NCBI RefSeq assembly: GCF_053078305.1 | Contig: NZ_CP166879.1 | Direction: 5' to 3' (one strand) | Length of the DNA stretch: 64,000 bases | In this document: one piece after another, positions 1-64,000 of the stretch | Position numbering within the stretch: position 1 is the stretch's first letter | How the letters are laid out: each line of letters starts with the position of its first letter | Program-made: the position numbers and the translations under genes | Notes under the pieces: model-generated | The model's input: only the letters and a program-made list of their open reading frames with translations | The model's database searches: none | What the model was told of the DNA's origin: nothing

Positions 1-63
1 TTCTGCATCTTCTGTAGCGCCGATGCCGAATGAGTCCAGCACCATAATAAATGCACGTTTCAT
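1..63 (-). CDS. deoB: phosphopentomutase, N-terminal 21 codons only (gene runs off window start)
   Basis: Reverse complement of 1-63 translates MKRAFIMVLDSFGIGATEDAE, matching the DeoB N-terminus; lies downstream of deoA in operon order. Confidence 0.7.
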   Translation of the reverse strand, partial: MKRAFIMVLDSFGIGATEDAE

Positions 64-114
64 ATGTTCTCCGTACTCAGTGCTTCAAATTTAAATGATC
101 AGATCAGTATACCG

Positions 115-1437
115 TTATTCGCTGATACGGCGATAGACAGTTGGTGTGCTTTCCGGTGCTTTATCGGCAAGTTTAATTGCCGCTTTCACCGCTTTCGCTG
201 CTTCCTGCCAGCTGTTTTCGTCTTTCGCGTGGATAACCGCCAGCGGACGCTGACCGTCTACCTGGTCGCCCAGACGCGCCATATCAGTAAAGCCGACGCT
301 GTAATCGATGGTGTCAGATGCCTGACGGCGACCGCCGCCCATTGCAACCACTGCCATCCCCAGCGCGCGGGTATCCATTTCACTGACAAAACCTTCGGTA
401 TCAGCATAGACTGCTTTCGTCAGCATCGCTGTCGGCAGATACTTCGCGTAGTTCTCAACGAAGTCGGTCGGGCCTTTTTGTGCCGCTACCATACGACCAA
501 AGACTTCTGCCGCTTTACCGTTGTCCAGCACCGCCTGCAGTTTAGCGCGCGCTTCGGCGTCATCTTGCGCCAGTTTGCCGGAAATCAGCATCTCCACACA
601 CAGCGCCATCGTGACATCAAACAGACGCGGGTTACGATACTCACCCGTCAGGAACTGCACCGCTTCACGAACTTCAACCGCGTTACCTGCACTGGAGGCC
701 AGTACCTGATTCATGTCGGTGAGCAGCGCGGTGGTGCGCACGCCAGCGCCGTTAGCCACGCCAACAATCGCTTCGGCAAGGGCTTCAGAGAGTTCGTAGG
801 TCGGCATAAACGCGCCGCTACCCACTTTCACGTCCATCACCAGCGCATCCAGACCTTCCGCCAGTTTCTTCGCCAGAATAGAGGCGGTGATCAGCGGGAT
901 GGAGTCCACGGTTGCGGTAATATCGCGGGTCGCGTAGAAACGTTTATCCGCCGGAGCCAGTGAGCTGGTCTGGCCGATAATTGCCACGCCGACGTCTTTA
1001 ATAATTTCGCGGAAACGGTTGTCATCCGGGAAAATGTCGAAGCCAGGGATGGATTCCAGTTTGTCGAGCGTACCGCCAGTATGACCGAGGCCACGACCGG
1101 AGATCATCGGAATATAGCCGCCGCAGGCTGCGACCATCGGCCCCAACATCAGCGAAGTCACATCGCCGACACCGCCGGTGGAGTGTTTATCAACAATCGG
1201 GCCATTCAGATGCAGGCTTTTCCAGTCGAGAACGGTTCCTGAATCTCGCATCGCCATGGTCAGCGAGACACGCTCAGGCATTGTCATATCGTGGAAGAAA
1301 ATGGTCATCGCGAGGGCGGCAATCTGCCCTTCGGAGATAGTGTTGTCGCGAATACCGTTGATAAAGAAACGAATTTCTTCATCGCTCAGCGCATGACCAT
1401 CACGTTTTTTACGAATAATTTCTTGTGCGAGAAACAA
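115..1437 (-). CDS. deoA: thymidine phosphorylase
   Basis: 440-aa ORF; recognised as E. coli DeoA over full length. Confidence 0.95.
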
Positions 1438-1474
1438 GGTAACCTCCCGTGGAAAAGAGTATGAGGCGGCTTTT

Positions 1475-1550
1475 GCCGGATGCGTCTACGCCTTATCCGG
1501 CCTACGGGTAGATACGTCTCGTAGGCCTGATAAGCGCAGCGCATCAGGCG
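1475..1550. repeat. REP/BIME palindromic units between deoA and deoC
   Basis: Two inverted GCCGGATGCG...CCTTATCCGGCCTAC-type REP units. Confidence 0.7.
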
Positions 1551-1563
1551 TAAAGCATCTTAC

Positions 1564-2343
1564 TTAGTAGCTGCTGGCGCTCTTACCGTCGCCGTGACCC
1601 AGCGCTTTCAGCAGGCTTGCCAGCAGGCTGGAAGCACCAAAGCGGTAGTGACGCGCATCAGCCCAGTCAGCACCGAACAGTTCATCTGCGATGGCGAGAT
1701 ATTTCTGCGCATCTTCCGCAGTACGCACGCCGCCCGCCGGTTTGAAACCAACGGTTTTTTCTACGCCCATATCACGGATCACTTCCATCATGATGCGCGC
1801 GCTTTCCGGCGTCGCGTTCACAGCCACTTTACCGGTAGAGGTTTTGATGAAGTCCGCACCCGCTTTGATGGAGATTTCAGACGCTTTACGGATCAGCGCT
1901 TCGTCTTTCAGTTCGCCGGTTTCGATGATCACTTTCAGCAGTACATTCGCTGCCGCGCAAGCCTCTTTACAGGCTTTCACAAGGTCAAAACCAACCTGCT
2001 CGTTACCCGCCATCAGCGCGCGGTACGGGAACACAACGTCAACTTCATCAGCACCGTAGGCGATTGCCGCACGGGTTTCTGCCAGCGCGATTTCGATGTC
2101 GTCGTTACCGTGTGGGAAGTTGGTTACCGTAGCAATACGGATTTCCGGGGTGCCCTGCTCTTTCAGTGTTTTGCGAGCAATCGGGATAAAGCGAGGATAG
2201 ATACAGATAGCGGCGGTATTGCCGACCGGGGTTTTGGCCTGATGACACAGAGCAATTACTTTCTCGTCGGTGTCGTCGTCATTCAGGGTGGTCAGGTCCA
2301 TCAATTTCAGTGCACGCAGGCTGCTTGCTTTCAGATCAGTCAT
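1564..2343 (-). CDS. deoC: deoxyribose-phosphate aldolase
   Basis: ORF 1564-2367; start taken at MTDLKASSL giving 259 aa as in K-12 DeoC. Confidence 0.95.
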
Positions 2344-2387
2344 TTCATTCTCCTGGCTTGTCGCCAATAAAATTCACCTTGCGAGTT

Positions 2388-2403
2388 TGTTAGTATTCTA
2401 ACA
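2388..2403. promoter_or_regulatory. DeoR operator O2 (deoP2) palindrome TGTTAGTATTCTAACA
   Basis: 16-bp palindrome matching DeoR operator consensus TGTTAGAA.TTCTAACA, about 45 bp upstream of deoC start. Confidence 0.7.
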
Positions 2404-2600
2404 TCTACTCCGCAACACACTTCGATATACATCACAATTAAGGAAATCTACTTACAAGTTTGCATCACTGTAATGCGATCTGGTTCAAATAATTCACTTT
2501 CAAATGAATGCGTCAGTGGTGGCAAACGCATCAGGATCAAAGTGAACATCACGAAACTTCTTACAATGGCGCATCACCTTCGGCATAAAAGGAAAAGAAG

Positions 2601-4151
2601 ATGCCCACTTCTCATGAAAATGCACTGCAACAACGTTGCCAGCAAATTGTCACCAGCCCAGTGCTTAGCCCGGAGCAGAAGCGCCATTTTCTGGCACTGG
2701 AAGCAGAAAACAATCTGCCTTACCCACAGCTTCCTGCCGAAGCCCGCCGCGCGCTGGATGAAGGTGTAATCTGCGATATGTTTGAAGGTCATGCGCCGTA
2801 CAAACCGCGCTATGTCTTACCCGATTACGCCCGTTTTCTGGCGAACGGTTCCGAATGGCTGGAGCTGGAAGGCGCGAAAGATCTTGATGACGCACTCTCT
2901 CTGCTGACCATTCTTTACCACCACGTACCGTCGGTCACATCGATGCCGGTCTACCTGGGGCAACTGGATGCGTTGTTGCAACCGTATGTTAGAATTCTAA
3001 CACAAGACGAGATCGATGTTCGAATAAAACGTTTCTGGCGTTACCTCGACAGAACCCTGCCAGACGCCTTTATGCACGCCAATATCGGCCCGTCTGATTC
3101 GCCCATTACCCGCGCGATCTTACGTGCAGACGCAGAGTTGAAGCAGGTTTCACCGAACCTGACTTTTATCTACGATCCTGAAATCACCCCTGATGACCTG
3201 CTGCTGGAAGTGGCGAAGAACATCTGTGAATGTAGCAAACCGCACATCGCCAACGGTCCGGTGCATGATAAAATTTTCACAAAAGGGGGCTACGGGATTG
3301 TGAGCTGTTACAACTCACTGCCGCTGGCGGGTGGTGGCAGCACGCTGGTACGCCTTAACCTGAAAGCCATTGTCGAGCGCAGCGAATCGCTGGATGACTT
3401 CTTTACGCGCACTCTACCGCACTACTGCCAGCAGCAGATCGCCATCATCGATGCGCGGTGTGAATTCCTCTATCAACAATCACACTTCTTTGAGAATAGC
3501 TTCCTGGTGAAAGAAGGGCTGATTAACCCTGAACGTTTTGTGCCAATGTTTGGCATGTATGGGCTGGCGGAAGCGGTTAACTTGCTGTGTGAGAAAGAAG
3601 GGATTGCCGCGCGCTACGGTAAAGAAGCCGCCGCAAATGAAGTGGGTTATCGCATCAGCGCGCAACTGGCGGAGTTTGTCGCCAATACCCCCGTGAAATA
3701 TGGCTGGCAAAAACGCGCCATGTTACACGCACAGTCGGGGATCAGTTCCGATATCGGCACCACGCCGGGCGCGCGTTTGCCGTATGGCGATGAGCCAGAT
3801 CCGATCACCCATCTGCAAACTGTCGCCCCGCATCATGCTTATTATTATTCCGGCATCAGCGACATTCTGACGCTCGACGAAACCATCAAACGTAACCCGC
3901 AGGCACTGGTACAGCTTTGCCTCGGTGCCTTTAAAGCCGGAATGCGTGAATTTACCGCCAATGTCAGCGGTAACGATCTGGTTCGCGTTACCGGTTATAT
4001 GGTGCGTTTGTCGGATTTAGAAAAATATCGCGCCGAAGGTTCACGCACCAACACCACCTGGCTGGGCGAAGAAGCCGCACGCAACACTCGTATTCTGGAA
4101 CGCCAGCCGCGCGTGATAAGCCATGAACAGCAGATGCGCTTTAGTCAGTAA
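2601..4151 (+). CDS. yjjI: glycyl-radical-enzyme-like protein (DUF3029 family), function unknown
   Basis: 516-aa ORF; C-terminal RVTGY resembles the glycine-radical motif RVxGY; followed by an activase-like gene. Confidence 0.85.
2987..3002. promoter_or_regulatory. DeoR operator O1 (deoP1) perfect palindrome TGTTAGAATTCTAACA
   Basis: Perfect 16-bp DeoR palindrome; centre-to-centre distance to O2 is 599 bp, the published O1-O2 spacing; lies inside the yjjI ORF. Confidence 0.7.
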
Positions 4152-4986
4152 GATTATCCCCTTCTCCTGCGTTGACGGGCCAGGCAGTCGTCTGGCTCTG
4201 TTTTTGCAGGGCTGCAATCTGCGCTGCAAAAACTGTCACAATCCGTGGACGATGGGACGTTGCAATGACTGTGGGGAGTGCGTGCCACAGTGTCCGCATC
4301 AGGCGTTGCAGATTGTTGACGGCAAAGTGGTGTGGAACGCTGTGGTCTGCGAGCAATGTGATACCTGCCTGAAGAGGTGTCCGCAACATGCCACGCCAAT
4401 GGCGCAATCCATGAGCGTGGATGAGGTGCTTAGCCATATCCGCAAAGCGGTGCTGTTTATTGAAGGGATAACGGTAAGCGGCGGCGAAGCCACGACCCAA
4501 CTGCCGTTTGTAGTGGCGCTGTTTACTGCCATCAAAAACGATCCGCAACTGTGCCATCTCACCTGCCTCGTGGACAGTAACGGTATGTTGAGCGAAACCG
4601 GCTGGGAAAAATTGCTCCCGGTGTGCGACGGCGCAATGCTCGATCTCAAAGCGTGGGGGAGCGAATGTCATCAACAATTAACCGGACGCGATAATCAGCA
4701 GATTAAGCGCAGCATCTGTTTGCTGGCAGAGCGCGGCAAGCTGGCGGAACTGCGTTTGCTGGTAATCCCTGGCCAGGTGGATTATTTGCAACACATCGAA
4801 GAACTGGCGGTGTTTATCAAGGGACTTGGCGATGTTCCGGTACGCCTGAACGCGTTTCATGCCCACGGCGTGTATGGCGAGGCGCAAAGCTGGGCGAGCG
4901 CCACGCCGGAAGACGTTGAGCCGTTGGCTGATGCGTTACGGGAGCGCGGGGTGAGCCGGTTAATATTTCCGGCGCTGTATTTGTGA
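4123..4986 (+). CDS. yjjW: radical-SAM glycyl-radical-enzyme activating protein with extra ferredoxin-like Cys clusters
   Basis: 287-aa ORF; CxxxCxxC radical-SAM motif (CNLRCKNC) plus two CxxCxxCxxxCP clusters; overlaps yjjI end. Confidence 0.9.
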
Positions 4987-4988
4987 CA

Positions 4989-5190
4989 TGCCGGATACGG
5001 CCTACGGTTCGGCACAGACTTGTAGGCCTGATAAGACGCGTCAAGCGTCGCATCAGGCATTGTGCGCCAACTGCCGGATGCGGCGTGAACGCCTTATCCG
5101 GCCTACGGTTCGGCACAAACCTGTAGGCATGATAAGACGCGTTAAGCGTCGCATCAGGCATTATGCGCCGACTGCCGGATGCTGCCTACG
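4989..5190. repeat. BIME cluster (multiple REP units)
   Basis: Repeated GCCGGATGCGGCGTGAACGCCTTATCCGGCCTACG-like units in alternating orientation. Confidence 0.75.
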
Positions 5191-5199
5191 AAGGGCAAA

Positions 5200-5982
5200 C
5201 TACCCACTAACGCTAAACACCGCATACGTATTATTAAGCAACACTTCGGCAATCTCATCTTCTGGTTCCGGGCGCAACTCGCAAAGCACGTCAAACACCC
5301 GCGCAGCCTGTTCCGGGCGGTTAGGCTGCCCCTGAAAGCCGTTGAGCGGCATATCCGGCGCGTCGGTTTCCAGCAACAACGATGCCAGCGGTAATTTTGC
5401 GATGACATCGCGGGTTTTACTGGCGCGTGGATAGGTGATAGTACCGCCTACGCCGATTTTGTAGCCCAGCTGTACAAACCGTTCAGCCTGTTGCTGGCTG
5501 CCAGAAAATCCGTGGACAACACCAGCACGCGGCAAATCGTGGCGTTTAAGATGCATCGCCAGTTTGTCGTGTGTGCGCCGTGAATGCAGGATCACCGGCA
5601 GATCGTAGCGTTTCGCCAGTTTCAGTTGTTCGTCGAGCAACCACTGCTGCCTCTCAAATTGCGGATCGTCGCCGAAGAGATCCAGACCGATCTCCCCCAC
5701 CGCCACCACCTTCGCCGGACGCCTTTCCAGCGCCTGCTGTAGCTGCTCAAGAGACACATCGCTATGTTTTTCCAACATACCAGGATGCAAGCCCAATGCG
5801 GCATACAGCGGCTGAAAATTTTCCGCTAACGCCTGCACGCGGGCAAAATTTGCCGCCTCGGTTGCCGGAACAATGATCTTGCCTACGCCCGCTTGTGCCG
5901 CGCGTTGCAGGCTAGCCTCTTCATCACCGCTAAACGGCGGAAAATCAAAATGGCAGTGGGTGTCGATAAAACGGCAAATCAA
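5200..5982 (-). CDS. yjjV: TatD-family metal-dependent hydrolase/DNase
   Basis: 260-aa ORF; HxH metal-binding start (DTHCHFDF); matches K-12 YjjV. Confidence 0.9.
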   Translation of the reverse strand: MICRFIDTHCHFDFPPFSGDEEASLQRAAQAGVGKIIVPATEAANFARVQALAENFQPLYAALGLHPGMLEKHSDVSLEQLQQALERRPAKVVAVGEIGLDLFGDDPQFERQQWLLDEQLKLAKRYDLPVILHSRRTHDKLAMHLKRHDLPRAGVVHGFSGSQQQAERFVQLGYKIGVGGTITYPRASKTRDVIAKLPLASLLLETDAPDMPLNGFQGQPNRPEQAARVFDVLCELRPEPEDEIAEVLLNNTYAVFSVSG

Positions 5983-7052
5983 GCCAGATCCTCATTGTTA
6001 AATGTCGGGTCGTTCGCCTGCGGAGCGTCGCTCACTTCGGCAACCAGCGTATCGTTGGCGACTGGCGCAGGCGGAATAACGATCGATTCCGGCGTCACCA
6101 CCGGCACCAGATGGCGGGTAAGCGGCGCTTTTTCAGTTAATAGCTTACCAACCGTTGCCAGAAAATAACGACCGCATAAACGTCCAAGTTTATAGTCTTC
6201 ACGCAGCGCCGGAAGCCGACTGCCGAGCGCGATACTATGCAACGGCTTCGGCGGATAAATTTCGAATATCCGCAGCTTGCCCGGTGGTTTCTCAATAAAT
6301 TGCTGAATGTCACGATAGCTGGTTTCATGATGCTGTACCAGATTGACCAGCGGTTGCAGGCTACTGTCGCCCAGCCAGCGTTCCATGCGTTTAAACCACT
6401 GCGGCGTATAGTACATTTGCGACGGCACAGTGCGGATGACGACCAACGTTTTTGCTCCCTGCCTTGCCGCCTCTTTAACCGGAATCGCATCACTGATCCC
6501 ACCATCCAGGTAGTTAATGCCTTCCAGCGACACTCCGCTACGATAAAAACCAGGTATCGCACTGGAGGCGCGAATCACATCCAGCCAGTTTTGTTTGGTC
6601 GGTAAAAAGTAATTCGGCGCGTAGTCATCCTGACGACAGGCGCACATATAAAACGATTTGCCGCTGTCAAACAACCGCGCGGCGGTATCCATTTGCAACG
6701 GCATCTGGCTTGCGGTGGCCTCCACCAGCCAGTCGAGATCGATAAGATTTCCTCCACGGACAAAGCGCAATGGATCGAAAAATTCGCGTTTTGTGGTATA
6801 GCGCATGATGACTTTGCGCGCGTAACCGGGCTGATTGCAGATAAACGCCGAGAGGTTCTGCGCCCCGGCAGATGTGCCGAGATAAAGATCGAAAGGATTA
6901 AACTGCGCGCGCATAAACTCATCCAGCACGCCAGCCGTGAAAATTCCACGCTGCCCGCCGCCTTCGCACACCAGAGCTATTCGTCCAGGCTGGAACGGCC
7001 TTAGCGACAACGGCGCAATATTACCAAGCGTTACAGGTATTCGCTGCCCCAC
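5979..7052 (-). CDS. yjjU: patatin-like phospholipase
   Basis: ORF 5979-7088; GGGxRG and GTSAG patatin motifs; start placed at in-frame GTG to give 357 aa (ATG at 7088 is the alternative). Confidence 0.8.
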   Translation of the reverse strand: MGQRIPVTLGNIAPLSLRPFQPGRIALVCEGGGQRGIFTAGVLDEFMRAQFNPFDLYLGTSAGAQNLSAFICNQPGYARKVIMRYTTKREFFDPLRFVRGGNLIDLDWLVEATASQMPLQMDTAARLFDSGKSFYMCACRQDDYAPNYFLPTKQNWLDVIRASSAIPGFYRSGVSLEGINYLDGGISDAIPVKEAARQGAKTLVVIRTVPSQMYYTPQWFKRMERWLGDSSLQPLVNLVQHHETSYRDIQQFIEKPPGKLRIFEIYPPKPLHSIALGSRLPALREDYKLGRLCGRYFLATVGKLLTEKAPLTRHLVPVVTPESIVIPPAPVANDTLVAEVSDAPQANDPTFNNEDLA

Positions 7053-7173
7053 CTCTGCCTTCCTGTTTTTGTTGTGAAAGAATGACAAAGTAACGCAATT
7101 TATTATTCGCTAAAACCGCAAAAGCCAGTCCGCTGGACTGGCTTTGGATAAAATTTTCTTAATGGTCTGAAAT

Positions 7174-7335
7174 CTAGGGTCGTTTTCGGCCCATGAACAA
7201 ACTCACCAGGAACAGAATAATCCCGACGACAAAGACAATTTTAGCTGCGCCTGCAGCGGTACCGGCCAGACCACCAAACCCAAGTGCGGCGGCGATTAAC
7301 GCGATAACCAGAAATATGATGCCCCAACGAAACAT
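7174..7335 (-). CDS. ytjA: small membrane protein, DUF1328
   Basis: 53-aa hydrophobic protein [22 protein letters not shown]... inside a 63-aa ORF. Confidence 0.8.
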
Positions 7336-7461
7336 AAGCGTCTCCTTTACCATAGTTAATGTCACCGCTTGATATGAGCGTGAAAATCACTCAATGCGAT
7401 ATTTTTAGTGTGGTGCACATCGCGCCTCCCGACAAAGTTCGGGAGGACGAATTACGACGAA

Positions 7462-8067
7462 TTACTTAGTTTTCAGATCATTTTTAACGCTTTTCACACC
7501 ATCTACCGCTTTGGCGATACTTTCAGCACGGTCACTTTGTGCCTGAGAATCGACGGTACCGGAGAGCTGAACCACGCCGTCGGTGGTTTCAACTTTCACA
7601 TGACGGGAAGGGACGATATCGTCCGCCAGCAGTTTGGCTTTGATTTCACTGGTGGTGGCGGTGTCACCCGCGTAGCCCTTCACCGAGCCTTCTTTAGCGT
7701 CGCGAACGTGCAGTTTGTCGCTGACAGAGGTCACCCCTTCAACGCCTTTCGCCACTTTCACTGCCTCTTCGGCCTGAGCCTGGCTTTCAACGAAACCGCT
7801 CAGGGTCACGACTTTTTGATCGGTTTTGACAGAGATATCGGTGCTCTTGATGTTGTCATGATCCACCAGCGCCGCCTTCACTTTCGCGGTGATGGCGCTG
7901 TCATCCATGAAATTACCGACTTTATTCATAGAGCTATCGACTTTTTGCCCTGCGCTTTCATTGGTAGTTTGTGCGTTGTTTTCCGCGTAGGCAGAGCCGG
8001 TCGCGACGGCAGAGGTCAACATTACAGCCAGCAGAGTTTTCGAAATCTTCAGTCTTGTCATAGTCAT
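7462..8067 (-). CDS. osmY: osmotically inducible periplasmic protein, two BON domains
   Basis: 201 aa from [15 protein letters not shown] with signal peptide; matches OsmY. Confidence 0.95.
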
Positions 8068-8459
8068 CGATTTATTCCTGTATGTTTGCTCGTAATTTGA
8101 GCCTGGCAACACGAGGTTGCATTGCTGAATAGGGAGAGACTTCACCCTCTACAGAAGTCAATGGTCGCCATCACAAAAGCGATGAGTGATGAATAACGAC
8201 CATTACAGCCTCTGAATCAGTTATTAATATCGGTAGAATGACAATCGACGGCTTTAGATACTGATATCTACGCATTGAACGGTATTTAACGCCGTCAGAA
8301 ATGTCATCACTTTGTTAAATATAGATCACAATTTTGAAACCGCTCGGGATATCAGCGAAAACATAAGCAAAAGTGAATGTTTTAAGAACATTCCGTAAGC
8401 GGCTAATAAGGAAGGGAAATTGACAGGGCGCAGCGGCTACCGCGCCCTGGAGGCAAGAA

Positions 8460-10049
8460 TTAATGCTCGCGGGTCTGGTGGAACTGAACGTCCGGATAAC
8501 GTTCCTGTGCCAGGCGCAGGTTGACCATGCTGGTAGCGATGTAAGCGAGGTTATCGCCGCCATCAAGCGCCAGTTGGCTTTCGTTCTTACGCTTGAACTC
8601 TTCGAATTTCTTCGCGTCTGCACATTCTACCCAGCGGGCAGTGGCAACGTTGACTGACTCATACACTGCTTCAACGTTGTATTCGCTCTTCAGGCGCGCT
8701 ACCACCACATCAAACTGCAGCACACCAACTGCACCAACGATCAGATCGTTGTTGGAGATTGGACGGAACACCTGCACCGCGCCCTCTTCGGAAAGCTGTA
8801 CCAGCCCTTTGAGCAGCTGTTTTTGCTTCAGCGGATCTTTCAGGCGGATACGACGGAACAGTTCTGGTGCGAAGTTCGGAATACCGGTGAACTTCATCAT
8901 CTCACCCTGGGTAAAGGTGTCGCCGATCTGAATGGTGCCGTGGTTGTGCAGGCCGAGGATATCGCCCGGATACGCTTCTTCAACGTGCGAACGGTCACCC
9001 GCCATAAAGGTCAGCGCGTCGGAGATCACCACATCTTTCGCAGTGCGCACCTGGCGCAGTTTCATGCCTTTTTCATATTTACCGGACACCACACGCATAA
9101 ACGCCACGCGGTCGCGGTGTTTCGGGTCCATGTTGGCCTGAATTTTAAATACGAAGCCGGTAAATTTATCTTCGCTCGCTTCTACGGTACGGGTATCGGT
9201 CTGACGCGGCATCGGCGCAGGCGCCCACTCCACCAGGCCATCCAGCATATGATCAACGCCGAAGTTACCCAGCGCAGTACCGAAGAATACCGGAGTGATT
9301 TCGCCCGCAAGGAACAGCTCTTTGTCGAACTCGTTAGACGCGCCTTTAACCAGTTCCAGTTCGTCACGCAGCTGCTGTGCCAGATCTTCACCAACCGCAG
9401 CATCGAGATCCGGGTTATTCAGCCCTTTAACAATGCGGACTTCCTGAATGGTGTGCCCTTTACCGCTCTGATAGAGATAGGTTTCATCTTTATAAAGATG
9501 GTAAACGCCTTTAAACAGCTTGCCGCAGCCAATCGGCCAGGTGATCGGCGCACAGCCGATTTTCAGCTCGTTCTCAACTTCATCGAGCAGCTCCATCGGG
9601 TCGCGGATATCACGGTCAAGTTTGTTCATAAAGGTGAGGATCGGCGTGTCGCGCAGACGGGTAACTTCCATCAGCTTGCGGGTACGATCTTCAACACCTT
9701 TTGCGGCGTCGATAACCATCAGGCAGCAGTCCACCGCCGTCAGGGTACGATAGGTATCTTCCGAGAAGTCTTCGTGCCCCGGGGTGTCGAGCAGGTTAAC
9801 CAGGCAATCGTGATACGGAAACTGCATCACAGACGTAGTAATGGAGATCCCACGCTGCTTTTCCATCTCCATCCAGTCCGACTTAGCGTGCTGGTTGGAA
9901 CCACGGCCTTTTACTGTACCGGCGGTCTGAATGGCCTGTCCGAACAGCAGCACCTTCTCGGTGATGGTAGTCTTACCGGCGTCCGGGTGAGAAATAATGG
10001 CAAAAGTGCGGCGCTTCGCCACCTCTTGCAAATAAGGAGACAACGTCAT
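8460..10049 (-). CDS. prfC: peptide chain release factor 3 (GTPase)
   Basis: 529 aa from [29 protein letters not shown]-domain motifs. Confidence 0.95.
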
Positions 10050-10139
10050 AATTCTTTCTTCTTGAGTAAGCGGCATCGCGCCGCGCTTGTTGAAAACGAA
10101 AAATTGCGGCTATTTTACCCATCAACGGGGGGGAGGCAA

Positions 10140-10817
10140 TCAGTGTTTACACAGGAGCTGCTCCAGTTCGTGCAACGAAGAAACGGTCCAGGTGGGCGCG
10201 ATGCCTTCTGGTTGCTCGCGATGGTGTGCATTCAGCCAGCAGGTCGCAAGCCCGGCGTTGATGCCACCGAGAATATCGGACTCGGCAGTGTCGCCAACCA
10301 TCAGCACGCGTGAACGGTCAGGATTGCCCGCCTGTTCCAGCGCATAATCGAAAATTTTCTTATTTGGTTTGGCAACGCCAACTTCTTCGGAAATCACCAG
10401 CAAATCGAAGTAATCACGCAGGCCCGTGCGTTCCAGACGCACCTGTTGCAAGGCACTAAAGCCGTTGGTGATGATGCCGATTTTGGCGTTGCCACGAATG
10501 GCGTTAAGCAGAGAAACCGCGCCCGGCAGCGGCGTGCAGATTTCCGCCATCGCATTAATAAAGGCTTCGTTGAGTTTACCCGGCTCGACGTTCAGCCGTT
10601 CGGCCCAGCTCTCAAACCGCCCGTGCTGAAGCTGTAATGAAGTGATCGCGCCGTTTTGATAATCCACCCACAGTGGCTTGTTAACGGCCTGATAGTCCTG
10701 AAAATCTTCAGCGGTAAAGGTGACGCTGTAATCAAGAAACATCCGCTGCAGGCCGGTGAATGAGTCAAAGGTAAACAGCGTTTCATCGGCATCAAAGAAA
10801 ATCCAGTCCCACTTCAT
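10140..10817 (-). CDS. yjjG: HAD-family pyrimidine 5'-nucleotidase
   Basis: 225-aa ORF with HAD motif FFDADETL at N-terminus. Confidence 0.9.
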
Positions 10818-10831
10818 TATTCCACCTTGTC

Positions 10832-11278
10832 TTACATACTGATTGGCAACGCCATGATGATGGCGTCTTCGCGACCGTCCGTGGTGGGGTAGTAATTGCG
10901 GCGAATCGTCGCCTCGTTAAAGCCTAAACTTTCGTACAGGGCAATGGCGGCAGCGTTTGAAGCACGGACTTCCAGCCATAGTGTCGCCACGCCGCGTTTT
11001 TCCAGTTCGTCGATCAGATGTTCCAGCAGCGCCCTTCCCAATCCCTGACGCTGATATTCAGGATCGACCGCAATATTGAACAATGTAGCTTCATCCAGCA
11101 CCACTTGCGTAATCGCAAACGCCGCCATTTTGCCGTTTTGCGTTAACTGAAAGTTGAGATAACGCTCGCCCTGGTTGCTGGCAAAGGTTTTTTCACTCCA
11201 CGGAAAGGCGTGGGCGCGTTGTTCAATGTGGTAAGCCGCTGGTAAATCAGTCGTTTCGAGGGAAGAAATCGTGTTCAT
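10832..11278 (-). CDS. rimI: ribosomal protein S18 alanine N-acetyltransferase (GNAT)
   Basis: 148-aa GNAT ORF in holD-rimI-yjjG operon context. Confidence 0.9.
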
Positions 11279-11660
11279 ATGTGCAAATTTGTTGCCATAA
11301 CGCGGCGCGTGCCGTTGGGTTTGCCCGTAATTCGGTGAGCGCCGGTGATGCCACCTGAGCGCCTTCCAGTGATAGCGGTTCGTCAGTACCCAACCGCCAG
11401 CTGTTGCAGCGACTGCCTTGCGGCAGCATCGCGATTTTTTCTGGCGTCAGTTGCAGCACTTGATCGGGGCTGACGGTTAATGCACGCAGAACATCGCTCA
11501 CTAAAGGATCAGTCAGGGCGGGAAGATCGTTTGCCACCATCACCAGACGGACGTGTGCCGGGATCGCAATGGCAATCTCCCCCTGCAACGCGCCAGGGCG
11601 ACGCAGCGACCACTGGGTAATGCCCAGTTGCTGTAACTGCCAGTCTCGTCGGGATGTCAT
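11247..11660 (-). CDS. holD: DNA polymerase III psi subunit
   Basis: 137-aa ORF overlapping rimI start; matches HolD. Confidence 0.9.
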   Translation of the reverse strand: MTSRRDWQLQQLGITQWSLRRPGALQGEIAIAIPAHVRLVMVANDLPALTDPLVSDVLRALTVSPDQVLQLTPEKIAMLPQGSRCNSWRLGTDEPLSLEGAQVASPALTELRANPTARAALWQQICTYEHDFFPRND

Positions 11661-11762
11661 AGCGAATCGCTCCTGTTGTCAGGGGCGCAAATATAGCAAA
11701 TTCGTCGATACCGCGCCAACATATGGCTATAATCGCCGCCAGTATCAATTGAGGAGCATTCC

Positions 11763-12794
11763 ATGTCTGCATTTACCCCGGCAAGTGAAGTCTTGCTGCG
11801 TCACAGTGATGATTTCGAACAAAGCCGTATTCTGTTTGCCGGAGACTTACAGGATGACCTGCCCGCGCGTTTAGATACCGCGACCAGCCGTGCTCATACC
11901 CAGCAATTCCATCACTGGCAGGTGTTAAGCCGCCAGATGGGTGATAACGCCCGTTTTAGTCTGGTCGCCACGGCGGATGACGTCGCAGATTGCGATACGC
12001 TGATTTACTACTGGCCGAAGAACAAACCGGAAGCCCAGTTCCAGTTGATGAATTTACTTTCTCTGCTGCCGGTGGGCACGGATATTTTTGTCGTTGGCGA
12101 GAACCGCAGCGGCGTGCGCAGCGCAGAGCAGATACTGGCAGATTATGCGCCGTTGAATAAAGTCGACAGCGCCCGTCGCTGTGGCCTCTATTTTGGTCGT
12201 CTGGAAAAGCAGCCGGTGTTTGATGCCGATAAATTCTGGGGCGAATACAGCGTCGATGGCCTGACGGTCAAAACGCTGCCGGGCGTGTTTAGCCGCGACG
12301 GTCTGGATGTCGGTAGCCAGTTGCTGCTCTCGACGTTAACTCCGCACACGAAAGGTAAAGTGCTGGATGTCGGCTGTGGCGCGGGTGTGCTTTCAGTTGC
12401 CTTTGCGCGCCATTCGCCGAAAATTCGTCTCACCTTGTGCGATGTCTCTGCCCCGGCGGTAGAAGCCAGCCGCGCAACACTTGCGGCCAACGGTGTTGAA
12501 GGTGAAGTCTTTGCCAGCAACGTCTTTTCCGAGGTGAAAGGTCGTTTTGATATGATCATCTCCAACCCGCCGTTCCACGATGGGATGCAAACCAGCCTGG
12601 ATGCGGCGCAAACGCTGATTCGCGGCGCGGTGCGTCATCTTAATAGCGGCGGCGAGCTGCGAATTGTAGCGAACGCCTTCCTGCCTTACCCGGACGTGCT
12701 GGATGAGACATTTGGCTTCCATGAAGTTATCGCGCAAACCGGGCGCTTCAAGGTGTATCGCGCCATTATGACCCGCCAGGCGAAGAAAGGTTAA
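11763..12794 (+). CDS. rsmC: 16S rRNA m2G1207 methyltransferase
   Basis: 343-aa ORF with [11 protein letters not shown]doMet motif and NPPFH catalytic motif. Confidence 0.9.
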
Positions 12795-12812
12795 TTATCT
12801 CGCCGAATACCG

Positions 12813-12925
<113 letters not shown>

Positions 12926-12992
12926 CAAACCTGCACGCTAGTTTCCTGATGGACATTTTTCCAGCAATTACACCTCCGGCGATAATTAACTA

Positions 12993-13020
12993 TTGACGAA
13001 AAGCTGAAAACCACTAGAAT
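12993..13020 (+). promoter_or_regulatory. sigma70 promoter of the tRNA-Leu operon (TTGACG-16 bp-TAGAAT, GC-rich discriminator)
   Basis: -35 TTGACG at 12993-12998, -10 TAGAAT at 13015-13020, followed by GCGCCTCC about 40 bp before the first tRNA. Confidence 0.45.
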
Positions 13021-13061
13021 GCGCCTCCGTGGTAGCAATTCTTTTTAAGAATTGATGGTAT

Positions 13062-13148
13062 GCGAAGGTGGCGGAATTGGTAGACGCGCTAGCTTCAGGT
13101 GTTAGTGTCCTTACGGACGTGGGGGTTCAAGTCCCCCCCCTCGCACCA
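13062..13148 (+). tRNA. leuV: tRNA-Leu (anticodon CAG)
   Basis: 87-nt sequence GCGAAGGTGGCGGAATTGGTAGACGCG...CCA with CTTCAGG anticodon loop; copy name assigned from K-12 order. Confidence 0.9.
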
Positions 13149-13176
13149 AAAACCACGTTGATATTGCTCGCACTGG

Positions 13177-13263
13177 GCGAAGGTGGCGGAATTGGTAGAC
13201 GCGCTAGCTTCAGGTGTTAGTGTTCTTACGGACGTGGGGGTTCAAGTCCCCCCCCTCGCACCA
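13177..13263 (+). tRNA. leuP: tRNA-Leu (anticodon CAG), variable-arm C-to-T variant
   Basis: Identical to flanking copies except GTGTTCTTACGG vs GTGTCCTTACGG. Confidence 0.9.
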
Positions 13264-13297
13264 AACGAGGCGATATCAAAAAAAGTAAGATGACTGT

Positions 13298-13384
13298 GCG
13301 AAGGTGGCGGAATTGGTAGACGCGCTAGCTTCAGGTGTTAGTGTCCTTACGGACGTGGGGGTTCAAGTCCCCCCCCTCGCACCA
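13298..13384 (+). tRNA. leuQ: tRNA-Leu (anticodon CAG)
   Basis: Third tandem copy, identical to the first. Confidence 0.9.
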
Positions 13385-13422
13385 ATTATCTTTACTTCCT
13401 TTCTTGTTTCTTCCCTGTTTTA

Positions 13423-13659
13423 TCATCCCTGATTCAAATTCATTATCATCAGCATGATGCCAGCAATAAGCGCCAGGCACGATGGTAGCAAAACGTAATG
13501 CCGCAACTGTTTGTGATACAGCATCATCGGCGTCAATACTAATCCCATCAGAATGATAATCCGCCATTGATCCGGCGATAAATCCGCATACATCAGCCCT
13601 GCAATCAGCAATCCCGGTAGCAACACTCCCCAGCCACTGCCCAGCGTACGTTGCAACAT
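13423..13659 (-). CDS. yjjZ: small inner-membrane protein (DUF1435)
   Basis: 78 aa from MLQRTLGSGWGVLLPGLL inside a 115-aa ORF. Confidence 0.8.
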   Translation of the reverse strand: MLQRTLGSGWGVLLPGLLIAGLMYADLSPDQWRIIILMGLVLTPMMLYHKQLRHYVLLPSCLALIAGIMLMIMNLNQG

Positions 13660-13677
13660 GGTTTCATCTCTTTCATT

Positions 13678-13696
13678 GATAATGATAACCAATATC
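13678..13696. promoter_or_regulatory. Fur box (17/19 match to GATAATGATAATCATTATC)
   Basis: GATAATGATAACCAATATC in the divergent yjjZ-fhuF intergenic region. Confidence 0.55.
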
Positions 13697-13766
13697 ATAT
13701 GATAATTTTTATCATTTGCAAGCCAGAGAAATCCCTTGCTATCGGGTAAACCTATCGCTAGGATTA

Positions 13767-13786
13767 GCAATCATTATCATTTAGAT
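13767..13786. promoter_or_regulatory. second Fur-box-like site (AATCATTATC core) upstream of fhuF
   Basis: GCAATCATTATCATTTAG, 15-30 bp upstream of the fhuF start. Confidence 0.45.
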
Positions 13787-13799
13787 TACTATCCCGATT

Positions 13800-14588
13800 A
13801 TGGCCTATCGTTCCGCACCGCTCTATGAAGATGTTATCTGGCGAACACATCTCCAGCCGCAGGATGCTGGGCTTGCACAAGCCGTACGGGCGATGATCGC
13901 CAAACATCGTGAACATTTGCTGGAGTTTATCCGCCTGGATGAACCCGCTCCGCTTAACGCCATGACGCTGGCGCAATGGTCATCACCGAATGCGCTAAGT
14001 TCTCTACTCGCGGTCTATTCCGATCATATCTACCGCAACCAACCAACGATGATCCGCGAGAACAAACCGCTGATCTCACTGTGGGCGCAGTGGTATATCG
14101 GCCTGATGGTGCCACCATTAATGCTGGCGCTACTGACGCAGGAAAAGGCATTAGATGTGTCGCCGGAACATTTCCATGCTGAGTTTCACGAAACCGGACG
14201 CGTCGCCTGTTTCTGGGTCGATGTGTGTGAAGATAAAAACGCAACACCACATTCGCCGCAGCATCGAATGGAAACGTTAATCAGCCAGGCGCTGGTTCCG
14301 GTTGTGCAAGCACTAGAAGCGACCGGAGAGATCAACGGCAAACTTATCTGGAGTAATACCGGTTATTTGATCAACTGGTATCTCACTGAGATGAAGCAAC
14401 TGCTCGGCGAGGCTACTGTTGAATCGCTGCGTCATGCCCTCTTTTTTGAGAAAACGCTCACGAACGGTGAAGATAATCCACTCTGGCGTACCGTGGTGCT
14501 ACGCGACGGCCTGCTGGTGCGCCGCACTTGCTGCCAGCGTTATCGCTTACCAGATGTGCAGCAATGTGGCGATTGTACGCTGAAATGA
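13800..14588 (+). CDS. fhuF: ferric-siderophore reductase, C-terminal 2Fe-2S Cys cluster
   Basis: 262-aa ORF ending CCQRYRLPDVQQCGDCTLK. Confidence 0.9.
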   Translation: MAYRSAPLYEDVIWRTHLQPQDAGLAQAVRAMIAKHREHLLEFIRLDEPAPLNAMTLAQWSSPNALSSLLAVYSDHIYRNQPTMIRENKPLISLWAQWYIGLMVPPLMLALLTQEKALDVSPEHFHAEFHETGRVACFWVDVCEDKNATPHSPQHRMETLISQALVPVVQALEATGEINGKLIWSNTGYLINWYLTEMKQLLGEATVESLRHALFFEKTLTNGEDNPLWRTVVLRDGLLVRRTCCQRYRLPDVQQCGDCTLK

Positions 14589-14625
14589 AAGCACTGCCGG
14601 GGAAGTAAACCCGGCATCATGCGGA

Positions 14626-15303
14626 TTAATAGGGATGCAACACATTACTTGTTTCGCAATGCCGCATACATAACAGAATATCTGCGGCCTCCAACAACCC
14701 TGCGTCAGAACTGACGCCCAGTTTCGACATCACATTAAATTTATGTGCACGGATCGTTTTGATATTGCGTTTAAGCTGCTCGGCAATTTGTGTCATTGAG
14801 TAGCCACGCGACATAAAGCGCAATATTTCTCTCTCCGTCGGGCTTAACGTCCGGCTTTGGTTAATGTACCACTGATTGTTCAGTCGGTCGGTCGCCTGAC
14901 GTACACCATTTAATGACAAAAAGAGTTCCTGATGAAAAATCTCCAGCGTTGACGCTTTACTTAATACACCGTCCAGCGGTGATGGCGACAATGAACCAAT
15001 CAGCCGAGCTTCAATATCATCATCCGCAATAACTAAACGCCGGGTACGCGGAAACTTAATCGCCAGTTCAGTCAGGCAAGATAATCCCTCTCTGCGCTCA
15101 CTTCTCATGGCAGAAAAAGAAAAAATGACCGCCGCAAACGAGATCCGCGACATGGCATCCTGAAATGACTCCTGACTGGTATAGGTATGGAGCTTATAAG
15201 GGTTGCCCGCAAACTTTCTGAATAAACTCTCAATACCGATACTACTCATGACGCATTTTTCTATGAGTGCGACATTTCTCTTCTTAATTCGGCTGTGTTC
15301 CAT
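14626..15303 (-). CDS. bglJ: LuxR-family transcriptional regulator
   Basis: 225-aa ORF with C-terminal LuxR HTH; overlaps yjjQ. Confidence 0.9.
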
Positions 15304-15986
15304 TCTGCGGCATCTCCATAAACAGAAGGCAAGTTAAGTTCTCTTGCACCCTGCGCGCTATTTATCCATGCATACATTTCAGCGTTGCTGTGAATTGCCA
15401 GTCGACGCATCGCACTGTTTTTTTGGGCGCTGATAGTTTTATTACTTTTCTTAAGCAATGAAGCTATCTGGTTGATGCCCCATCCTTTACCTAATAGCCG
15501 CAGTACCTTGCGCTCTGAAAGAGTGAGAATGACGGAGCGATAGCTAAAATCATGAGTTTCAGTCATTGCCGGGGAGGTCAGCATGGCGCTGATACGCTCT
15601 GCGTGCGTATTGCCGGAACGTACGGTCTTAACCAGATTCTCAATGGGTTCAACATCAGACAATAACGTCGCCGTAGGGCACATGAGTAATTCTACTGCCT
15701 GGGAATACCAGGAGCGTGACACCATGAAAACCCAGTGAATTTCCCGATATTGTGAGATTAAAGAATAATAATGTTCACAAACAGAACGTGGATCTTCACT
15801 TTCACCGGCTAAATCAGCAATGACTAATCCGGAACGACGTAATTGTAATAAGGTAAGGTCCTCCGCAGAGGCGCTGGATATTATTTCATATTCAGGGAAG
15901 TGAGTCCTCATGACCTCTTTTAACCCTGCTTGCATAACAGGTATTTTACTGATAACAATTCCATTTTTGCAGCATCCTGGCAACAT
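15261..15986 (-). CDS. yjjQ: LuxR-family transcriptional regulator
   Basis: 241-aa ORF with C-terminal LuxR HTH ([20 protein letters not shown]). Confidence 0.9.
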
Positions 15987-16606
15987 ATTTCCTCCACATC
16001 CACTGTCTAAAAATTATGATGGTTTATTCAGGATATTCATTCCTTAAATGTTTCCAGCAAATTAATAGATTAAGCGAATAAATTATCCTTAGCATTCACT
16101 TTCATATCAGCATACTCCTGCTGCACAACAACTCCACTGCATGTGTCAGAAGGTTAGCATCAAATGATAACCTGGTGAAATAGCCTGGAGACATTTAAAA
16201 TATCTACATTAAGTTGTTAGAAATACTTAATGAAAAACAGAAATCTCATTCATTTAATTTATAATTAAATGATATCTCTTCCCGCAGAATGCGGGAATCA
16301 CACAATCAATATTTATTCAATAAAATCTGATGATTTTAACTTGTTAACACTAAAAAACGCGCCCAGCTATCTATTATCCTGACCCGTAAAGGCTAAAACA
16401 ATAAATTCATTATAGTGATAATATTCATGTGATAGTTTGTTTGCGGCGAGAGATAATTCGCTTTTTATCACCGAGCTTGTCCCGATAACCAGGATTAATC
16501 AGCGCAATTTTGATCTTAACCTACCGCAAAACAACCTTGCTTCATGATACAAATGGATTCTCATTATCTGAACAATACGCAGCACGTCTATGACAAAGGG
16601 CGAGTT
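15987..16606. promoter_or_regulatory. AT-rich divergent yjjQ/yjjP regulatory region (probable H-NS-silenced promoters)
   Basis: About 620 bp of strongly AT-rich DNA between divergent genes; yjjQ-bglJ and yjjP are reported H-NS targets. Confidence 0.45.
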
Positions 16607-17377
16607 ATGCAAACTGAGCAACAGCGAGCCGTAACACGGCTTTGTATCCAGTGTGGATTATTTCTTTTGCAACATGGTGCGGAAAGCGCGTTGGTTGATG
16701 AGCTTTCCTCACGACTGGGTCGGGCGCTGGGAATGGACAGCGTAGAAAGTTCTATCTCTTCGAACGCCATAGTGCTGACAACTATTAAAGATGGGCAATG
16801 CCTGACATCGACACGTAAAAATCACGATCGCGGCATTAATATGCATGTGGTGACTGAAGTCCAGCACATTGTGATTCTTGCGGAGCATCATCTGCTGGAT
16901 TACAAAGGCGTAGAGAAACGATTTAGCCAAATTCAGCCATTACGTTACCCAAGATGGCTGGTAGCCTTAATGGTTGGCCTTTCTTGCGCCTGTTTCTGTA
17001 AACTCAATAACGGTGGCTGGGATGGTGCCGTCATCACCTTCTTTGCCAGTACGGCCGCGATGTATATCCGCCAGCTGCTGGCACAACGTCATCTTCATCC
17101 ACAAATCAACTTTTGCCTCACCGCTTTCGCCGCCACCACCATTTCCGGATTGCTTTTGCAACTCCCCACTTTCAGCAATACCCCCACCATTGCGATGGCC
17201 GCCAGCGTTCTGCTGCTGGTTCCGGGCTTTCCGTTGATTAATGCCGTCGCCGATATGTTTAAAGGCCACATCAATACCGGACTGGCACGCTGGGCGATCG
17301 CCAGTCTGCTGACACTGGCTACCTGCGTCGGCGTGGTGATGGCACTGACGATTTGGGGGCTACGCGGATGGGTGTGA
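16607..17377 (+). CDS. yjjP: inner-membrane protein (ThrE/YjjP family)
   Basis: ORF 16544-17377; start at MQTEQQRAV gives 256 aa. Confidence 0.8.
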
Positions 17378-17841
17378 TCGAATTTCTGTTTGCATTGGCG
17401 CAGGATATGATCCTCGCCGCCATTCCAGCGGTCGGCTTTGCGATGGTGTTCAACGTTCCCGTGCGGGCGTTACGCTGGTGTGCGCTGCTTGGCTCGATAG
17501 GTCATGGTTCCCGAATGATCTTGATGACCAGCGGGTTGAATATTGAGTGGTCAACCTTTATGGCTTCTATGCTGGTCGGCACCATTGGTATTCAATGGTC
17601 GCGCTGGTATCTGGCGCATCCGAAAGTGTTTACCGTGGCGGCCGTTATCCCTATGTTCCCGGGCATATCGGCTTATACCGCAATGATTTCGGCGGTAAAA
17701 ATCAGCCAGCTAGGTTACAGCGAACCGTTGATGATTACCCTGTTAACCAACTTTCTTACAGCTTCATCGATTGTTGGTGCGTTATCTATCGGTCTTTCCA
17801 TTCCTGGATTATGGTTGTACCGCAAGCGCCCTCGCGTATAA
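17368..17841 (+). CDS. yjjB: inner-membrane protein (YjjB family)
   Basis: 157 aa from [14 protein letters not shown]; overlaps yjjP stop. Confidence 0.8.
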
Positions 17842-17948
17842 AATTGCCTCGCTTAAAGCACGCGGATGAGAGACAGCCTCCTCTCCTCCGTGTGTTACTA
17901 TAAAAGTTATCTCCCTTCTCGTTCATCGTTCCATATTTGAGAAACAGT

Positions 17949-18488
17949 ATGTCTTCCAGAGTTTTGACCCCGGACGTCGTTGGTATTGACGCCCTGGTAC
18001 ACGATCACCAAACCGTTCTGGCAAAAGCTGAAGGCGGTGTGGTTGCCGTATTTGCTAACAATGCCCCGGCGTTTTATGCCGTCACGCCTGCACGCCTGGC
18101 TGAACTGCTGGCGCTGGAAGAAAAGCTGGCGCGTCCGGGAAGCGATGTCGCTCTGGACGATCAACTCTATCAGGAACCGCAAGCCGCTCCCGTTGCTGTA
18201 CCCATGGGGAAATTCGCCATGTATCCGGACTGGCAACCCGATGCCGATTTTATCCGCCTGGCGGCGCTATGGGGCGTGGCGCTAAGAGAGCCGGTAACCA
18301 CCGAAGAACTGGCCTCATTCATTGCCTACTGGCAGGCGGAAGGTAAAGTCTTTCACCATGTGCAGTGGCAACAAAAACTGGCGCGCAGCCTGCAAATCGG
18401 TCGTGCCAGCAACGGCGGACTGCCGAAACGAGATGTGAATACGGTCAGTGAACCTGACAGCCAAATTCCACCAGGATTCAGAGGGTAA
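17949..18488 (+). CDS. dnaT: primosomal protein DnaT
   Basis: 179 aa from [16 protein letters not shown]. Confidence 0.9.
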
Positions 18489-18490
18489 CG

Positions 18491-19228
18491 ATGAAAAACG
18501 TTGGCGACCTGATGCAACGCCTGCAAAAAATGATGCCTGCCCATATCAAACCTGCATTCAAAACGGGTGAAGAGCTACTGGCCTGGCAGAAAGAACAAGG
18601 GGCGATCCGCTCCGCCGCTCTCGAACGTGAAAATCGGGCGATGAAAATGCAGCGCACCTTTAACCGCTCCGGTATTCGTCCACTGCATCAGAACTGCTCC
18701 TTTGAGAACTATCGCGTTGAGTGTGAAGGGCAGATGAATGCGTTAAGCAAAGCGCGCCAGTATGTCGAAGAGTTTGACGGCAACATCGCCAGCTTCATCT
18801 TTTCTGGTAAGCCAGGAACCGGCAAAAACCATCTGGCGGCGGCAATCTGCAACGAGCTGCTGCTACGCGGTAAATCCGTATTGATCATCACCGTGGCCGA
18901 TATTATGTCGGCGATGAAAGATACCTTCAGGAATAGCGGTACCAGCGAAGAACAACTGCTTAACGATCTGAGCAACGTTGATCTGCTGGTGATCGATGAG
19001 ATCGGCGTGCAGACCGAATCGAAATACGAAAAAGTGATCATCAACCAGATCGTCGATCGCCGCTCTTCTTCCAAACGCCCAACCGGGATGCTGACCAACA
19101 GTAATATGGAAGAGATGACCAAGTTGCTGGGCGAACGCGTGATGGACCGTATGCGCCTGGGTAACAGTTTGTGGGTGATCTTCAACTGGGATAGCTACCG
19201 TAGCCGTGTAACAGGTAAAGAGTATTAA
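18491..19228 (+). CDS. dnaC: helicase loader DnaC (AAA+)
   Basis: 245-aa ORF with Walker A GKPGTGKNHLA; 3 bp after dnaT. Confidence 0.95.
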   Translation: MKNVGDLMQRLQKMMPAHIKPAFKTGEELLAWQKEQGAIRSAALERENRAMKMQRTFNRSGIRPLHQNCSFENYRVECEGQMNALSKARQYVEEFDGNIASFIFSGKPGTGKNHLAAAICNELLLRGKSVLIITVADIMSAMKDTFRNSGTSEEQLLNDLSNVDLLVIDEIGVQTESKYEKVIINQIVDRRSSSKRPTGMLTNSNMEEMTKLLGERVMDRMRLGNSLWVIFNWDSYRSRVTGKEY

Positions 19229-19273
19229 TCCCCGTTTCTGGCGGTATACTGCGACACAATTCCACCTTGAGTA

Positions 19274-19771
19274 ATGATGATGAAAACTGTTAAACATCTT
19301 CTGTGCTGTGCCATTGCCGCCAGCGCATTAATTTCCACCGGGGTGCATGCTGCGTCCTGGAAAGATGCGCTCTCCAGCGCCGCCAGCGAACTTGGCAACC
19401 AAAACAGCACGACACAGGAAGGCGGTTGGTCGCTCGCGTCATTAACTAACTTGCTTAGCAGCGGGAACCAGGCCTTAAGCGCAGATAACATGAACAATGC
19501 CGCAGGCATTCTGCAATACTGCGCGAAGCAAAAGCTGGCGTCGGTAACCGATGCCGAAAACATCAAGAATCAGGTGCTGGAAAAGCTGGGCCTGAACAGT
19601 GAAGAGCAAAAAGAAGACACCAACTATCTGGACGGTATTCAGGGTTTGCTGAAAACCAAAGATGGTCAGCAACTCAATCTGGATAACATCGGAACGACTC
19701 CGCTGGCAGAAAAGGTTAAAACCAAAGCCTGCGATCTGGTGTTAAAGCAGGGGCTGAACTTCATTTCCTGA
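19274..19771 (+). CDS. yjjA: secreted protein of unknown function (DUF2501)
   Basis: 165-aa ORF with signal peptide. Confidence 0.8.
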   Translation: MMMKTVKHLLCCAIAASALISTGVHAASWKDALSSAASELGNQNSTTQEGGWSLASLTNLLSSGNQALSADNMNNAAGILQYCAKQKLASVTDAENIKNQVLEKLGLNSEEQKEDTNYLDGIQGLLKTKDGQQLNLDNIGTTPLAEKVKTKACDLVLKQGLNFIS

Positions 19772-20024
19772 ACCGCGAAACGCCGCGTTTTAGCTGTTAC
19801 CCGGCTGACGCGGCTCTCTCCTGCCCTTTTCCCTGCTCCTGGACAGTTTTCCCCCTGTTACACGGGAAGCGACCGCGATCAAAAAAGTCTGTTTATAAAC
19901 TAATTCCTAACAACATCGCATTTTTTTGACACTAGAATTGCAGCAATATGGCGACGCCATTACATTGTGCTTCTCAAAAAGCTTAAACGTTGGCTAAACG
20001 GCCCGGTTTAGTGAGGATCGCCCG

Positions 20025-22316
20025 TTGTCAGAACTACTCTCTTTCGCCCTTTTTCTCGCCTCTGTGCTGATTTACGCATGGAAAGCGGGACGTAACACCT
20101 GGTGGTTTGCAGCCACGTTAACGGTGCTGGGGCTATTTGTCGTTTTAAATATCACCCTGTTTGCCAGCGACTATTTTACTGGCGATGGTATTAACGACGC
20201 GGTTCTCTATACCTTAACCAACAGCCTGACCGGTGCTGGCGTCAGCAAATACATTTTGCCGGGTATCGGCATTGTGCTGGGGCTGACGGCGGTGTTCGGT
20301 GCGCTGGGCTGGATCCTGCGCCGTCGTCGCCATCATCCGCACCATTTTGGTTACAGCCTGCTGGCGCTCTTACTGGCGCTGGGTTCGGTGGACGCCAGCC
20401 CGGCATTTCGTCAGATAACGGAACTGGTGAAATCCCAGTCACGCGATGGCGACCCGGACTTTGCGGCTTATTATAAAGAGCCGTCGAAAACTATCCCTGA
20501 CCCGAAACTCAACCTGGTTTATATCTACGGCGAAAGTCTCGAGCGGACCTATTTTGATAACGAAGCTTTCCCGGATCTCACGCCTGAACTGGGCGCGTTG
20601 AAAAATGAAGGCCTGGATTTCAGCCACACGCAGCAGCTGCCAGGAACGGATTACACGATTGCGGGCATGGTGGCTTCTCAGTGCGGCATACCGCTGTTTG
20701 CCCCCTTTGAAGGCAACGCCTCCGCTTCTGTTTCCAGCTTCTTCCCGCAGAACATCTGTCTGGGCGATATCCTGAAAAACTCGGGTTATCAGAACTATTT
20801 CGTGCAGGGCGCGAATCTGCGTTTTGCCGGTAAAGATGTGTTCCTGAAGTCGCATGGCTTCGACCACTTATACGGCTCAGAAGAGCTGAAAAGCGTGGTA
20901 GCCGACCCGCACTATCGCAACGACTGGGGATTCTACGACGATACCGTTCTCGATGAAGCGTGGAAAAAGTTTGAAGAGCTTTCCCGTTCTGGTCAGCGAT
21001 TCTCACTGTTTACCCTGACAGTCGATACCCATCACCCGGATGGTTTTATCTCGCGCACCTGTAACCGCAAAAAATATGATTTTGACGGTAAGCCGAATCA
21101 GTCATTCAGCGCGGTAAGTTGCAGCCAGGAGAACATCGCGACGTTTATCAACAAAATCAAAGCGTCACCGTGGTTTAAAGATACTGTCATCGTCGTCTCT
21201 TCTGACCATTTAGCGATGAACAACACGGCGTGGAAATACCTCAATAAGCAGGATCGCAATAACCTGTTTTTTGTCATTCGTGGCGACAAGCCGCAGCAAG
21301 AGACGCTGGCAGTGAAGCGTAACACGATGGATAACGGCGCGACGGTGCTGGACATTCTCGGTGGCGATAACTATCTCGGACTTGGTCGTAGCAGTTTATC
21401 CGGGCAGTCGATGTCGGAAATCTTCCTCAATATCAAAGAGAAAACATTGGCGTGGAAGCCAGATATCATCCGCCTGTGGAAATTCCCTAAAGAGATGAAA
21501 GAGTTCACCATCGACCAGCAGAAAAACATGATTGCCTTCTCGGGTAGCCATTTCCGTTTGCCGCTGCTGTTGCGGGTTTCAGACAAACGCGTGGAACCGC
21601 TGCCGGAAAGCGAATACTCAGCACCGCTGCGTTTCCAGCTGGCCGATTTCGCTCCACGCGACAATTTCGTCTGGGTTGACCGTTGCTACAAGATGGCACA
21701 ACTCTGGGCTCCGGAACTGGCACTTTCCACCGACTGGTGTGTCTCGCAGGGGCAACTTGGCGGTCAGCAAATTGTTCAGCATGTTGACAAAACAACATGG
21801 AAGAGCAAGACGGCATTTAAAGATACGGTCATCGACATGGCGCGTTACAAAGGCAATGTCGATACGCTGAAGATTGTTGATAACGATATTCGCTACAAAG
21901 CCGACAGTTTCATCTTTAACGTCGCCGGTGCGCCAGAAGAGGTGAAACAGTTTAGCGGGATTTCCCGTCCGGAGTCGTGGGGCCGCTGGTCCAACGCGCA
22001 GCTGGGCGATGAAGTAAAAATCGAGTACAAGCATCCGCTGCCGAAGAAATTTGACCTGGTGATTACCGCCAAAGCATACGGCAATAACGCCAGCCGTCCT
22101 ATTCCGGTACGCGTAGGCAATGAAGAACAAACTCTTGTGCTGGGCAATGAAGTGACCACCACCACACTGCATTTCGATAACCCAACCGATGCCGACACAC
22201 TGGTAATTGTGCCGCCGGAACCTGTCTCAACCAACGAAGGGAATATCCTCGGACACTCGCCGCGTAAGCTCGGGATCGGCATGGTAGAAATTAAAGTGGT
22301 AGAACGTGAAGGGTAA
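20025..22316 (+). CDS. opgB: phosphoglycerol transferase I (sulfatase family)
   Basis: 763-aa ORF with N-terminal TM helices and sulfatase domain. Confidence 0.9.
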
Positions 22317-22453
22317 TTCCTGACTGATGTGTAGGTCGCATAAGGTGCGACCTACACGCCTTCTACGGCTTACAACACATTATTAAGAAACAAAAAAAAC
22401 AGCGCCCAACACTTCCCCGGACGCTGCATGGCAACTTTAATAATCTCGCCTTA

Positions 22454-23476
22454 TCAGAAAGTAATTACGCCTTTAATTAACTCACGATTGTTAATCACAT
22501 CGCGCTCGTAGGTTTCTGCCAGCGTGGCGAACGGGTAGCGATGGGTTAACATCATGTCGGCAGTGATTTTTCCTTCCGCCATCAGTCGACCGACTTTAGC
22601 GAAATCTTCCGGCGTGGCGTTGCGGCTGCCCATCATCGTCGTTTCTTTTTTATGGAATTCAGGATCGGAGAACTGCAACTCTCCTTTAAACAGGCCGACA
22701 AATACCACCGTGCCGCCGTGACGAATCAGATTCACGGTGTTATTCATCGCATGTTGATTGCCTGTCGCGTCGATCACTTTCTGCGCCAGCGAACCACCAA
22801 ACTGCGCCCGCAGCTGCGCGTCAAAATCTTCGGCTGACGGGTCCAGCACGGGCAACTCCAGACGCGTTGCCACATGTTCACGGCGCGCCGGACTGGTATC
22901 CGCCACCACCACCTGTGCGCCATCGGCTTTAGCGATTGCCGCCGCGCCCAGACCGATTGGCCCCGCCCCGACCACCAGCACCTGCTCGCCGGGAGCAATG
23001 GCTGCGCGACGCACCGCATGAGCGCTAATAGCGAAAGGTTCAATCAATGCGGCCGCCTGCGGGTCAATACCGTCTGCGGGCAAAATGTTCGCCACCGGCA
23101 CGCTCAAATACTCACTAAAACCGCCATCCTGATGCACGCCAATGACTGAAATTTTTTCACAGCAATTGGTACGCCCGCTTTTACACGCCGGGCATTGCTG
23201 ACAGGCAACATAAGGGATCACAGCAACTTGCTGACCATTTTTAAGATCAGCAATATTTTTACCCAGCCCAACAATCTCCCCACATATTTCATGGCCTAAA
23301 ACCCGTGGATAACTAAAAAATGGTTGATTACCACCCCAGGCATGAATATCGGTACCGCAAATCCCGACAGACTTAATTTTTATTAATGCTTCATTGTCAC
23401 CCGGAATAGGTATCTCACGTTGTTTCCAGACTAATGCTTTCGGCTGCTGGCAAATTAAAACATTCATCGTAGACAT
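22454..23476 (-). CDS. lgoD: L-galactonate 5-dehydrogenase (zinc-type alcohol dehydrogenase)
   Basis: 340 aa from MSTMNVLICQQP; GHE..G zinc motif and GAGPIG NAD fold. Confidence 0.9.
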   Translation of the reverse strand: MSTMNVLICQQPKALVWKQREIPIPGDNEALIKIKSVGICGTDIHAWGGNQPFFSYPRVLGHEICGEIVGLGKNIADLKNGQQVAVIPYVACQQCPACKSGRTNCCEKISVIGVHQDGGFSEYLSVPVANILPADGIDPQAAALIEPFAISAHAVRRAAIAPGEQVLVVGAGPIGLGAAAIAKADGAQVVVADTSPARREHVATRLELPVLDPSAEDFDAQLRAQFGGSLAQKVIDATGNQHAMNNTVNLIRHGGTVVFVGLFKGELQFSDPEFHKKETTMMGSRNATPEDFAKVGRLMAEGKITADMMLTHRYPFATLAETYERDVINNRELIKGVITF

Positions 23477-23614
23477 GATTCGGCTCTCCATTTTTTGTTG
23501 CCTTAGATATCAATGAAAATGAAAAATGGCAGCGGAACGGAAAATCTGTTTTGTGAAAACACACGCATAAAAATGTTTTAAATCGGGTTTTAATGGACTC
23601 ACAAGGAGGAAAAT

Positions 23615-24529
23615 ATGAGTCGTTCACAAAATTTACGCCACAATGTGATTAACCAGGTCATTGATGATATGGCGCGGGGTCATATCCCTTCCCCACTTCC
23701 ATCGCAAAGTGCGCTGGCGGAAATGTACAACATCAGCCGCACTACAGTGCGTCATATTCTCAGCCACTTACGCGAATGCGGCGTCTTAACGCAGGTTGGA
23801 AACGACTATGTTATTGCGCGTAAACCTGACCATGATGACGGTTTCGCCTGTACTACCGCTTCAATGAGTGAACAAAACAAAGTGTTTGAGCAGGCTTTTT
23901 TCACGATGATAAACCAGCGTCAGTTACGCCCTGGGGAAACTTTTTCTGAACTGCAACTGGCTCGGGCCGCGGGTGTCAGCCCGGTAGTTGTAAGAGAATA
24001 TCTTTTAAAATTCGGCCGTTATAATCTTATTCAAAGCGAAAAGCGCGGCCAGTGGAGCATGAAGCAATTCGATCAATCCTACGCTGAGCAGCTGTTTGAG
24101 CTACGCGAAATGCTCGAAACACATTCACTTCAGCACTTTCTCAACCTGCCTGATCATGATCCCCGCTGGCTGCAGGCGAAAACCATGCTAGAACGTCATC
24201 GGCTACTGCGTGACAACATCGGCAATAGCTTTCGCATGTTCTCGCAACTTGACAGAGATTTTCACTCCTTACTGCTTTCAGCTGCCGACAATATCTTTTT
24301 TGATCAATCGCTTGAGATCATCTCAGTCATCTTTCATTTTCACTATCAATGGGACGAAAGCGATCTTAAACAGCGCAATATCATTGCCGTCGATGAGCAT
24401 ATGACCATTCTCAGCGCTCTGATTTGCCGCAGTGACCTTGATGCCACCCTTGCGCTCCGTAACCATTTGAATTCAGCGAAACAATCAATGATTCGATCCA
24501 TTAATGAGAACACGCGTTATGCTCATTAA
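23615..24529 (+). CDS. lgoR: GntR-family transcriptional regulator of L-galactonate catabolism
   Basis: 304-aa ORF with N-terminal GntR HTH. Confidence 0.85.
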   Translation: MSRSQNLRHNVINQVIDDMARGHIPSPLPSQSALAEMYNISRTTVRHILSHLRECGVLTQVGNDYVIARKPDHDDGFACTTASMSEQNKVFEQAFFTMINQRQLRPGETFSELQLARAAGVSPVVVREYLLKFGRYNLIQSEKRGQWSMKQFDQSYAEQLFELREMLETHSLQHFLNLPDHDPRWLQAKTMLERHRLLRDNIGNSFRMFSQLDRDFHSLLLSAADNIFFDQSLEIISVIFHFHYQWDESDLKQRNIIAVDEHMTILSALICRSDLDATLALRNHLNSAKQSMIRSINENTRYAH

Positions 24530-24743
24530 GTACGGATTAAAAACAGCAAACTATTAGCGGGTGCACGGTTTTATCAAAAGATAAATACCGGGAAATTCCC
24601 GCTTACCTATGCTCACAATCAGTCGACTAAAAATGTTTTTGTGAGCGGTAGTAAAGTCCTAAAACTTTAACCTGCCGTTAATGTCAACCTTGCGTAATGC
24701 ACAATTACGTAAACAATTAAAATTATAAATACAGGAGTCCGGC

Positions 24744-26105
24744 GTGGAAAAAGAAAATATCACCCTCGATCCGCGTTCTTCATTTACTCCATCTTCGTCG
24801 GCAGATATTCCCGTGCCACCAGATGGATTAGTTCAACGCAGTACCCGAATTAAACGCATTCAAACCACCGCCATGTTGTTATTATTTTTTGCGGCGGTAA
24901 TCAATTATCTCGACCGCAGTTCGCTGTCGGTAGCAAATTTGACGATTCGTGAAGAATTGGGCTTAAGTGCCACCGAAATCGGCGCTTTGCTCTCCGTGTT
25001 TTCACTCGCTTACGGCATTGCGCAACTTCCTTGCGGCCCACTATTGGATCGTAAAGGCCCACGCCTGATGCTGGGACTGGGGATGTTCTTCTGGTCACTG
25101 TTCCAGGCCATGTCTGGCATGGTGCACAGCTTTACGCAGTTCGTGTTGGTGCGTATCGGTATGGGGATTGGTGAAGCGCCGATGAACCCATGCGGTGTAA
25201 AAGTCATTAACGACTGGTTCAACATCAAAGAGCGCGGACGCCCGATGGGCTTCTTCAACGCAGCTTCTACCATTGGCGTTGCCGTAAGCCCACCGATTCT
25301 GGCGGCGATGATGCTGGTGATGGGCTGGCGCGGGATGTTTATTACCATTGGTGTACTGGGGATTTTTCTCGCCATCGGCTGGTATATGCTCTATCGCAAC
25401 CGCGAGCACGTAGAACTGACTGCCGTTGAACAAACTTATCTCAATGCAGGTAGCGTCAATGCCCGCCGAGATCCGCTCAGTTTTGCCGAATGGCGCAGCC
25501 TGTTCCGTAACCGCACAATGTGGGGAATGATGCTCGGATTCAGTGGCATCAACTACACTGCGTGGCTGTATCTGGCCTGGCTTCCTGGTTACCTGCAAAC
25601 AGCCTATAACCTGGATTTAAAAAGCACAGGGTTGATGGCGGCTATCCCTTTCCTGTTTGGGGCTGCCGGGATGCTGGTCAACGGTTACGTTACTGACTGG
25701 CTGGTCAAAGGGGGAATGGCTCCGATTAAAAGCCGTAAGATCTGCATTATTGCCGGGATGTTCTGTTCTGCCGCCTTTACGCTGATAGTACCACAAGCGA
25801 CAACATCCATGATGGCGGTTCTGCTGATTGGCATGGCACTGTTCTGTATTCACTTTGCCGGAACATCCTGCTGGGGCTTGATCCACGTCGCAGTTGCTTC
25901 TCGCATGACTGCGTCGGTGGGCAGTATCCAGAACTTTGCCAGCTTCATCTGCGCCTCTTTCGCGCCGATCATTACTGGTTTTATTGTTGATACAACCCAC
26001 TCATTCCGTCTGGCACTAATCATTTGCGGTTGCGTCACCGCAGCGGGAGCACTGGCGTACATCTTCCTGGTTCGTCAGCCGATCAACGACCCGCGTAAAG
26101 ATTAA
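24744..26105 (+). CDS. lgoT: MFS L-galactonate/H+ symporter
   Basis: 453-aa multi-TM MFS ORF. Confidence 0.85.
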   Translation: MEKENITLDPRSSFTPSSSADIPVPPDGLVQRSTRIKRIQTTAMLLLFFAAVINYLDRSSLSVANLTIREELGLSATEIGALLSVFSLAYGIAQLPCGPLLDRKGPRLMLGLGMFFWSLFQAMSGMVHSFTQFVLVRIGMGIGEAPMNPCGVKVINDWFNIKERGRPMGFFNAASTIGVAVSPPILAAMMLVMGWRGMFITIGVLGIFLAIGWYMLYRNREHVELTAVEQTYLNAGSVNARRDPLSFAEWRSLFRNRTMWGMMLGFSGINYTAWLYLAWLPGYLQTAYNLDLKSTGLMAAIPFLFGAAGMLVNGYVTDWLVKGGMAPIKSRKICIIAGMFCSAAFTLIVPQATTSMMAVLLIGMALFCIHFAGTSCWGLIHVAVASRMTASVGSIQNFASFICASFAPIITGFIVDTTHSFRLALIICGCVTAAGALAYIFLVRQPINDPRKD

Positions 26106-26112
26106 ACTCCCT

Positions 26113-26147
26113 ATGCCCGATAACATTTTGCTTATCGGGCATTTTTA
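26113..26147 (+). terminator. intrinsic terminator between convergent lgoT and tsr
   Basis: Hairpin ATGCCCGATAA...TTATCGGGCAT followed by TTTTAT. Confidence 0.5.
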
Positions 26148-26153
26148 TGGCGA

Positions 26154-27818
26154 TTAAAACGTTTCCCAGTTCTCCCCGCTATCTGCCACTGCCATTTTAC
26201 GCGGCGTAGCTGGCGTCACGGTTTTTACCACAGCCGATGTTTCACGCTGCTGTTGCTGCTGTTGCTGAATCCGGAACACTGCCACAGCTTCGGTCAGGCG
26301 ACTGGCCTGCTCTTCCAGCGCGGCGGCGGCAGCGGCAGATTCTTCCACCAGCGCGGCGTTCTGTTGAGTTACCCGGTCCATCTCAGCAACCGCTAAGCCA
26401 ACCTGATCGATACCACGGCTCTGCTCATCAGAAGCAGAAGCTATTTCGCCCATAATGTCCGTCACGCGGGTCACAGCACTGACAATCTCCGCCATTGTTT
26501 CCCCGGCGCTTTCGACCAGCGTAGAGCCAACATCCACTTTCCCCACCGAGTCTTCAATCAGGCTTTTAATTTCACGAGCCGCCTGGGCGCTACGCTGGGC
26601 CAGATTACGCACTTCTCCCGCAACCACCGCAAAACCACGTCCTTGCTCACCCGCACGCGCTGCTTCAACCGCCGCGTTCAAAGCCAGAATATTGGTCTGG
26701 AAAGCAATGCCGTCAATTACGCTGATAATATCGGCGATTTTCTGCGAACTGGTGGAGATATCACGCATAGTCTGCACCACGTTATCTACCACTTTGCCGC
26801 CGCGTTGCGCCGTTTCAGAAGCACTTAACGCCAGGTGGCTGGCCTGGCGCGCATTCTCGGCGTTCTGTTTCACCGTTGCGGTCAGTTGCTCCATGCTGGC
26901 TGCCGTCTCTTCCAGCGAAGCGGCCTGTTGCTCGGTGCGCGAAGAGAGATCATTATTGCCGGTAGCGATTTCGCTGGCACCGCTATAGATGGCATTGGCC
27001 CCGTTGCGCACATCACCGACGGTACGCATCAGTTCTCCCTGCATATGGCGCAAACTCTCTGCCAGTTGCCCCATCTCATTAGAGCCATCCACCTCAATCG
27101 GTTTCACCAGATCGCCGCCTGCAATATGACGAATGCTGTCAATCAGGCGATTCATTGGCGCTACCAACGAGGCTTTAATACCGAACCAGACGGCGAAGAT
27201 GACCGCCAGTACGACGATCATCACGCCCAACAGAATCCACATCGCCTGGCTGTAGGAGGCATTGTTATCGCTGACGGCGATATCATAGAGCCGATCGTTT
27301 TGCTCCATGTAAGCCACATACTGCTTCTCGAAACCGTCCTGATATCCCTGGGTCGGCTGATCAAAGAACTCGTTGATTTTGCCTGCACCTAACAGTTGGA
27401 TCAGCTCCGCCAGCGCATTGTGATAAATATCGTAATTACGTTTGATCTCTGCCGCTGCGGCGGTGCTCTGACGCGGGTCACGCGGCAACGCTTCGTAATC
27501 CGCCCAGTTTTTTTCCGCCTGTTTCAGCGAAATACTGGCACTCTGCATCAGCTCAGCAACGGTTGAACCGCTACCAATATTATTCTGATCCATCATGTAG
27601 CGGATACCCGCGCGGTTGAGGGTGTTACGCGTCTGCAACAACGCGACCCAGCTGCCATTCAGCGTGGATTGCTGCTGACGAATGGTTTGTAAAACAGTGA
27701 AATTTTCTTTGTCATTCTTTAAGGCATTAAAGAACAGACCGCCTGATGTCAGTTGTAAAAGGCCAAAAACGGCCAAAACCAGCAGTAAGCTGGTCACGAT
27801 CTTGATACGTTTTAACAT
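26154..27818 (-). CDS. tsr: methyl-accepting chemotaxis protein I (serine chemoreceptor)
   Basis: 554-aa ORF ending NWETF; recognised as Tsr; contains a 7-Gln CAG/CAA tract. Confidence 0.95.
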
Positions 27819-28045
27819 GGTTTCTCTTTCCTGTGGACCGATGCAAGATTTTCGGCCTGAAATGAGAAAACTTTATAGGTAGCGACTTGAAACTGGTTAA
27901 TTTTACCTCACTTTTTTAATTTTTGTTCAAAAATACAATAACCACTTATTGATACATTTTCTGTTCTTATTTTTTTCACACGAATTGTATCTATTTTGAA
28001 CGAAATATTTTATAGAGTGTGGAATTTTAAGAAAGGACATCTGAA

Positions 28046-28588
28046 ATGTTAAACCGTGACTTCGATCATCTCTCAACGCTATTACATCTCTTTTTTGAAC
28101 GTGAGGATATTTGCCAAAAGCTTAATATTATTGACCAAAACAATATCACCGGTTGGGAAGTGTGGTTCCAGGTAGAGTTTGCTAATATGCTCTGCTCAAC
28201 AGACCATGAATGGTGGCGTGAACAAGCACTTTCCTGTGATATGCGCAAAAAACCTGAGCGCCCGACACTACGCACAGATTTCTTACTACGTAAAAAAGGC
28301 TGGGCACAAGATAGCTATATCGCGCTTGAAATAAAACAAAACAGAGACGCGACCAGTTGTGTTAAAAATATGATCGCAGACTTAGAAAAAAGCGCAAAAA
28401 TAAAACGTTCCGAACTCGATTTACGCAGTTTCTGGACCTTGGGTATCACCCCTATGATAGACAGGGAAAGGCTGGACTCTCTCATCGATTGCTATTTAGA
28501 TGAGAAATTTTATCTTACTAAATCTCGTAAAAAACACGTTTTACTTAAAGAAATAAATAACACACCATATTGCTATATTGTTATTTAA
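28046..28588 (+). CDS. hypothetical protein (orphan, AT-rich; possible PD-(D/E)xK-like motif)
   Basis: 180-aa ORF with AAAGGA Shine-Dalgarno 7 nt upstream; low GC vs flanks; residues TDFLL...YIALEIK fit D-x18-E-x-K. Confidence 0.5.
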   Translation: MLNRDFDHLSTLLHLFFEREDICQKLNIIDQNNITGWEVWFQVEFANMLCSTDHEWWREQALSCDMRKKPERPTLRTDFLLRKKGWAQDSYIALEIKQNRDATSCVKNMIADLEKSAKIKRSELDLRSFWTLGITPMIDRERLDSLIDCYLDEKFYLTKSRKKHVLLKEINNTPYCYIVI

Positions 28589-28696
28589 TATTTATAGCAT
28601 GAATATAATTTTTAAATGAGTTACACAACCGAGGGCTAAAAATCGCTTCGGTTGTGATCATCATCACATAAATAACCTTCATAAACCTTGCTCAAA

Positions 28697-28745
28697 ACCG
28701 CTCAACCGCAAAACTGACCGCTTACGTCCCTAAAATAACCACTCA
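28697..28745 (+). promoter_or_regulatory. BtsR (YehT) binding site: direct repeats ACC(G/A)CT(C/T)A upstream of btsT
   Basis: ACCGCTCA (28697), ACCGCTTA (28717) and ACCACTCA (28738); last two separated by 13 bp as reported for the yjiY promoter. Confidence 0.5.
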
Positions 28746-28880
28746 GTTATTTACCTTACTTTACGCGCGCGTAACTCTGGCAGCATCACTGCAGGATAGC
28801 GGTCAATTTACCTCCTCAAACGCAACGCAAACCTAGAACGGCTTCGGCCAACTATTAATCAATACATGCCAGGTTTTACT

Positions 28881-31031
28881 ATGGATACGAAAAAACTATT
28901 CAAGCACATACCCTGGGTGATTCTCGGAATCATCGGTGCATTCTGCCTCGCGGTAGTTGCATTACGTCGGGGGGAGCACGTCAGTGCCCTGTGGATCGTG
29001 GTCGCCTCTGTGTCGGTGTATCTGGTGGCGTATCGCTACTACAGTCTGTACATCGCCCAGAAGGTGATGAAACTCGACCCTACGCGCGCGACGCCTGCGG
29101 TTATTAACAACGACGGTCTGAACTATGTTCCGACCAACCGTTACGTGTTGTTTGGTCACCACTTCGCCGCTATCGCCGGTGCCGGTCCGCTGGTTGGTCC
29201 GGTGCTCGCCGCGCAGATGGGCTACCTGCCTGGCACGCTGTGGCTGCTGGCGGGGGTAGTGCTGGCCGGTGCGGTACAGGACTTTATGGTGCTGTTTATC
29301 TCCTCTCGCCGTAACGGCGCATCTCTCGGTGAGATGATCAAAGAAGAGATGGGGCCAGTACCGGGGACTATCGCGCTGTTTGGCTGTTTCTTAATCATGA
29401 TCATCATCCTAGCCGTCCTGGCGCTGATTGTGGTTAAAGCCCTGGCCGAAAGTCCGTGGGGTGTCTTCACCGTTTGCTCAACCGTACCGATTGCGCTGTT
29501 TATGGGTATCTACATGCGCTTTATCCGTCCGGGGCGTGTGGGTGAAGTCTCTGTTATTGGTATCGTGCTGCTGGTTGCCTCTATCTACTTCGGTGGCGTG
29601 ATTGCTCACGATCCGTACTGGGGTCCGGCACTGACCTTTAAAGACACCACCATTACCTTCGCGCTGATTGGCTATGCGTTTGTTTCCGCACTGCTGCCGG
29701 TGTGGCTGATCCTCGCACCGCGCGACTATCTGGCAACCTTCCTGAAAATCGGCGTTATCGTCGGCCTGGCGCTGGGTATCGTGGTGCTGAACCCGGAACT
29801 GAAAATGCCTGCGATGACCCAGTACATTGACGGTACTGGCCCGCTGTGGAAAGGCGCTCTGTTCCCGTTCCTGTTCATCACCATCGCCTGTGGTGCGGTA
29901 TCTGGCTTCCACGCGCTGATCTCTTCCGGTACGACGCCGAAACTGCTGGCTAACGAAACCGACGCGCGTTTCATCGGCTACGGCGCAATGCTGATGGAGT
30001 CCTTCGTGGCGATTATGGCGCTGGTTGCAGCGTCCATCATCGAACCGGGTCTTTACTTCGCGATGAACACTCCGCCTGCTGGCCTTGGCATCACCATGCC
30101 TAACCTGCATGAAATGGGTGGCGAGAACGCGCCGATCATCATGGCGCAGCTGAAAGACGTTACCGCACACGCGGCAGCGACCGTCAGCTCCTGGGGCTTC
30201 GTGATTTCGCCAGAGCAGATCCTGCAAACCGCGAAAGACATTGGTGAGCCTTCTGTCCTGAACCGTGCAGGTGGTGCGCCGACGCTGGCGGTAGGTATCG
30301 CTCATGTGTTCCACAAAGTGCTACCGATGGCTGACATGGGCTTCTGGTATCACTTCGGTATTCTGTTCGAAGCCCTGTTCATCCTGACCGCGCTGGATGC
30401 GGGTACCCGTTCTGGCCGCTTTATGCTGCAAGATCTGCTGGGTAACTTCATCCCGTTCCTGAAAAAAACCGACTCTCTGGTTGCCGGTATCATCGGTACT
30501 GCGGGCTGTGTGGGTCTGTGGGGCTACCTGCTGTATCAGGGCGTGGTCGATCCGCTGGGCGGCGTTAAGAGCCTGTGGCCGCTGTTCGGTATCTCCAACC
30601 AGATGCTGGCAGCCGTAGCGCTGGTACTGGGCACCGTTGTGCTGATTAAGATGAAGCGCACCCAATACATCTGGGTAACTGTTGTTCCGGCTGTATGGCT
30701 GCTTATCTGCACCACCTGGGCGCTGGGCCTGAAACTGTTCAGCACCAACCCGCAGATGGAAGGCTTCTTCTACATGGCAAGCCAGTACAAAGAGAAGATT
30801 GCTAACGGTACTGACCTGACGGCGCAGCAGATTGCCAACATGAACCACATCGTTGTGAACAACTACACCAACGCGGGCCTGAGTATTCTGTTCCTGATTG
30901 TGGTGTACAGCATCATCTTCTACGGTTTCAAAACCTGGCTTGCGGTGCGTAACAGCGACAAACGTACTGACAAAGAAACACCGTACGTTCCAATCCCGGA
31001 AGGCGGCGTGAAGATCTCTTCGCACCACTAA
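28881..31031 (+). CDS. btsT: CstA-family pyruvate/H+ symporter
   Basis: 716 aa from MDTKKLFKHIPWVILG; multi-TM CstA-like. Confidence 0.9.
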   Translation: MDTKKLFKHIPWVILGIIGAFCLAVVALRRGEHVSALWIVVASVSVYLVAYRYYSLYIAQKVMKLDPTRATPAVINNDGLNYVPTNRYVLFGHHFAAIAGAGPLVGPVLAAQMGYLPGTLWLLAGVVLAGAVQDFMVLFISSRRNGASLGEMIKEEMGPVPGTIALFGCFLIMIIILAVLALIVVKALAESPWGVFTVCSTVPIALFMGIYMRFIRPGRVGEVSVIGIVLLVASIYFGGVIAHDPYWGPALTFKDTTITFALIGYAFVSALLPVWLILAPRDYLATFLKIGVIVGLALGIVVLNPELKMPAMTQYIDGTGPLWKGALFPFLFITIACGAVSGFHALISSGTTPKLLANETDARFIGYGAMLMESFVAIMALVAASIIEPGLYFAMNTPPAGLGITMPNLHEMGGENAPIIMAQLKDVTAHAAATVSSWGFVISPEQILQTAKDIGEPSVLNRAGGAPTLAVGIAHVFHKVLPMADMGFWYHFGILFEALFILTALDAGTRSGRFMLQDLLGNFIPFLKKTDSLVAGIIGTAGCVGLWGYLLYQGVVDPLGGVKSLWPLFGISNQMLAAVALVLGTVVLIKMKRTQYIWVTVVPAVWLLICTTWALGLKLFSTNPQMEGFFYMASQYKEKIANGTDLTAQQIANMNHIVVNNYTNAGLSILFLIVVYSIIFYGFKTWLAVRNSDKRTDKETPYVPIPEGGVKISSHH

Positions 31032-31040
31032 CCGTGTTTA

Positions 31041-31067
31041 GCCCCGCTTCGGCGGGGCTTTGTTCTT
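31041..31067 (+). terminator. intrinsic terminator after btsT
   Basis: GCCCCGCTTCGGCGGGGC hairpin followed by TTTGTTCTT. Confidence 0.6.
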
Positions 31068-31080
31068 ATCAGAGTGAACT

Positions 31081-31284
31081 ATGTTTGGTAACTTAGGACA
31101 GGCAAAAAAATATCTCGGCCAGGCGGCGAAGATGTTGATTGGTATTCCAGACTACGACAACTACGTCGAGCATATGAAGACCAACCATCCCGACAAGCCG
31201 TACATGAGCTATGAAGAATTCTTCCGCGAACGCCAGAACGCGCGCTACGGCGGCGATGGTAAAGGCGGTATGCGCTGTTGTTAA
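31081..31284 (+). CDS. yjiX: small protein DUF466 (CstA-associated)
   Basis: 67-aa ORF directly downstream of btsT. Confidence 0.85.
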
Positions 31285-31294
31285 TGGAGAGAGC

Positions 31295-32251
31295 ATGAAC
31301 CCGATTGCAGTAACCCTACTCACCGGTTTTTTAGGCGCGGGAAAAACCACCCTGCTGCGCCATATTCTTAACGAACAACACGGCTACAAGATTGCCGTGA
31401 TTGAAAACGAATTCGGCGAAGTCTCCGTTGATGATCAATTGATTGGCGACCGCGCCACGCAGATCAAAACGCTGACCAACGGCTGCATCTGCTGTTCGCG
31501 CTCCAACGAGCTGGAGGACGCGCTACTCGACCTGCTGGATAATCTCGACAAGGGCAATATTCAGTTCGATCGTCTGGTCATTGAATGCACCGGCATGGCC
31601 GATCCCGGCCCGATTATTCAGACCTTTTTCTCCCATGAGATTTTATGCCAGCGTTACCTGCTGGACGGCGTGATTGCGCTGGTGGATGCGGTACATGCCG
31701 ATGAGCAGATGAACCAGTTCACCATCGCCCAGTCCCAGGTTGGCTACGCCGACCGTATTCTGCTGACCAAAACCGACGTCGCAGGCGAAGCAGAAAAACT
31801 GCGCGAACGCCTGGCGCGCATCAACGCCCGTGCACCGGTCTACACCGTTACCCACGGCGACATCGACCTGGGCCTGCTGTTCAACACCAACGGTTTTATG
31901 CTGGAAGAAAACGTCGTCAGCACCAAACCGCGTTTCCACTTTATCGCGGATAAACAAAACGATATTTCGTCGATTGTGGTAGAACTGGATTACCCGGTAG
32001 ATATCAGCGAAGTTTCCCGCGTGATGGAAAACCTGCTGCTGGAATCGGCGGATAAACTGCTGCGTTACAAAGGGATGCTGTGGATTGACGGCGAACCTAA
32101 CCGCCTGCTGTTCCAGGGCGTCCAGCGCCTCTACAGCGCCGACTGGGACCGCCCGTGGGGCGATGAAAAACCGCATAGCACGATGGTGTTTATCGGGATT
32201 CAGTTGCCGGAGGAAGAGATTCGGGCGGCGTTTGCGGGGTTGAGGAAGTAA
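31295..32251 (+). CDS. yjiA: CobW/HypB/UreG-family metal-binding GTPase
   Basis: 318 aa from MNPIAVTLLTGFLGAGKTT (P-loop), CxCC motif. Confidence 0.9.
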   Translation: MNPIAVTLLTGFLGAGKTTLLRHILNEQHGYKIAVIENEFGEVSVDDQLIGDRATQIKTLTNGCICCSRSNELEDALLDLLDNLDKGNIQFDRLVIECTGMADPGPIIQTFFSHEILCQRYLLDGVIALVDAVHADEQMNQFTIAQSQVGYADRILLTKTDVAGEAEKLRERLARINARAPVYTVTHGDIDLGLLFNTNGFMLEENVVSTKPRFHFIADKQNDISSIVVELDYPVDISEVSRVMENLLLESADKLLRYKGMLWIDGEPNRLLFQGVQRLYSADWDRPWGDEKPHSTMVFIGIQLPEEEIRAAFAGLRK

Positions 32252-32284
32252 TTTTGGATGATGGCCGCCATGTGGCGGCCTGAA

Positions 32285-32587
32285 TTATTTTTTGTTCTGA
32301 TCGCGCAGCATCGCTTCACGTAAAATTGCGTTCAGGCGAGTTTGATAGCCTTTACCTGGTCGCTTCAACCATTCCATCACATCAGCATCAATACGCACCG
32401 AAGCCTGAGTTTTCAATGGCCGATAAAACTTACCACGTTCGGCGTTAGACCATTGCTCATCGCTGGAAGGTGGGATATCACTGTAATCAATATCTTCGTC
32501 GGATTTATTCGCCAGCGCCTTCAGTTCGGCCTCATGCTGCACATCGAGTGTAGAGGGTGCCCCTCGTTTATGTTTAACCATGCTCAT
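32285..32587 (-). CDS. BrnA-like antitoxin (DUF4415/CopG-like)
   Basis: About 100 aa from MSMVKHKRG; C-terminal RIDADVMEWLKRPGKGYQTRLNAILREAM; start overlaps the stop of the upstream toxin ORF. Confidence 0.65.
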   Translation of the reverse strand: MSMVKHKRGAPSTLDVQHEAELKALANKSDEDIDYSDIPPSSDEQWSNAERGKFYRPLKTQASVRIDADVMEWLKRPGKGYQTRLNAILREAMLRDQNKK

Positions 32588-32888
32588 AGCGACTCCTCTC
32601 TTTACGATCTGCTTTTCGTGCACTGATGATTCGAATAATTTCATTTCCGCTTTCGAAACGGATGGTATGCGCAACCAGAATAACCACGATACCGTGAACC
32701 AAGCCGATAGTCTGCCAGCGATACTCACCGTTTTCTATGCGATCTTGCTGTGACAAATGTTGTGGATCATCAAACACTAACACCGCATCTTCAAAGCGGA
32801 TGCCATGTTTCACCCGATTACTTTTGGCCTTGTTTGCATCCCATTCAAACTCCATTGGCATAGTTGCCATCCCTAATTGTATATACAA
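32574..32888 (-). CDS. BrnT-like toxin (DUF497, RelE/ParE superfamily ribonuclease)
   Basis: Motif EFEWDANKAKSNRVKHGIRFEDA...RIISARKADRKER typical of BrnT; several in-frame ATG starts (32888 to 32855). Confidence 0.65.
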   Translation of the reverse strand: MYIQLGMATMPMEFEWDANKAKSNRVKHGIRFEDAVLVFDDPQHLSQQDRIENGEYRWQTIGLVHGIVVILVAHTIRFESGNEIIRIISARKADRKERSRYEHG

Positions 32889-33057
32889 AAATGTATCTAC
32901 AATTATTCTGCAATTATAGCGTTGATGTTGGAAATAGCATCACGTTTTGGATAATCAACCATGAAATTGACAATGAGTAAGTTGGACTTGATTCATCCAA
33001 TAGAATTTCTCGCCTGACATGGCACACTAAACACCTCGCTGTCGTTAAGGGATTACC

Positions 33058-64000: not shown

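Follow-up and report, generated by a model that had tools for sequence, protein, structure and literature searches.

The distal deo promoter and two DeoR operators of Escherichia coli overlap conserved codons of the divergent gene yjjI

The deoC-yjjI locus and its DeoR operators

The window analysed here, i.e., the whole 64-kb stretch of DNA, covers the deo region of E. coli, inverted with respect to MG1655, whose coordinates are obtained by subtracting those of the window from 4,619,666. Between 1564 and 4986 the two sequences differ by 46 substitutions, none of them inside the operators, and by no indels; the region itself is found in 5,423 of 5,426 complete E. coli genomes. Its genes and control elements are given in Table 1. 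deoC and yjjI are divergent, the 5′ end of yjjW overlaps the 3′ end of yjjI, and the ATG of deoC, at 2343, lies 45 bp from the operator O2.

Table 1. Genes, operators and promoter elements of the deoC-yjjI region, in window coordinates.
Feature	Position	Strand	Description and basis
deoA	115-1437	-	ORF list, RefSeq annotation
deoC CDS	1564-2343	-	first gene of deoCABD, target of P1 and P2; ORF list, RefSeq
Predicted deoP1 leader transcript	2344-2987	-	about 644 nt, reading through P2 into deoC; from geometry and established P1 function
O2	2388-2403	-	TGTTAGTATTCTAACA, one mismatch to the DeoR palindrome; overlaps the extended -10 of deoP2; equals published TGTTAGAATACTAACA (deo strand); kept in relatives
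deoP2 activator/anti-activator region	2421-2489	-	CRP-1 at 2421-2436, CRP-2 at 2474-2489, CytR region between
Putative yjjI promoter	2527-2575	+	FNR-type site 2527-2540, -10 TACAAT 2563-2568, predicted start about 2575
yjjI CDS	2601-4151	+	516 codons, YjjI-family glycyl radical enzyme; RefSeq E. coli, PF11230, TIGR04040
O1	2987-3002	-	TGTTAGAATTCTAACA, perfect DeoR palindrome; contains the extended -10 of deoP1; yjjI codons 129-134
deoP1 upstream region	3012-3038	-	-25 to -51 from the predicted start; yjjI codons 138-146
OE	3266-3281	unassigned	TGATAAAATTTTCACA, four mismatches to the DeoR palindrome; yjjI codons 222-227
yjjW	4123-4986	+	radical-SAM activase; Pfam Radical_SAM/Fer4, RefSeq

O1 and O2 both fit the 16-bp DeoR palindrome TGTTAGAA(T/A)(T/C)CTAACA, and their letters are identical to those of the published DeoR operators, quoted as TGTTAGAA-TTCTAACA and TGTTAGAA-TACTAACA in (PMC5326754). 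They are the sole 16-mers in the 64 kb with three or fewer mismatches to the palindrome, where shuffled sequences lead us to expect 0.26 such sites, and the full spectrum of matches consists of one site without mismatches, one with a single mismatch, none with two or three, and two with four. The distance between them, from start to start, is 599 bp (2987 minus 2388), which is the published spacing of O1 and O2 (PMC3334521), also described as about 600 bp at tandem promoters (PMC8053113), and they occupy these very positions upstream of deoC. In the reading frame of yjjI, O1 encodes Y-V-R-I-L-T. A first-pass annotation of this DNA, made from the letters alone, had pointed to the same two palindromes, to their spacing as that of the published O1 and O2, and to the position of O1 in codons 129-134 of a 516-codon ORF on the opposite strand, all of which agrees with what we find. 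Its headline, that deoP1 and its operator lie inside the yjjI coding sequence, is likewise borne out by the identity of the operators to the published sequences, by their spacing and position over the yjjI codons, and by the identity of the gene and the conservation of its N-terminal part, to be discussed below.

A third operator, OE, has been placed some 300 bp further upstream (PMC8053113). The weaker site that corresponds to it, about 279-300 bp upstream of O1, is TGATAAAATTTTCACA, at a distance of 279 bp from O1, on the side away from O2, and of 878 bp from O2 itself. The first of these distances is also the published one between O1 and OE. With its four mismatches OE would be neither recognisable nor convincing by sequence alone, a second site with as many mismatches being present at 13215, and it is the comparative data, in the form of synonymous freeze and conservation, that make it convincing. 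The first-pass annotation had suggested looking for OE near 3870, where nothing within five mismatches exists and which is off by about 600 bp; the figure probably came from adding 878 to the position of O1 rather than to that of O2.

On the deo (minus) strand both O1 and O2 carry TGT-TAGAAT, an extended -10, and by their geometry they overlap the -10 hexamers of deoP1 (2999 to 2994) and deoP2 (2400 to 2395). With the start of transcription set 7 nt after the hexamer, P1 is predicted to start at about 2987 and P2 at about 2388. Relative to 2388, two CRP-like sites, both of which appear as conserved blocks in the intergenic alignment, have their centres at -40.5 and -93.5, which is the published geometry of deoP2. 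Since the CRP sites fit the start rule at P2, the same rule should be valid for P1. The proximal one, TGTGATGTATATCGAA (2421-2436), is the CRP ChIP-seq site given for yjjI/deoC (PMC4287617), and the control of deoP2 by CytR and CRP is summarized in (PMC3454398). Upstream of deoP1, a weak -35 (CGAACA/TTCGAA) is accompanied by an A/T-rich block, AAACGTTTTAT; yjjI has only four conserved runs of at least 9 nt, ATAAAACGTTT at 3024-3034 being one of them, and the rare codons CGA141 and ATA142 also fall in this region. A generic promoter/terminator scan called neither P1 nor P2, because of their weak -35 regions, and its few matches were at chance level.

Since transcripts from deoP1 must cross about 644 nt in order to reach deoC, they would run antisense to codons 1-129 of yjjI, to its 5′ untranslated region and to its promoter. 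Both this overlap and the P1 start at about 2987 are predicted from promoter geometry and from established knowledge of deoP1. No Rfam family is matched at E≤1 between 2200 and 3600, the minus-strand ORFs of the P1 leader are only short shadow ORFs, none of them credible, and neither yjjI/deoC nor the expected coordinates appear in the transcription-start tables of (PMC3415461) and (PMC4782308).

The beginning of the yjjI coding sequence

Whether deoP1 is truly intragenic depends on where YjjI begins. If its annotated start were wrong and the protein began at Met158 (3072), deoP1 and O1 would be in non-coding DNA, as the first-pass annotation had offered for its second alternative, with the next in-frame methionine put near codon 156. 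There is indeed an in-frame ATG at codon 158, which is the first methionine after O1 (Met60 and Met115 precede it), and a few database entries have a shorter YjjI, of 391-476 aa. Against this stands the strength with which the region in question is recognized as part of the family. Residues 1-155, taken alone, match Pfam PF11230 with E=3.4e-59 and 200.9 bits (profile positions 1-134 of 485) and TIGR04040 with E=4.8e-68 and 229.8 bits (positions 1-145 of 497). When 1.84 billion cluster representatives were searched exhaustively by phmmer with residues 1-160 as the query, 263 proteins matched. Those of full length, with about 490-530 aa and an identity of 37-64% in this part, align collinearly, the alignment starting no more than about 10 residues from their own N-termini; distant relatives of 27-64% identity begin no further than about 10 residues from where the E. 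coli YjjI begins.

Nor is this part of the protein less conserved than what follows. In an alignment of 22 distant relatives the conservation of residues 1-155 is 0.51, versus 0.47 for residues 156-516, which is the opposite of the lack of conservation in the first 135 codons that the first-pass annotation had named as fatal to the intragenic reading. Nine of the 15 invariant columns in a 28-sequence alignment fall in residues 1-155, before O1 (E62, R70, Y71, P74, G83, L102, Y106, G120 and D123), and in the AlphaFold model residues 8-155 are confidently folded, with pLDDT values of 87-98 over residues 11-160. A start at Met158, moreover, would leave OE within coding sequence all the same. A downstream start is ruled out by the profile, homologue, invariant-residue and structure evidence combined, and we give it practically no chance; the annotated yjjI start is, judging from the homologues, correct to within about 10 codons. 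With a genuine N-terminus and the given geometry of P1 and deoC, the other alternative of the first-pass annotation, namely transcription from deoP1 antisense through the 5′ end of yjjI, seems to be the right one.

The rest of the protein leaves little ambiguity as to its family. Full-length YjjI matches PF11230 with E=1e-219 and TIGR04040 with 784 bits over residues 11-504, N-terminal third included, well above the curated cut-off of 498.3. The glycyl radical motif VRVTGY is at 461-466 (RVTG at 462-465), with R462 nearly invariant, and the pairing with the radical-SAM activase YjjW, whose gene adjoins yjjI, is kept by YjjI homologues in distant taxa. Sequence searches found no solved structure for YjjI. 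The AlphaFold model (pLDDT 91.6, pTM 0.91) is closest, by Foldseek, to NrdD, the class III ribonucleotide reductase (E=8e-17, TMq 0.76), followed by PFL-type enzymes. According to this model YjjI has an NrdD-like glycyl-radical-enzyme fold, of which the N-terminal 155 residues would be an integral part. In full-length match, RVTG motif, activase neighbour and fold it resembles the other members of the YjjI family (PF11230, TIGR04040 and YjjW activase); what differs within the family are the foreign regulatory elements, present only in Enterobacteriaceae, Hafnia and Edwardsiella and absent from Proteus and from the distant homologues.

Codons and control sites on the same bases

If the operator bases are at once codons and control sites, this should be visible in relatives that keep the arrangement and in those that do not. 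A survey of one genome per species provided 80 loci, in 74 of which deoC divergently adjoins yjjI-yjjW; the genera concerned include Escherichia, Citrobacter, Salmonella, Enterobacter, Kosakonia, Kluyvera, Hafnia and Edwardsiella, amongst others, and two of the 80 loci were too short for adjacency to be judged. The remaining four, all from Proteus, lack a deoC within 4 kb of their yjjIW, the upstream genes being radA, serB and smp. All of the 76 non-Proteus loci carry O1 at +386 and OE at +665, with zero to two changes in O1 and, compared to the E. coli OE, zero to two changes in OE, while both operators are absent from the four Proteus loci in spite of the similar peptides encoded there. The distances between O1 and O2 fall into classes across the species compared, which hints at a preferred helical phase.

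The synonymous sites of yjjI tell the same story at higher resolution. We measured the pairwise rate of synonymous differences in 511 windows of six codons along a codon alignment of 71 yjjI sequences from Enterobacteriaceae, Hafnia and Edwardsiella, each less than 95% identical to the others; given the phylogenetic relatedness of these sequences, the contrast between a gene mean of 0.447 and the values of individual windows should be read as a description and not as a formal test. The lowest of all 511 windows is that of OE (codons 222-228; 0.005) and the second lowest is that of O1 (codons 129-134; 0.019). The deoP1 upstream block, codons 138-146, is at 0.10-0.14 as compared to the mean of 0.447, a patch at codons 296-301 is at 0.08, and the 3′ end of yjjI, where it overlaps yjjW, is also among the lowest windows. 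That the two lowest windows coincide with two sites defined beforehand is hard to explain otherwise than by a second reading of these bases. The O1 freeze, on its own, combines the constraints of DeoR binding and of the -10 promoter element inseparably, because the two overlap.

The price seems to be paid in codon choice. Four of the eight AGA, CGA, CTA, ATA and CGG codons of yjjI fall in codons 131-142, and the rare AGA, CTA, CGA and ATA are among the codons frozen at the two intragenic operators and upstream of P1. On the protein side, the operator-encoded peptides are locally variable in distant homologues (conservation of 0.30 and 0.35, with flanking indels), and residues 129-134 and 222-227 are at helix ends or in loops of the AlphaFold model. 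This indicates that the regulatory elements reside in permissive parts of the protein and then dictate the codons there.

Could the frozen stretches be a matter of yjjI itself, through a protein motif, codon preference, mRNA structure or pausing, with the likeness to DeoR sites being incidental? The partial conservation of the peptides (Y-V-x-x-L-T and D-x-I/V-F) and the existence of a third frozen patch, at 3486-3508, speak in favor of such a cause. Proteus, however, encodes similar peptides with different codons and without an operator, the operator peptides are among the least conserved segments in distant homologues, and the rare codons frozen there are the opposite of what codon preference would retain. 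Added to the match of sequences and spacings with the experimentally defined O1 and OE, this makes an origin in yjjI alone very improbable. The synonymous freeze sits exactly over O1 and OE and is lost in Proteus, where the deoC neighbour is lacking, in line with selection acting on the same bases both as codons and as control sites. As an observation in its own right, the third frozen patch has no known regulatory role.

The interpretation we favor, with a probability of about 0.9, is that the classical control region of deoCABD has its distal half superimposed on the 5′ half of the genuine, oppositely oriented yjjI. On the minus strand, deoP1, with its extended -10 within O1, would start transcription at about 2987 and run for some 644 nt before deoC is reached, crossing first yjjI codons 129 to 1 and then the yjjI promoter and deoP2. 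From published work, DeoR is known to occupy all three operators and to repress P1 and P2 by looping the intervening DNA, until deoxyribose-5-phosphate releases it and repression is lifted; CRP and CytR act on P2 as well. Read from the plus strand, O1 and OE encode YjjI residues 129-134 and 222-227, and selection acts on both readings wherever yjjI abuts deoC. The exact transcription starts, the consequences of antisense transcription and the yjjI promoter are the parts of this picture that we infer.

Known precedents and possible control of yjjIW

The deo control system was already described in the 1980s, and in this sense the finding is not new: the deo control region with O1, O2 and OE is reportedly the work of Dandanell & Hammer (1985), Valentin-Hansen et al. 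(1986) and Amouyal et al. (1989). The window holds this very system, with the same operators, the 599 bp between O1 and O2, OE 279 bp further out, the overlap with the -10 elements, and, at P2 upstream of deoC, a tandem pair of CRP sites with the CytR region. Nothing in the system differs; the early papers simply predate the annotation of yjjI. The overlap of P1, O1 and OE with yjjI can be seen in genome databases, and the literature searched contains no paper that discusses their location inside conserved coding sequence. The quantitative dual constraint, with Proteus as control, appears to be undescribed in that literature, and it is an incremental addition.

Auxiliary operators within coding sequence that take part in looping are known from lacO2, inside lacZ, and galOI, inside galE. 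As in deo, these are embedded in an ORF, form loops with an operator close to the promoter and hundreds of bp off, and make codons serve two purposes. They lie, however, in the first gene of the operon they regulate and on the same strand, whereas in deo two operators and a complete promoter are in an unrelated divergent neighbour, with the promoter firing antisense to its host gene. Convergent promoter pairs with transcriptional interference and cis-antisense transcripts also occur in enterobacteria. The likeness here is that deoP1 (minus strand, about 2987) would face the putative yjjI promoter (plus strand, about 2575) with a potential overlap of some 410 nt; the difference is that the known purpose of deoP1 is the expression of deoCABD and not that of a regulatory antisense RNA.

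What makes the locus useful is that it is an unusually clean natural case of a promoter and two operators overprinted on a conserved enzyme gene, where the cost of overprinting can be seen in synonymous sites that are frozen, in rare codons imposed on the gene and in the location of the elements in protein loops, and where Proteus, with the same gene and no operators, is a built-in control. For annotation, the yjjI start should be kept and deoP1, O1 and OE recorded as intragenic features. In practice, altering yjjI codons 129-146 or 222-227 by recoding, deletion or reporter construction will disturb deo regulation, and the antisense transcription predicted over the 5′ end of yjjI upon deo induction could confound studies of the uncharacterised YjjI.

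The yjjI promoter itself is probably of the class-II FNR type. An invariant GGATCAA precedes the conserved TACAAT/TACACT by 22 nt in about 70 genera or species, and conservation of the FNR-type site at 2527-2540 is limited to its proximal half, ATCAA. If the offset between U00096.2 and U00096.3 is 1,977 bp, as we assume, the FNR ChIP peak assigned to yjjI would be at about 2508 of the window, and this peak is consistent with the putative promoter. yjjI has been reported as FNR-dependent and anaerobic, and as FNR-bound with an unknown transcription start (PMC3688515).

With such a promoter the superimposition of deo on yjjI might extend, without contradicting the above, to the control of yjjIW by the intragenic operators and deoP1. 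The start predicted at about 2575 is between O2 and O1 and hence inside the O1-O2 loop, O1 and OE are downstream of it within the gene, where RNA polymerase must pass bound DeoR, deoP1 faces the putative yjjI promoter from about 410 bp away, and the arrangement is conserved across Enterobacteriaceae, Hafnia and Edwardsiella. With the promoter in the loop, the operators in the path and P1 facing it, the activity of DeoR and P1 could affect yjjI, and DeoR and deoxyribose-5-phosphate might do so by loop trapping, by a roadblock, or by interference through convergent or antisense transcription. On the other hand, the searchable literature that mentions yjjI does not discuss a link to DeoR, and distant YjjI homologues do not adjoin deo genes, which argues against an ancient functional link; a functional link between YjjI and deo by gene neighbourhood in distant taxa is unsupported. 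Control of yjjIW by these elements is therefore a possibility that we consider unlikely. Still a little less likely, and offered as speculation, is that yjjIW is a hidden member of the DeoR regulon, its FNR-dependent anaerobic expression being coupled to deoxynucleosides, with the frozen patch at 3486-3508 as a possible further cis element.

Spacing of the operators O1 and O2

The distance between the DeoR operators O1 and O2 in the window (2388-3002) was compared with that at loci L002-L075 of the one-genome-per-species yjjI scan, and falls across 67 Enterobacteriaceae loci into four classes (568, 589-592, 598-604 and 612 bp). The steps between these classes are of about 11 bp or its multiples, which suggests that the DeoR loop has kept its helical phasing; the class centres give R=0.99 at an 11-bp period, with p about 0.001 under a crude null. 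In Hafnia and Edwardsiella the O2 candidates, which would give distances of 626 and 675 bp respectively, are weak and show no clear fit to the spacing classes.

Constrained and candidate sites in and around yjjI

Four of the eight rare codons of yjjI (AGA131, CTA133, CGA141 and ATA142) are grouped inside one 12-codon span, where they were apparently imposed by O1 and the upstream region of deoP1, the minus-strand promoter at O1. Synonymous sites are also frozen in a third patch further along the gene, at a rate of 0.08 versus a gene mean of 0.447. This patch, at which we know of no element, is kept in the Enterobacteriaceae and not in Hafnia, Edwardsiella or Proteus; within it, TTTGAGAAT matches the left half-site of DeoR at 7/9 positions, and the right half has no match.

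Features and candidate sites by window coordinate
Feature	Coordinates	yjjI codons	Sequence
Putative yjjI promoter	2527-2575		
CRP ChIP-seq motif inside yjjI	2926-2941		CGTACCGTCGGTCACA
Rare-codon span	2991-3026	131-142	
Third frozen patch	3486-3508	296-302	TTCTTTGAGAATAGCTTCCTGGT
DeoR-like 16-mer	13215-13230		TGTTAGTGTTCTTACG

The distance from the predicted deoP1 start downstream to the CRP motif, reported from ChIP-seq within yjjI of ETEC H10407 (PMC4287617), is about 50 bp. No synonymous-site conservation was seen at the motif (rates about 0.5-0.7), and it is therefore probably not under selection. Beside O1, O2 and OE, the third DeoR operator, the DeoR-like 16-mer is the sole one in the window within four mismatches of the DeoR palindrome, and probably occurs by chance.

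Upstream of yjjI, an invariant GGATCAA stands 22 nt 5′ of a conserved TACAAT/TACACT, itself about 33 nt upstream of the ATG. Judged from sequence, this is the geometry of a predicted class-II FNR-dependent promoter in which the proximal half-site alone is conserved, and it may provide the yjjI start listed as 'TSS not known' in a study of the FNR regulon (PMC3688515).

Gene order and the YjjI protein

In Proteus (loci L078-L081, 1-4000) radA-serB-smp is followed directly by yjjI-yjjW, whereas in E. coli these neighbours border the deo-yjjJ-lplA block at its far end. It follows that either the ancestor of the Enterobacteriaceae and Hafniaceae gained the deo block by insertion beside yjjI, or Proteus lost or moved it. 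A search by sequence found no solved structure for YjjI. In distant homologues the activase gene always adjoins yjjI, and the remaining neighbours vary.

Follow-up and report, generated by a model that had tools for sequence, protein, structure and literature searches.

The gene pair yjjI-yjjW raises the question of what a glycyl radical enzyme (GRE) and its activase might be doing beside the deo operon, and whether they are still at work. We addressed this question in a 64,000-nucleotide stretch of contig NZ_CP166879.1 (NCBI RefSeq assembly GCF_053078305.1), hereafter called the window. To our knowledge, YjjI is the last of the GREs in E. coli K-12 to which no reaction has been assigned. The searchable literature yielded neither a functional study nor an experiment on YjjI or YjjW, and no substrate, in agreement with the preliminary description of this locus, which could name none. 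The assignment of the pair to GREs and their activases is no discovery, as it is already part of the public annotation, with the names "YjjI family glycine radical enzyme" and "YjjW family activase" in use in Pfam, NCBIfam and RefSeq. What is new here is a context-based lead to the substrate and a comparison of the active site, which together yield a short list of testable compounds. On balance, we consider it probable that yjjI and yjjW form a working operon of two genes, expressed under anaerobic conditions and encoding a GRE and its activase, with a substrate that would be derived from nucleosides.

The gene pair and its expression

In the window, yjjW overlaps yjjI by 29 nt and deoC/deoA adjoin the pair in divergent orientation, which agrees with the overlap and the position beside the deo operon given in the preliminary description. 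The features discussed below are the following.

2527 to 2567, plus strand: putative yjjI promoter, with an FNR-like site CGCATCAGGATCAA at 2527-2540 and a -10 hexamer TACAAT at 2562-2567 (11-genus alignment)
2590 to 2594, plus strand: yjjI ribosome-binding site AGGAA, conserved as [AG]GGA[AG] in the 11-genus alignment
2601 to 4151, plus strand: yjjI coding sequence, 516 aa, orphan glycyl radical enzyme of the YjjI family
3300 to 3314, plus strand: codons 234-238, V-S-C236-Y-N, predicted thiyl-radical 'Cys finger loop' (conservation, alignment and model)
3984 to 3998, plus strand: codons 462-466, R-V-T-G465-Y, predicted glycyl radical site (motif and alignment with G734 of PFL)
4123 to 4151, plus strand: overlap of the yjjI 3' end and the yjjW 5' end, 29 nt (translational coupling; ORF coordinates)
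4123 to 4986, plus strand: yjjW coding sequence, 287 aa, putative radical-SAM activating enzyme for YjjI
4213 to 4236, plus strand: codons 31-38, CNLRCKNC, radical-SAM [4Fe-4S] motif CX3CX2C (Pfam Radical_SAM, Fer4_12)
4261 to 4380, plus strand: codons 47-86, two ferredoxin-type CxxCxxCxxxC motifs for auxiliary clusters (Pfam Fer4_9, Fer4_7 and Fer4, residues 44-90)

The annotation of MG1655 contains both coding sequences (b4380 and b4379) with identical lengths and the identical overlap, and the ORF coordinates of the Citrobacter, Salmonella, Hafnia, Edwardsiella, Proteus, Providencia and 'Xenophilus' loci again gave 29 nt. Of 5426 complete E. coli genomes, 5422 carry the pair, and its low dN/dS values (0.03-0.08 overall, 0.03-0.05 for YjjI and 0.07-0.08 for YjjW) show strong purifying selection.

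Near yjjI, GGATCAAA and TACAnT were the sole invariant blocks in the 11-genus alignment, and the spacing of the FNR-like site to the -10 hexamer would fit a class II (-41.5) FNR promoter. According to published FNR ChIP data, yjjI-yjjW is directly activated by FNR, with a peak at 4,615,181 (PMC3688515) that falls at about window position 2508. Furthermore, a study of the HU regulon lists both genes as FNR-activated (PMC2634741), and anaerobic Yersinia intermedia showed yjjI and yjjW 4.3- and 2.1-fold up, respectively (PMC3792023). The term 'cryptic' used in the preliminary description is therefore apt for the function of the pair, but not for its expression or selection, given the activation by FNR, the anaerobic induction in published data and the strong purifying selection.

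The best match to the FNR consensus, TCGATATACATCAC at 2422-2435 with two mismatches, had at first been taken as the yjjI FNR site. It was dropped because it forms a pair with GCGATCTGGTTCAA (2475-2488) that fits the two CRP sites of deoP2, which we place at -40.5 and -93.5 relative to a start close to 2388. Of the two, the conserved GGATCAAA/TACAAT pair makes the stronger candidate for the yjjI promoter. A generic promoter and terminator scan returned no score exceeding the shuffled expectation. The yjjI promoter presumably sits between the DeoR operators O1 and O2, within the reported DeoR loop.

Family, fold and predicted radical machinery

YjjI matched its two family models over their full lengths, with 730 bits for PF11230 (model positions 1-485 of 485) and 784 bits for TIGR04040 (cut-off 498.3; positions 1-497 of 497), as one would expect of the GRE-like protein proposed in the preliminary description. 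At the Pfam threshold used for E. coli YjjI (E <= 0.01), PF11230 was the only domain found, with no match to PFL-like, Gly_radical (PF02901 and PF01228) or PF13597. The proteins of the window are the name-giving members of PF11230/DUF3029, TIGR04040 and TIGR04041 and differ from them in nothing; both TIGR families are 'hypothetical equivalogs', that is, they have a family name without a tested function.

The pentapeptide RVTGY, in which the preliminary description had seen a likeness to the glycyl radical loop, occurs once in YjjI, at residues 462-466 and 50 residues before the C-terminus. It matches the GRE fingerprint RVxG[FWY], which contains the radical glycine (PMC11528403). By our own estimate from amino-acid frequencies, roughly 1% of YjjI-sized proteins would contain such a pentapeptide by chance, so that the weight of the GRE call rests on conservation, fold and the adjoining gene. 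The wider stretch LVRVTGYMV fails the strict PROSITE-type signature, which we take to be [STIV]-x-R-[IVT]-[CSA]-G-Y-x-[GACV], as its first residue is L and the [CSA] position is taken by T; to our understanding this signature is a diagnostic pattern and no mechanistic requirement. Across divergent YjjI homologues the motif reads [LV][VI]R[VI][TS]G[YF], and G465 was kept in every homologue sequence long enough to include it. C236 was invariant in 27 divergent homologues and N238, at position Cys+2, was conserved to at least 90% among the homologues. The lineage occurs in bacteria and in at least one archaeon.

A sequence search of the PDB with the single YjjI sequence gave nothing better than E 0.7, whereas the family profile reached both PFL and NrdD. 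Against PFL (E 7e-4) it placed C236 on C419 and G465 on G734. The AF2 model of YjjI (pLDDT 93, pTM 0.92) contained ten barrel strands and, in addition, one hairpin for the Cys and one for the Gly: C236 lies at the tip of the hairpin 231-234/238-241 and the G465 motif at the tip of the hairpin 460-462/467-469. YjjI is thereby predicted to have the ten-stranded alpha/beta barrel common to GREs and ribonucleotide reductases (RNRs). The preliminary description had named a missing barrel or a misplaced glycine loop as the outcomes that would count against it; neither was seen, as the barrel was modelled and the profile alignments set C236 and G465 on the catalytic Cys and Gly of PFL and NrdD. Foldseek searches with the model returned class III RNRs as the 21 best matches, and superpositions, together with the way the two loops align with those of PFL, suggest that the Gly loop would contact the Cys loop in the centre of the barrel. 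Family, motif and model support YjjI as a GRE homologue.

The features of YjjW read in the preliminary description were all recovered, namely the radical-SAM cysteines C31-x3-C35-x2-C38 and the pair of ferredoxin-like clusters, each with its motif complete (C47xxC50xxC53xxxC57 and C76xxC79xxC82xxxC86). An activase N-terminal motif precedes CX3CX2C; the signature, presumably G-x-G-x-[KRS]-x3-[FL]-x2-G, and the cluster motif together span residues 19-40. YjjW scored 396 bits against TIGR04041 (cut-off 250), and the next best families were GRE activases. It matched the PflA structures 8fo0/3c8f with 4e-19, and reached 122-138 bits with PFL-type activases and 49-62 bits with NrdG. An activase adjoins the yjjI homologue in 83 of the 84 loci of a first set and in 39 of the 44 lineages of a metagenomic set. 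The TIGR04041 score and the adjacency in the first set bear out the view of YjjW as a dedicated activase.

Gene neighbourhoods and the candidate substrate

To look at the wider context, the ORFs neighbouring yjjI in 91 divergent loci were clustered without bias and identified via Pfam. As the alignment-based genome scan gave close relatives alone, the distant context comes from exact-protein look-ups and the metagenome scan. After the activase, the commonest neighbour families, in raw counts on ORFs called by a crude longest-ORF rule, were a binding protein of the Bmp/PnrA type (26 loci from 12 lineages), the ATPase (26 loci) and permeases (20 loci) of the Bmp system, with a nucleoside hydrolase in 9 loci and a PfkB kinase in 8. 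The commonest arrangement was a single operon, Bmp-yjjI-yjjW-ATPase-permease-permease. The neighbouring Bmp proteins match solved nucleoside binders (TmpC/PnrA at 7e-52, pneumococcal PnrA, Borrelia BmpA/D), and far more weakly a riboflavin binder (7e-12).

Other loci carry different genes of nucleoside metabolism. One cluster (L096) holds hydrolase, PfkB, PNP, yjjI, yjjW, MFS and Bmp genes together, and loci L098/L099 and L095 resemble it. In Gilliamella, all 11 loci have deoB-deoD-nupG-add-cdd-pdp-yjjI-yjjW on a single strand. deoCABD adjoins the pair in Enterobacteriaceae, Hafnia and Edwardsiella, a NUDIX gene lies between yjjI and yjjW in one lineage, and in H. influenzae yjjI, a radical SAM gene and nupC are grouped together (PMC5609409). 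These conserved neighbourhoods point to nucleoside uptake or catabolism, and the substrate of YjjI is probably nucleoside-derived.

A more specific proposal, which we put forward tentatively as one possibility, is that YjjI represents a third, minimal GRE lineage, that it carries out a radical reaction not described so far when nucleosides are broken down or salvaged anaerobically, and that its adjacency to deo is functional. The target would then be a (deoxy)pentose phosphate or the ribosyl part of a nucleoside that the cell imports.

It speaks against a nucleoside-derived substrate that ordinary nucleosides are already processed by hydrolases and phosphorylases, which would leave radical chemistry without an evident need.

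Nucleoside genes were absent around yjjI in Proteus, Providencia, Vibrionaceae, 'Xenophilus' and several other loci, as well as in the archaeal locus and an actinobacterium-like locus. In Proteus, yjjI adjoins ytjB-serB-radA, which in E. coli are neighbours of deo, and the three gammaproteobacterial deo/nup contexts could go back to a single chromosomal region inherited from a common ancestor. Among close relatives, no conserved third partner of the pair was found outside the deo synteny. In some lineages, small ORFs 3' of yjjW had no Pfam match and appear to encode membrane or unknown proteins; a 368-aa ORF 5' of Bmp, likewise without a Pfam match, is membrane-like or of unknown type.

The alternative that survives best is that YjjI is a genuine GRE acting on something else, such as another small anionic compound from nitrogen metabolism or from anaerobic respiration, and that the deo and Bmp neighbourhoods reflect chromosomal coincidence or shared regulation only. 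Besides the many lineages in which nucleoside genes are missing, it would account for the alignment of R251 of YjjI with the carboxylate-binding R435 of PFL and for published expression data: a bicluster from E. coli and Salmonella groups yjjI with narG and genes of nitrate/nitrite respiration, not with deo, and carries FNR and NarL-like motifs (PMC3228777), and in single-cell expression data yjjI groups with nrfA, frdA, dmsA and ynfE. However, co-expression with respiratory genes is expected of any FNR-activated operon. Coincidence would also have to explain why an unbiased clustering put the Bmp transporter genes first among the recurrent neighbours, why these often flank yjjI-yjjW inside one operon, and why separate gene sets (hydrolase/PfkB/PNP; deo/nup/add/cdd; nupC; NUDIX) converge on one pathway. 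We therefore regard a substrate unrelated to nucleosides as unlikely, though well worth keeping in mind.

Comparison with known enzymes and a proposed reaction

With the class III RNR NrdD, YjjI has in common the modelled ten-stranded barrel, a C-terminal glycyl loop and the lack of a Glu at Cys+2, and C236 falls on C384 in the finger loop. The hhalign alignment also placed N253 of YjjI on N412, a conserved Asn past the finger loop, and E305 of an E-G pair on E463. The role of NrdD in nucleotide/nucleoside metabolism is consistent with the context proposed for YjjI. Seen in this light, YjjI might be a stripped-down second anaerobic ribonucleotide reductase, a class III core converting ribo- to deoxy nucleotides or nucleosides, and the nucleoside-related neighbourhoods, weak or faint PF13597 matches in some family members and the location of yjjI near nrdD-nrdG at some loci would all be in keeping with this.

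We nevertheless find a second reductase improbable. Identity to NrdD was 13-17%, with an hhalign probability of 54%, and E. coli YjjI itself had no PF13597 match at E <= 0.01. At 516 aa, with its end 50 residues past the glycine, YjjI is too short for the ATP cone or the Zn-binding C-terminal domain, and the specificity-site region is missing as well. The reductant C175 of NrdD has no counterpart, falling in an alignment gap beside R70-Y71 of YjjI, and V234 occupies the position of Met382. With two ferredoxin clusters more than NrdG, YjjW is nearer to PFL-type activases, as its scores against the two types also indicate. Finally, nrdD is retained in the genomes that have yjjI and is not replaced by it. 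E. coli nrdD mutants are not known to grow in strict anaerobiosis, hence yjjI would be no substitute for nrdD.

For PflB, hhalign gave a probability of 95% (E 4e-8), again with C236 on C419 and G465 on G734, and further with R251-x-N253 on R435-x-N437, TPGAR on TPDGR (the TPxGR motif) and RVxG[FWY] in both, and an older annotation treats the Haemophilus orthologue as a pflB homologue (PMC3228777). Even so, it is very improbable that YjjI is a pyruvate/2-ketoacid formate-lyase, i.e. a small paralogue of PflB or TdcE. Cys418 of PFL, the bearer of the acyl intermediate, is Ser235 in YjjI (S235-C236 versus C418-C419). PFL-domain GREs have 760-850 aa, and their N-terminal helical region is largely missing from YjjI; the N-terminal third of PFL, including R176, is absent from the alignment. 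YjjI had no PFL-like or Gly_radical match in Pfam at the threshold used, its homology to PFL-domain enzymes showing up at the profile-profile level only, and no focA-like or CoA-related gene lies beside yjjI at any examined locus.

The GRE 1,2-eliminases (CutC, glycerol/propanediol dehydratase, HypD, IslA) have a general-base Glu two residues past the catalytic Cys (GCxE), where YjjI has Asn238; YjjW is of the two-auxiliary-cluster activase type, as for eliminases. Since it lacks the second Cys of PFL, the reductant Cys of NrdD and the eliminase Glu, YjjI is, on residue comparison, a separate small lineage, neither a PFL-domain enzyme nor a class III ribonucleotide reductase. As it lies outside both of these groups, its reaction is probably unlike theirs. 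YjjI is also outside IPR004184, the set used by published GRE surveys, and since neither of the two InterPro families of these surveys includes it, it is easily overlooked. Among PFL-domain GREs there is a precedent for sugar-phosphate substrates in the ligand structure of PflD, which according to its PDB title was solved with 1,5-anhydromannitol-6-phosphate bound; YbiW was solved with glycerol.

It is hardly credible that YjjI has lost its catalysis, be it as a relic or in a structural or regulatory role that keeps the GRE fold: neither phenotype nor activity has been reported and the K-12 RefSeq label still reads 'DUF3029 domain-containing protein', but the low dN/dS of YjjI, the Cys and Gly conserved from enterobacteria to an archaeon, the co-translated activase kept beside it in both sets of loci and the FNR regulation of the operon all speak against it.

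For an active YjjI with a nucleoside-derived substrate, we propose the following mechanism. YjjW, which would carry two auxiliary [4Fe-4S] clusters besides its single SAM cluster, would cleave S-adenosylmethionine reductively, and the 5'-deoxyadenosyl radical would take a hydrogen from Gly465 of YjjI, leaving on the backbone a radical that is stable but sensitive to oxygen. In turnover, this radical would be handed from Gly465 to Cys236, which sits at the finger-loop tip within the minimal ten-stranded barrel, and the Cys236 thiyl radical would abstract a hydrogen atom from the substrate. Candidate substrates are a nucleoside or its (deoxy)ribose or pentose-phosphate moiety. As a working guess, the chemistry may be a spin-centre-shift elimination on the ribosyl ring, comparable to the first half-reaction of RNRs or to the 1,2-eliminases.

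We believe that the link to nucleosides, if true, would add a new radical reaction to a pathway considered fully mapped (deo/nup/cdd/add), and would point to an anaerobic route in gut and environmental anaerobes that import nucleosides via Bmp-type transporters. If YjjI does serve in nucleoside catabolism or salvage, the site of yjjI beside the E. coli deo operon would be functional and no accident.

A predicted glycyl radical enzyme and its activase

The window is E. coli chromosome, and its first 10 kb carry the following genes.

Genes in the first 10 kb
minus strand: deoA and deoC
2601-4151, plus strand, after deoC: yjjI ORF, 516 aa
4123-4986, plus strand: yjjW ORF, 287 aa, 29-nt overlap with yjjI
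after yjjW: a REP-type repeat gap, then yjjV, yjjU, osmY and prfC

Both ORFs lie where the preliminary description had placed them, overlapping and beside the deo genes. [quoted passage not shown] That the pair exists, and how it is classified, is public (Pfam, NCBIfam, RefSeq) and thus already known. Two tandem 95-nt REP/BIME-type copies at 4990-5185 (89% identical, 101-nt spacing) fill the yjjW-yjjV gap and explain why the E. coli search matched a median of 38 places in each genome. Long plus-strand ORFs at 64-963, 1594-2370, 7408-8100 and 8823-10313, antisense to deoA, deoC, osmY and prfC, have translations of low complexity that are rich in Arg/His, and look like shadow ORFs rather than genes.

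YjjI matches PF11230 (730 bits) and TIGR04040 (784 bits) and YjjW matches TIGR04041 (396 bits); as these are family labels and not tests, we checked the defining features of a glycyl radical enzyme (GRE) directly. The RVTGY motif noticed earlier is found at YjjI residues 462-466, and YjjW indeed has the radical-SAM motif (C31x3C35x2C38) and two complete ferredoxin motifs (C47-C57, C76-C86), together with an N-terminal activase signature. C236, the predicted thiyl cysteine, is invariant in 27 sequences, down to 27-40% identity with E. coli YjjI, and G465, the predicted radical glycine, is kept in every sequence long enough to reach that position. Against the PDB, the YjjI family profile found PFL at E 7e-4, with C236 on C419 and G465 on G734. 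The same equivalences were obtained with hhalign against E. coli PflB (95% probability, residues 88-479), which also paired R251-L-N253 with R435-A-N437, F157 with W333 and TPGAR with TPDGR; against E. coli NrdD (54%, E 1e-4), C236 fell on C384.

A confident AlphaFold2 model of YjjI from 73 homologues (pLDDT 93, pTM 0.92) predicts five strands, a hairpin (231-234/238-241), five strands and a C-terminal hairpin (460-462/467-469). The preliminary description had named a missing barrel or a misplaced glycine loop as evidence against a GRE; the predicted structure has the ten-strand order, and the glycine aligns on that of PFL. In a structure comparison with the model, the uncharacterised protein 2ha9 scored 17.5 and unrelated folds at most 7.3, and all top 21 Foldseek matches were class III RNRs. 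A YjjW homologue adjoins yjjI in 83 of 84 loci of a first set of homologues, the remaining locus ending at that point, and in 39 of the 44 lineages of a second, divergent set. Values of dN/dS are 0.03-0.05 for yjjI and 0.07-0.08 for yjjW.

Relation to described glycyl radical enzymes

YjjI matches no described kind of GRE, and at E <= 0.01 none of the Pfam models PFL-like, Gly_radical and NRDD matches E. coli YjjI. Cys418 of PFL corresponds to Ser235, and PFL-type acyl transfer is unlikely because this second cysteine is missing. The 1,2-eliminases (GCxE) have a general-base Glu two residues after the catalytic Cys, whereas YjjI has Asn238. As for NrdD, its Cys175 stands opposite a gap beside R70-Y71, the Met two residues before its thiyl Cys is replaced by Val234, and its ATP cone and zinc domain could not fit within 516 aa; NrdD-like net reduction is unlikely because the Cys/Met reductant relay is missing. 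The modelled structure is slightly closer to NrdD, while by sequence profile and by its activase YjjI is closer to the PFL group, YjjW scoring 122-138 bits against PFL-type/eliminase activases and 49-62 bits against NrdG.

Expression and the deoC-yjjI region

The pair had been called cryptic, which holds for its function but not for its expression, given published expression data and conserved putative promoter blocks. FNR ChIP gave a peak upstream of yjjI, a gene classed as directly FNR-activated under anaerobic conditions (PMC3688515), and both genes are among the FNR-activated genes of an HU regulon study (PMC2634741). In anaerobic Yersinia intermedia, yjjI was up 4.3-fold and yjjW 2.1-fold (PMC3792023), and data from E. 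coli and Salmonella place yjjI in a bicluster with genes of nitrate/nitrite respiration (PMC3228777). When the deoC-yjjI gap was aligned for 11 genera, the sole invariant blocks near yjjI besides the RBS were GGATCAAA and TACAnT.

Sites in and around the deoC-yjjI gap
2388-2403: DeoR-operator palindrome TGTTAGTATTCTAACA, deoC-yjjI gap
2421-2436: CRP/FNR-like site TTCGATATACATCACA
2475-2488: CRP/FNR-like site GCGATCTGGTTCAA
2534-2541: GGATCAAA block, conserved in 11 genera
2562-2567: TACAnT block, conserved in 11 genera
2987-3002: perfect DeoR-operator palindrome TGTTAGAATTCTAACA, within the yjjI CDS
3266-3281: weaker DeoR-operator palindrome TGATAAAATTTTCACA, within the yjjI CDS

With 2527-2540 read as an FNR site and 2562-2567 as a -10 hexamer, we infer from the spacing a class II FNR promoter. 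The published ChIP peak falls at about position 2508, between the 2475-2488 site and the GGATCAAA block. The two CRP/FNR-like sites, with centres 53 bp apart and conserved across 11 enterobacterial genera, were rejected as the yjjI FNR site, as their positions fit what we take to be CRP-1 and CRP-2 of deoP2 (-40.5/-93.5).

The three palindromes, spaced 599 and 279 bp, are presumably the classical deo operators O2, O1 and OE, of which O1 reads as yjjI codons 129-134 (Y-V-R-I-L-T). With O2 on one side and O1 on the other, the putative yjjI promoter (2527-2567) would sit within the reported DeoR loop, and yjjI may on this account be under DeoR control. Inside yjjW, CTGGCTCTGTTTTTGCA (approximately 4192-4208) has been reported as an intragenic sigma-54 binding site on the sense strand (PMC4591121); it overlaps a terminator-like hairpin at 4177-4198 found in our scan.

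Gene neighbourhoods and a possible substrate

The YjjI family is small: a search of 1.84 billion cluster representatives gave 539 at E <= 1e-3, and out of 100,044 species genomes at least 590 have a relative. Its members come from Enterobacterales, Vibrionaceae, Orbaceae and Pasteurellaceae, from many uncultured lineages and from at least one archaeon, whose locus was recognised from its neighbours eIF-1A, NMD3 and RIO1. In distant members the activase is shorter, at about 250 aa, and lacks the ferredoxin insert. Among close relatives the activase is the only conserved neighbour outside deo synteny; distant homologues were more informative. One, 35% identical to E. coli YjjI, lies in a cluster of genes (nucleoside hydrolase, ADP-ribosylglycohydrolase-family protein, PfkB kinase, PNP-family phosphorylase, alkaline-phosphatase-superfamily protein, YjjI, YjjW, MFS, Bmp), a second has an ADP-ribosylglycohydrolase, a nucleoside hydrolase and ABC permeases downstream, and near a third lie PfkB and a fragment of an adenosine deaminase.

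A metagenome scan used an alignment of distant YjjI members only, and the neighbour ORFs of 91 loci were clustered unlabelled; YjjI formed the commonest cluster, with 86 loci, ahead of the activase with 74.

Further neighbour families among the 91 loci (Pfam)
26 loci: Bmp/PnrA-like binding protein
26 loci: two-domain ABC ATPase
20 loci: BPD_transp_2 permeases
9 loci: IU nucleoside hydrolase
8 loci: PfkB kinase
7 loci each: the next named, unrelated families (RuvA, DNA-alkylation repair, aminotransferase, AI-2E transporter)

These counts are raw recurrences; as a rough estimate, a Bmp operon would be expected in about 1% of random 18-kb windows. A further cluster of about 368 aa, without a Pfam match, occurs in 9 loci of a single lineage. 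The typical layout is a single operon, Bmp-yjjI-yjjW-ATPase-permease-permease, and after collapsing YjjI sequences at 75% identity into 44 lineages, Bmp, the hydrolase or PfkB is present in 15 of the 35 in which four or more neighbours can be seen. The Bmp proteins match nucleoside binders of known structure (T. pallidum TmpC/PnrA, 7e-52; pneumococcal PnrA; Borrelia BmpA/BmpD), and the riboflavin binder RfuA at only 7e-12.

Nucleoside genes also lie nearby in named genera and families: nupG-add-cdd-pdp lies upstream of yjjI-yjjW on the same strand in all 11 Gilliamella loci, preceded by deoB-deoD wherever the locus reaches that far, and deoCABD adjoins the pair in Enterobacteriaceae, Hafnia and Edwardsiella. 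In H. influenzae, genes for a YjjI-family protein, a radical SAM protein and a NupC/NupG transporter lie within one 3.1-kb segment (PMC5609409). In one lineage yjjI and yjjW are separated by a NUDIX hydrolase gene, and in three others nrdD-nrdG lies a few genes upstream of yjjI, with an AP endonuclease, a family-4 glycosyltransferase (MraY/WecA-like) and an HhH-GPD glycosylase also preceding the Bmp transporter and yjjI (loci L124, L128, L173; L110, L112, L113, L131). Several lineages have a Crp/Fnr-type regulator alongside yjjI. Nucleoside context is absent at the Proteus, Providencia, Vibrionaceae, 'Xenophilus', archaeal, actinobacterium-like and other loci. In Proteus (L059, 7046-7768 and neighbours) yjjI-yjjW directly follows ytjB, serB and radA, genes that in E. 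coli lie just beyond deoCABD; with no deo operon between them, deo adjacency was gained or lost within Enterobacterales.

What hydrolase and ribokinase-like kinase, phosphorylase and phosphopentomutase, NUDIX and DeoC have in common is a nucleoside taken up by the cell or its (deoxy)ribose phosphate, and this is the lead to a substrate. The many invariant Arg/His/Asn/Asp/Glu residues of YjjI (e.g. R70, R251, R392, R462, H159, N161, H376, Q378, E305) would suit a polar, possibly phosphorylated ligand. By family membership, YjjW and SAM would yield a 5'-deoxyadenosyl radical, which would generate the Gly465 radical and, from it, the Cys236 thiyl radical. As a working guess, improbable even on a generous view, the thiyl radical would take a hydrogen from the ribosyl ring, with spin-centre-shift elimination of water or base to follow. 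Such chemistry would parallel the first half-reaction of RNR and that of CutC-type eliminases, except that the base would not be the canonical Glu; the invariant E305 is a candidate for this base.

The preliminary description knew of no substrate for the pair, and it is indeed unreported in the literature searched, where, with most subscription journals outside coverage, we found no publication on YjjI/YjjW function or linking the family to nucleoside metabolism. To our knowledge, YjjI is the last E. coli GRE without an assigned reaction; the question is a modest one, and the context lead makes the role of this enzyme directly testable.

Follow-up and report, generated by a model that had tools for sequence, protein, structure and literature searches.

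Escherichia coli makes part of its tRNA-Leu(CAG) from a tandem array of near-identical genes, and in the DNA considered here the middle gene of such an array differs from its neighbours by one base. We asked whether this base is an error in the sequence, a private mutation, a mark of a functionally distinct tRNA or a normal allele of the gene. The window, meaning the whole stretch of 64,000 nucleotides that was analysed, was compared with E. coli K-12, with complete E. coli genomes and with other Enterobacterales.

Identity of the array and place of the variant

ARAGORN found exactly three tRNA genes in the 64-kb window, all of them tRNA-Leu(CAG), on the + strand and 87 nt long. Each copy matches the Rfam tRNA model RF00005 with 48.5 bits (gathering score 29). 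Since these are three matches above a curated threshold, spaced 29-35 nt apart, chance is not in question. The initial annotation described the three copies as identical except for the middle one, and alignment bears this out: 86 columns are invariant and a single difference falls at gene position 48. The two strings that it quoted, GTGTTCTTACGG versus GTGTCCTTACGG, are a correct reading of the window, and the interval that it gave, 13177-13263, is exactly the middle gene. The features of the locus are as follows.

12993..13020, + strand: sigma-70 promoter-like site of leuQPV (TTGACG, 16-nt spacer, TAGAAT); consensus scan, 10/12 matches
13062..13148, + strand: leuQ, tRNA-Leu(CAG), C at gene position 48; ARAGORN, Rfam, K-12 name for the promoter-proximal gene
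13149..13176, + strand: leuQ-leuP spacer, 28 nt; sequence, K-12 alignment
13158..13170, + strand: 5' arm of a possible leader-trailer helix enclosing pre-leuP, TTGATATTGCTCG; spacer complementarity, alignment, RNAalifold
13177..13263, + strand: leuP, tRNA-Leu(CAG), T at gene position 48; ARAGORN, Rfam, 100% identity to K-12 leuP b4369
13222..13233, + strand: leuP variable-arm hairpin, stem 13222-13225 with 13230-13233, loop TTAC at 13226-13229; structure evaluation, RNAalifold
13224, + strand: variant nucleotide, T in leuP and C in leuQ and leuV, with its partner G at 13231 in the variable-arm stem; alignment
13264..13297, + strand: leuP-leuV spacer, 34 nt; sequence, K-12 alignment
13266..13279, + strand: 3' arm of the possible leader-trailer helix, CGAGGCGATATCAA; spacer complementarity, alignment, RNAalifold
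13298..13384, + strand: leuV, tRNA-Leu(CAG), C at gene position 48; ARAGORN, Rfam, K-12 annotation

The array is flanked by rsmC and yjjZ/fhuF, as in K-12 MG1655 (NC_000913.3), where leuQ, leuP and leuV (b4370, b4369 and b4368) lie between the same genes. Of 5426 complete E. coli genomes, 5420 match a 501-nt query over the array along at least 80% of the query, and the matched array is annotated in E. coli genomes as three tRNA-Leu genes adjoining yjjZ. The trailers after copies 1, 2 and 3 (CCAAAAACC, CCAAACGAG and CCAAUUAUC) agree with the leuQ, leuP and leuV trailers given by Mohanty and Kushner 2007 (PMC2190699). We identify the window as E. coli and the array as the leuQ-leuP-leuV operon. 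Its promoter-like site at 12993-13020 is the same in K-12 and is directly followed by a G+C-rich stretch, GCGCCTCC. The leuQPV transcript is known to be cut apart by RNase P, with no dependence on RNase E, and to end at a Rho-dependent terminator (PMC2190699; PMC7049720).

Several further features of the surroundings were recorded. An A+T-rich inverted repeat, CAATTCTT-TTT-AAGAATTG, lies at 13036-13054 in the 5' leader of the operon, just before leuQ, and is the same in K-12. REP-like palindromic repeats occupy the rsmC-leuQ intergenic region (window 12800-12930). K-12 and the window have 267 nt between rsmC and the first tRNA gene, but this distance varies by strain, with 290 nt for 25DN and 189 nt for O157:H7-type genomes. 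The closest genome at the tRNA locus, NZ_CP062811.1 (100% identity over the 501-nt query, window 12950-13450), is not collinear with the whole window, and its annotation was applied to window 1-27876. At window ~27876-28866 an ~11.5-kb hpa (4-hydroxyphenylacetate) cluster, present between tsr and btsT in NZ_CP062811.1, is missing; collinearity returns from btsT onward. The best-matching genome was that of strain D8, at 99.1% over window 39001-64000. Downstream of yjiA, the D8 genes encode a BrnT/BrnA toxin-antitoxin pair, a restriction endonuclease and a type I restriction-modification system (M, S, R), and symE comes next. This yjiA-symE gene set, which differs from the genes of NZ_CP062811.1 at the same place, is assumed by collinearity for window ~32250-41000, a segment mostly upstream of the matched 39001-64000.

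To place the variant we used a class II cloverleaf with the acceptor stem at 1-7/77-83, D stem at 10-12/24-26, anticodon stem at 28-32/40-44, variable-arm stem at 46-49/54-57 and T stem at 60-64/72-76. The variable-arm stem is our own assignment, while the other four stems were placed from the Rfam alignment. The variable region comprises 15 nt (linear 45-59) and forms a 4-bp stem, G46-C57, U47-A56, C/U48-G55 and C49-G54, closed by a UUAC loop. Nucleotide 48 thus stands opposite G55 and the pair is retained, in line with the earlier reading of the change as a C-G pair turned into a U·G wobble with the structure kept. RNAalifold predicted the same four pairs in 30 orthologous sequences, the variant pair being UG in 27 of them and CG in 3. 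All copies have the cloverleaf score, the anticodon (cag at position 35 by ARAGORN, in the 7-nt loop UUCAGGU) and the long variable stem-loop of a class II tRNA-Leu(CAG).

The cloverleaf was absent from the unconstrained minimum-energy folds of the bare sequence, for the C and T variants alike, and we therefore evaluated it explicitly. By nearest-neighbour evaluation the U·G pair costs ~2.9 kcal/mol, the cloverleaf having –30.0 kcal/mol with C and –27.1 kcal/mol with U; the values for the isolated variable-arm hairpin are –5.2 and –2.3 kcal/mol. When the unmodified sequence is folded, the arm has a predicted probability of 0.95 with C and 0.22 with U, values that carry little weight because neither variant's minimum-energy fold is the cloverleaf.

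Position 48 here is a linear gene position. By our own count it corresponds to about e12 in Sprinzl numbering, pairing with e22; Sprinzl 48, which forms the Levitt pair with A15, is the U at linear 59 and differs from the variant nucleotide. The leucine identity elements of E. coli, in Sprinzl numbering, are the discriminator A73, G18G19, and A15 with U48 (PMC9976931). All are present here by sequence (A at linear 84 before CCA, A15, G18 G19 and U59). According to the same review, neither the sequence nor the folding of the variable arm is read by E. coli LeuRS (PMC9976931).

A separate irregularity is common to all three copies: an A·C mismatch at acceptor pair 5:68 (linear 5:79; coordinates 13066/13140, 13181/13255 and 13302/13376), which Infernal flagged as non-canonical. 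In other Enterobacterales copies, of both C48 and T48 forms, this pair is G·U instead (A5G with C79T).

Position 48 in K-12 and other E. coli

The comparison with K-12 leuV, leuP and leuQ that the initial annotation proposed as a check settles the matter of reading accuracy: leuP of MG1655 has the same T. From the promoter to the end of leuV, both spacers and the T included, the operon in the window is that of K-12. Their leuP genes are 100% identical over 87 nt and have the same spacers, promoter region and neighbours, rsmC and yjjZ; a few bases differ upstream of the promoter and downstream of leuV. Compared with leuP, the other three genes for this tRNA (leuQ and leuV in the same operon, and leuT in the unlinked argX-hisR-leuT-proM operon) agree at 86 of 87 positions and have the same anticodon, but carry C at position 48, giving C-G where leuP gives U·G. 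The difference is already known and in print: leuP is reported to be one variable-arm nucleotide apart from the other E. coli tRNA-Leu(CAG) genes (PMC12472396), and a tRNA-seq preprint lists (leuP) separately from (leuQ leuT leuV) as distinct sequences (bioRxiv 10.1101/2020.02.21.958157). Expression of leuQ, leuP, leuV and leuT is reported to be similarly high (PMC8510543).

The exact 87-nt T form was found in 4536 of 5429 E. coli records; neither K-12 nor most E. coli carries C at position 48 of the middle copy. The C form was counted with a synthetic 88-mer consisting of the leuQ-leuP spacer and leuP positions 1-60 with C at position 48. At least 80% of this query was matched in 4976 E. coli records, and 561 matched at ≥99% identity, ~453 of these being perfect partial matches from collapsed arrays. 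By subtraction, ~108 genomes have a middle copy with C, a figure estimated from marginal counts rather than from a cross-tabulation. An upper bound of fewer than ~137 genomes comes from an evenly spaced listing of the rows, in which the first row alone was full-length and perfect. By the same estimate, C in the middle copy occurs in ~2-3% of the E. coli genomes that retain the leuQ-leuP junction, which is missing from ~453 of 5429 records. Among individual strains, O55:H7 RM12579 has three copies that all carry C (C-C-C; positions 173-495 of its locus), and strain 109 and O157:H7 Z1814 have a single tRNA-Leu(CAG) between rsmC and yjjZ (positions 701-787 and 701-786 of their respective loci).

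An error of sequencing, assembly or polishing as the source of the T in the window has next to no probability and is ruled out by the K-12 comparison together with the population counts: near-identical tandem repeats do trip assemblers and polishers, and some deposited genomes have evident faults here (84-86-nt copies, shortened C runs), but the same base stands in MG1655 leuP, which by itself excludes an error, in 4536 E. coli records, in the orthologous arrays of many genera and in print.

The shortened C runs are of some interest in themselves. Eight consecutive C residues, spanning the T stem and the acceptor strand, lie at 13248-13255 in leuP and likewise in the other two copies, and this run is shortened in several deposited assemblies (loci L003, L005 and L011), giving genes of 84-86 nt. 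In a mutation-accumulation study the eight-C run was the main tRNA-gene indel hotspot in mismatch-repair-defective E. coli (PMC8510543). The shortened copies may fit this reported hotspot, or may be homopolymer assembly errors.

The T form and the leuP spacers across Enterobacterales

When one genome per species was scanned for exact copies of the T-containing 43-mer, at least 120 loci were recovered from Enterobacterales. The matches listed include Escherichia albertii, E. whittamii, Citrobacter, Klebsiella, Raoultella, Enterobacter, Kosakonia and Salmonella enterica subsp. arizonae, as well as Pseudocitrobacter, Phytobacter, Trabulsiella, Lelliottia, Pantoea, Xenorhabdus, Photorhabdus, Proteus, Morganella and others. 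Since the 43-mer itself includes the T, every locus was selected for it, and these loci show the breadth of the T form and not how often it is retained. The arrangements assigned by ARAGORN among the matches listed are given below.

Arg-His-Leu(T)-Pro, the leuT-type operon (argX-hisR-leuT-proM): 36 loci
C-T-C: 31 loci
T-C: 18 loci
C-T: 9 loci
C-C-T, T-T-C and T-T arrays: a few

Of the 41 tandem arrays tabulated among the matches listed, 40 are flanked on at least one side as in E. coli, by rsmC upstream or by yjjZ (often with fhuF) downstream, and C-T-C arrays have spacers that can be aligned between genera. These flanks and alignable spacers make the middle T gene orthologous to E. coli leuP. 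The agreement in T, synteny and spacers extends to the middle genes of rsmC-yjjZ arrays in Citrobacter, Klebsiella, Raoultella, Kosakonia, S. enterica subsp. arizonae and E. albertii. The arrays of other genera differ from that of E. coli by spacer substitutions, and a few lineages have C-C-T or T-T-C. The order rsmC-[C,T,C]-yjjZ was found in at least 11 named genera of Enterobacteriaceae. The U·G form is old and dates back at least to the ancestor that these genera have in common.

The T is not confined to one place or one copy number. In many genera the copy at the leuT locus is of the T form too, which is not so in E. coli. O157:H7 has no T copy at this locus, E. coli has one in four, and Citrobacter sp. 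R56, Klebsiella oxytoca and Raoultella ornithinolytica have two, one per operon, with both loci among the matches listed. A T-copy number ranging from 0 to 2 argues against a special role that is critical in dosage.

The same distribution bears on the view that the T arose recently as a private mutation or marks the incipient decay of a redundant tRNA copy. The array is indeed redundant, and O157:H7-type strains manage with a single copy at the locus. However, the T is the majority state in E. coli, it is common to the orthologous gene of E. albertii, Citrobacter, Klebsiella, Raoultella, Kosakonia and S. enterica subsp. arizonae, and all other positions of leuP are intact, with the same 48.5 bits as in its neighbours. 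The spread across species and the E. coli counts rule this view out, and we assign it a negligible probability.

The spacers on the two sides of leuP were also found to be complementary to each other. The leuQ-leuP and leuP-leuV spacers can form 13 pairs, one of them U·G, with a single G left bulged. We examined the inner 11 pairs in an alignment of 30 distinct orthologous sequences. Standard pairs fill 96.6% of the cells; sliding the 3' partner by 1-3 columns lowers this to 26-45%, and none of 500 shuffles attained either the paired percentage or the covariation score of the real alignment. One pair occurs in three types (UG in 14 sequences, CG in 12, UA in 3), in two pairs both partners have changed, and nine pairs were predicted by RNAalifold unprompted. 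Kosakonia oryzendophytica is without the helix. The covariation support is modest, as the aligned sequences are closely related, and the duplex energy of –15.4 kcal/mol is unremarkable alone, being attained by 20 of 1000 shuffled trailers. A description of such a helix was not found in the literature searched, although it may still be described. Speculatively, the helix would enclose pre-leuP within the primary transcript and might affect the order of RNase P cleavage.

Standing of the leuP allele

The middle gene is leuP: this is established by the sequence itself, by its identity with K-12, by how frequent it is among E. coli genomes and by the orthologous place that it takes in other genera. 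We hold with high confidence that its T is the normal allele, an old and tolerated copy variant that is probably near-neutral. As the literature describes the pathway, leuQPV would be transcribed from one promoter into a tricistronic precursor, from which RNase P would cut three tRNA-Leu(CAG) molecules. The products of leuQ, leuV and leuT would then carry C-G in the variable-arm stem, and that of leuP U·G. Because U·G keeps the helix and LeuRS ignores the variable arm, the leuP product is expected to be charged and to decode CUG like its siblings. The T also moves between paralogues, or is lost, through gene conversion or tandem-array collapse, without obvious harm. Functional equivalence and near-neutrality are thus what we infer for the leuP T. 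Against neutrality stands the ~2.9 kcal/mol cost of U·G in the nearest-neighbour model, and the long persistence of C-T-C across genera could also reflect selection for the U form.

The alternative that survives best takes this last point further, making the U form a functionally distinct tRNA-Leu(CAG) under selection, which might differ in stability or turnover, precursor processing order, modification or tRNA fragments. The C-T-C order in orthologous arrays of at least 11 named genera agrees with it, as does the rarity of a middle C (~2-3%) in E. coli genomes that retain the leuQ-leuP junction. In addition, both C and T forms occur on two acceptor-stem backgrounds, A5·C79 in Enterobacteriaceae-type copies and G5·U79 in others, which means that the acceptor stem changed in all paralogues while the C/T difference lasted. 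Yet T copies vary freely from 0 to 2 per genome, the position of the T shifts by lineage (C-C-T, T-C, C-T, T-T-C, or leuT), O157:H7 is a successful lineage although its locus is devoid of T copies, and the variable arm is ignored by the synthetase. The identity of the copies is explained, with no need of a special role, by strong purifying selection on each of them together with one tolerated site, and the cross-species loci had been chosen for containing the T. On balance we consider a distinct, selected function unlikely. It is similarly improbable, in our estimation, that the U·G form has been kept by selection across Enterobacterales, perhaps through a different stability, processing kinetics or fragment output, an effect that could be linked to the spacer helix bracketing leuP.

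Taking the T as the normal, near-neutral allele of leuP, the difference itself matters little, being the reference sequence of a well-studied E. coli gene. For tRNA-seq and variant-calling pipelines, leuP is to be treated as a separate sequence and not as an error. The C/T site is a handy natural marker for gene conversion and collapse in leuQPV, as in the C-C-C array of O55:H7 and the single copy of O157:H7. The persistence of C-T-C across genera and the possible helix around leuP are modest leads on the processing of polycistronic tRNA precursors.

Follow-up and report, generated by a model that had tools for sequence, protein, structure and literature searches.

A 9-bp coding repeat of variable length in the tether of the serine chemoreceptor Tsr of Escherichia coli

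Is a run of seven consecutive glutamine codons in the C-terminal tether of the serine chemoreceptor Tsr peculiar to one genome, how does its length change, and what would such a change mean for the receptor? The run lies in a 64,000-nucleotide stretch of E. coli DNA, referred to as the window, within an open reading frame of 554 codons plus stop (26154..27818, minus strand) that corresponds to tsr (serine chemoreceptor, MCP-I). Of 5,426 complete E. coli genomes, 5,385 have an annotated tsr with which this frame aligns over 100% of its length, and the PDB Tsr chain 6s1k_E (551 aa) matches query residues 1-554 (E=0). The protein ends in a C-terminal xZxxZ pentapeptide, NWETF (residues 550-554; 26157..26171, minus strand), the docking site of CheR and CheB according to the literature (PMC7390727, PMC10561060). 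As in K-12, the gene is adjoined by lgoR (23615..24529) and lgoT (24744..26105), tsr and lgoT being convergent. Judged by its sequence, the frame is a Tsr orthologue, and serine sensing and kinase control by its product would follow from orthology.

The surroundings of the gene are variable. The best match to the 20 kb at 16000..36000, which include a type I restriction-modification system, is 99.0-99.1% identical (TUM13936, Combat11I9), and none of the 5,426 complete E. coli genomes is very closely related to the source strain. E. coli strains differ in the gene that lies downstream of tsr: it is the MFS transporter gene lgoT in the window, K-12, O157, HS and others, and TRAP transporter permeases replace it in BEN2908, LF82, N47, A33, RM14723 and others. 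The upstream neighbour varies too. The window has a 180-aa open reading frame at 28046..28588 (plus strand), a position at which Combat11I9, O157 and ET350 carry a 543-bp hypothetical gene (WP_000934391.1), and in other E. coli strains hpaR or btsT adjoins tsr.

The first-pass annotation had placed seven consecutive Gln codons at 26247-26267, and the translation bears this out exactly. Residues 518-524 are encoded by CAG CAA CAG CAG CAA CAG CAG (26247..26267, minus strand), that is, by a lead CAG (26265..26267) followed by two CAA CAG CAG units (unit 1, 26256..26264; unit 2, 26247..26255; all on the minus strand). Tandem Repeats Finder describes perfect head-to-tail direct repeats, in a period-9 array of 2.4 copies with 100% matches (26246..26267). 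At 4.4% Gln, about 4e-4 runs of at least seven Gln are expected by chance per proteome of 1.3 million residues, and the seven-Gln run is far above that expectation. Among the 50 long open frames of the window, the only homopolymer runs of five or more residues are this one and a run of six Ala in the same gene. The Ala run (A495-A500; 26320..26338, minus strand) is a GCGGCA x3.2 repeat between E493 and E502, 50 nt from the Gln repeat; it is invariant in 40 orthologues and of constant length in 24 E. coli tsr genes, so that of these two repeats it is the Gln repeat, and not the Ala run, that varies in length.

Comparison with K-12 locates the difference precisely. In the Tsr of K-12 (NZ_CP064678, 551 aa), the run is only four Gln long (518-521) and is specified by CAG CAA CAG CAG, with flanks identical to those of the window. 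Both share the gene, its synteny, the domain organisation, NWETF and the type of linker sequence (PDB 6s1k, 1qu7, 3zx6), and the full-length PDB chain 6s1k_E has the K-12 length of 551 aa; the two tsr genes are 97.6% identical in nucleotides when the 9-nt gap is counted. This gap is one CAACAGCAG unit, wholly inside the Gln tract: K-12 has one unit, four Gln, a tether chain of 30 residues and 551 aa in total, and the window has two units, seven Gln, 33 residues and 554 aa. The tails differ further by A538T and E548G. The annotation had set 551 residues for K-12 Tsr against the 554 found here, and the difference is indeed exactly three Gln codons within the tract; K-12 was examined for the same seven-Gln tract and carries four. 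Its treatment of the single Gln codon as the repeated element does not stand, since the unit that mutates is the 9-bp repeat CAACAGCAG and the only alleles seen have 4, 7, 10 or 13 Gln (4Q, 7Q, 10Q and 13Q).

Within E. coli the tract reads as an in-frame tandem repeat of the form CAG(CAACAGCAG)n with n = 1 to 4. Tract length was surveyed across the 5,426 complete genomes by allele-specific megablast, with queries whose flanks were too short to give other alleles a 28-nt seed or 80% coverage. The 7Q allele (n=2) was found in 4,051 genomes and 4Q (n=1) in 1,208. Alleles of 10Q or longer were found in 74, made up of about 71 10Q (n=3) and three 13Q (n=4), in agreement with the 75 partial matches to the 7Q query. 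The 10Q queries had left flanks of 30-66 nt, the 30-nt flank having seeded only 2,836 genomes and given at least 13. No genome matched a 1Q allele (n=0) in this megablast survey, and no allele beyond 13Q was present among the inspected rows of the 10Q-or-longer matches. Expressed over the 5,333 assigned genomes, 7Q, 4Q, 10Q and 13Q account for about 76%, 23%, 1.3% and 0.06%, figures drawn from genomes that are phylogenetically non-independent and with a 4Q count inflated by laboratory derivatives of K-12 and B (about 4 of 10 spread rows). A near-complete tsr is present in 5,385 genomes, of which about 52 fall outside the allele counts; flank SNPs or other lengths could explain these. The window carries the majority allele of the species and the 4Q of K-12 is a minority form; the seven-Gln tract is ordinary natural variation.

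The series extends on both sides of the window allele, from 4Q in K-12 through 10Q in N47, HS and LF82 to 13Q in RM14723, A13 and Z1323HEC0355. Total Tsr length reaches 557 aa with three units and 10 Gln (N47) and 560 aa with four (the 13Q strains), and the tether chain measures 30, 33, 36 and 39 residues for 4Q, 7Q, 10Q and 13Q respectively. Sources of 10Q include HS, LF82, NRG857C, O104:H21, and neonatal-meningitis and animal isolates. Lengths other than one to four whole units did not occur in the 24 sequenced alleles or in 29 spread rows, nor did single-codon alleles (5, 6, 8 or 9 Q) in these 53 inspected genes, and the frame was intact through to NWETF in all 24 sequenced alleles. A point mutation within the repeat was seen in 2014C-3338 (NZ_CP027452, L139), whose three-unit tract has a CAG-to-CAT change and reads QQQQQQQQHQ; such a mutation would be expected to damp further slippage.

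The annotation had described the tract of the window as a three-codon expansion. The size of the difference stands, and its direction is probably the reverse: 7Q is the majority allele, two units are also present in E. whittamii, and a 33-residue chain is the mode of the family. The outgroup evidence comes from a degenerate-pattern scan of species-representative genomes, which gave, among the matches listed, 62 Tsr-type C-termini from other Enterobacteriaceae; about half of the matches listed were chance matches outside this family, and E. albertii, E. fergusonii, E. marmotae and S. enterica subsp. enterica were absent from them. Measured from I517 up to but excluding the pentapeptide, the chain has 33 aa in 40 of the 62 orthologues among the matches listed, 32 in 10, 34 in six, 35 in three, 30 in two and 27 in one. 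Most canonical-start Tsr orthologues have a total length of 553-554 aa. At the site of the tract most of the 62 listed orthologues have QQxQQ(R/K), and in 53 of the 62 the longest Gln run has two residues; the more distant Escherichia, Salmonella and Citrobacter among the matches listed have QQxQQR without the repeat. On the other hand, E. whittamii (L082), a sister species, has CAG CAG ACG (CAA CAG CAG)x2 and, after it, a tail like that of E. coli. The frequency of 7Q, the two units of E. whittamii and the 33-residue family mode together make 7Q the probable ancestral state in E. coli. The 4Q of K-12 is then probably a contraction by one unit, rather than the window allele an expansion, a polarity that leans on a single E. 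whittamii genome and on a homoplastic site.

Within Escherichia, the Q-region and the residues that follow it trade length (L082, L120, L021). E1V33 (L120) reads QQTQQ, R and QHEALP and has a 33-residue chain, as does E. coli 7Q, which reads QQQQQQQ, R and ETSA. The genome labelled E. coli SCPM-O-B-8794 (L021) has an E1V33-type tail and may therefore belong to another Escherichia species. A second chemoreceptor locus of Salmonella enterica subsp. diarizonae (L071) has the AVAVFRIQ motif, a 27-residue chain and an SWESF end, and is a paralogue, not Tsr.

Forty orthologues were aligned to place the tract. Their invariant columns are almost continuous up to I517/Q518 and then cease; beyond Q518 only K541, W551, E552 and F554 are invariant, and R540 is conserved in at least 90%. 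With the exception of K541 and R540, the remaining variable linker (residues 525-549; 26172..26246, minus strand) is not conserved in sequence across genera. The non-conserved linker, from the last conserved helix residue to the pentapeptide, spans 33 aa in the window and 27-35 aa in the 62 listed orthologues. By this alignment, the first residue beyond I517 that is not conserved is where the tract starts, at the apparent junction of helix and tether. The Ile517 codon (26268..26270, minus strand) encodes the final residue of the conserved receptor body and is where the literature count of the tether begins: the Parkinson laboratory describes residue 517 as the last conserved residue of Tsr, with a 34-residue C-terminus beyond it (PMC4692393), and a tethered-particle study counts a Tsr tether of 30 aa from I517 (PMC10561060). 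Counted from I517 to the pentapeptide, the chain of the window Tsr has 33 aa. In DETEC-S586 (NZ_CP116074, L135), the neighbouring R516 is replaced by Leu (CGG to CTG), with only I517 separating it from the tract; R516 is the tethering site as taken by PMC10561060.

The annotation had assigned the tract to a flexible tether. Its place, directly after I517 and ahead of NWETF, is correct; its flexibility is uncertain, since a low-confidence AlphaFold helix runs through it. In the predicted structures the last helix ends at Q524 in 7Q (tract 518-524) and at residue 533 in 13Q (tract 518-530), and the pLDDT of residues 521-530 rises from 44 to 64. In both of these low-confidence models the tract itself is helical and is followed by coil with a pLDDT below 50; they are monomer models of a dimeric coiled coil, built on a shallow alignment, with mean pLDDT of 59 and 60. 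The Gln run might then prolong the last receptor helix by about one turn per unit, and so shift the anchor of the tether rather than add slack to it. Bartelli and Hazelbauer in 2011 and Li and Hazelbauer in 2006 reportedly provided EPR and truncation evidence for Tar. Peptides of the androgen receptor, which are about 5% helical at Q4 and about 40% at Q8-Q12 (PMC6497633), are in line with a prolonged helix, as is the displacement of the predicted helix end. However, a helix call on poly-Gln from two low-confidence models is weak evidence, and in the chemotaxis literature the receptor is regarded as unstructured beyond about residue 516-517 (PMC10561060, PMC4692393), with reference to EPR evidence for Tar. 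We consider helix extension possible and hold it only tentatively; it is compatible both with an origin of the alleles by slippage and with selection on tract length.

What a change of one unit does to the receptor can be approached from work on Tar. According to the literature, the pentapeptide binds CheR and CheB, which act on neighbouring receptors (PMC10561060, PMC7390727), and the expectation of the first-pass annotation that tether length matters for their docking agrees with published Tar chains of 22, 29, 34 and 46 aa, in which the peak of CheR density shifts by 0.128 +/- 0.048 nm per residue (PMC10561060). Each unit adds three residues, which would contribute about 1.1 nm of contour as coil or about 0.45 nm as helix, and should slightly shift the concentration of tethered CheR and CheB relative to the methylation sites. 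Extrapolation from Tar gives a shift of the CheR density peak of about 0.4 nm per 9-bp unit. The corresponding change in local CheR density is about 20-25% per three-residue step, an order-of-magnitude value obtained by crude extrapolation with Tar parameters and a crude normalisation. These figures suggest that the effect of three residues more or less in Tsr would be modest within the range of 30-36 residues. The tight range of 32-34 aa across genera hints at a constraint on length, which sits uneasily with a modest effect.

On a rival reading, tract length would be under selection because the length of the tether sets the kinetics and precision of adaptation in serine and AI-2 taxis, and the mutable repeat would allow lineages to adjust it, with 33 residues as the optimum and 30, 36 and 39 either adaptive or mildly deleterious. 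The chain measures 32-34 aa in 56 of the 62 listed orthologues though its sequence is unconserved, lengths in E. coli cluster strongly at 33 aa (about 76%), E1V33 and E. coli 7Q arrive at the same 33 residues with five Q-region residues plus six and with seven plus four, and CheR positioning is measurably moved by the tether length of Tar (PMC10561060). Yet the published Tar constructs differ by 5-12 residues, against three here, and a peaked distribution would also result from shared ancestry combined with low, length-dependent slippage. Furthermore, the standard for excellent serine chemotaxis is K-12, whose chain has 30 aa, and in the rows inspected the alleles had no obvious link to host or pathotype. 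We therefore regard selection on tract length as rather unlikely. Less likely again is its fullest form, in which the Gln repeat is a selected length adjuster at the junction of helix and tether, 33 residues are under stabilising selection throughout the Enterobacteriaceae and 30, 36 and 39 measurably retune the reach of CheR and CheB, maybe via length-dependent helix extension. If it were true, slippage alleles would alter how fast or how precisely cells adapt to serine and AI-2, and K-12 Tsr, on which most chemotaxis work has been done, would be a slightly atypical, short-tether variant.

To assess how often the length has changed, we compared 24 tsr genes covering all four lengths, with the tract removed (1,644 aligned nt). 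Genes with different tracts can be nearly identical elsewhere: BEN2908 (4Q) and DETEC-S586 (7Q) differ at two sites in the 1,644 nt, O111:H8 (7Q) and HS (10Q) at two, and N47 (10Q) and RM14723 (13Q) at four. In contrast, K-12-type 4Q haplotypes differ from BEN2908, of the same tract length, by at least 28 sites in tsr. Fitch parsimony on a neighbour-joining tree of the 24 genes requires at least nine length changes, a number that is not a rate, the rare alleles having been deliberately over-sampled and recombination within tsr ignored. Sorted by downstream gene, lgoT occurs with 4Q, 7Q and 10Q, and TRAP transporter genes with 4Q, 7Q, 10Q and 13Q. The presence of different lengths on haplotypes only 2-4 nt apart indicates recurrent slippage, and the comparison as a whole indicates recurrent, independent length changes at the tsr repeat. 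Replication slippage between the direct repeats would produce them, with 9-bp units gained or lost whole to give 4, 7, 10 and 13 Gln. The CAA interruptions would hold pure CAG runs to two codons, which we infer to be the reason why steps are of 9 bp and not of 3 bp.

The same alleles could have moved between haplotypes by gene conversion of very short patches. Carried to its end, this would mean that each length arose a single time and was spread by homologous recombination, without recurrent slippage. E. coli does recombine, and the neighbours of tsr are variable both downstream (lgoT or TRAP) and upstream (hpaR, btsT or a hypothetical gene). However, the pairs of unlike length differ at just 2-4 of 1,644 flanking sites across the gene, so that a single origin needs repeated transfer of patches that have the repeat at their centre and measure a few dozen bases, and the differences between alleles are always whole units of a perfect direct repeat. 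We judge this improbable. An artefact of sequencing or assembly in a low-complexity region, for which nothing specific speaks beyond the general possibility of mis-assembled repeats, is effectively excluded, the chance being negligible: the tract is just 21 nt long, its frame is open through NWETF, and the same 21 nt with their flanks recur in 4,051 independently assembled complete genomes. We hold with good confidence that tsr contains a repeat that gains and loses whole units, probably by slippage, that the window has its two-unit majority allele, that the K-12 form is likely a contraction, and that the effect of a unit more or less would be modest.

The gene, the tether and the window allele are all familiar, and roughly three in four complete E. 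coli genomes have a seven-Gln tsr. The observation of the first-pass annotation is thus confirmed and its interpretation partly supported. Our literature search found no paper on polymorphism of the tsr repeat, an absence that is weak evidence; matches for tsr together with tandem repeats were false positives ('TSR' for Typhimurium-specific regions, and an entry for tsr in an expression table). Knowing that the K-12 Tsr tether is three residues shorter than that of the E. coli majority and of most Enterobacteriaceae orthologues should be of practical use to chemotaxis researchers.

Among known systems, the poly-Gln tract of the androgen receptor (PMC6497633) resembles that of Tsr in coming immediately after a hydrophobic helical segment (AVAVFRI in Tsr), and the 4-13 Gln of the Tsr alleles cover the range in which helicity rises steeply in androgen-receptor peptides. 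Unlike it, Tsr is a bacterial membrane receptor with much shorter tracts, a helicity predicted at low confidence and no link to aggregation or transcription. With coding slipped-strand repeats, tsr shares perfect direct repeats, whole-unit alleles and recurrent change on near-identical haplotypes; its array is very short in comparison (1-4 units of 9 bp), keeps the frame and does no on/off switching. A phase-variable contingency locus is ruled out, the unit being 9 bp and the frame intact in 24 of 24 alleles. A further parallel is the pentapeptide tether of Tar and Tsr itself, in which some 30-35 variable, non-conserved residues connect the signalling-domain helix with xWxxF. The window Tsr has such a tether too, and the only conserved feature reported for the linker is its charge pattern (bioRxiv 10.1101/2024.03.07.583918). 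Published changes to the length of this tether are engineered, in Tar, and made in steps of 5-12 residues towards the end that bears the pentapeptide (PMC10561060, PMC7390727, bioRxiv 10.1101/2024.03.07.583918), whereas the change described here is natural, in Tsr, made in steps of three residues, helix-proximal and all Gln. The natural Tsr tethers of 30, 33, 36 and 39 residues are hence a ready allelic series for models of tether length, which have so far relied on engineered Tar constructs.

Follow-up and report, generated by a model that had tools for sequence, protein, structure and literature searches.

A candidate stand-alone PD-(D/E)xK nuclease gene in the variable tsr-btsT interval of Escherichia coli

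Closest described systems

The PD-(D/E)xK superfamily offers the closest described likenesses to the product of an orphan open reading frame (ORF) that lies between tsr and btsT in some Escherichia coli genomes, but none of its existing family models captures the family formed by this protein and its homologs (the ORF family), in which two extra N-terminal helices and a family-specific motif, GWExWxQxEF, are the family's own. Between the ORF protein and the small homodimeric type IIP enzymes (OkrAI, BamHI, BglII, and BstYI), identity is 8 to 11%, and, unlike type IIP restriction-modification (R-M) systems, the ORF family comes without an adjacent methyltransferase or any other conserved partner. 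The sole Pfam family that gave a signal is the N-terminal domain of TnsA from Tn7-like elements (PF08722), with a weak alignment over residues 56 to 108 that spans D78 and E95-x-K97; however, the scores are below threshold, TnsB/TnsC-type neighbors do not recur, and the C-terminal domain of TnsA is absent from the ORF family. The likeness to the nuclease domain of Wolbachia CinB (PDB 7esz; 9% identity) is one of fold only, CinB being a 659-residue chain of a eukaryote-targeting two-gene system, unlike the ORF protein of some 180 residues. Finally, integron cassettes have been reported to harbor phage defense systems (bioRxiv 10.64898/2026.03.17.712381), and single-gene defense cassettes of this sort resemble the Vibrionaceae members of the ORF family, which are flanked by attC sites in units of about 700 bp. 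The screen described in that paper, however, included no protein of the ORF's kind, no tested cassette is linked to the ORF family, and the E. coli copy lies outside an integron and lacks attC.

The copy analyzed here is located in a 64,000-nucleotide stretch of contig NZ_CP166879.1 (RefSeq assembly GCF_053078305.1), referred to below as the window. Our main reading, to which we assign a probability of about 0.55, is that the ORF functions as an accessory gene whose product is a metal-dependent PD-(D/E)xK endonuclease of one domain, able to act alone; its value would lie in protecting against phages or other mobile DNA.

The gene and its interval

A first-pass annotation of the window had proposed that the tsr-btsT interval carries a 180-codon ORF with its own Shine-Dalgarno sequence, and both are indeed present (Table 1), with a purine-rich stretch of the AAGGA type found just 5' of the start codon in all seven aligned enterobacterial loci. 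The low-GC, foreign composition that had been claimed for the stretch is equally evident: GC content is 0.31 to 0.44 over approximately 27750-28800, versus 0.52 to 0.59 in tsr and btsT, and GC at third codon positions (GC3) is 0.38 in the ORF, versus 0.60 in tsr and 0.69 in btsT. Names for the flanking genes were taken from the annotation of a collinear genome, which aligns to the window across the tsr-btsT stretch without indels and at ca. 98 to 99.6% identity. The Tsr protein encoded in the window has 554 residues, versus 551 in K-12, and contains a run of seven glutamines near its C terminus.

TABLE 1 Features of the tsr-btsT interval in the window
Feature	Position	Strand	Description
tsr	26154-27818	-	Left flank; name from annotation of collinear genome
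tsr promoter, presumed sigma-28 type	27849-27875	-	TAAAGTTT-N11-GCCGAAAA; marks left border of variable segment; from sequence; kept in 7/7 loci
Low-GC variable segment	27877-28697		821 bp; carries the gene; unrelated 136 bp in K-12
Shine-Dalgarno sequence	28033-28037	+	AAGGA, 8 nt 5' of ORF ATG; recognized by sequence
Protein-coding gene (ORF)	28046-28588	+	180 aa plus stop, ATG start; RefSeq WP_000934391.1, "hypothetical protein," in near-identical genome
Predicted catalytic core codons	28175-28336	+	From secondary structure of model and conservation
E44	28175-28177	+	In first helix of core; unchanged in all 78 diverse members
D78	28277-28279	+	Second core strand; ≥90% conserved
E95	28328-28330	+	Third core strand; ≥90% conserved
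K97	28334-28336	+	Third core strand; ≥90% conserved
Stem-loop	28624-28656	+	Stable, 11 bp; 36 nt past ORF stop; no U-tract; z -5.2
CRP-like box	28653-28668		TGTGA-N6-TCACA; upstream of btsT, overlaps 3' arm of stem-loop; kept in 7/7 loci
Direct repeats, presumed BtsR/YehT-type box of btsT promoter	28697-28724	+	ACCGCTCA / ACCGCTTA; right border of variable segment; kept across genera (7/7 loci)
btsT	Start 28881	+	Right flank; name from annotation of collinear genome

The same annotation had held K-12 to have no gene at this site, which is correct: in MG1655, btsT (b4354) and tsr (b4355) are adjacent and separated by a gene-free spacer of 377 bp. Only the ends of that spacer align with the window, nucleotides 1 to 58 with 27819-27876 and nucleotides 195 to 377 with 28698-28880. 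The K-12 spacer contained no ORF remnants; the E. coli segment from 27819 to 28880 was free of repeat scars and of any sequence resembling attC. The borders of the slot coincide with regulatory boxes of the two flanking promoters, that of tsr, which we take from the general FliA consensus to be of the sigma-28 type, and that of btsT, whose direct repeats are presumably bound by BtsR. The CRP-like box has its K-12 equivalent in TGTGATATGAATCACA. Elsewhere, the same slot is filled differently: some E. coli genomes, such as that of strain WAT (L064), have the hpa (4-hydroxyphenylacetate) operon there, and most others have the short K-12-type spacer. With at least three spacer states in E. coli (short spacer, nuclease gene, and hpa operon), tsr-btsT is thus a multistate variable site.

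Within the spacer, a promoter scan returned no sigma-70 consensus upstream of the ORF on the plus strand, a terminator scan returned no canonical intrinsic terminator, and an Rfam search returned no RNA family. Hairpins that differ in sequence from the stem-loop downstream of the ORF were found at the equivalent position in Citrobacter, Phytobacter, and Enterobacter; to judge from this shared position, the element is probably a 3'-end or insulating structure, and one that may be conserved across genera. The AT-rich upstream region without a clear promoter and this hairpin at a conserved position would also fit a toxic effector, kept in check by means that do not show up as an adjacent gene (an RNA antitoxin, H-NS silencing, or a host factor) and acting, possibly on RNA, as an abortive-infection or addiction toxin. 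A solitary nuclease without a methyltransferase does need a safeguard, and some PD-(D/E)xK structural neighbors, e.g., cap-snatching endonucleases, cut RNA. We nevertheless regard such a toxin as very unlikely: neither a conserved small ORF nor an Rfam RNA adjoins the gene, the upstream noncoding region is not conserved between genera, and promoter-like sites on the minus strand are no more common than in shuffled sequence.

As for its occurrence, the check proposed by the first-pass annotation, presence or absence at the tsr-btsT junction, showed that the segment is present in 362 of 5,426 complete E. coli genomes (6.7%), always as a single chromosomal copy at this site, and is labeled "hypothetical protein" in RefSeq. 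O157:H7 strains predominate among the carriers in the sampled match list. A few E. coli genomes have a divergent allele (89.5% nucleotide identity), which differs from that of the window by 47 synonymous and 8 nonsynonymous substitutions (dN 0.019, dS 0.68); the resulting dN/dS of 0.027, calculated from two E. coli alleles because dS between E. coli and Citrobacter is saturated, indicates strong purifying selection on the ORF protein. For the flanking tsr and btsT genes of these two genomes, dS is only about 0.07, which shows that the alleles have a history separate from that of their flanks. The order tsr-gene-btsT is also found in Citrobacter, Enterobacter, and Phytobacter, where, for Citrobacter and Phytobacter, identity to the E. 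coli copies is 77 to 80% for the ORF protein, 82 to 87% for Tsr, and 94 to 95% for BtsT. Since the same site is occupied in four enterobacterial genera, the gene is not a recent arrival there.

Full-length homologs in many genera, together with the strong purifying selection, establish that the orphan ORF is a real gene rather than a chance ORF. Its location between two regulated promoters, and the fact that sequence-based annotation yields no function for it, might still bring to mind a spurious reading frame or a noncatalytic DNA-binding modulator of the tsr and btsT promoters. This explanation is hardly credible and has already been largely refuted by the occurrence of homologs in unrelated genomic contexts, by the selection just described, and by the conservation of the catalytic acidic and lysine residues.

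Predicted fold and sequence searches

The AlphaFold model of the ORF protein (pLDDT 87.5) has an alpha-beta-beta-beta-alpha-beta core, with the acidic residue on the helix and the D...(D/E)-x-K residues on strands 2 and 3 that characterize the PD-(D/E)xK superfamily. The comparison proteins, with their figures, were R.SwaI (7.4), the restriction-endonuclease-like protein 3ijm (7.1), the R2 element polypeptide (PDB 9dou; 7.0), Cas4 SSO0001 (6.9), BglI and OkrAI (6.8 each), BglII (6.5), and NucC (6.3). In an alignment of 78 sequences with 23 to 46% identity to the query, E38 is at least 90% conserved, as are the predicted catalytic residues listed in Table 1, all of which are invariant in 18 closer members. 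The three motifs from which the first-pass annotation had derived a PD-(D/E)xK-like core are all present, EVWFQVE at residues 38 to 44, TDFLL around D78, and ALEIK around E95-x-K97, and the predicted fold agrees with that derivation, since E44, D78, E95, and K97 are the conserved residues; only the spacing had been miscounted, the actual arrangement being D78-x16-E95-x-K97 and not D-x18-E-x-K. A structure prediction devoid of any nuclease-like fold had been named as an outcome that would overturn the proposal, and the prediction did the opposite. We therefore consider it very probable that the protein has a restriction-endonuclease-like PD-(D/E)xK fold and likely that it is an active nuclease. 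The model predicts just one domain; SRA, winged-helix, and other modification-reader modules are absent from it.

Sequence searches, in contrast to the fold, connected the protein to hardly anything described. NCBIfam gave no match; in Pfam, the best hit was the TnsA-like N-terminal domain, at an E value of 0.11 for the ORF protein and of 5.4e-3 for the best of the 78 members, none of which reached 1e-3. Among known antiphage systems, there was no match in NCBIfam and none in PADLOC-DB 2.0.0 (library dated 2023) beyond a weak partial one to "oMTase" (E value of 9e-4), which we set aside as uninformative because it covers only 66 C-terminal residues (108 to 173). The one PHROGs match (E value of 0.21) is not meaningful, and a sequence search of the PDB with the single protein and two profiles returned only chance matches to transthyretin. 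A search of the literature for O157 locus tags near tsr and for WP_000934391 produced nothing on the gene; ECs5315 of O157:H7 Sakai is tsr. When 1.84 billion representative proteins were searched with a profile, on the other hand, 322 clusters emerged at an E value of ≤1e-3, nearly all members of which are single-domain proteins of 175 to 195 residues matched end to end. The ORF family is, then, an uncharacterized and uncatalogued one (some 320 clusters, about 180 residues) within the known PD-(D/E)xK superfamily. Three candidate domain fusions (P0067, P0131, and P0171) were discarded, as their sequences look like overextended ORFs or run-ons into a neighboring transposase fragment.

Mobility, neighbors, and possible role

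A scan of one genome per species (alignment A1) located 51 loci, in Enterobacterales, Vibrionaceae, Alteromonadales, Pasteurellaceae, Pseudomonas, Halomonadaceae, Acinetobacter, Neisseria and other betaproteobacteria, and Campylobacterota; the family is mainly gammaproteobacterial, with some members in the latter two groups. In nearly all of these loci the GC content of the gene is lower than that of the locus, and in several species the copy is broken or pseudogenized. No relatives were detected by tblastn in 50,697 phage and 72,556 plasmid records, and the predicted viral structures in BFVD gave only distant fold matches (TM of ≤0.43).

In Vibrionaceae, the homologs are bounded by attC sites, lie in arrays, and form cassettes of about 700 bp. 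In Vibrio genomosp. F10 (L042), for example, the gene (608-1150 of that locus) sits between attC sites at 452-588 and 1148-1287; V. harveyi, V. tasmaniensis, and Grimontia each have attC directly beside the gene, and in V. hepatarius it lies within an array of attC-like repeats (loci L045, L041, and L061 and the array of L043). The E. coli copy, by comparison, has no attC-like similarity and is flanked by core genes. The gene thus moves as a self-contained unit, in Vibrionaceae as an attC-flanked cassette and in E. coli through exchange of alleles between tsr and btsT.

Such mobility raises the question of a selfish or relic nuclease, i.e., a free-standing homing-like endonuclease or a stranded integron cassette that persists by cutting or converting empty sites and confers no benefit on its host. 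The cassette form in Vibrionaceae, the solitary insertions in gaps between core genes (tsr/btsT, after acnD, and after tamB), the sharp-bordered replacement of unrelated DNA in E. coli, and the import of alleles independently of their flanks would all be expected of such an element. The E. coli segment, however, bears neither attC-like sequence nor repeat scars, phages and plasmids have no copies, each E. coli carrier has exactly one copy at one site, and retention of that site across genera with a dN/dS of about 0.03 points to selection on the protein within the host. On balance, we find a purely selfish gene quite unlikely.

An all-against-all BLAST comparison of 54 loci disclosed no neighboring gene family that recurs across genera and, more specifically, no recurrent methyltransferase, the E. 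coli neighbors being tsr and btsT; nor was there a conserved adjacent ORF of the kind seen in toxin-antitoxin pairs. Because no gene family accompanies it and the apparent fusions look artifactual, the ORF protein is an autonomous module. In five Acinetobacter genomes (L049, L053, L055, L056, and L057), the gene lies 87 to 156 bp downstream of acnD, on the same strand. This site, next to the gene for 2-methylisocitrate dehydratase, is a second fixed genus-level location. Other housekeeping neighbors include tamAB, ubiD, queG, fdhD, and a citramalate synthase gene, and the remaining ones are IS elements, polysaccharide loci, and many unannotated proteins. Known defense genes adjoin the gene in about 5 of some 30 sampled nonsyntenic loci, where SIR2-HerA, a retron reverse transcriptase, an OLD/PtuA-like ATPase, HsdR with an integrase, and AbiEi/WYL were seen. 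In one of these loci, from Betaproteobacteria bacterium SCN2 (L036:8640-11695), the SIR2-HerA pair is immediately downstream and an MnuA-like membrane nuclease immediately upstream. When PADLOC was applied to 20 immediate neighbors, a single weak candidate was the only match.

The frequency of housekeeping neighbors, a single chromosomal site kept across genera, and strong purifying selection are also what one would see if the protein were a cellular nuclease unrelated to defense, namely, a small endonuclease akin to Hjc, RecU, or YraN that is structure specific or works in repair/recombination and that serves as an optional housekeeping helper in some lineages. Its size, single domain, and E...D...ExK layout do resemble those of small resolvase-type PD-(D/E)xK enzymes. 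Several observations argue against this interpretation, which we consider unlikely: the gene is patchy, being present in 6.7% of E. coli genomes, and its GC content is low relative to that of every host; Vibrionaceae carry it as an integron cassette, and several species have pseudogenized copies; its alleles are exchanged independently of the flanks; and no resolvase family has a sequence match to it.

A role in defense or against mobile DNA would, in our analysis, be the likeliest function, a view we hold tentatively and at somewhat under even odds. What suggests it is that the gene is accessory, occurs in cassette form, now and then has defense genes as neighbors, and lies, in the window, 3.7 kb from a BrnTA/type I R-M cluster. 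The first-pass annotation had presented the gene as an undescribed defense or abortive-infection candidate; the nuclease fold on which this idea was built is upheld, while the step to defense, with defense neighbors in only a minority of the sampled loci, is plausible. Counted against it are that known defense models yield one weak partial match, that most sampled neighbors are housekeeping genes, IS elements, or unannotated, that the cassette status in Vibrionaceae is suggestive only, and that the protein has no separate modification-reading domain in its predicted structure, as well as the lack of a plus-strand sigma-70 consensus upstream. The long stay at one location, the tsr-btsT slot in four enterobacterial genera and the position behind acnD in five Acinetobacter genomes, is a further such point, since a gene with fixed sites across genera resembles a stably kept cellular gene more than a defense gene with fast turnover.

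Under our main reading of a functional accessory nuclease gene, the protein would cleave nucleic acid alone, by a metal-dependent mechanism and probably as an oligomer. With no methyltransferase or antitoxin encoded alongside, its host must escape damage by other means. We speculate that this could be achieved through substrate selectivity, with modified or structurally unusual foreign DNA as the target, or else through low, silenced expression or tight control from the AT-rich upstream region; the selective value of the gene would then come from protection of its carriers. A bolder version, which we think doubtful, is that of a minimal one-protein immune nuclease of about 180 residues that operates without a methyltransferase, sensor, or partner, restricts incoming DNA by a feature that host DNA lacks, owes its spread to the integron cassette form and to allele replacement, and has become fixed, unnoticed, in the O157:H7 lineage as a defense gene beside a classical restriction cluster.

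Provided that the protein does work as a stand-alone nuclease, the restriction-endonuclease-like superfamily gains a family not catalogued before, and there is one more single-gene candidate, a very small one, for a part in protecting against phages or mobile DNA. A new PD-(D/E)xK family is unlikely to surprise a specialist, and should the nuclease turn out to be of the repair type or selfish instead, the finding would be of ordinary interest. Since both natural carriers (many O157:H7 strains) and a noncarrier (K-12) exist, the gene is a clean and cheap candidate for experiments.

Several other features of the window deserve mention. The restriction cluster, at 32285-40651 and just past yjiA, begins at a distance of 3.7 kb from the orphan ORF and comprises a BrnT/BrnA toxin-antitoxin pair (named from the collinear genome), type I hsdM, hsdS, and hsdR, and a gene for a 388-residue "restriction endonuclease" without an NCBIfam family. 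The M subunit of the type I R-M system (34288-35903) is split near 35017 into ORFs of 251 and 287 residues by a 4-bp deletion relative to the near-identical strain TUM13936, in which hsdM is intact; judging by this lesion, the strain that the window comes from may not have a working copy of this system. Beyond approximately 35 kb, collinearity with TUM13936 is lost owing to indels. Further downstream, at 43242-44186 on the minus strand, lies a gene for an Rpn-family recombination-promoting nuclease/putative transposase, likewise of the PD-(D/E)xK type. Finally, a pentapeptide-repeat protein of 724 residues is encoded at 49826-52000 on the plus strand, its counterpart in TUM13936 being annotated at about 767 residues.

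Follow-up and report, generated by a model that had tools for sequence, protein, structure and literature searches.

The 64,000-nt stretch of DNA analysed here (hereafter, the window) carries, on its minus strand, two overlapping genes for small proteins that belong to the BrnT and BrnA families, respectively:

32574-32861, minus strand: brnT, the toxin gene, encoding 95 aa (MPMEFEWDANK...RYEHG), with the stop codon TAA at 32576-32574
32285-32587, minus strand: brnA, the antitoxin gene, encoding 100 aa (MSMVKHKRG...RDQNKK)

BrnT matches the full Pfam profile PF04365 BrnT_toxin (1-77 of 77; E = 8.4e-25, 87.3 bits), formerly DUF497, and BrnA matches the full profile PF14384 BrnA_antitoxin (1-68 of 68; E = 2e-17, 63.8 bits), formerly DUF4415; the curated Pfam cut-offs for the two families are 34.5 and 26.1 bits, respectively. 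An earlier reading of this DNA from its letters only (hereafter, the sequence-only reading) had proposed a BrnT/BrnA-like pair, based on a BrnT signature (FEWDxxKxxxNxxKHG and RIISARxAxxxER) in the upstream ORF, a DUF4415-like downstream ORF, and a toxin-first order with overlapping stop and start codons, and had suggested a search with the DUF497 and DUF4415 profiles as a check. That search bears out the family assignment, with both proteins scoring above the cut-offs over the full length of the profiles. Furthermore, both parts of the signature are present in the toxin frame, as FEWDANKAKSNRVKHG and RIISARKADRKER, and brnT indeed lies upstream of brnA, with an overlap of 14 nt. Neither BrnT nor BrnA has a match in NCBIfam, which means that this collection lacks a dedicated model and is not evidence against membership of the two families.

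A megablast search with the locus, which is an E. coli locus, led to a 99.4%-identical chromosome, where the counterparts of 32574-32861 and 32285-32587 appear in the RefSeq annotation as a 'BrnT family toxin' (95 aa) and a 'BrnA antitoxin family protein' (100 aa), respectively. The exact sequences of BrnT and BrnA are each found on at least 1000 public contigs under the same family names, and the relatives of BrnA comprise 3842 representatives at 50% identity (E <= 0.001). Both genes are intact, and we consider it very probable that the locus is a chromosomal type II toxin-antitoxin operon of the BrnT/BrnA family, located on the minus strand. The pair is already known: it is an ordinary, widespread and database-annotated copy of this module, and the structure of its Salmonella orthologue has been solved. 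The present analysis provides a well-supported toxin start, a candidate operator and a conserved coupling junction, but otherwise adds little to what is a correct annotation.

Translation starts, gene junction and upstream region

In the mechanical list of ORFs, the toxin frame extends from 32574 to 32888 on the minus strand (104 codons, TTG start), and the second, overlapping frame ends at 32285. The span of 32285-32888 assigned to the pair by the sequence-only reading is thus right in comprising two overlapping ORFs, but its end at 32888 takes in 27 nt of what is likely to be the leader. The toxin ORF begins, in the minus-strand direction, with TTG TAT ATA CAA TTA GGG ATG GCA ACT ATG CCA ATG GAG TTT GAA TGG GAT, which includes three ATG codons (32870, 32861 and 32855) and one TTG (32888), rather than the four in-frame ATGs counted previously. 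The signals discerned around the two genes are as follows:

32870-32874, minus strand: AGGGA, resembling a Shine-Dalgarno sequence and preceding ATG 32861 by 8 nt, read from the sequence
32574-32600, minus strand: gene junction, with the brnA Shine-Dalgarno sequence and the overlap within the 3' end of brnT
32862-32957, minus strand: brnTA leader/promoter region, from pairwise and four-way DNA alignments
32913-32918, minus strand: -10 box with the consensus sequence TATAAT, from a relaxed scan, lacking a good -35 box
32874-32905: inverted repeat with arms of 14 nt (TAATTGTATATACA / TGTATCTACAATTA) separated by 4 nt, 93% complementary, from a repeat search; candidate operator for BrnA

The second ATG, at 32861, is most likely the coding start of brnT because of its distance from AGGGA, the conservation of both elements in Citrobacter and Salmonella, the RefSeq call, which also places the start at 32861, and the crystallised Salmonella chain 7vd7_A, the first residue of which is the one after the Met of 32861. 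Three other candidates were considered and rejected, namely, TTG 32888, which lacks a ribosome-binding site; ATG 32870, which AGGGA (32874-32870) directly abuts and which reads ATA in Citrobacter and has no counterpart in Salmonella; and ATG 32855, which both genera share, because of its distance of 14 nt from AGGGA.

The Shine-Dalgarno sequence of brnA, GAGAGGAG (32600-32593), falls within the end of the brnT coding sequence and precedes by 5 nt ATG 32587, from which the overlap of 14 nt is counted; a start at the second ATG, 32581, with an overlap of 8 nt, is a possible alternative. Both the junction sequence GAGAGGAnnCGnTATGAGCATGGTTA and the ribosome-binding site of brnA are invariant among E. 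coli, Citrobacter, Salmonella and a plasmid copy from K. aerogenes. The overlap, together with this invariant junction, suggests that brnT and brnA are translationally coupled.

Homology between E. coli and Citrobacter begins abruptly near 32957, ~96 nt upstream of the brnT start, and the leader is at least as conserved as the coding sequence in this comparison. The TATAAT box (32918-32913) is conserved in both Citrobacter and Salmonella. A strict sigma-70 scan found no promoter on the minus strand, and the TATAAT recovered by the relaxed scan is not accompanied by a good -35 box, so that the brnTA promoter remains putative. Between the -10 box and the brnT start lies the inverted repeat (32874-32905), which is perfect in Salmonella and contains one mismatch in the window copy. 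The 64-kb window has one occurrence of its two-arm core pattern, versus 0.01 expected, and the single 12-nt palindrome TTGTATATACAA, with two mismatches allowed, is no rarer in the window than expected by chance. On the K. aerogenes plasmid, the core, ATTGTnnATAC-N6-GTATATACAAT, has been retained within otherwise unrelated DNA. The inverted repeat is therefore a likely candidate for the BrnA operator, and its conservation, along with the invariance of the putative DNA-binding half of BrnA, points indirectly to autoregulation, in which BrnA or the BrnT-BrnA complex would act at its own promoter. The Acidovorax homologue of the antitoxin does not bind its own promoter (PMC10714953). At the other end of the pair, 4 nt beyond the brnA stop codon, a hairpin (32263-32280) with 7 bp, all of them GC, is followed by a T-run on the plus strand and looks like the terminator of yjiA; on the minus strand, this hairpin has no U-tract.

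The antitoxin consists of a toxin-binding N-terminal part (residues ~14-58) and a putative ribbon-helix-helix (RHH) DNA-binding part (residues ~59-97). Residues 15-58 match 7vd7_B (75% identity, E = 1.5e-16), the chain that was co-crystallised with the Salmonella toxin. The values of pN are 0.10-0.18 for the N-terminal half of BrnA and 0-0.01 for its C-terminal half. In an AlphaFold2 model of BrnA, computed from an alignment of 70 sequences (mean pLDDT 83.8), residues 61-100 are predicted with very high confidence and comprise an extended segment followed by helices 68-75 and 81-99. A Foldseek search against the PDB with this model did not recover RHH folds, and the best non-self PDB match of the BrnA family profile, to the RHH domain of NikR, is weak (E = 0.34) and spans exactly the C-terminal segment. 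Each of these lines is weak when taken individually, but jointly with the published statement that BrnA carries a C-terminal RHH domain (PMC11980606), they support the prediction of a CopG-like RHH in the C-terminal half, in agreement with the CopG-like C-terminus that the sequence-only reading had remarked upon.

Chromosomal setting and distribution

On one flank, the pair is bordered by yjiA, which encodes a GTPase (NCBIfam PRK11537). The other flank is occupied by a variant of the immigration-control region. The features noted on this side are as follows:

33058-34224, plus strand: gene for a 388-aa protein with a C-terminal Mrr_cat nuclease, PADLOC candidate PDC-S02 (E = 6.8e-207)
34288-35043 and 35040-35903, plus strand: hsdM, split into two ORFs that match positions 2-86 and 95-311 of the Pfam N6_Mtase profile
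40795-40871, minus strand: symR, antisense RNA (Rfam RF01809, 94.3 bits)
40866-41204, plus strand: symE, toxin (Pfam SymE_toxin), forming a type I pair with symR
43242-44186, minus strand: gene for a 314-aa YhgA-like/Transposase_31 protein, the counterpart of which in the 99.4%-identical genome is annotated as an Rpn family recombination-promoting nuclease

The gene for the 388-aa protein is divergent from brnT and occupies the slot of the 304-aa mrr of K-12. It is followed by hsdM, hsdS, hsdR, symE and symR, with symE/symR located downstream of hsdR, as in K-12, whereas the gene for the YhgA-like protein is found at the opposite end of the restriction region. In the 99.4%-identical genome, RefSeq marks the same hsdM as 'frameshifted; internal stop', which, together with the split observed here, suggests that the type I restriction-modification system is probably inactive.

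The sequence-only reading had placed the pair next to a restriction cluster. The adjacency is real, but a link beyond position finds no support in Citrobacter, where the pair again adjoins yjiA and is otherwise flanked by an OmpA-like and an unknown gene instead of restriction genes. With the yjiA side alone being kept in Citrobacter, the pair is tied to the constant border of a variable region and does not belong to a restriction cassette. About a third of E. coli strains have the pair at this site. Within E. coli, the pair is carried by 2112 of the 5426 complete genomes, always in a single copy, and 2111 of the 2112 copies are chromosomal; in K-12, brnTA is absent and mrr lies directly beside yjiA. 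Query coverage is at least 80% in 1780 of the 2112 genomes, and in most of the remaining ~330, the locus is matched in two pieces (72% coverage). In the single two-piece case that was opened, E. coli SMN152SH1, brnT is a 96-nt pseudogene (2824-2919 in that locus) and brnA is intact; loss of brnT that leaves an orphan brnA is the pattern expected of toxin-first decay. Relatives on plasmids amount to 762 PLSDB records, mostly from Acinetobacter, with the addition of small enterobacterial plasmids. For a 93-aa protein of E. albertii, there is no contig on record. Overall, the comparison of these loci identifies the pair as a long-standing, dispensable occupant of the yjiA edge and not as cargo of the restriction cluster.

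With the same molecular mechanism, the pair could nonetheless serve as an anti-phage (abortive infection) or island-stabilising module tied to the immigration-control region. Such a role would fit the direct contact of the pair with the PDC-S02/Mrr_cat nuclease and the type I hsdMSR cluster, the position of the Salmonella pair beside mrr and hsdRMS, and the discussion of toxin-antitoxin modules of the RelE/ParE superfamily as defence toxins (PMC11980606); the abundance on plasmids, in turn, fits addiction or stabilisation. We regard this possibility as unlikely, however, given that the adjacency is explained by the fixed edge of a hypervariable region and that the Citrobacter neighbours are not restriction genes. 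Moreover, neither BrnT nor BrnA has a match among the 5027 defence models of PADLOC-DB 2.0 (E <= 0.01), and the pair is therefore not filed as a defence system. Finally, phage records contain no true phage copy, the single 'phage' match being a Salmonella chromosomal contig. The pair keeps its place at the yjiA edge in Escherichia, Salmonella and Citrobacter, and it is conceivable, though distinctly improbable in our view, that it has a function linked to the hypervariable region next to it. It might then provide the restriction systems with an abortive-infection back-up or, alternatively, be an addiction-like anchor that shapes the gain and loss of the adjoining defence cassettes.

Selection on the pair and predicted mode of action

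Both brnT and brnA are under strong purifying selection. In comparisons with the Salmonella and Citrobacter orthologues, pS is 0.58-0.76 and pN is 0.05-0.10 for the two genes, with dN/dS of ~0.02-0.07 where computable; for brnT, pN is 0.07-0.09 and synonymous sites are saturated. The residues relevant for the RNase activity of Brucella BrnT are Asp6, Glu7, Lys9, Arg41 and Glu78 (PMC5086665), and four of the five are kept here, as Asp8, Lys11, Arg48 and Glu88. In Acidovorax, a Lys-His pair and a C-terminal Glu are essential for the toxin (PMC10714953), the former corresponding to Lys18-His19 of the window protein. Asp8, Lys11, Lys18-His19, Arg48 and Glu88 are invariant across five aligned sequences, and the position of Brucella Glu7 is occupied by Ala here and by Ser in the plasmid copy.

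The replacement of Glu7 by Ala, that is, of one of the five Brucella RNase residues, would be compatible with a domesticated or attenuated remnant, in which the genes are intact, the toxin is harmless and the proteins are kept as a regulator or binder. The same could be said of the dispensability of the pair across E. coli, including the ~330 genomes in which brnT appears truncated and brnA intact, and deletions of chromosomal toxin-antitoxin modules are often without phenotype (PMC7280312). However, pN of 0.07-0.09 combined with saturated synonymous sites is unexpected for a decaying gene, the remaining RNase residues and the Lys-His pair are invariant, and a toxin gene that is lost while its antitoxin gene persists is what would be expected if the toxin is harmful. 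Furthermore, the position of Glu7 varies between Ala and Ser within the clade and, therefore, Glu is not a family-wide requirement at this site. Thus, a harmless remnant is, in our judgement, highly unlikely. That the two ORFs are open by chance or reflect a misreading of opposite-strand genes, for which the plus-strand shadow ORFs in the mechanical list are the sole argument, is vanishingly improbable in view of the Pfam E-values (1e-17 to 1e-25), the orthologue crystal structure, the lack of an Rfam family at the locus (at the gathering threshold, symR is the sole match within 31000-42000, with none at brnTA) and because the exact proteins are present in the databases and their orthologues combine saturated synonymous changes with few amino-acid changes, as expected under purifying selection, which places the pair far beyond chance.

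If the locus is a type II toxin-antitoxin operon of the BrnT/BrnA family, as we prefer to read it, brnT and brnA would be expressed as one transcript from the promoter with TATAAT at 32918-32913. The first product, BrnT, would be a small RelE-like (BECR-fold) ribonuclease that degrades RNA, blocks translation and stops growth; its fold is assigned from sequence, through the ~88% identity to 7vd7_A over 94 residues. BrnA, with its start 14 nt within the end of brnT and behind a strong ribosome-binding site, would probably be translated together with the toxin, and its N-terminal segment (~14-58) would wrap BrnT and neutralise it. The C-terminal RHH of BrnA is predicted to dimerise and to bind the inverted repeat at 32874-32905, where BrnA or the BrnT-BrnA complex would repress its own operon. 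Conversely, a drop in the antitoxin supply would release free BrnT. Toxin-first order, a C-terminal RHH and autoregulation have been described for the BrnT/BrnA family (PMC11980606, PMC10714953), and, for the window pair, the Brucella and Acidovorax homologues are the source of our inferences on RNase activity and toxicity, on neutralisation by BrnA, and on operator binding and the promoter. In the literature searched, STM4528/STM4529 are mentioned in lists only, and no experimental study of the orthologue from E. coli or Salmonella came to light; toxicity and rescue data on an enterobacterial orthologue would be new, though hardly surprising.

Comparison with known BrnT/BrnA systems

Residues 2-95 of BrnT match PDB chain 7vd7_A over 94 residues (E = 8.3e-53). 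According to the Foldseek description, 7vd7 is a Salmonella Typhimurium toxin-antitoxin complex released in 2022. The 7vd7 sequence with an added Met is absent from the protein collection, and its identity was established via a Salmonella contig and the Foldseek description: 7vd7_A is identical to STM4528 at 93 of 94 positions, and STM4528/STM4529 sit between mrr (STM4527) and yjiA (STM4530). Given this identity and the same mrr-yjiA slot, a syntenic orthologue of the window pair has already been crystallised. The structure shows that the Salmonella orthologue forms a toxin-antitoxin complex. The window pair is nearly identical to this solved complex, with 85-88% identity for the toxin and, for the antitoxin, 84% overall and 75% over the crystallised segment; it shares with STM4528/STM4529 the gene order, the junction sequence, the leader and the inverted repeat. 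The two loci differ in the upstream neighbour, which is a K-12-type mrr on the same strand in Salmonella and the divergent 388-aa PDC-S02/Mrr_cat gene in the window, and in the recorded start of BrnA, which is the second Met in the Salmonella record, whereas the window BrnA is called from the first.

The BrnT/BrnA pair of Brucella abortus (Heaton et al., in 2012) is the founding member of the family, with 3u97 being the structure of its BrnT. This structure matches the window BrnT with E = 1.2e-4. The two systems belong to the same Pfam families, are bicistronic with the toxin first, have an antitoxin with a C-terminal RHH (PMC11980606) and share the Asp, Lys, Arg and Glu RNase residues. However, the two toxins are only ~33-34% identical, the Brucella Glu7 is replaced by Ala here, and two loops of the enterobacterial toxin contain additional residues, with its C-terminus being extended as well. 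For Brucella, a 2:2 toxin-antitoxin complex (PMC5086665), RNase activity, promoter binding and stress induction have been reported, whereas the window pair is known from its sequence. The Acidovorax citrulli pair Aave_1720/Aave_1719 similarly includes a BrnT-like RNase, with the essential Lys-His pair and C-terminal Glu, and an antitoxin with a BrnA domain, the two being encoded by overlapping genes (PMC10714953). It differs in that its antitoxin has RNase activity of its own, in addition to leaving the promoter unbound (PMC10714953); nothing suggests such activity for the window BrnA.

The copy on the K. aerogenes plasmid p35_E (5.4 kb) is 74% identical to the window pair in BrnT and 64% in BrnA, and has the same junction and operator core, with a nearly invariant C-terminal half of BrnA (residues 57-97). 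By contrast, the plasmid copy adjoins a RelBE pair on a small replicon, where a role in plasmid maintenance is plausible, whereas the window copy is chromosomal and occupies a fixed site, and the promoter regions of the two are unrelated outside the operator core. Given that both the putative DNA-binding half of BrnA and the candidate operator core are near-invariant between the chromosome and the plasmid, cross-regulation of resident and incoming BrnTA modules is conceivable.
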